DNA of 36,338 nt from Octopus bimaculoides (taxonomy: Eukaryota). Location: positions 156,553,213-156,589,550 of the forward strand of contig NC_068981.1 in NCBI RefSeq assembly GCF_001194135.2, read 5' to 3'. Position numbers and translations under genes: made by a program. Under the pieces are notes generated by a model, which searched no databases, was not told where the DNA came from, and was given only the letters and a program-made list of their open reading frames with translations. Of the stretch, positions 1 through 36,338 are shown one piece after another (the stretch's first letter is position 1; every line of letters begins with the position of its first letter).

Positions 1-258
1 TTTCCGGAAATTTTTTTTTTTAGAAATGCGTAAAAAAATACGGAGATTATGATTCTGAAAAAAACATTTTTTCTGAAAGTTATGAAGAGATAAAGTCTGG
101 GTCCAGCAGAAAGTTTCAAATCCAAGGTCGAATGCTTTCTAGTTTGCAACACAGAGGCCCCCTTATAGATCTGTAAATTAACCAATGAAATGTTAAAGGC
201 GTAATTACATTATCACTCTGCTTCAAGGGAGGTCACTACCACAATATTTTCTCTTAAC

Positions 259-373
259 ATGGCTAGCCTTAAAGTCTACTTCGATCTTCTCTCTCAACCT
301 TCCAGAGCTGTTTACATATTTTTGAAAATCAATAACATACCATTTATAGAAAAGCCAGTTGCTTTGCGTAAAG
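259..373 (+). CDS. GSTT1-like: Theta-class glutathione S-transferase, coding exon 1 (MASLKVYFDLLSQPSRAVYIFLKINNIPFIEKPVALRK)
   Basis: ATG at 259. The DLLSQPSRAVYIF motif is typical of theta GSTs, with catalytic Ser12 at 292-294. A phase-1 GT donor at 374 matches the intron position I recall for human GSTT1. Not in the ORF track. Confidence 0.95.
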
Positions 374-686
374 GTCAGTGAAATCTATAATTATTTCTGT
401 TATTATTTAGACTCAGCTCGGCTTTTTGATTAAATTAAAGCTGTGCAACTATCCAGCCTTTTTATTTTGTTATGAATCCTGCATATCAAGCGATTTTAGA
501 GTTATTTGGCTATTATTTCTAGCAGGCCGAGCAGTGGTGTTTGCTCGATCTGCAATTATTGCTAAGCATTAGATTAGCATTGTTCAATTTTGTTGATATT
601 ACCTACAAAATAGTGTGCTGGACAAAATGTTTTTCCTTCTACTCTGATTTTACATTACGCCCAGGTTGCACTCATCTTCGCATACT

Positions 687-1290
687 TCCCTAAAATTGTT
701 GGCCTTGTGATTAAATTAGAAACAGCTATTATTATTCCGTCGAGGTCGAGTTTGCCTTCCATCCTTTGGGGTCGATAAAATAAGTGCCAGTTGAGCACTG
801 AGTTCGATGTAGTAGATTTTCTCCCCAGTCCCACAAATTTCAGGCGTTGAGCCTGTGATAGAAAAGATTATTATTATTAAGGCGGCGAGCTAGCAGAATC
901 GTAAGTACGCCGGGGAAAATGCATTGTGACATTTCGTTCGTTCTGAGTTCAAATTCCACCGAGGTCCACTTTGCCTGTCATCCTTCCGGGGTCGATAAAA
1001 TAAGTACCAGTTAAGCACTGGGGCGATGTAACCGACTTACTCTCCTCCCCCGAAATTACTGGCCTTGTGCCGAAATGTGAAAACATTATCAAGGCAGCGA
1101 GCTGGTGGAACCGTTAGTACGTCGGCTGCATTTTTTCCAGCTTTTTATGTTCTGAGTTCAAATTCTATGAAGGTCGACTTTGCCATTTACCCTTTCCGAG
1201 TCGATGAAATAAGTACCAGTTGAGTGCTGTGGTCGATATAATCGACTTACCCATCTCCATAAATTTCAAGCTTTGTGCCTAAATTAAAAA
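687..1290 (+). mobile_element. Head-to-tail array of about 4 family B SINE copies (core CCTTTCATCCTTCCGGGGTCGATAAAATAAGTACCAG)
   Basis: Copies at about 687-722 (3' end only), 737-866, 879-1085 and 1091-1290, joined by ATT-rich linkers. Confidence 0.85.
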
Positions 1291-1842
1291 CGATAACTAA
1301 TTATTATTGATATTTTTGTATTGCGTGTCATGAAAAAGAAATATATTTTCAATAAATTCTGTCAAGTGTTGACTTGTTTATGCACAAGACAATATGGCAC
1401 TAAGTAAAATTATTATCTAAAATTATTTTACTAGTTTATTTGATTTTCTGTGTATATCATTTAACTATATTAATATCAAGACAAAAATGTTTAATGAGTT
1501 CGTTTTATTCTTATTAAATTTCTGTTGCAGTTTCTTTAAAATATTTTATATATACATTAATTGATATTACTTATAATTTGTTATATAGTGATATTTTGAC
1601 CCATAAAGTACTGGGGTAAGCACTTACATAGCATGGACTGGTGAGTACATCTTATGAAAATGAGACTACTGTGCACAAAAAAAAAAAGTTAAAATATCTT
1701 CTTAGTATATAATGGTGGCAAGTTTTACATCATCTGAAAAGTTATTAGTTGAACTATTAGTCCTCTTGCATTCTGGTGGGTATCGGAGCGTTTGAGTGAC
1801 ATTAAATCCCAGCAAACACCCAAAAATTAAATGCATCTATTA

Positions 1843-1905
1843 GGGCCACGATCATGACCTGTGCCTGACGGCCAGGATCGTGGCCCGTCGCACGTTATGT
1901 GTTAA
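1843..1905 (-). mobile_element. Possible piggyBac-like terminus with subterminal palindrome
   Basis: 17-bp inverted repeat (15/17, first 11 perfect) at 1843-1886, 15 nt from CACGTTATGTG-TTAA. No partner end found. Confidence 0.35.
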
Positions 1906-3639
1906 TTACATGAAAACAAAAGTTTTAACAACTGTAATCTAAAATAATTGAAACTGGAAAAACAGCTCCTATAACATGAAAAATGTCATGAATATAGAAT
2001 TAAAGATACCAAACTAAATAATGTATAATGTAATGTGTTTATTGATAATGTCTAATGTAACATGTTTATAAAGTAGATGTGACAAAGCACATAAATGGGA
2101 TGCATAGCTAAAAAAATATAAAAAATAAAATAATGTATTTATTAATCATGAAAATAGATCTGTCTCTTCGAAGTATATTAAAGCTGAAATCTTGATGATG
2201 CGGGTATCCTGTATACATTAAGGAAAGGAAACAAATCTTGAACAACACTATATTAGAACCCTTAAACGTACTGCAAATGCTGACCCTCACAATCGTTGAT
2301 GAACTCTCCTGACAAATTCGTATGCGCAACACTGGAGAAAAATAAATAAATAAAAAGGAAAAATGTATCACAGTAACTAACCTTCCTCTCCTGAGCAAGT
2401 TCTAGTTTGATGGACTACTGTGAAAGATATTCTATCTGGTCTCATGACTTGCTAGAAGTAGCAGTAAATGTCCCTCAAATTATACCCTACCATTTAAAAA
2501 ATTGTACAACTACATTGTGTACTATAGTTCAAGGTGAACACGAATACTTTTGATGATATATCTACCTACTTACTTCGGGGCTGACTTGGGGCTAAATAAC
2601 AATATCCAAGACTTTATCCTCACAAAGCCATCTGATTGATTGATAAAGTCTCAGTCACCAATGCACTTCAACTTCTAACCTGTAGAATTCTTTACCTTTC
2701 CTACTGCAACTACAGTTTTTACTTTTAGAACTATCTAGCTACATGTCAACTCTATCCAAGATTTCCCCTCATCACTCACACTGTGTTCCATCTTCTCACC
2801 AGTATACACAATCCTTCTCCTTAGAACATCAACCCAGTGAAATTCTTTTGCTTCCATATATTATTCTGTAGTTGTTGACTTTGAGATATTCAAATTGAAT
2901 ACCAAGTTGTATCGATATCCAGATTCTCGGAATGCCAGTGAAGGTGAAGGTCACAGCCCTATTCTTGCTGATTAAACCTAAAAAAGATAGCATTTGACCT
3001 ATAAAATGTATAAAAATATTGTATCAATAAAAAGAAAAGTTTCCAAAAAATGAAAAGAAAGACAAGCAGTTTTCTAAATTTAATCATCATAGATAAAAAA
3101 AATAATTTGAACTTTCTAGCTCCAGTAGTTTCTCTCCCATAGGAACAGGCAATCAAGCAATGAAGCAAACAAACCTGGTTAAGATAGAGACACTGAATTT
3201 TATGGTAGTTGAACATAGTGGATGTTAGGAAGGATGGTAATGGTGTGTGACAACTGATATTTACTTGAAAACTTATTTTATTTCTCTGTGAAATGTTGAT
3301 AGTATTTTACAATAGCTAACTTATAGGTTAGCTATTGTAGGTCTTATCTTACTGCAGTGACTACTCTTTTGTCTCCCTCCTCCTCCTCACTTTTCCTTAT
3401 CTCTCTCTCCTTTCTTTGCTTCTTATTTCTTAATGTCTTGTGACTCACTTGTTACAATCATGTTAGTGATAATTAACTTTTAGATAGATATGAATTGCTG
3501 GGGTTAAAGAGATTATGAAACTGTGAGAGTCACTTTCCAAGAGCATCATTAAAAGATTAAATTGTTAAACAAATGGATTGATATATTCAGTTTACTGCTA
3601 ACATTGCTTTATCAAAATAACAAACGCCATTGGAAAACT

Positions 3640-5295
3640 AAATTAAACCAGTGCTTGACTGGTAATTATTTTATCTAACACGCAAAGATGAAAAGCAGAA
3701 TTAACCTTGGTGGAATATGAACTGAGAATATAAAAAGCATAACTAAATATTGGTTTCAAATTTTAGCACAAGGCCAGTAATTTCAGGGGAGGGACTAAGT
3801 GGATTACAGCGACCTCAGCACTCAGCTGGTGCTTATTTTATCAACCCCAAAAGGATGAAAGGCAAAATTGACCTCAGAACATAAAAATGGACAAAATGCC
3901 ACTCAGCATTTTGCCTGGTTTGCTAATAGTTCTGCCAGCTTGCCTCCTTAGCACAACTTAATATTGTGAGATATTTCATCTAACAATGAACCAATTCCAC
4001 ATTCTATACCCTTGTAATAATAATGGTTTGGGGATTTAGGCACAAAGCAAGTGATTTCTGGAGGAAGGGATAAGTTAATAACATTGACTACAGTACTTGA
4101 CTGGTATTTTATTTTATTAAAGGGATAAAAGGCAAAGTTGGCCTTGGGTTCAAAATTTTATTTGAACTCATAATGTAAAGAGCTAGAACAAATACTCTAT
4201 GATATTTTGTCCTGTACTCTAATGATTCTATGAATTCATCACCTTTAAATTTGATGGGAGGTTCAACTGTATCTGCTCTAAAGCAAATGGCTCAGTGGCT
4301 AGAGTGTCGGGCTCACAATCATATGGTAGCGTGATCTATTCCTGGACCAGGCTGTGTTGTGTTTTTGAGTAAGACACTTTACTTCACATTGCTCCAGTTG
4401 ACTCAGTTGTAGAAATGAGTTGTGATGTCACTGGTGCCAAGCTGTATTGACCTTTGCCTTTCCCTTGGTTAACATCAGTGGCATAGAGAGGGGAGACTGG
4501 TATGCATGGGCGACTGCTAGTTTTCCATAAACAACCTTACTCGAACTTGTGGCTCAGAGGATAACTTTCTTGGTGAAATCCCATAGTCATTCATGACTGA
4601 GTGGGGTCTTTGCCTTTTCTTAGTACTTGACTGGTGAGTTGTTTTATTGAACCTAGAAGGATTAAAGGCCAAGTTGACTTTAGTGGGATTTGAAATTAGA
4701 ATGCACAGAACTAGAAGAAATACTACAAAGCATTTTATCTGACACTAATGGTCCTGCAAATCCACCAGCTTTAAATTTGGTGGGAGGGTTCAAGTCAATT
4801 ACATTGACCCTCATGCTAGACTGGTACTTAATTTTATTGGCTGATTTGAACTCAGAATGTGAAGTCATAATTAAAGAATGAAAGGCATGTTGATAGGGTT
4901 CTCTAAATTATGATAATTAAACTCATGGCTTCTATGCTAATCCATGCTAATAATTCTGCTGGCAGTGAACTGGAAGAATTGTTAGCAAACTGGGGTCAAT
5001 TTTGCCTTACGTCCTGTTGGGGTTGATAAAATAAATACCAGTTGGACACTGGGATCAAAATAATCAACTTACCCCTTCCCCAAAAATTTTTGGCCGTGTG
5101 CTAAAATTTGAAATCAATAATCATGGCTTCTAATTTAGGCACAAAGCCAGTAGCTGCTGTGGGATTTTTCAATACCACAAACTCCAGCACTTGACTAATA
5201 CTTAATTTTAGTGATTCTGGAAGGATGTAAGTCAAAGTTGACTTCAGTGAGATTTGAACTGAGAATGTAAAGAGCCAAAACAAATACTACAAAGC
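3640..5295. mobile_element. Cluster of degraded family B SINEs in both orientations
   Basis: The core motif recurs at about 3640-3955 (-), 4030-4250 (-), 4620-4900 (-), 4960-5105 (+) and 5120-5295 (-). Confidence 0.7.
4286..4615 (+). mobile_element. tRNA-derived SINE, family C
   Basis: A-box TGGCTCAGTGG, with a TTGAGTAAGACACTT...TTGCTCCAGT...AAATGAGT central domain also seen at about 32370-32520. Its 3' part recurs inverted at about 34436-34590. Confidence 0.75.
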
Positions 5296-5559
5296 ATATA
5301 TCAAATATAATGATTTATAATTTATGCATGAAGTCACACACTAAATAAAGTATCTAAAGTCACCACAGATGCTAGGCCACATGCTTTCTTAGAGAATAAA
5401 TTACAAAGGAAAATTACTTAGACATGCCATTCACATAAAAAACAGCAGTTAAGTTAGTGTTTACATATTTATTGCAGGGAAAATTAAAAAAGCTAGGAGA
5501 GTATAGTATTAGTCATTGACTGATGTTATTTTTTTTAATTACCCTAATAAATACAGAGG

Positions 5560-6110
5560 GAAACTCTGGAGACTGTTTGAGGGATCATCTCTGAATACCA
5601 GACACATTGCTTAACTAAAACTACATCTGAAAGACAAGATATCCTCTTCAGAGCCCCACAAATATTTCACTCACAGGGCATCAACAGATGGAGTACTGCT
5701 TCCATATCTGGAACAGTGCTACTACTGGATTCACAAACATCTTAGATCATATCTGAAAGAGGGCCATCTGACAAACTGGTAAAAACTCGTTTGCCAACAC
5801 ATTATAGACTGTAATCCATAGATATACTGCACCTTCTCTTTGCTTATTCTATTACTAGTAAATGGTCTATACTTCTCTGAACTGAATAGTTGTATATCAT
5901 CTTCTCCCAGACCAACTGTTCCTATCTCTTATTATCACTACAGTGCCTCATCTCTTAACCCATGCACTATACACTCTAAGCACTCCTTTCTCCCCAGAAC
6001 TTCAAAACCCTGGAAATTTCTCACTATTCCAGTTTTGCCAGCCAACATCAATGTTCAAGCTGAAATCAACCACCAATCTCACCAGCCTTGAAGAGCCTAC
6101 ATATGCATGG
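5560..6110 (+). mobile_element. CR1/L2-like LINE 3' fragment, degraded
   Basis: MEYCFHIW (5688) ...ILDHI*KRAI and SFLPRTSKPW resemble the RT C-terminal MEYCSHIW...KRAI...SFFPRT..LWN pattern. Confidence 0.65.
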
Positions 6111-6239
6111 TTTTCCTTCTGATTAAATCATAATAAAATTACCCACCTCAAAAACATGAAGACAAAGTTGATCCAAGTGGAATTTGAACCTAGAACTCAA
6201 GGAGGCATAACTAAATAGAGTCAAAAATTTATTGCCTCA

Positions 6240-6403
6240 GGTGCATGCATGACTGTGTGGAAAGAAGTTAGCCTCCCAACCACATGGTTCTTGGTTCAAT
6301 CCCACTGTGTGGCACCATGGGAAAGTGTCTTCTGTAGCACTAGGTTGATCAAAGCATTATGAATAGATTTGGTAGACAGAAACTGAAAGAGGCCCATCAT
6401 ATA

Positions 6404-6434
<31 letters not shown>

Positions 6435-6655
6435 TACCTTGATGTCATGTAATAGTTGTAAATGAATATCTCATCTTGCAAGCAGTGTCCTTTGTTTCTA
6501 ATCTTCCACAAAAACATGTCTGATCATGAGGAAATATTATCTTACTTGAAAACAGTTGAGGGCATCCAGCTATAGAAAATCTACCCCAACTAAATGCCTT
6601 CCAGCTCATGTGAGCATGGAAAAGTGGATGTTAAAATGATGATGATGATGATGTC
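6240..6655 (+). mobile_element. Family A SINE head joined to a (GAT)n-tailed 3' module, degraded
   Basis: CCAACCACATGGTTC...CCCACTG head, (TG)n, then CATGGAAAAGTGGATGTTAAAATGATGATG. Confidence 0.65.
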
Positions 6656-6820
6656 TATTCTTTTTGTGCTACTCTACCAGCAAACATTCTTTCTCCAAGT
6701 GTTTCAGGTTCCATTCTGAACAGGAATTTGATGTTTCATAGTTTTTTCTGTTACTGTAAAGCTGTGCAAAGTAAAAATGTTTGTTAAATAATGTTGATTT
6801 ACATATTTCATTAATTATAG

Positions 6821-6908
6821 CTGAACATAAATATGAAGAATATACCAAAGTGAATTGTTTCCAAAAAGTTCCAGCAATTGATGATGATGGTTTTGTTCTT
6901 CGAGAAAG
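6821..6908 (+). CDS. GSTT1-like: Theta-class GST, coding exon 2 (AEHKYEEYTKVNCFQKVPAIDDDGFVLRES)
   Basis: Acceptor ...ttatag at 6820 and GT at 6909. The 88 nt keep phase with exons 1 and 3. Contains the cis-Pro KVP and ES glutathione-binding motifs. Confidence 0.95.
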
Positions 6909-7759
6909 GTATAAATATATTATTTTTGCTTAACTCCTAATTTTTTTCAAAGTATTTTTTATTTGCCGTATTGTTTTGGGATAACACTCAAGACTTCTTG
7001 TAGTGTGTAGTTATTTCTGTAAGTGACTGTCTTTTCGTTAAGTATAGTGACAACAAAATGTTTTAACTTCTTTCTGTATCTAACAAAACACTTGTCAATT
7101 TTTCAGTGTTTCTTTTTGCTTTTTATATCATCTTCATCATTGTCGTTATCGCCATCATCATCACTGTTGTTGTTATCATCATATAGTTCCACATACACTG
7201 TGTTAAATAAATTGGGATATACAATCATGAGTGTAATGTTTTTCAATCAAAAATTGATCAGTATTGAACTGGAATGAAACAACACACTTGATAACATGAC
7301 ATAAGCCACTGATCTGTTGCCTCGCTGATTATCTCGTGCTGTGTCTTTGTCACTAATTCTGTATTTATTTATTTATTCATTTTACAAGGTATTTTGTTAT
7401 ATTTATACTGGCTTTAGTCTTTGGACTGCAAGCATACTGGGGCAATATGTTGAAAGGTTTTTAGATGATACTGGGTCATCCCACAAATAATGTAGTTTTT
7501 TATACTTCTTTTATTTTTCTTAATTAAGATAAACAAAGTTCTTTTTTCATCTAAAATATACTCTCCTTCATTTTCTACAATGCTTTTCCATCTATCTGGT
7601 AGACTTGCAAAACTCCTCTCCCAAAATTCACTTGTTTGTGATGGAAAAGTTTTCTCCAGTGCTGTTCTGACCTTGTCTACAGAATTCATGTTTTCTCCGT
7701 TCAAGTGATTTTGAAGACTGCAAAATAAATAACCAGATGGGACAATGTCCGGTGAATAT

Positions 7760-8748
7760 CTTACGTACTGAATTTATCGATACAAATATTGTATGTGATG
7801 TAATTACCGATCGTACGCATTCATTATTTGTTTATACTTGTATCATACTAGACAACTACAAGTTACAACACGTTGGTGGTCGCTTGTACACTTGTCTGAA
7901 ACTCTGACACCGCCAGTTGACAGCTTGACTGTTTTGGTGGTGTACACTTCAATTGTTACTCGTGATTTAAAATTTGTTTAACAACATTTTAAGTGAGTGT
8001 TTTTGTTTTGTAACCCTTTGCGAAGTAATGGCAGACAATAGTGTGTCCAAAAAGAGGAAGTGGTACACCCAAACTTTTTTCAAGAAGTGGTGGTTTTGGT
8101 TAAGGCAAGATGATAAAAATCCTGACATCNNNNNNNNNNTACACCCAAACTTTTTTCAAGAAGTGGTGGTTTTGGTTAAGGCAAGATGATAAAAATCCTG
8201 ACATCTACTACGTTATGTTGAAAATGCTAACAAACCAATGTTGTTAGTTCATAAAAACACTGCCAAACACAAGAAAGCTTTTGATTGTGCAAAATCTGCT
8301 ATTAAAGTAGATCTGTTTATTGTTAGAAAAACATGATATATTAAACGAAAAATTGCTATGGCAGACTTGCTCCTTACAGGTTATGTTGCTGAACATCACG
8401 TACCTTTCGTCCATATAAATCACTTAGCTGAAGTTTGTAAAAAGGCCTTTCCCAATAGTCAAATAGCTAAAAATCTACAAATGAAGAAGAACAAAATTAA
8501 CATACATTATGCAAGATGGAATTGCACATTATGAATGAAATGAAATCTTGGAAATTCTCAAGAAACAAGATTTCATTATTGATGAGAGTACAGACATCTC
8601 AGTGACACAAATCTTAGCAATAGCTGTTCGCTTTTTTGATGAACAATCACTTAATGTCAAGGATGCTCTTCTGGATGCAATTGTAGTTGATGCTGTCAAG
8701 TCGACGCTTACAAAAGATGTATCTATGAGCAACATACTTGGATTTGCC
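7760..8748 (+). mobile_element. hAT-superfamily transposase fragment (5' part, frameshifted)
   Basis: ATG at 8028 (MADNSVSKKRKWYTQ.F..W..WL), then H..TAKH, VAEHHVPF..I.HL and IIDESTDISVTQILAIAVRFFD, which are typical of hAT/ZBED-type transposases. Multiple frameshifts. Confidence 0.8.
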
Positions 8749-8910
8749 TGCCGTTGCCATGGCTTATGCTTATTGTCCAATCCCCATATATTGCATTAAT
8801 ATTCCTCGCACTTTCCGTTGCGTTGTTGCCTTTATTGAACTCATAAAGCAAAATATACCGAATATGCTCTTTTATCACTTCCATTATAGCTTTGAAAAAA
8901 CATAACTGCT

Positions 8911-9066
8911 AGGAGTGACTGTGTGGTAAGTAGCTTGCTTACCAACCACATGGTTCCGGGTTCAGTCCCACTGTGTGGTATCTTGGGCAAGTGTCTTCTA
9001 TAGCCTCGGGCCGACCAAAGCCTGTGAGTGGATTTGGTAGACGGAAACTGAAAGAAGCCCGTCGTA

Positions 9067-9103
<37 letters not shown>

Positions 9104-9352
9104 TCATCATCGTTTAACGTCCACTTTCCATGCTAGCATATATATATGTATGTGTGTCTGTGTTTGTCTCCCCAACTTCGCTTGATAACCGATGCTGGTG
9201 TGTTTACGTCCCCGTAACTTAGCGGTTTGGCAAAAGAGACCGATAGAATAAGTACTAGGCTTCCAAAGAATAAGTCCTGGGGTCGATTTGCTCGACTAAA
9301 GGCGGTGTTCCAGCATGGCCACAGTCAAAAGACTGAAACAAGTAAAAGAGTA
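8911..9352 (+). mobile_element. tRNA-derived SINE, family A, inserted in the mariner 5' region
   Basis: tRNA-like head with B-box GGTTCAGTCCC, internal (TA)/(TG) tract and GTAAAAGAG tail. Near-identical to the copies at 9930 and 11246. Confidence 0.9.
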
Positions 9353-9929
9353 AAAAATTGACCTGCACTCTTTAAAACTTGCACAAAGAATAAGGACAAG
9401 GTAAAATTACTACCTGCTTTTATAGCAAGATAATGCAGGTAGTTTATCCCCTTCCGACTTTTAGTTCAGGCAATGGAAAAAACCGCATTGTTTATGGGAT
9501 GACCCAATGTAAATCCCTGCATTTATCCATTTGCTAAAATGATTAGTCACTGAATGAAAGGAGTTAACTCCCTTCTGTGAATTTACGTGCTTAACATGCA
9601 CACTAATAATACACACACACAGAAACGTACATACATACACATCATTATCATCATCACCACCACAACCACCTATGTTCACTTCTCTATGCTGGCATGGGTT
9701 GAACAGGTCTAGGTATATAGCAACATACAAAACTGCCATCTTCTGTATGTATGATTTTTACAGCAGGATGTTCTTTCCTCCACCAACCACATTACAGCAT
9801 AAACTGGGTATATTTTATTATGCCACTGGTACTAAAAATGTTGCCCTCCAACAAGACTAAAGCTCATTCTGTCCTATATCACCTCTGTTCCTTGTTTTTT
9901 TTTTTTTAATATTTATATGATTTTTTATA

Positions 9930-10298
9930 GGCGCAGGAGTGGCTGTGTGGTAAGTAGCTTGCTCACCAACCACATGGTTCCGGGTTCAGTCCCACTGTGT
10001 GGCACCTTGGGCAAGTGTCTTCTACTATAGCCTCGGGCCGACCAAAGCCTTGTGAGTGGATTTGGTAGACAGAAAACTGAAAGAAGCCCATCGTATATAT
10101 GCGTGTGTGTGTGTGTGTTTGTCCCCCCCCAACATCGCTTGCCAACCGATGGTGATGTGTTTACATCCCCGTAACTTAGCAGTTCGGCAAAAGAGACCGA
10201 TAGAATAAGTACTAGGCTTACAAAGAATAAGTCCTGGGATCGATTTGCTCAACTAAAGGCAGTGCTCCAGCATGTCCGCAGTCAAAAAAGTAAAGAGT
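9930..10298 (+). mobile_element. tRNA-derived SINE, family A
   Basis: A-box TGGCTGTGTGG and B-box GGTTCAGTCCC. Full length. Confidence 0.92.
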
Positions 10299-11012
10299 AT
10301 AGTTGGATACCCTTCCTACTGCCTCTCATGTTATGACATGAACTGGTTATATTCTACTGTATCACTAGCACTAGAGAGATTGTCTCCAACAAGTGTCCCC
10401 TCTACTTTATATTGCCTCCATTTGCTCCAACCTCTCATTAACCATCATATATAATTGCAGTTTTAATTCAGAGTTAATACTCTAGCTTGTGGCAGTATCC
10501 CCATATCCTCCATATGATTAGGGCAGAGCTCTTTCCATATTCTGTTGGGATTGTTCAAATTATCCAGCTTTTCTGATGGCTGTCTTTACTACTTTGGTGG
10601 GAATTGGGGTCTGTGTTTATTCTTGCTTGTAAGGAAAATGGGTATATTGTTGTTTCAGTCATGAAATAGAGAAAAGCTTTTACAAGAGTAGTTAGCACTC
10701 TTGGATAAAAACAGTCTGGATATTACATGTATGGTGATGCAAACAAGAAAAATAGAACTCAAAATATGAGTCCTCTGTGTAGGCACTTTTAATATCTAGT
10801 GGAAGCAACAGAGTGACTCAAGGGCCGAGAGTTTCATGCATTGACACTTATCAGTTTGATAAGTGCCTATGCATTAAATTCTTGGCCCTTGAATCATTCT
10901 GTTGCTTCTGCTAAACACTAATAAAAATATAGTACAGATATTAAATATAGGAAAATGTCTCTGTTACTGCAGTGGTTTAACTTTTGCCTGATTTTTATTG
11001 TTTCTTTTTTAG

Positions 11013-11163
11013 TGTGGCCATTTTAAAGTACCTTACTATCAAAAATAATCTAGTTGACCATTGGTACCCAAAAGATTTCCATACTCAGTTGCGTGTTGAT
11101 GAATACCTCCACTGGCAACATTTTAACACACGCCTCAATGCTGCTATGGTGTTTCGGAATCTG
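11013..11163 (+). CDS. GSTT1-like: Theta-class GST, coding exon 3 (VAILKYL...HWYPKDFHTQLRVDEYLHWQHFNTRLNAAMVFRNL)
   Basis: Pyrimidine tract plus AG at 11011-11012 and GTATGA donor at 11164. The 151 nt carry the theta-specific HWYP...RVDEYL.WQH motif. Confidence 0.96.
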
Positions 11164-11245
11164 GTATGATGTTTTACTACTTTCAAAAAAAAACAAAATT
11201 TTAAAACCTAAAAACTAAATGATATTTGTACTGTATGTTAAAGTA

Positions 11246-11660
11246 TACTCTTACTCTTTACTTGTTTCAGTCATTTGACTGTGGCCATGCTGGAGCACCA
11301 CCTTTAGTTGAGCAAATCAACCCCGGGACTTATTCTTTGTAAGCCTAGTACTTATTCTATCGGTCTCTTTTGCCGAACTGCTAAGTGACAGGGACATAAA
11401 CACACCAACATCAGTTGTCAAGCAATGCTAGGGGGGACAAACACAGACACACAAACACACACACACACGCATACATATATATATATATACATATATGCGA
11501 TGGGCTTCTTTCAGTTTCCATCTACCAAATCCACTCACAAGACTTTGGTCGGCCCGAGGCTATAGTAAAAAACGCTTGCCCAAGATGCCATGCAATGGGA
11601 CTGAACCCGGAACCATGTGGTTGGTAAGCAAGCTACTTACCACACAGCCACTCCTGCACC
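11246..11660 (-). mobile_element. tRNA-derived SINE, family A (antisense copy)
   Basis: The reverse complement matches 9930-10298 over its whole length. Confidence 0.92.
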
Positions 11661-11689
11661 TATGATCATTCTGGTACTATATTTTACAG

Positions 11690-12439
11690 ACACTTGAAAA
11701 ATAAAAGGCAAAGTTGACTTTAACCATTGCAGAATTTGAACTCAGAATGTAATGAGTTGGGAAAAGTATTGCTTAGCATTTTCTCTGATGCTCTAATTAT
11801 TCTGCTAGCTTACCTCTTTCAATAATTGTTTCTAAATTAGGCTTAAATCCAGTAATTTTGTAGGGAAGGGGCTAGTCATGTCAGTACTTGACTAGTTCTT
11901 ATTTTGATCTTTGCAGTACTTGAACTTAAAAATTAAAGGGCTAGACCAAATATCTCAAGACATCTGTTTAATAATAATAATAATAATAATAATAATCCTT
12001 TCTACTAAAGGCACAAGGCTTGAAATTTTGGGAGGGGAATAGCTGATTACATCGACCTTAGTACTTGACTGGTACTTAATTTATTGACCCTGAAAGGATG
12101 AATGACAAAGTCGACCTTGCTGGAATTTGAACTCAGACATAAAGACAGATGAAATGCCACTAAGTATTTTTCCCAGTGTGCTAACGATTCTGCAAGCTTG
12201 CCACCTTTGTTGATGATAATGGTTTCAAATTTTGCTACAAGTGCAGTAATTTTGGGGGAGGGGATGAATCAATTACATTGACCCCAGTGTTCAACTGGTA
12301 TTATACTAATTTTTTCAACTCCAAAAGGATGAAAGGCAAAGCTGACCTCAGTGGAATTTAAACTCAGAATGTAACGATGGGAAAAATACCGCTAAGCATT
12401 TCATCCAGTGTGCTCACAGTTCTGCCAACTTGTCACCTC

Positions 12440-12482
<43 letters not shown>

Positions 12483-12690
12483 GTCTCTGATAAAAGCACA
12501 AGACCAGTAATATTTTGAGGGGTGGGGTTTAATTGATACCATCAACACCAGTACTTGATTGGTACTTTATTTTATTAACCACAGGCAGAGTTGATCTTGG
12601 CAGGGCTTGAACTCAGGATGTAAAGAAGTAGAATAAATACTGCAAAGCATTTTTTCAACACTTTAATGATTCTGCCAGCTCTCCACCTTA
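11690..12690 (-). mobile_element. Head-to-tail array of about 5 family B SINE copies separated by (AAT)n
   Basis: AAAGGATGAAAGGCAAAGTCGACC-like cores repeat, with (AAT)n at about 11971-11996 and 12440-12481. Confidence 0.85.
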
Positions 12691-12898
12691 ATATTGATAA
12701 TGTTTTCATATATGGGAGCTTTATCTCCACTCTATAGAAGTGGTGAAATAGGAAGCTGCACACACACACATTCACACAGACTTTTACACACATATGCACA
12801 TGCAGAACTACATTCATACATACACATACACAATCACATGTGTGTATCAGTTACTTTCAAATCAATTTATAAATAATTTCAACCTACTTTTCTTGCAG

Positions 12899-13237
12899 CT
12901 GCTGGATCCCCAGATGACAGGGAAACCAATTTCTTGGAAAAGAGTCGAGTTTTTTAAAAATGAATTGGCAACAACTGTTGAACACTTAGACAAAGCTTTT
13001 CTCCAAGACGGACCATATTTAGCTGGTCAGAAAAACATATCAATCTGTGATATTCTTGGTGCTTGTGAGCTGATGCAGCTCAATGCTGTTCATGAAGAAG
13101 CTTGTTATGAAAATAACAATAATGTTAACTCTTGGATGCAACGAGTGAAGAAAGATTTGTCCTCGCATTTTGATGAAGCTCACAAAATTGTTTACAGAGC
13201 AAGAGAAGTATTTGGTAAATCTAAAAGTAAGCTATAA
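12899..13237 (+). CDS. GSTT1-like: Theta-class GST, last coding exon (LLDPQMTG...ISICDI...FDEAHKIVYRAREVFGKSKSKL*)
   Basis: Acceptor cttgcag at 12898, phase 0. N-capping box S-x-x-D is present and the stop is TAA at 13235-13237. The spliced CDS is 115+88+151+339 = 693 nt, or 230 aa. Confidence 0.95.
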   Translation: MLDPQMTGKPISWKRVEFFKNELATTVEHLDKAFLQDGPYLAGQKNISICDILGACELMQLNAVHEEACYENNNNVNSWMQRVKKDLSSHFDEAHKIVYRAREVFGKSKSKL

Positions 13238-13318
13238 ATCGTAATAGGAATATATGTTGCTGTCTTATTCAGCAGTTCCTAAACTATTTTTTTATTATCT
13301 GTACCTTGCCTTGGAGCA

Positions 13319-13408
13319 AATAAAAATATCAAAGAAGTATTAATAAAAGTTGTACACATATATAATTCAAACTGAAGAAAATTACTGAGAACTTATATTT
13401 TCAATAAA
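13319..13408 (+). terminator. Candidate polyadenylation signals of the GST gene
   Basis: AATAAA at 13319, 13342 and 13403, followed by a T-rich tract near 13445-13466. Which site is used cannot be determined. Confidence 0.45.
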
Positions 13409-13807
13409 TTAAGACATTTTGAAAACAAAGAAAATGTCTTGATTTTCTTTTTTTTTTTTTTTTTTTGCAAAGCATCTTGATTTACTGAAAAAAAAACAAA
13501 ATCAAGACTTTATATATAAAATTTCAGCTTAGGTTTTAAATAAAATTTTCATTATTCTTGTGGTACACCTATGTACATCTTGCAGCACCTAAGTGTACAA
13601 TATTCATTGTTTCAGAATCTAGTCACCATCAAAATAAATACAATAATTTCAATCCCTTAAAACAATGTTTAAAAATAAAATGCATATAGTATAAAGAATG
13701 TATGTACACACACACGCATATATCTCAAGTCATGCCATAACTTGCATTATGACCTGTAATTGAAAATATTAATTTCTACAATGGTGTTCTCAATGCTAAA
13801 TAGTTGT

Positions 13808-13943
13808 CAATTTATTTATAGAGTGGCATGGAACACTGGGAGGGAGGTCATAAAGTTATAATTCATTTCCAAATATTATCTATTTCCTTATCATTCAACT
13901 ATGACCCCCCCACTGTGTTCCATGCCACTCTATAAATAAATTG
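13808..13943. mobile_element. 136-bp MITE-like fold-back, possibly hAT-type
   Basis: Perfect 29-bp inverted repeats (13808-13836 and 13915-13943), extendable to about 45 bp, with CA...TG termini. Flanks TAGTTGT and TAGTCTGT resemble a decayed 8-bp TSD. Confidence 0.6.
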
Positions 13944-14759
13944 TAGTCTGTTCTCTTAGCTATTTCTGCTACAATAGCCACAGCATGAATTTCTTCCATC
14001 CTTTTGCTCTGTTAAAATATTTAAGAAAAATTATATTAATGTATCTTGTCTGTTGAAATTCCATATCTGTGCAGCTGAAGATAGTGTTGTATTTAAAATT
14101 GATGCAATGATTGCATTGTTCAATTAAATGGAGCTGCTTGAAACGGTTGTACTACATTACTACTTGAAATCCTGTTACTTATTTTGATTTTATATATATG
14201 TGTGTGTGTGTGTGTGCAGAAATTCCTGTTTCGCTTGTGAAAATGCATGGCCTAGTGGTTAGAGTGTTTGACCCATGATCTATCATGTCCTATGGACTGA
14301 ACAATAACATCTTGTGTCTGTGAATGATATTAATATAAAACAAACCAGGAGACAGTTGATTCATCATCCAGGAGCAAGTTTCATCCAAACAGTATATGTA
14401 CACCCAATTTCACTCTTTGGTCAACATGAGAGAAAACACTTACTCAGGATATCATGTAGATATTGAACTAGGAACCTCATGGTAGTGATGTAAATTTTTA
14501 TGCTCTATATGAAACAAAATACTGATACCATTAGTGAATAGGTTACATTATTTCTATCTTGAACTTAGAAATTTAGCTTTCATTTTCAACAAACCTAGGT
14601 CTTTTACAAGATCATTTGATTCATCCTGATAAAGTTTATGTAGCTGATAGATTCACATAAAGTCTGATTATGAGATGGACAGCCTTCATGCTTCTTGCTT
14701 TCTGAATCTGTAGACAAAGTATGTGTTTCTTTGGTGGGGACTCTCCACAATGAGAACTC

Positions 14760-16372
14760 AATTGGTATGTGAGACTGCCATAGAGCTGAGGATAAATTAA
14801 GATATTTGTAGCATATCCATTAGGGAAGCAGAGAATATGCCTGCAAACTTCTGAGATGCCATCATAATTACACTCTACAAGAACAAAGGCACCAAATCAA
14901 ACTGGAAATTACAGGGGCATTTCCCTGCTTTCCATTGCTGGAAAAATCCTGGTCCACATTCTCTTCAACAAGCTCATCACTAGTGTCTCTGAGAACAACT
15001 TGTCTGAAGCTCAGGCCGTAGCACTGTAGACATGGTATTTGGTATGTGTCAAGTCAATGAGAAATGCATTAAACAATGGATAGATTTGTATTCTGTGTTC
15101 GTAGATCCGACCAAAGCTTTTGACACAGTCAACAGAGATGCTTTGTGGACCATCCTAACCAAGATGGGCTGCCCACACAAGTTCACCTCATTGATAAGAC
15201 TCTTTTATGACAATATTACTGGCCAAGTTCTTTGCAATGGTGACTGCAGCAACTCTTTCAACATTTCCAATGGCATGAAACAGGCCGCTGTCTTGTTCAA
15301 CTTGTTCTTCACACTTGTCCTGCCTTACACATTGAAAGATTTAGAACTGGGCATATACATCAAATATCTCTCAGACAGCTCTGCTTTTGATCTCTGCCAA
15401 CTAACTCTCTGCTCATACAAAGACAGTGGAAAAGCTTATAACTGAAGCCCTATTTGTAGATGACTTATGGCATGCAAGGAAAATCACCAGCAGACCATTG
15501 TTGATCACTTTGCAGAAAATGGAGGTCCTAGTCTAAGCAGCCCCAGACACAGTTCACCCCCAGCCAAACATCACTGATGAAGGAGTCCAGCTTAAGTGTG
15601 TGGAGAGTTTTAGGTACCTTGGCAGCTGATGGATCATTGGACAGTGAAATATTATCCAGAATCCTCAAGACTAGCCAAGCACTTGGAAGACTGAAAGTGG
15701 AAGTCCTCCAGCATAAAGGTGTAAGTCTATTGACAATGCTCAAGATCTACAAGGGTGTAGTCGTTTCTACACTACTCTACGGCTGTCAAACATGGACCTC
15801 ATACTGTTGGCACATCAAACAGCTAGAACAATTTCACACAAGGGCACTGTGGAGGATCATGAGAATTTACCAGCAGGACAGTGTAACAAACCAAAAAGTA
15901 CTGGACAGAGCTTGCTCAACAAGAACTGAGTCAATGTTGCTGAAGGCTCACTTATGCTGGACTGGCAATGTTATTAGAATGATTGACAACTGTGTAGTAC
16001 CCAGACAGCTGTTGCAGAGTGAGCTCGCACAAACATAGAAGACCTAAACTGAGGTACAAAAACACTCTGAAAAGTAACCTCAAGTGGAGTGGTATTAGCC
16101 CATGTGAACTCAAAGCTTCTGTTGCAGACAGATCAGTGTGGAGGTCTCTCACCTCACAAGCAGCAGCTGCCTTCGAAGTGGTCCAGTGACAGCATCTCGA
16201 TGCTGCAAGAAAAGACATCACAGAGCAGCATCCACTTCAATCCAGTCAACAAGTTATCACTGTGACATCTGTGGGTGCCTGTGTGCTTCTAGCTTTGGAC
16301 TTTGGAACTCACATGCACTCTCATCACTGAGAACACAGACCTTGTCATCATCAGACACCGATGGACTACCTA
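14760..16372 (+). mobile_element. RTE-clade LINE, 5'-truncated reverse-transcriptase region, degraded
   Basis: LYKNKG...NYRGISLLSIAGKIL, FVDPTKAFDTVNR, LFVDD (15450-15464), LLYGCQTW and a C-terminal CDICG...H zinc motif. Many stops and frameshifts. Confidence 0.92.
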
Positions 16373-17342
16373 GAAAGTGTTCTTTCCTTTCCTTCTTTTT
16401 TTATATTCCACTCTTTAGAAATGCTGGGGGTCATGTGAAAATAGTCTTTGCTGTGCTTTCCATATCGTAGCTATTGTAAAAGGCTTGCACTTCTACCAGT
16501 CATTTATACACATTTTTAAACACTGAACAAATGGAGCTGCAACAAATGGAAGAAGATTATGATATTGGGCTACTAATGAGACTTCCATACTCAGCAATAA
16601 ACATTTCAATAAATATTTCAATGGACTCTTCATAGATTGTTGCAAAAAGCAGATTTACTTTCATGGTGCATAAGATTAACAATTGCAGAAAGTACTTTCA
16701 CTGGAAAAATAATATAACTTCTGCTGCTAATACAAATGTAAAGATACAAATTTAGAAAAACCTTTAGCAGCAAAGAACATAAAATAAATAGATTAATAAA
16801 TTTAAAATGTTATTTCATAAAAGAATTTTTTAATCATGCAGTTAGTATTTACATGTATTTAAATAGAAGCTAAACTAGACACATTTTGTAAAATCTGTAA
16901 TCATCCATAAGCATGCATATATATATATAAATATGCATGCATATATACATATTTGTGTACATATGTATGTGTGTGTTTACGACTATAGAAGAGTCAGTTC
17001 ATGTTACTAAAAATTTCAAAGTCACTCAAAAACATACAAGATGGCTGAATTCATTACATCTGCCTCATCCAATGTGGAAAAAGAAAAAGCAAAAAAGAAA
17101 AATAGATTTATACATTGCATTTTTTCTTTGAAACAGATTAAACTAATGTTTTCTAAGTACTTTGCATTTTAGTTTTTCTTGACATATTTATATCATAGTA
17201 TCTTCAAAATTTTATGCAATTTTTTTCAGAATGTGTTTCTCTAATAAATAACCAGTTTTCTTTTGTTTTTTTAATTTTCTGTTTCTCTTTCATCAACTAA
17301 TCTTTCTTCTACTGACCTTTTGTGTTGCTTTTAAAGCCACAC

Positions 17343-17558
17343 TCAAATATAATTTTGATTGATGGATAGTTTTGTTGATTTTGTCATTTTCAGAGTGAAA
17401 TTTACTGGTGAATATCCCATTGTTAGTTGATTTAAAGAAATCACGTCTATGTAATCACTGCAGTAGTCTACCAACAAATCTTCAGGAATGTCACCACTGA
17501 TTTCTATCATTACATCAGGGAAATGTTGTTTCAAACTTTCAGCATATTTTTTAGCAAC
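17343..17558 (-). CDS. QPRT: QPRT homologue, last coding exon (VAKKYAESLKQHFPDVMIEISGDI...IDVISLNQLTMGYSPVNFTLK...*)
   Basis: Acceptor tgtttcag at 17559. Aligns without gaps to human LKAQFPSVAVEASGGI...IDVISMG...DFSLK. TGA stop at 17345-17343. The total protein is 319 aa. Confidence 0.93.
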   Translation of the reverse strand, partial: VAKKYAESLKQHFPDVMIEISGDIPEDLLVDYCSDYIDVISLNQLTMGYSPVNFTLKMTKSTKLSINQNYI

Positions 17559-17699
17559 CTGAAACACAAACAAACCAAAAGTCAAAAATAAATTCAAAAT
17601 ACAAATTATATACAGTTTCTTGATGTATGTTTATTTTTTATCTTTATCATATTTGTTACAAGCTGACAGATGCAAGAACATCAAAGATAGAAAAGGAAT

Positions 17700-18040
17700 T
17701 CCAGAGTCTGACATTTTGAGGAACATGAATTGGACATAGGAGTTCATGTGGGGCCTGGTTGAAGAGACACAATTTGGGTCACCAGCAGAAAGAGTGAGTC
17801 AGGAGTGCTTGAAATGAAAAGTGATCGCTTTAAAATCACTAATAAAACATAGAGGAGATTGTATACTTGTGGGATGCCAACCAGGTGAGTAGCGTTTTGC
17901 AAGGGTTGGAGGTGGAGTGAGGGTGAACTAAAATACCTGTATATGTAGCAGCTGCACCATCTCATGCACTGAAACAGCACTCCATTGTGGATCTTGCCTG
18001 AGCTTTGTGGAGGCTTAGTTGTCATTGGTCCTGAAATTGA
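17700..18040 (-). mobile_element. CR1/L2-like LINE 3' fragment, degraded
   Basis: The minus strand reads LHKAQARSTMECCFSA*DGAAAT, LQPL and RLWNS in different frames. Confidence 0.6.
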
Positions 18041-18237
18041 TTCTAATGAGGAAGACTAGTACTCTGTGATGCAGTCATTGTTGCATCAACTCTCCTGATG
18101 TTGCTACAACTGTTGTTGTTTAACTTAACATCAGCTCTGATGAAACAGACCTCCAACCAAATGCAATTCAATTATGACCATTCATCCCTTTTTATAAATC
18201 AATTTGATGACTGGCATCCATGCTAGTGGAATGCTAA

Positions 18238-18645
18238 GAGCACCATCTGAGCGTGATCGTTGCCAGAGTAGCTGACTGGCTTCCGTGCCGGTGGCACATA
18301 AAAAGCACCATTTGAGTGTGATTGTTACCAGCGTTGCCTTACTGGCCTGTGAAAAAATATTCAAGCAGGGTCAATACCAGTGCTGCTGGATCGGCTCCGT
18401 GCAGGTGGCACATAAAAAACACCATTTGAGCATGGCTGTTGGCAGTATCGCCTGACTGGCCCTCATGTCAGTGGCATGTAAAAGCACCCACTCTGAGTGG
18501 TTGGCATTAGGAAGGGCATCCAGCTGTAGAAACTTTGCCAGATCAGATTGGAGCCTGGTGCAGCCATCTGGTTCGCCAGTTCTCAGTCAAATCGTCCAAT
18601 CCATGCCAGCATGGAATGCGGACGTTAAATGATGATGATGATGAT
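18238..18645 (-). repeat. Dispersed repeat family E with internal tandem subunits and (GAT)n end
   Basis: GAAGGGCATCCAGCTGTAGAAACT...CATGGAA.GCGGACGTTAAA.GATGATGAT. Same as 27219-27610 and 36113-36338. Confidence 0.85.
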
Positions 18646-19184
18646 ATATATTCAAACCTAGCACACATCTAAAATCTCTTTTCAGTGCAATTATAATTAC
18701 TTTATTATTTCATTTCATTATCTATGTAAACACAGTTTCGTTTTCCATGCCGTATGTTTAGAGAAAAAATCTTAAGATCCCTTGGCTCAACCCAACTCTC
18801 CCCCTTTCTCCCTCTCTTTCATGTTCATTTATTATTGTCATTTAGTCATTCATTTATCTAATTTTATCACAGTTTCTCTGACTGAAAACTGTTGGTTATA
18901 GTTCTAGTTAAGAATTCAAATGCCCAATTCTATCTTATTATTTATCATTGATATTTTCTCACACCGGCAGCCTGAGTTTTTGCTATTTNNNNNNNNNNCC
19001 TTTCTCCCTCTCTTTCATGTTCATTTATTATTGTCATTTAGTCATTCATTTATCTAATTTTATCACAGTTTCTCTGACTGAAAACTGTTGGTTATAGTTC
19101 TAGTTAAGAATTCAAATGCCCAATTCTATCTTATTATTTATCATTGATATTTTCTCACACCGGCAGCCTGAGTTTTTGCTATTT

Positions 19185-19965
19185 CACGGTGTGCCCTCCC
19201 TTCCCACCCCCACCACTTGTACCGGAAGTCTCTATCCTCTGACCTCTATCGGATGTCTCTCCCATGAACACCTCCAAAGGCTTAATGTTCCCCCATCCCT
19301 ACCTAGTGTTTATCTCCTATGTAATGTAGTGATTATGTGGTGCATAAAATGATGGTGTAGTGTATGCAGGTTGAAGGCTACTGTATGTTTACGAGTTCTG
19401 CCAAATGCGAGCTTCCTTTTCAGGTATGTGACACTGCTGTCCCCTATCCTAGGATCTTGCGGGTCCACACCTCCTATACCCTCAGGGTTGGCACACTTAA
19501 TGTTGGCACACTGAAAGGTAGGTCTGGTGAGATTGTTGAGATACTTGAACGGAGACATGTAGATTTGTGCTGCATCCAAGAAGTAAGATGGAGAGGAAGT
19601 TCTGCTAGGTTCCTTACAGGCAAAGAACATAGTTATAAGATTTTGGGGGCAGGAAACACTGACGGGGTCGAGGGCATGGGTATACTTCTTGCAGAGAAAT
19701 GGGTTGATAAGGTAATCGAGGTAGTCAAAGTCTGTGATAGAATACTTAAGATTAGATTAGTGCTGCAACATGGTTTAGCAACCATTATCTCAGATTATGC
19801 TCCTCAGCCAGGGCTACCTGATGAACAGAAAGACCGATTTCATGACACCCTCTTACAGACTACCTCATTGACGAATGACAAGGACCTTCTCTTTGTGGCT
19901 GGCAACTTCAATGGGCATGCTGGACAACATGCAAGGGGCTTCCATGGCGTACATGGATGCTATTG
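19185..19965 (+). mobile_element. RTE-type LINE 5' region with AP-endonuclease domain
   Basis: ORF 19364-19975 contains RVGTLNVGTL, DLCCIQEVRW, GILLAEKW, YAPQ and GNFNGH. It ends before the RT domain. Confidence 0.9.
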
Positions 19966-20477
19966 TTTGACTTAAAAATAACAGCTAAATCTTCATGTAA
20001 AGTATGAAATATAAAAGGCATTGGAGAGAGTTTATATAACTCTATAAGTTATGGATCACATTAAGGCCTTTTATATTCAATACATTATAAGTACTTCTGT
20101 ATGAAATAGCTGTAAAATGTCAAATATAAAAAAAAAAAAATCATCATTGTTGGTAGTGATGGCAGTGTTGGCAGTGTTGGCAGCGTCATCAACACCACCA
20201 TTGAAAACAATAGCAACAGTAACAACAATAGGAACGACAACAATAACAATAATAGCAATATTTCATGTTAGCTTTTCAGTGCTGGCATAGTTTGAAAGGT
20301 TTTACTGAGGCAGTGGCTTATGGTTCAATGCCTTCCTATAGCCAACTAACTCTTTTAGTCACCTCTTACAGCACAGGAATAGGATGATGTGCCTATTCTA
20401 AAACCAAGATACACATAATGATCAAACATAAAAGAAATTGATGAATTTGGAAATATAATTAAAACTTTATTTCAAAC

Positions 20478-20609
20478 CTCTGCTGTTGGGTTTTCAAATA
20501 ATATAACATCACAACCAGCATTAGCTGCTTCTAAAGCATCTTCAAGATTTCTGCATTCTACTTCAATTTTCATGGAAAACCCACTAACAAGCTTAGCATC
20601 TTTCACAGC
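20478..20609 (-). CDS. QPRT: QPRT homologue, coding exon 2 ([44 protein letters not shown])
   Basis: CAG acceptor at 20612-20610 and GT donor at 20477. The 132 nt are phase 0/0 and carry the KIEVEC and A..AG.D motifs. Not in the ORF track. Confidence 0.94.
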
Positions 20610-20899
20610 CTGTTTTCCATTTTCAAAGACAAATAAAAAATAAGATAGAGCAGAGTAAGTACAGACGTAGAAAATTCCACAAAATAAGAATATAATAATT
20701 TAGCAATAACTAATAACTTATATATAAAAACAATGAATGAAAAAATGTCATGATTTATATGGGAAAACAAACAAGGAAAATGTATGAAAACTGTTTATTT
20801 CTGATTAAATGAAAATAATTAGAGAAATGAAATATATTGCAAGTAAGCAGGCATATGCTGTGTACAAGAAACAAGATGGAAGGGAGTCTCAGCTAGACT

Positions 20900-21540
20900 C
20901 CTTGAGGCTAAGGAACTTACACACAGGTACGGTACAAATTCTGGGTAGATAATAACGATGGAGAAAGTGGATTCAGTAAATTATTTGCAGAGAAATGGAT
21001 TAGTTAGAGAATGTGATACATTTATCAGGTTTAAACTAGTCATGAACAACACAATTGTGACATTTAACTGTACATATGCTTTACACTCAGAGGTGGCAGA
21101 TGAATAGAAAGACTACTACTTTTGTGTGATCCTCCTGCAGACAACCTTGAATAATGAATGGCAGCAGTGTCTTATTGCATTTGGTGATTTTAATGAACTT
21201 ATTGGGCAACACTATGAAGGCTTCTCTGACTTGAATGGAAACTGTGGGTATGATATGAGGAACAAGGCTCTTGGAGGTCTACAGTCAAGACTCTCGGGGT
21301 TCTATGATCTAACCATTTGCAATACAGCTCATCTAATAAACAGTGACCATACAAACCGGGAAATAGGATAGCAGATGATTGTGAAAGCAAAGTCTTTCCC
21401 TGGTGAATAACATACTAGTCAATAAAGGCTAATTACTAGTGACTTAATAAAAGCTAGATAGAATAAGAGACAGTTTGGAGAGTGAAGATATGGAAGCCGG
21501 AAAAAAACACATTTTCAAATCGTGGGTTCAGAAAACTTAC
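20900..21540 (+). mobile_element. Highly degraded RTE-type endonuclease fragment
   Basis: FGDFNELIGQHYEGFSDLNGNCGYDMRN parallels the GDFNGHVG...G.HG..G.G.RN motif. Heavily disrupted. Confidence 0.6.
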
Positions 21541-21663
21541 GGTCAGTTAAATATGACTCTTTTCTTCCACTACAAAACCTCTTAGCTGCACCACATACAA
21601 AAATATATACACTAAAACATTTTCCATGCCAGCATGGATGACAGATATTAAAGAATGATGATG

Positions 21664-21694
<31 letters not shown>

Positions 21695-21909
21695 TGTGTG
21701 TGTTATTATCACTTTGACTTGATATCACATGATAGTGTCATCATAATGTGAGTGGTGTCCCTCATTTCCAGTATATCTGGTCATGGGGAAATATTGCCTT
21801 ACTTGGAAACAAGTGAGGAGTGGAGGCAGGAAGGGCATCCAGCCATAGGAAATCTGCCTTAGCAAATTCTGTCTGACATATGCAAGCATGGAAAGAGGAC
21901 GTGATGATG

Positions 21910-21910
21910 A

Positions 21911-21978
<68 letters not shown>
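21910..21978. repeat. (TA)n microsatellite, representative of many (TA)n, (CA)n, (GA)n, (AAT)n and (GAT)n tracts
   Basis: Direct inspection. Others lie at about 6407-6432, 9065-9101, 12440-12481, 21667-21695, 29013-29049, 31680-31860 and 34598-34632. Confidence 0.95.
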
Positions 21979-21984
<6 letters not shown>

Positions 21985-22561
21985 TAACCTTTTACATGAA
22001 GTCTGAAGCGAAGTAATTTAAACTTTATATAGAAAGTCAAGTTATAAATCATTGGTTAATGTTTTCTGCTATCTAAGATTTATTTTCTAGTTTAGCCTGT
22101 TAAGCATGTTCAGCTTTAGCAGCTATCACAGTATGAGATCACTATTAATAATTTTTATCTCTTCTTTACAGTTGCTAAGCAATCATGGAATGTACTCCCT
22201 GCATTATGTTTATTACAATTAATACACTTGTCACAGCTTAACAATCACCAAATTAATGAATATTTTACGGTCTTTCAGTCTTTACAGTCAGTCTTTCATG
22301 CAACATAGTCTTTAGTATTATTTCTGTTGCTTCTTTAACTACAGCGGTTCAGAATATTTATATATCAATAAATTATTTGCCTAAAGTATTTAGTGGATAT
22401 TTTAAAAGATTGCTTAAAGTAGACAGCTAAGACAAGTTTGTTTTCATAGCTTTATGTTCTTCCAAGCTTCCTGCTGTTATATACTTATTTTTTAAAATTT
22501 ATATTGTAGTTTGTGAACAATTATATAATTNNNNNNNNNNNNNNNNNNATATATATATATA

Positions 22562-22960
22562 TATAGCTGTTTCTGGGATATCCCAGGTGATGTGTCAGCA
22601 TTTCCATACACTGGGTAGTCCGTCATCAGTCTTTTATACATTGTTTTCTTTTATACACTGTGAATTCTCTGTCTGGAACTTTCCAACATACACACTTTGT
22701 CTCTGATGATGGAATACCCAGTGTATGGAGAGGCTGACCCTTCACCTGGGATATCCCAGAAACAGCTGTAAGACATTAATTACTTCTAATTCACCTTACT
22801 CTGATTAAACACTCTAAATGACCTGAGATTCTTGTCCTACCTTGGCTTTGTTGTCTTTTTCCTCACTGTGAACTTGGAACCTAACAAATGACCAATTATA
22901 GCACTTACAGAGTGTACCTATTCATTTAGATTATCAGTGAACTAAAATCCCCAAATTCTA
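22562..22960 (+). mobile_element. Probable Penelope-like retroelement (pseudo-LTR) remnant with a ~67 bp inverted terminal duplication
   Basis: 22564-22629 is an imperfect reverse complement of 22703-22768. It contains the hammerhead and abuts (TA)n. No RT or GIY-YIG coding sequence is seen, and the right boundary is uncertain. Confidence 0.55.
22698..22775 (+). ncRNA. Minimal type I hammerhead ribozyme motif
   Basis: Stem I is UGUCU (22698-22702) with AGACA (22771-22775). The core is CUGAUGA (22703-22709) and GAAA (22759-22762). Stem II is long (22710-22758). Stem III lies within the self-complementary ACAGCUGU. The GUA cleavage triplet is at 22768-22770. Confidence 0.75.
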
Positions 22961-22989
22961 TACATGCATACACACACACACACACACAT

Positions 22990-23715
22990 ATAAGGTTTGT
23001 TCAAAAAGTATCTGACTTTATCTTCTCCCACCAAAACTAACACTGCATAGGCAAAATCCTTTGGATAAAAGGTGATGCCACCCTTCCTGCACATATGTGA
23101 ACATTTTTGCACCAGTAGGCCATATCAATTCATGGGTGTTATGGATAGAGTACAGACATGTAGCGTGCACTCATCAGATTTTCATTTTCACACAAGACCA
23201 AATGCATTGAGCAGAGACCATAAACCCATGTCTCATCACCAGTGATTATGGTCTCCATGAAGTCTGGGTTGTGGCTTGCACAGTGCAGTATGTTCTGAGT
23301 GATTTTTATGTGGAGTTGCATCTGCTGCTCTGCCAGTGCCTTGGGGATGAATTTTGCTGACACTCTCTGCATATATAACTCTTTCATTAAAATGGAATGC
23401 ATTGATCCTATGTTGAATCCCACTTTGTGAGCAATTTCCTTAATTGTTAGTCAATGGTTTTCCATGGCTATTTGCCAAACTTTCCTCAATTAGCTCCTTG
23501 CTTTGGCTTGTAGATGGCCTGCTTGAGTGTGCCTCACTCTCCACTGAGGTGTAGCCAGGTTTGATCAAAGTTTTGCCCACGGCATCATTGCCAAAGGCCT
23601 GTTGAATTTTCTGGATAGTTTGAGCTTAAGCACCATCAAGCTTTTAGCAAAAGTTGATGCAATATCTCTGCTCAATGCATTCCATGAAAATGAAAATCCA
23701 ACAAGCGTGCACTTT
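22990..23715 (-). mobile_element. Second mariner remnant (fold-back derivative)
   Basis: On the minus strand, MECIEQRYCINFC...IQQAFGND runs from 23685 to RVSAKFIP...IITGDETWVYG at 23217. A TIR-like TAAGGTTTGTTCAAAAAGTATCTGAC is at 22991. Confidence 0.85.
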
Positions 23716-25849
23716 ATGTCTGCCTCAACAAAATCCAAGCATAGAAAAACAAAAGTTTAAATGATTATAATAATAAGGATGATGATGAAATATATGATTT
23801 ACATCCTATCGCAAACAAGCCTCAAATGAATACTAAATTGTGACGTAAACAGCCAAAGAAAGTGGAGCTGGAATGTGTAGCATGGCAAAGTAAGGTAGAG
23901 TCCCAGGGTGAAGGAAGAATGACAGGAAGAGGAAAAAGATCTCTTTCAACTACCAAGCAAAGTGAAAGATCATAGGATGGGAAGAGTAAGAAGTTATGCA
24001 TGCTTGTGTGTGTGTGTGTGTATGTGTGAACTTGTAGATATACATGGGTAAAGAGTAGAGACATGTGGGTACACATATACTGACAAGATGTTGTTTTGGG
24101 ATATGTGTGTGTGAAGACATGTTGGTGTACATGGGGGTGTCAAGGGGGAAAGACAGTGGAAGAGATAAGGTTCATGTAAGGGAAAGTTGTGGGGGTGTGA
24201 GTGAAAACAGTGAGGGCATATAGGTGACTGAGATATAGACAGTAGGGTGTGGGTAGGGTGCATGGGATCAGTATGGGAAAGTGGAGAGAGAGAGAAAGAG
24301 TAAGAGAAAGAGAGATACAAAGGGAAGGAAGTATAGTAAGGTGGCTGGTGGCAAGAAAAGATTATGTTGGAGGAGAACTGAGACTGAAAGCTGTATAGGT
24401 TTGGAGAGAGAAGATGAGCTTCTGTTCCCCATGGAGGCAAAGGAGAGGATGCTGGTGAGGTAACTATGCTGAAGATTGAAAGGTTTTAGGTGGAATGGTC
24501 AACAGAGCAGAAATGTTGAGGACAGGCAATCTGTTATTAAATATATATTTTATGATATTACTTAGGCATAATGGTACTAATAATCAGTTGTTAGAGCAAA
24601 GCATTCAATGAGTACAGAGCATAATATCAATTAACAAATGACAAAAAAAAACAAGTTATGTTATCACTTTCATTAAATTGGCGTTAGGTAGTGCATCCAA
24701 CTGTAGAAACTCTGCCAAATGCTCTGTCACTTCACCATATCAATGAATCTATTAAACACAGTGATTAATGAAATCCTGTGGTCTATGAAAACTTCATTAC
24801 TCTAATCATATCAACATTTTCTATTTTGATATGATCATGAGAATATATTATATTATCACACTATGATAGCTGGATTAGTGAGGGATTATAATGTTTGAGT
24901 TGATAAGTTGTTGGTTTCTTGGTAATAGTTTCATGAGTTCATATTCTATAACCAAAGACTTGTTGTTGCTAACCGACTTAATGGTGTCCTAAGCTGAAGA
25001 GTTTGCGGTCCACATCATCTTTTATTTTTTACTTCTTCCAGTCATTGAACTGCAGTCATGCTTCTCCATATTCAATCTCCAACATCATTCTTATTGTTCT
25101 ACCCCACTTTCTTCACCATCCTGATGCATTTGAAACAAGGGATTCCATCATATCTATTAATACCTTAAAAACTCCACCATCACACTTCTGTAATGCTAGC
25201 CATCACTCTTCACAACTTCACTTATGATTGACATACATCACTCTCTATGAGAGAGAGAGAGAGCCTAACTCTAAGACTATCCATTGCCTCTCTCTCTCTT
25301 TTCCTACCTAACATGTAATTGCCATCACTGTCTCTTTCCCATTAACTTCTGTCATTACTATCTTCCTTCCATTACTCCTCCCAGTATTGTCTCTTCCATT
25401 AATCCCACTTCAACCATCCTCTCACTCCAATAATTCTGTTTCTTTCATCATATATTTTCTTCTTACTTCTTCTCACTTAGTAAACTAAATAACTGCTTGT
25501 TATTTTTGGCACATTGTCTTGACTAATAAAGACTATGTACAACAGTGGGAGATTCTTCAGAGTTGCAACATACAAGGCAGCTCCACTCTATAAAGTGCCA
25601 GGTAAATGAGCAGAGACAACATAGAGTCAAAGGAGTTTAATATTGCCAAAATTACGATAACTTCTCTAGTATCGGAATCATGAAAAAGTATACCAAGTAC
25701 ATTTTGTAAAGGGGTTGATAACAGGAAGGACATTGCTAGGAAAGCAAGTAACTGAATAAGGACTATCTCAGATCATGAGGACATATCCAGTTAATGCCAA
25801 CATGGAAAGCAGACATAAAATGATGATGATGATGATGATGATGATACAT

Positions 25850-26057
25850 TATTTACAATTGACGGATATTTGTCCTCATCTTGTTTGTTGTTAATACGTT
25901 TCAGCTGATATACCATCCAGCCTTCAACAGGTGTCTTGGGGAAATTTCGAACCTGGGTTCTCATTCCTAAGGTATTTTTCGACATTATTATTATTTTGGA
26001 ATCTTGGGGTTAGTAGCCTGCGCTCTTAACCACTATGCCATATGCCCGTGGGCATAT
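25850..26057 (-). mobile_element. tRNA-like-headed short element with a degenerate hammerhead-like motif
   Basis: A-box TGGCATAGTGGT (26040-26029), B-box-like GGTTCGAAATT (25953-25943), then CTGTTGA-stem-GAAA (25930-25899). Confidence 0.55.
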
Positions 26058-27009
26058 AGAACTGGATAATGATGATGATGATAACAATGATGATGATGGT
26101 GGTGATTTTATGACATGTAGCTATTTATCAATTGAAACTGGAAAGACATTATTCACATCAAACTATTTTCCACCAAAGAAAAATCAAAGGTTTCCTCTTC
26201 TGTTTGCCTCTTATGTTGGCCTGCATATGTACAACATTTAACTCTTGATTTCATAGTAGTTGTTACAACTATTATTATTTTTTTTTTTATGTGGGGATTT
26301 CTATGTATAGCTGTATGCATTTTACTTCTAACCAGACTACAAAAATGTAGATGCAGAACTTATTTTGCTCACTAGTAGACTGAGACAATCAGAGTTATGT
26401 GCCGAAGTTTATAAACAATAATTTAATCCAACATAAATATTAAGAAACACTAACAAATAGACTAAGAAGACTATGAACACTTGAGATATCGGTAACAAAC
26501 GAGTAATTAGGTCACTAAAAATCATTAATACATCACTGGAATTGGCAATGTTACTAGTTTATTTTAGCCAGTCTCCTTCTATTTCTTTAACCACTCATCT
26601 CATTTTAACTCTGCTGAGCTTGTCTCTGTTCTACCTACTTCCATTCTTTTCTGAACAATAACAGCAGTTGTTTTATGTTTTGTTTTTTTTCCAACAAGGT
26701 TTTCTACTCAACAAAGTCAACAGGTTTCTTCAGAGGTAAGATACATTCTTGTTGTACTGGAAGTTCATAGTAGTTTGACATCAAGTGTGTTTGCTTTGTG
26801 TAAAGAAAAATAAAGGTGTTAATCATTGTGCATTATTTATAGTCTCTAAAGTCTAAAGATAAACAAAAGAGTTAGGAACAAGAAGGATTGGTAAAGTGTG
26901 TTCCTGTGCATGCATGCACATATGTGTGTGTGTGTTGATAACTAGTATATTAACTAGCCTTACACACTTTTCTGTAGCTTAGGTAGACAACAACAAAAAA
27001 CAGTAATAA

Positions 27010-27140
27010 TAATCCTTTCAACAAATTTTTTAGGAAGGAACTAGTCGATTACATTAACCCCAGTACTCAACTGGTACTTAATTTATCGACCCTGAAAGGA
27101 TGAAAGGCAAAGTTGACCTTGGCAGAATTTGAAATCAAAA
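27010..27140 (-). mobile_element. Family B SINE, partial
   Basis: CTGGTACTTAATTTATCGACCCTGAAAGGATGAAAGGCAAAGTTGACC core. Confidence 0.75.
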
Positions 27141-27218
27141 CGTATATAGTATGCTACACTATATCATATTGTATTAAGAAAAGGAAAACTACCAGAATGG
27201 GTAGTCATTTATTTCCTC

Positions 27219-27610
27219 TGGCACGTAAATAGCACCATTTGAGCAGCATCATTACCAGCGTCGCCTAACTGGCACTTGTGCCGGTGGCACGTTTAGAAAA
27301 TCATTTGAGCGAGGTCGTTGCCAGTGCCGCTGGACTGGCTCCTGGCTCCCGTGCAGATGGCACGTAAAAAAACACCATTTTGAGCGTGGCCATTGCCAGT
27401 ACCACGTGACTGGCCCTTGTGCTGGTGGCACGTAAAAGCACCCACTACACTCTCGCACGGTTGGTGTTAGGAAGGGCATCCAGCTGTAGAAACTCTGCCA
27501 GATCAGATTGGAGCCTGATGCAGCCATCCGGTTCACCAGTACTCAGTCATATCGTCCAATCCATGCTAGCATGGAAAGCAGACGTTAAACGACGACGATG
27601 ATGATGATGA
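27219..27610 (-). repeat. Dispersed repeat family E
   Basis: High similarity to 18238-18645, with four TGGCACGT-anchored subunits. Confidence 0.85.
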
Positions 27611-29011
27611 CAGCAAGAAACCTGTTCCTATCTCTCTATTATACTCTTTTTTTTCAATGTCTAGCATAAACTGCCTCCATTAATGCTACAACCTCACTCA
27701 ATCAAAGGGTCTTGTCTTGTGAGCAAATAGGCAGTCTCACTAGTATTGGTGGTGGTGGTGGTGGGGGGGGGGTTACAAAAAAGCAACCAATATACTCTGT
27801 AAAGTGGCGGTGCTAGGAAGAGCATCCAGTCATAGAAACCATGTCAAAACAGCAGACATAGAAGCTTGACACAGTCCTCTGATCTGTATGATACTGTCAA
27901 ACCATCCAACCTATTCCAGTATGGAATATGGATATCAAATGATGTTGCTGATGATGTACAGCTTCTTATTACAAACTTAATAACAACTGCAACAAAAGTA
28001 ATTCCAGTAATGAAAACAATTACCTCAACAGCAGTAGCAAGTATAGCAGCAACTGAATGGCATCAGTAACTACAACAACTAAAAAGGCAAATTATTTTAA
28101 AAACACCAGTTTGTGTTGTCCAAGTGAGACTTAATCAACCAGTTCATATTCTATATTCCTTGTCAACATCATAAAATTTCTAAATGATACCATAAAAGCT
28201 TTATACCATTTTATGCATCAGTATTCAAAAAGTGTATTTGTCTTTTAATTGATTCCCAGTTCTTTCTTTTTTTTTTTTTTTTTGACCCTGGTTGCTAAAA
28301 TAATTTTTGTTTCAGCTAGGCTCAAGGAAATTATTCATAGGGACAGAAACCTTATTCCTTTACAGGTTTCAGTTATTGAACAGCAGCTATGCTAGGAAAG
28401 CAGCCTCAGCAGCTTTAATTGATAATTCTGTTGAACCAGTAAATTAAGGGACAGATTATAAACAAAAACAGTTTTTTAGACTGGTGTAAATATAACCACA
28501 GATACAGATGGATACACACACGCAATCATCATCATTATCATCATCACCAGCACCAGCACCACCACCAAAAACAACAACAACATCATCCTTTTACATCTAC
28601 TTTCAATACTGGTGAGTTGCTACTCCCATAGACTGTGGTGTTCATATATGTTATTTGGCTTGTTACTTCACTTCTACTGTCAGATGCCATTTCTATTGCC
28701 AGCCACTTTACAGAGAGCACTGGGTGCATTTTCAAGGGGCAGTTGAATAGTCATTTGGAGAGACAGGACTATAGGAATCACACAGCCTTCTGCTTTCTCT
28801 GCTCATTTGCAATCGTTTTTCAGTGTATAGAGGGAGCATTTTTCATGGTATCAACACTAGAAAGGATATGTTTACCTGTCCCTCTAAGAGTAGCACAATT
28901 TGGAGCCTTTCTCATGGCACCAAATTGTGTAAAGGTGTAAAGGTGCTTTGTATACAGGAAATGAAGAGAATATTTAATACCCTGAGATATGTGGACTGAG
29001 GAGGAGAGAAT

Positions 29012-29049
<38 letters not shown>

Positions 29050-29119
29050 TTGCAGTCACAAATAGGTAAGTACCCAAAAATCTAAGTTTCTACATGTAAC
29101 TTCTTTATTATTAATATAT

Positions 29120-29269
29120 NNNNNNNNNNNNNNNNNNNNNNNNNNNNNNNNNNNNNNNNNNNNNNNNNNNNNNNNNNNNNNNNNNNNNNNNNNNNNNNNN
29201 NNNNNNNNNNNNNNNNNNNNNNNNNNNNNNNNNNNNNNNNNNNNNNNNNNNNNNNNNNNNNNNNNNNNN
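29120..29269. other. Assembly gap (N run)
   Basis: 150 N. Other gaps are at 8130-8139, 18989-18998, 22531-22548 and 34633-34761. Confidence 0.99.
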
Positions 29270-29999
29270 ATATATATATAATGAATGTGACTTTTGTCCT
29301 CAGCATGCAAAACTACATTTAAAAAAAAATAATCTGGTGAAAATTTGAAATGCTTCAAATGCTTGGAAGAAAATTAACAGAATTACCGATTTTTATTTTC
29401 AGTGAAAGTGCAAGTTTAGAAATGGTTGAACTTGGCAAATCGAAAGCTCTCCTCGGGTAGAACTTAATTGGTGATTAACATCTCAGAGGAAAGAATTATC
29501 TACTAGAAGATATTTACAGTGTATCTAGTAATATTCAGTCAACTATTAAGTCTGATGCATTGTTGGGATAATTCATTGGTAATCAACCAATGCGTTTCGT
29601 TTACTTTCACACATAAAATCAGGTTTCTTTCAGTTTTATTTTATTGCCGGTTATGAACGATTAAAGTTTTATTTAACTTTCATCTATTCATCTTCCTTTC
29701 ACTTTATTGTCTGCCATTATATATCCATCAAGCGAAAATCCTCGTGCCTGTTGACATCAGCATGTTTTCGACGAAATACTGTTACTAGCAAAAAAAACAA
29801 AACAAAAGGTGTTACTAGCTGATTGTTCTGGAAGATGGTGACACGTTTGTTTGTGCTAGCTTGTCAGCTGTTAAACAGTTGTTGACAAAAGGGGGCACTA
29901 ATGAATACATGAGATATTCACCACAATAGCATCTTCCCACCATGTCACTATACACACCTCCATTCAACTCAACACAACCTCTTTATAATACAATATTTT

Positions 30000-30235
30000 C
30001 AGCTTCTTCACAACTACGACGCTATGATGGGAACCTCTAAGGGTCGCATGGTCTGCTCGAAATAGCATCTACATCTCCCTCAGATCACATCCTATTGTCT
30101 TAAATAAAGAAATGACACAAGAGTTAAGGTAGTACCACATACTCCTAAAAAGACGGTGGTCACAGCTGGAATACCTTTGATCATAGATCAGCTCAATCGA
30201 GATTAACCTAAGCTAAACAACAAGAACAACATAGT
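30000..30235. repeat. Dispersed repeat family D
   Basis: The shared AAATAGCA...ATCTCCCTCA.ATCA...CCTA...GGAATACCTTTGATCAT block also occurs at about 2420-2595 and 35150-35420, and inverted at about 18100-18200. Confidence 0.65.
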
Positions 30236-30291
30236 TTCTGATAAAGACAAGAAATTGCTTATGTTAGTAGGGAAATCACAAGTTTACTTAC

Positions 30292-30903
30292 CTTTTGGAT
30301 ACTTCCTGCAGTCCATATATGGTTGTCTCGCAAGATAATCATAGAAGATAAATCGTACCTGTGGGTTGCTAAACCCCCAACAAAAAGAGAATACTTCTCT
30401 ACTAGACGGAATCCCGGAGTAGTTCTGCGTGTATCAGCCAGTTTCCCTTTCCAGCCAACCCCTTCAGCTTTCAGGGCCAATTTGCGGGCCAAAGTCGCTA
30501 GTCCACTTGCCCTGCACGCACAGTTGAGGGCTACACGTTCTCCGAGCAACAAGCACCGTACTCTGCCTTTGATAATCGCAACTGTTTGGACTGGATTCAG
30601 GTATGTTCCTTCCGGGTAAAGCCATTCAATTTCACACTCCAGCTCTTTAAATACAGCATCTATAAATGGTCTTCCTGCCAACACACCAGCCTGTCTCATG
30701 ATCAAGGCAGCGGTCACTTTTTTCTCCCCTACTACGAACCCCCCGAAATCAAAATTTGGCGAATCTTCTTTAATCCATTCTCTGGCTAAATGTTGTACAG
30801 TGACAGGTGATAATGCATGGCAAGTTTCAGGACCCGAAGTAATCCGAGAATGGTTATTATTGTAATGTAAATAGTTCTTCCTTTGGTCGTAATAAGCAGA
30901 CAT
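30292..30903 (-). CDS. QPRT: Quinolinate phosphoribosyltransferase (nicotinate-nucleotide pyrophosphorylase) homologue, coding exon 1
   Basis: First in-frame ATG at 30903; the track start at 30912 is a TTG. Motifs EWIKED, GVLAG.PF, LLLGERVALN, TRRTTPGFRLVEKY, HRYDL and RDNH are present. Donor AAG|GTAAGT at 30291. An upstream exon cannot be excluded. Confidence 0.95.
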
Positions 30904-31038
30904 TTTATTCAAAACATATCAGAAACAGAATGCCTTTGCCTTTCCCCTTTATTTTACACTGACCTACAACACACTACAACGCAGGTTGTTCAGAAGTTGT
31001 CCTATCTATGTAGACACCTGCGAAATGTTTGTGTAAAG

Positions 31039-31086
31039 GCGTGCGCACGCGCGCGCGCGTGTGTGTGTGTGTGTGTGCATGTGTAT
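31039..31086. repeat. 48-bp strictly alternating purine-pyrimidine tract including (CG)6
   Basis: GCGTGCGCACGCGCGCGCGCGTGTG...GCATGTGTAT, read directly from the sequence. Confidence 0.9.
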
Positions 31087-32939
31087 CGTGCTTGTATAGG
31101 TGTATTTTGTGTAGTTTGACTGACACACTGACTGGCACATTATTTATGGAGCACCCTTTCATAAAACTTCAATAACATTCAGAAAGCAGATAATAAAACT
31201 TCAATAAGACAGTAGCAAATAATTCTTACTGGAGGTTTTATACATACAAGTATACTCGCTGAGTGAAATAATTTTGTTTCATTAGAGAATTTCTCGACTG
31301 TCCATCAAGCATTCCTTTAATTACATGTTGTCTTTCCTTAGGTAATCTATTTGTTTTCTCAAAAACGTATAAACCATTCCACCTGAGATAAATAGATAGA
31401 TACACAGAGAGAGAGAGAGAGATAGGAGGGAGAGGGGGGTTGGAATTGTGTCAGTGTTGCTATTATATATTGCTAAGAAGCAATAGTTTTTTTTTTAAAT
31501 ACTGATATTAATGTCTCTGTTGGTAGGAATAAGCTCAATTAGTGTGTAGTCGGACAAGTGGATTTCCGTCTACGCATATGTTTTTTTATAAATTATATTT
31601 ATAGGTACTTTTAATGATCAAAGAAACAGGTTTGTAATGAATTCGATAACCACAAAACTTGCTTATCTATCACTGTCTATTGTGTGTGTGCGCGTGGTTG
31701 TGCATATGTACGTATGTAGGTGTGTGTATATGTGGATAAATGTACGTATGTATGTCTATGTATAGGTACATATGCGTGTACATATGTATTTACGTGCGTA
31801 TGCATGTATGCGGATGTATGTATGAGCGTGTATGTGTGTATGTATGCGCATATGTTTGTACCAACCTTCCTCAATATCCATCTTCTTATCTTTTCTCTCC
31901 CTTTTTCTTTCTCCTTACTTTCCTAGTCTAAGTAACGTTTTGAGATACTAAAGAAAACTTATATTTATGCTTCCAGAGACTGTACAGTGGAGAAGTTCCC
32001 TGTTGCTTGTACCTGACAAACAAGTGGCTATGATGGTATGATTTATTACAGAAACAACTCTGGCTTACATGACAAGGAGTTGAAAGTTTATATGTCTCTC
32101 ATGGTACTCTTAGCTATGTTAACATAGAACTAAATGACCCAGTTCAAGTGAATGGAGAAGTACAGTTTACTCCTGAAGCATTGGATAAGTATTTCTAATA
32201 TATGCACACAACCAGAAGTTTGAGATGAATGCATAATCAATTGAGCTGACCTAAGTGGAATAAAAGGCAAAGTTGACTTCAGAATGCAAAGGACTGTAAT
32301 TGGATGCAAGTATGGCTGTGTGGTTAAGAAGTTTGTTTCACAACTATGTTGTTTTATATTCAATCCAGTGAAGGCATGCAGCTTAGTGGTATTTGGCTCG
32401 TGACTACGGTTGTGAGTTTGATTCCTGGCAGTGTATTGTGTCCTTGAGCAAGATGCTTTATTTCACATTGCCCCAGTCCATTCAGCTGGTAAAAATGAGT
32501 TGTATCTGTATTTCAAAAGACCAGCCTTGTCACATTCTGCGTTATCATGCTGAAGACCATATTTAGGGTATACATGTCTGTGGAGTGCTCAGCCACTTGT
32601 ATGTTGATTTTTCAAGCAGGCTGTTCCATTTATCACATCACCTGGAACTCTCATTCTAGTTTTATATTCAATCCTGGCATCTTGGACATGTGATTTCTAC
32701 TGTAGATTTGGATCTACCAAAGATGTGTGAGTAAAATTTGGTAGATGGAAACTGTACCAACATAACCAGTTTACTCTCTTAAGCACCACCACCTGACCCT
32801 CAAATTTTAGCAGAGTCTACTCTAGGGTAAACATTTGGGCCAGGTTTTTGGTTGAGGATAACTTCCTCACTTTCATCTACCACTCTCAAAGACTTTCAAA
32901 AGGTTCATGGGTACTGCTGTTCCTCCTCTCACTAAGCCA

Positions 32940-33395
32940 TTAACCCTTTTATTACCACTCTTACGTTAAAATACACTGCCTTTATTTCACTCAATTTTCA
33001 AAAATAATGAAGAATTTACAAAAGCAAGTTTGTTATTATTATTAAGCTGAAGTAAGATGGTTAGCTGGCAGAATCGTTAAGCACACTGGGTGAAATGCTT
33101 AGCGGTATTTCACCCATCTGAGTTCTATTTCTGCCGAAGCTGACTTTGCTTTTAATCTTTTTGGGGTCAATAAATTAAGTACCAGTGAAACACTGGGATT
33201 GATGTAATTAACTACTCCCTTCTCCCCAAATTTCAGACCTTGTGCCTTCAGTAAAAAGGATTATTAAGCTGAAGTTTGGAACCTAAATTAATATGAAATT
33301 TTGATGCAAGGTTTAAAGTTAGGTGACTTTAAAACATGAAATTTTTGTTATAGAACCAAGAGTAGTCTCATGTGGTTTGGTATTAAAAAAGTTAA
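32940..33395. mobile_element. piggyBac-type MITE (TTAA-flanked), interrupted by the family B SINE
   Basis: TTAA at 32940-32943 and 33392-33395. TIRs CCCTTTTATTACC and GGTATTAAAAAAG match at 10/13. Confidence 0.6.
33054..33259 (+). mobile_element. Family B SINE with a perfect 16-bp target-site duplication
   Basis: ATTATTAAGCTGAAGT at 33038-33053 and again at 33260-33275. Confidence 0.9.
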
Positions 33396-34590
33396 ACTAA
33401 AAACTAAAAAATGTAATGCATTTTGTCCAATACTGTTATAACTGTCATTGGCCAAGTACAGTTTAGCTACCTTTACACATATTATTTCATACTAACATCA
33501 CAGTTATATAATTTCGGATAGTTATAGGTTTCCAAGGAGACAATCAGTGGTTCCCTGCATTTCTGGCAGAAAGAGGGACAAGGAAGATCAGTGAAACTTA
33601 AGTGGAACAAATAATGCATAAGGTATTTTATTTAAAACTCACTAGTTTTTCTTTTGTTTCTTACTGATGTTATTTATAACTTTTGCAAATATACATCCAC
33701 AAAAATATGCAGACACACACACACATGTATGTCTGTGCGTGTGCGTGAATTTGGTAAACAAAAACTATTGTAAGCCAGTCATATGTACATAAACACATAT
33801 GTGTGTGTGTGTGTGTGTGAAAATGTGCATGACTGTTGGCATTTTGTTTGTCACCATTTGATTGAAATGGTGGTGATATTTACATTCCTTGTTGGCATTT
33901 CAACATGTCACTCTGCAATTTTGAAAACCATTAGAATAAATAAATTCTATGCCTGATAAACAGGTTAGGGTTTACAAGAGAAAAAGCATCTAGCTGTTTT
34001 AAAATCCCACCTCAGAAATTGATTCATACTGAAGCCATGTTAGCATGTGAAAATGGACTTTAAGATTAAATTGATAAATGAACATATGCTATAATATGTA
34101 TATGTGTGTGTATGTATGCATGCATATATGTGTGTAAAATTCCATTCTCAAAGTATTGGTTAATTCAAGGCTTTAATAGAAGACATTTATTGTTAAACAT
34201 ACTGCACAATAGGATTGAATTCGGAACTAAATGACCATGAAATAAACATGTGGTTAAAACCACATGGTCATACCTTCATGTATGATTGTGAGGGGCAGGT
34301 ATAAAGTTTACTTCCTAAACACATGGTTCCAGATTCAGTTCTACTGCATGACCCTTGAGCAAGTGTCTTCTACTATAGCCTTGAGCCAACAAAGACTTGT
34401 CAATGGATTTGATAGATGGAGACTGAAAGAAGTACGAGACCCCCTTCAGTCATGAATGACCATGGGATTGCACCTAGAAAGTTACCCTCCCAGGCACAAG
34501 TCCTGGCAAGGGTGTTTATGGAAGACCAGCAGTCGCCCATGCATACCGGCCAGCCCTCTCCATGCCACCAGTGTTATCCAAAGGAAAAGC

Positions 34591-34632
<42 letters not shown>

Positions 34633-36112
34633 NNNNNNNNNNNNNNNNNNNNNNNNNNNNNNNNNNNNNNNNNNNNNNNNNNNNNNNNNNNNNNNNNNNN
34701 NNNNNNNNNNNNNNNNNNNNNNNNNNNNNNNNNNNNNNNNNNNNNNNNNNNNNNNNNNNNNCTCTTCCGATCTGAGTTTTTTATTTTTTGTGTGTGTGAG
34801 GAAATTGTGGAGTTGATTCATACAGCTGAAAGAAGAAAAAAAAAATCTTCAAGGCGGTACCCCAGCATGGCCACAATCTTGTGACTGAAACAAGTAAAAG
34901 ATAAGATATATCTCCTCCTTTTTTTCCTCACATTAAACTACAACAGCCTTGCAATATTTTTTCCCTAATGGCCAAGCATTACATTATCTGTATGAGAATC
35001 CTAACTATATAAATAAATATTGTAATCAAAAGACCCAAAGCTAAATATGTACAAACACAGACATCTTGAGTTAAATCTACAGAGTTTAGGTATCACTTTT
35101 CTATTGGCTTAGCCCACCTAGGTATTAGTAATGGCAATCAGTTCTGTTAAAATCTGTGACAGCATGGCATCTTCTCCAAGGCACTCAACACTATGAAACC
35201 AGAACTGTCAATGAAGGAGTCTCTCTGTGGTCACTTAACCTTCTAGAAATAGCAGCCAAATCTCTCCCTCAAATCATCCCTATTGTCTCAAGTAAAGGAA
35301 GGACATTGGATAGTGTAGTCATAGGCCTATTTCTAAAAAAGATGGGATGGTCATGGTTGGAATACTTTTGATCATGTGTCTGTTCAATGTAGTCTGACCT
35401 TGTGTCTAAGCAAAAATAACAGGTCCTTGAAAGCTTATGGATGATCTTGGAAACATTTATATTATTATATTACAGTAATCCATACTATTGTCATACCTAC
35501 TGAATCATCTTTTTCTGTCTTTCAAAGGAGGGTTTTGCTTGAAATGTTAAATGTCCCTTTCTTTTTTCCTTCTTTATATTCATCATCATTTAATGTCTGT
35601 TTTCTATGCTGTAATGGATAAGACGGTTTGACCAGACATGGTAAGTCGGAGAGCTGTACCAGTCATCTGTTTTGGCTTGGTTTCTATGGCTGGATGTACT
35701 TGTTAATACCAACTACTTCACAGTGTACTGGTTGCGTTTTATGTGTCACCAGCATGGATGCCTTTTATATGTCACCAGCAGTGGTGCCTATTACTTGTCA
35801 CCGGCATGGGTACTTTTTACATGACACCAGCATAAGTGCTTTTTATGTTTCACTGGCACTGGCCACAACCATGATTTCACTTAGCTTGATATCTCTTCTC
35901 AAGCACAGAAAATCGCCAGAAGTCTCGGTCACTTGCCATCACCTCCATGAGATTCAACAATCAAAGATCAGATTTCAGCAGCTCATGATTTAATGTTCCT
36001 TGCATTCAGAATTCACATTCTACCAAGGTCAACTTATCTTGCAATAATCAATAAATAATGTACCTATCTAAAGCAGTGGACTGGTAGAATTGTTAGCGCA
36101 TCTGACAAAATC

Positions 36113-36338
36113 ATCATCATCATCGTTTAACGTCCGCTTTCCATGCTAGCATGGGTTGGACGATTTGACTGAGGACTGGTGAAACCGGATGGCAACACCA
36201 GGCTCCAGTCTAATTTGGCAGAGTTTCTACAGCTGGATGCCCTTCCTAACGCCAACCACTCAGAGAGTGTAGTGGGTGCTTTTACGTGTCACCCGCACGA
36301 AAACGGCCACGCTCGAAATGGTGTCTTTTATGTGCCAC
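36113..36338 (+). repeat. Dispersed repeat family E, opposite orientation, runs off the window end
   Basis: CATCATCATCGTTTAACGTCCGCTTTCCATGCTAGCATGGG... is the reverse complement of the other copies. A degraded copy lies at about 35580-35960. Confidence 0.85.

Follow-up and report, generated by a model that had tools for sequence, protein, structure and literature searches.

The window analysed here, a 36,338-nucleotide stretch of Octopus bimaculoides contig NC_068981.1, contains a gene that resembles human QPRT, but several residues that bind substrate in the human enzyme are replaced. The initial annotation, made from the DNA letters alone, proposed that the protein is a pseudoenzyme or acts on a new substrate, which raises the question of whether the octopus gene still encodes an ordinary QPRT, encodes a protein with a changed role, or is an artefact or a decaying copy.

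Gene structure and transcripts

The QPRT/NadC gene consists of three exons on the minus strand with a coding sequence of 960 nt (319 aa and the stop codon), both introns have GT-AG sites, and the product is identical to O. bimaculoides XP_014773331.1. The features, in coordinates of the window, are as follows.

30904-31077, minus strand: 5' UTR, minimum length (RNA contig X5 extends to 31077)
30292-30903, minus strand: exon 1, codons 1-204; ATG at 30903-30901, donor GTAAGT after 30292
20610-30291, minus strand: intron 1, 9682 nt, repeat-rich, with gaps at 22531-22548 and 29120-29269
20478-20609, minus strand: exon 2, codons 205-248, with AG acceptor and GT donor; E222 (human E201, kept) and F242-E243-N244 (human LDN)
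17559-20477, minus strand: intron 2, 2919 nt, with a gap at 18989-18998 and a LINE endonuclease fragment
17343-17558, minus strand: exon 3, codons 249-319 and the TGA stop; S269-G270-D271 (human SGG), S289-L290-N291 (human SMG) and M295 (human Q274)
17127-17342, minus strand: 3' UTR, minimum length (X10 record 9 spans 17127-17555)

Exon 1 supplies the N-terminal domain together with the barrel's first half, including R123, R159, R160, H181, R182, I190 and R192. The 5' UTR carries a (CA)n/(CG)n tract at its end and a two-codon uORF, ATGTTTTGA, at 30917-30909. All three assembly gaps are intronic; a duplicated 186-nt block flanks one of them.

Exons 1, 2 and 3 lie on a single RNA record (X5 record 16: 30291-31077, then 20475-20608, then 17256-17555), the exon order of which agrees with X10 record 9 and X9 record 27, and the junction of exon 1 with exon 2 was found in four further RNA runs, where a contig ends at 30291 and continues into exon 2. 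Spliced contigs with the predicted exon joins were present in 8 of the 8 runs examined, and since the exons are connected in mRNA, the frame is confirmed across the assembly gaps. The intact 319-aa spliced ORF of the initial annotation is thus borne out by the exon model, the identity with XP_014773331.1 and the RNA contigs. The chromosome assemblies of O. sinensis and Argonauta hians have the identical three-exon structure, 319-aa ORFs that are identical or nearly so were found in four species, and mRNA contigs of Sepia QPRT were present in at least 12 runs.

Orthology, fold and copy number

Both Pfam domains of the family were detected (QRPTase_N, PF02749, residues 58-133, E = 1e-17; QRPTase_C, PF01729, residues 136-305, E = 1.2e-45). 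On the nadC equivalog model TIGR00078, the octopus protein scores 272.9 bits (cut-off 198.4), about 40 bits under two other molluscs (309.5 and 315). Assignment to the ModD family was considered and rejected (54.4 bits compared with a TIGR01334 cut-off of 178.85 and with 273 on nadC); the octopus protein is a modified orthologue and not an ancient paralogue. The AlphaFold2 model (pLDDT 85, pTM 0.83) shows with confidence a predicted QPRT barrel, i.e., an open alpha/beta-barrel with an N-terminal alpha/beta sandwich, and the top Foldseek matches were human QPRT (2JBM; target TM-score 0.96, rmsd 1.5 A).

In the neighbor-joining (NJ) tree, the coleoid sequences form a clade within Mollusca, on a long stem, and no unassigned match clusters with them. 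The protein database searched covers the proteomes annotated for O. bimaculoides, O. sinensis, O. vulgaris and A. hians, and no second or canonical cephalopod QPRT was found among the best 120 matches (all E < 1e-89). Among annotated proteins and transcriptome contigs, which the copy-number search covered, the octopus gene is, as judged from sequence, the single-copy coleoid orthologue of QPRT (NadC family, EC 2.4.2.19, type II phosphoribosyltransferase).

Substitutions in the active site

The octopus and human proteins align in a single ungapped stretch (E = 9e-83), with the constant offset of +21 given in the initial annotation. In human numbering, the octopus changes include K139R, K171R, D222E, G250D and G270N; these five substitutions and their codon coordinates had been reported exactly (R160, R192, E243, D271 and N291), whereas M169I, Q274M, G136D, K49R and L221F had been overlooked. 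In known QPRTs, three backbone nitrogens (G249, G250 and G270) and three side chains (K139, N223 and Q274) bind the 5'-phosphate, E201 and D222 bind the ribose hydroxyls, and R138, H160, R161 and K171 bind the carboxylate (PMC3633916), and M169 contacts the nicotinate (PMC4726147). For human QPRT, K139A and K171A serve as inactive variants (PMC5517448), and the activity of K172A in the Mycobacterium tuberculosis enzyme is undetectable (PMC4065032). The codons at the ligand-contact positions are as follows.

30424-30426, minus strand: codon 160, AGA, Arg (human K139); Lys (AAA) in Argonauta and Sepia, an Octopus-specific change
30334-30336, minus strand: codon 190, ATC, Ile (human M169, nicotinate-ring contact); Ser in Sepia
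30328-30330, minus strand: codon 192, CGA, Arg (human K171); CGG in Argonauta, AAA (Lys) in Sepia; two nucleotide steps from AAR
20493-20495, minus strand: codon 243, GAA, Glu (human D222, ribose-hydroxyl ligand); common to Argonauta, Asp in Sepia
17490-17492, minus strand: codon 271, GAC, Asp (human G250, backbone NH to 5'-phosphate); common to Octopus, Argonauta and Sepia
17430-17432, minus strand: codon 291, AAT, Asn (human G270); His in Sepia, G or S elsewhere
17418-17420, minus strand: codon 295, ATG, Met (human Q274, side chain to 5'-phosphate); common to Argonauta, Gln in Sepia

In the basic set that binds quinolinate, octopus keeps R102, R138, H160 and R161 (these and E201 had been correctly listed as kept), and both K139 and K171 are Arg, so the otherwise invariant set is incomplete. 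The same is true of the PRPP/NaMN ligands, in which E201, N223 and G249 are kept and D222E, G250D, G270N and Q274M are changed; because G250 and G270 make backbone contacts and are variable elsewhere, the strong departures in the ribose/phosphate set are confined to D222 and Q274. All four cephalopods have R102, R138, H160, E201, N223, S248 and G249 unaltered, and the charge is retained at each replaced anion-binding residue (Lys/Arg exchanges in either direction, Asp to Glu).

Conservation among homologues

The close-homologue alignment comprised 118 non-cephalopod sequences (117 database matches and human). The columns of K139, K171 and D222 were K, K and D in all 118 of these metazoan sequences, so the octopus residues are not common among invertebrate QPRTs; the initial annotation had named their being common as fatal to its proposal. 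R161 was likewise unvarying in 118 of 118 and almost unvarying in a distant set of 149 representatives, clustered at 50% identity. In that set, position 139 was K in 139, position 171 K in 139 and position 222 D in 108 (the remainder mostly gaps or fragments), and Arg occurred at position 139 in none and at position 171 in three.

The two glycines are weaker markers. G270, which had been singled out as the weakest of the five, is indeed variable (S in 46 of 122 sequences), but G250 is also weaker than was assumed: it is N in 15 of the 149 representatives, with many bacterial NadC among the G250N proteins, and D (SGD) in P0230, an otherwise canonical NadC with 317.9 bits on the nadC model. With Asn or Asp at G250 elsewhere and Ser often at G270, these two of the five prominent changes may do no harm.

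Among 77 columns invariant in 21 non-lophotrochozoan metazoans, coleoids break 9-11 and other molluscs 0-4 (median 1). Human QPRT, which is fully active, itself breaks 9 of the 84 columns with at least 97% conservation in an invertebrate-rich set, so the number of broken columns by itself proves nothing. As had been suspected, the breaks are concentrated in ligand-contact residues: of the invariant columns, Octopus breaks 6 of the 13 that contact ligand compared with 5 of the remaining 64 (Fisher p = 0.002).

Order of the changes and selection

The distribution of the changes shows that the predicted ligand pocket was rebuilt stepwise, starting in the last ancestor shared by cuttlefish and octopods. 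G136D, M169X, M220L, L221F, G250D and G270N/H are common to both groups, K171R, D222E and Q274M to Octopus and Argonauta, and K139R is found in Octopus alone (K49R was placed on the same step). Sepia has independent changes of its own (R161K, Y162F and an Asn insertion in the TRKT motif). The substitutions that the initial annotation had treated together are therefore shared across cephalopods only in part (G250D coleoid-wide, K171R and D222E octopod-wide, K139R confined to Octopus) and do not represent one event.

Octopus QPRT is under strong purifying selection and is not decaying, with dN/dS of 0.049 between O. bimaculoides and Argonauta (dS 0.83), 0.058 between O. sinensis and Argonauta, and 0.02 in a Sepia pair (12 synonymous and 1 nonsynonymous differences). 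The codon of Arg192 itself differs synonymously between Octopus (CGA) and Argonauta (CGG), and Arg is retained. With a gene that is expressed and correctly spliced, the preference for selection over decay was well founded. Compared with seven other molluscs, Octopus also carries 2-4 times more unique amino-acid changes (four outgroups; 28 of 28 Tajima tests p < 0.05), an excess that could partly stem from a generally faster cephalopod lineage.

Functional interpretation

In Octopus, the single copy of the last enzyme of tryptophan-to-NAD synthesis is retained, expressed and strongly conserved, yet several substrate-binding residues that do not vary in other animals have been replaced. The octopus protein probably no longer does the textbook QPRT job in the textbook way. 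We lean towards a shifted function, either as a retuned phosphoribosyltransferase (with other substrate preference or kinetics) or as a ligand-binding protein with little catalysis. Because charge is kept at residues otherwise fixed from bacteria to vertebrates, we infer that the site is still selected for a small anionic ligand (carboxylate, phosphosugar or both), and the pocket would have been freed from the exact geometry needed for efficient conversion of quinolinate and PRPP to NaMN, CO2 and PPi. The trigger was probably the truncated kynurenine pathway that cephalopods are reported to have, with 3-hydroxykynurenine diverted to ommochrome pigments; this would have reduced or removed the endogenous supply of quinolinate, upstream of which KMO, KYNU and HAAO act. 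Truncations of this pathway in Cephalopoda are reported in a preprint, in the text of which the genes concerned are not named but referred to a figure (bioRxiv 10.64898/2026.06.05.730449); our literature search found no paper that mentions both HAAO and octopus.

A possible, though less probable, alternative is an ordinary working QPRT, in which the substitutions form a co-adapted or compensated set that preserves the reaction from quinolinate to NaMN, perhaps with a shifted Km or pH/temperature optimum. Arg would stand in for Lys and Glu for Asp, the phosphate would still be held by backbone NH groups, and purifying selection would reflect a requirement for NAD synthesized de novo or for quinolinate to be detoxified. 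All the exchanges are conservative, Lys-to-Arg swaps at binding (non-covalent) positions often leave partial activity, the seven residues intact in all four cephalopods are what a working phosphoribosyltransferase needs, and the score lies above the nadC equivalog cut-off, all of which counts against a shifted function. The retained charges, the unchanged fold, a dN/dS of 0.05, typical for a functioning enzyme, the SGD of a canonical-looking NadC, and the single-copy state without a replacement paralogue also favour a working enzyme. However, the invariance of K139, K171, D222 and R161 in 118 of 118 close homologues, which almost never gives way in the 149 distant ones, indicates that ordinary QPRT function is evidently intolerant even of swaps between Lys and Arg or Asp and Glu. 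In addition, different invariant residues were broken independently in two coleoid lineages, the stem branch is accelerated, and the same preprint reports the pathway as truncated (bioRxiv 10.64898/2026.06.05.730449).

The initial annotation also suggested an inactive regulatory subunit, which would here control a canonical QPRT paralogue in a mixed hexamer. Eukaryotic QPRTs form dimers with shared active sites, and hexamers (PMC4726147), so a degenerate subunit could co-assemble in principle, but we regard this as very unlikely: the best 120 protein matches (E < 1e-89, the proteomes of three Octopus species and Argonauta covered) contain no canonical cephalopod QPRT to serve as partner, and the coleoid protein is an orthologue, not a duplicate, with no other match in the tree grouping with coleoids. 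A recently formed pseudogene, or an artefact of annotation or assembly, for which three N gaps inside the gene span (one with the flanking duplication) might speak, is refuted by gaps that are all intronic, mRNA contigs that join the exons in frame, RNA in 8 of 8 runs, the near-identical ORFs in four species and dN/dS of 0.05, far from the value near 1 expected of such a relic. Taken as a whole, the initial interpretation is partly supported.

Comparison with known systems

Compared with canonical QPRT/NadC structures (human 2JBM, 4KWV and 5AYX-5AYZ; pig 4I9A; yeast Bna6 3C2E), the octopus protein has the same two-domain architecture and fold, a gapless colinear alignment, an orthologous tree position (45% identity to human QPRT, 53-63% to other molluscs), and R102, R138, H160, R161, E201, N223, S248 and G249. 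It differs from them in K139R, K171R, D222E, G250D, G270N, Q274M and M169I, in its lower nadC score than other molluscs (by about 40 bits), its accelerated stem and a pathway that is reportedly truncated. ModD (TIGR01334), a NadC-like paralogue family of bacterial molybdate operons, has the QPRT fold with chemistry unassigned and an assumed functional divergence. Degenerate NadC-like members of the superfamily (P0223, P0228, P0237, P0240 and P0253) lack one or both active-site lysines through non-conservative replacements (T, S, Q, C, N, P) and score 138-175 bits, under the nadC cut-off (some are fused proteins of 466-537 aa), whereas octopus keeps all the charges and scores over it.

Caenorhabditis elegans is not known to have a QPRT, and UMPS substitutes for it. 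According to the preprint, insects have lost the HAAO-to-QPRT branch, a change associated with their use of 3-hydroxykynurenine to make ommochromes, and Ostariophysi have lost QPRT (bioRxiv 10.64898/2026.06.05.730449). The downstream kynurenine pathway has been altered by lineage in these three groups, as is reported for cephalopods, but they deleted QPRT, whereas coleoids retained it under strong constraint with an altered pocket.

Gene structure and transcription

The QPRT gene comprises three exons with GT-AG intron ends:

30903-30292, minus strand, QPRT exon 1
20609-20478, minus strand, QPRT exon 2
17558-17343, minus strand, QPRT exon 3

The coding sequence of 960 nt encodes a protein of 319 aa that is identical to XP_014773331.1 (Octopus bimaculoides), and the gene is already annotated by NCBI as nicotinate-nucleotide pyrophosphorylase. 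The codon coordinates that the initial annotation gave for five active-site substitutions (K139R, K171R, D222E, G250D and G270N in human numbering) proved exact in every case. Five runs of N are present in the window, three of them within the QPRT span (18989-18998, 22531-22548 and 29120-29269), every one intronic. The continuity and frame of the gene across these gaps are established because RNA contigs, which are independent of the assembly, join the exons: a single contig (record 16 of RNA run X5) spans 30291-31077, 20475-20608 and 17256-17555, its exon order is matched by record 9 of run X10 (depth 234) and record 27 of run X9, and in four further runs (one from a sister species) a contig passing the end of exon 1 at 30291 reads into the start of exon 2. 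The three exons and their splice sites are the same in the chromosome assemblies of O. sinensis and Argonauta hians.

The gap at 18989-18998 has an exact direct duplicate of 186 nt on its two sides (18803-18988 equals 18999-19184); the duplicate is intronic, leaves the coding sequence untouched, and probably reflects an overlap left unmerged where scaffolds were joined, not real sequence. The 5' UTR starts within a (CA)n/(CG)n tract near 31058-31077, and its transcribed part contains a two-codon uORF (ATG TTT TGA; 30909-30917, minus strand) 14 nt ahead of the QPRT start. For O. sinensis (nucleotide sequence L004), protein P0002 is the NCBI-predicted isoform X2 without exon 2 (132 nt, an in-frame skip), which would delete the E201-to-D222 half of the ribose site. 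The exon 1-exon 3 joint of this isoform was absent from the RNA contigs of the eight runs examined, in which all contigs reaching the end of exon 1 carry on into exon 2.

Other elements of the window are as follows:

18422-18895, high-depth intronic segment
21266-22213, high-depth intronic segment
25532-26005, high-depth intronic segment
26954-27901, high-depth intronic segment
28850-29323, high-depth intronic segment
19364-19975, plus strand, LINE remnant in QPRT intron 2, endonuclease/exonuclease/phosphatase ORF (PF03372, E = 1.4e-5)
15032-15445 and 15577-16038, plus strand, intergenic LINE remnants past the QPRT 3' end, reverse-transcriptase fragments (PF00078, E = 3e-7)
12794-13237, plus strand, 147-aa ORF with a weak GST_C_3 match under the cut-off (E = 0.0035)

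RNA contigs cover the intronic segments at depths from the thousands into the tens of thousands, as is typical for a SINE-like repeat family of high abundance; several of these segments have in common a short "SWMPFL"-type ORF motif, and two SINE-like copies (18499-18645 and 27459-27605) are 90% alike. The 147-aa ORF probably represents the final exon of a GST-like neighbour that lies on the strand opposite to QPRT.

Family membership and structure

By sequence, fold and orthology the octopus protein is a QPRT. Both QPRT domains of Pfam are present, among solved structures the nearest are human and pig QPRT (E about 9e-83), and the alignment with the human enzyme is ungapped at a constant offset of +21, as initially proposed. 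The NCBIfam nadC equivalog model (TIGR00078) is passed with 272.9 bits (cut-off 198.4). A confident AlphaFold2 model from a 38-sequence alignment (pLDDT 85, pTM 0.83) is disordered only in the N-terminal 25 and the last 4 residues, and superposes on human QPRT with a target TM-score of 0.96 and an rmsd of 1.5 A. Judged from its residues, the protein fails the most conserved features of the family in the identity of its substrate-binding positions.

Substitutions at conserved and ligand-binding positions

The rarity of the substitutions was assessed in a close-homologue alignment (the best 120 database hits, with human QPRT and the window protein added) and in a distant set of 149 representatives of 50%-identity clusters, from bacteria to animals. 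Every one of the 118 non-cephalopod sequences of the close alignment has K, K and D in the columns of K139, K171 and D222, and these residues are near-fixed among the 149 distant representatives, where only fragments or clearly diverged proteins depart from them. That the octopus residues are common in invertebrates was rejected on these two sets of sequences. All five substitutions had been put forward as unusual; this holds for K139R, K171R and D222E, and the case is weaker for G250D and G270N: position 270 is Ser in 46 of 122 aligned sequences, and position 250 is Asn in 15 of the 149 distant representatives and Asp in P0230, an otherwise canonical-looking homologue (317.9 bits on the nadC model). 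Further conserved positions, missed initially, are broken in the octopus protein (M169I, Q274M, G136D, K49R and L221F). Five NadC-like homologues (P0223, P0228, P0237, P0240 and P0253) are without one or both active-site lysines, with non-conservative replacements; they score 138-175 bits, under the nadC cut-off, and some are fused into proteins of 466-537 aa.

In the pig QPRT-NaMN structure, G249, G250 and G270 bind the phosphate through their backbone N, and K139, N223 and Q274 through their side chains; E201 and D222 hold the ribose hydroxyls, and R138, H160, R161 and K171 the carboxylate (PMC3633916); the nicotinate ring is contacted by M169 (PMC4726147). Six of the named contact residues that are invariant elsewhere are changed in the octopus, together with the variable contact position G270. 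Human QPRT K139A and K171A serve as inactive mutants (PMC5517448), and K172A abolishes the activity of the M. tuberculosis enzyme (PMC4065032); the literature searched yielded no data on K-to-R variants of QPRT.

A bare count of broken conserved columns was dropped as proof of a shift, as the active human QPRT itself departs from 9 of 84 columns whose conservation in an invertebrate-rich set is 97% or more. It was replaced by a non-circular test, with 77 invariant columns defined on 21 non-lophotrochozoan metazoans alone, and by a test for enrichment at contact residues. Non-cephalopod molluscs (25 sequences) break 0-4 of the 77 columns (median 1), mainly by Leu/Ile/Val swaps; the count is 11 in Octopus and 9 in both Argonauta and Sepia. 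The breaks of Octopus fall on 6 of 13 invariant contact residues vs 5 of 64 other columns (Fisher p = 0.002); the enrichment is also found in Argonauta (p = 0.0055) and is not significant in Sepia (p = 0.17). It is the position of the breaks, not their number, that matters.

History of the changes and selection

Proteins of O. vulgaris, O. sinensis and Argonauta hians were taken from cluster members, and the only other cephalopod sequence among the matches listed was P0003/P0126 (72% identical), from RNA runs that include SRR19578108, a Sepia esculenta library. The codon comparison distributes the changes as follows:

Common to Sepia and octopods: L23I, G136D, M169I/S, M220L, L221F, G250D, G270N/H, S282T/A
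Common to Octopus and Argonauta: K171R (CGA/CGG, two steps from AAR), D222E, Q274M
Octopus alone: K139R and K49R, both AAA to AGA
Sepia alone: Asn inserted in TRKT (TRNKT), R161K, Y162F, N106S, F194H

Therefore, after a shared first round, two sister lineages independently broke different invariant ligand-binding residues, and in both the charge was kept in every such replacement. RNA editing was rejected as the cause of the K-to-R changes, which are genomic; same-species RNA contigs carried no exon differences, although such contigs would mask partial editing. The genomic AAA-to-AGA changes of Octopus are of the same A-to-G type as RNA editing. Two Sepia transcripts (L001 and L005), probably from two species or haplotypes, differ by 12 synonymous changes and one nonsynonymous change (Ile/Val), the latter an A-to-G difference of the type made by coleoid RNA editing. 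No squid, sepiolid or Nautilus orthologue was among the best 120 matches from a collection of 5.8 billion proteins, and many squid transcriptomes are public; in these groups the gene may be lost, barely expressed or simply unsampled.

The gene is not decaying: dN/dS is 0.049 between O. bimaculoides and Argonauta (dS 0.83; 106.5 synonymous and 29.5 nonsynonymous differences) and 0.058 between O. sinensis and Argonauta. The value for O. bimaculoides and O. sinensis (0.22) comes from a very close pair with 16 differences only, and dS was saturated, giving no value, for Sepia vs Octopus and for the bivalve baseline pairs. In the Octopus lineage, unique amino-acid changes are 2-4 times more numerous than in seven other molluscs (four outgroups; p < 0.05 in 28 of 28 tests), and in a neighbour-joining tree the coleoid stem is long and lies within Mollusca. 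Acceleration on the stem and tight constraint thereafter are what an episodic change of function would be expected to leave; a generally faster cephalopod clock could contribute to the acceleration.

Discussion

The gene is a real, expressed and strongly constrained QPRT orthologue, single-copy within the annotated proteins and transcriptome contigs searched, and its ligand pocket was remodelled stepwise from the coleoid ancestor onward. Since the charges of the pocket are kept and its otherwise immutable identities are not, the site is probably still under selection for binding an anionic ligand, and not for efficient canonical quinolinate turnover. On these sequence comparisons we lean somewhat towards a functional shift, in which the protein would be a phosphoribosyltransferase, retuned or re-specified, or else a protein that binds a ligand. 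That it is still essentially a canonical QPRT, with the changes in its pocket co-adapted, is a serious possibility, to which we give less credence. The idea of an inactive regulatory subunit in a hetero-oligomer with a canonical paralogue, raised initially, did not survive and is now very improbable, because no canonical octopus paralogue occurs among the best 120 matches, all with E < 1e-89, the range where it would fall, in a database that covers the annotated proteins of four octopod species; nor did any unnamed match among these 120 group with the coleoids in the tree. That the locus is an assembly artefact or a pseudogene is ruled out for practical purposes by the exon joints in mRNA, an ORF kept in four species and the low dN/dS. 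What probability remains falls to explanations outside those named.

A 2026 preprint, based on a survey of kynurenine-pathway genes across more than 5,000 eukaryotes, reports that the HAAO-to-AMR branch (AMR being 2-aminomuconate reductase, ASPDH) is systematically missing from insects, the probable cause being the diversion of 3-hydroxykynurenine to ommochromes, that QPRT was lost in ostariophysan fishes and, in one sentence that leaves the genes to a figure, that the pathway is truncated in Cephalopoda (bioRxiv 10.64898/2026.06.05.730449). For HAAO, KYNU and ACMSD in octopus, the literature search gave nothing beyond this sentence. Should HAAO be one of the missing genes, coleoids would make no quinolinate, and a constrained but altered QPRT would be an orphan retained for another reason.

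As a tentative scenario, coleoids would have truncated the kynurenine pathway and channelled 3-hydroxykynurenine into ommochrome pigments; the orphaned QPRT, unlike that of insects, would have been retained since the cuttlefish-octopod ancestor (roughly 250-300 My ago) with a re-specified pocket, and would act on or sense a different anionic ligand, e.g., another carboxylate of the pyridine or quinoline class or some other phosphosugar. If true, this would be a clade-wide neofunctionalisation of a core enzyme of NAD biosynthesis without gene duplication, and would show the fate of such an enzyme once its pathway is cut upstream. To our knowledge, QPRT alone provides the entry from tryptophan to NAD in animals and alone removes the excitotoxin quinolinate. 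Two lysines and Asp222, effectively invariant across life, have been replaced in a whole animal clade that keeps the gene under tight constraint, which makes the octopus QPRT a natural experiment on the purpose of these residues. If it is still active, the list of truly essential QPRT residues would have to be revised; if it is inactive, cephalopods would have lost de novo NAD synthesis with QPRT repurposed, or would treat quinolinate differently. The latter outcome would bear on metabolism in a large, glutamatergic nervous system and on the biochemistry of ommochrome pigments. The variant would be of interest to specialists in NAD metabolism and pseudoenzymes; we found nothing in the literature on the altered active site of octopus QPRT.

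Compared with known systems, the octopus protein scores about 40 bits under the QPRTs of Patella and Mizuhopecten on the nadC model and falls far under the cut-off of the ModD model (TIGR01334); it belongs to a known family and is not a new kind of system.
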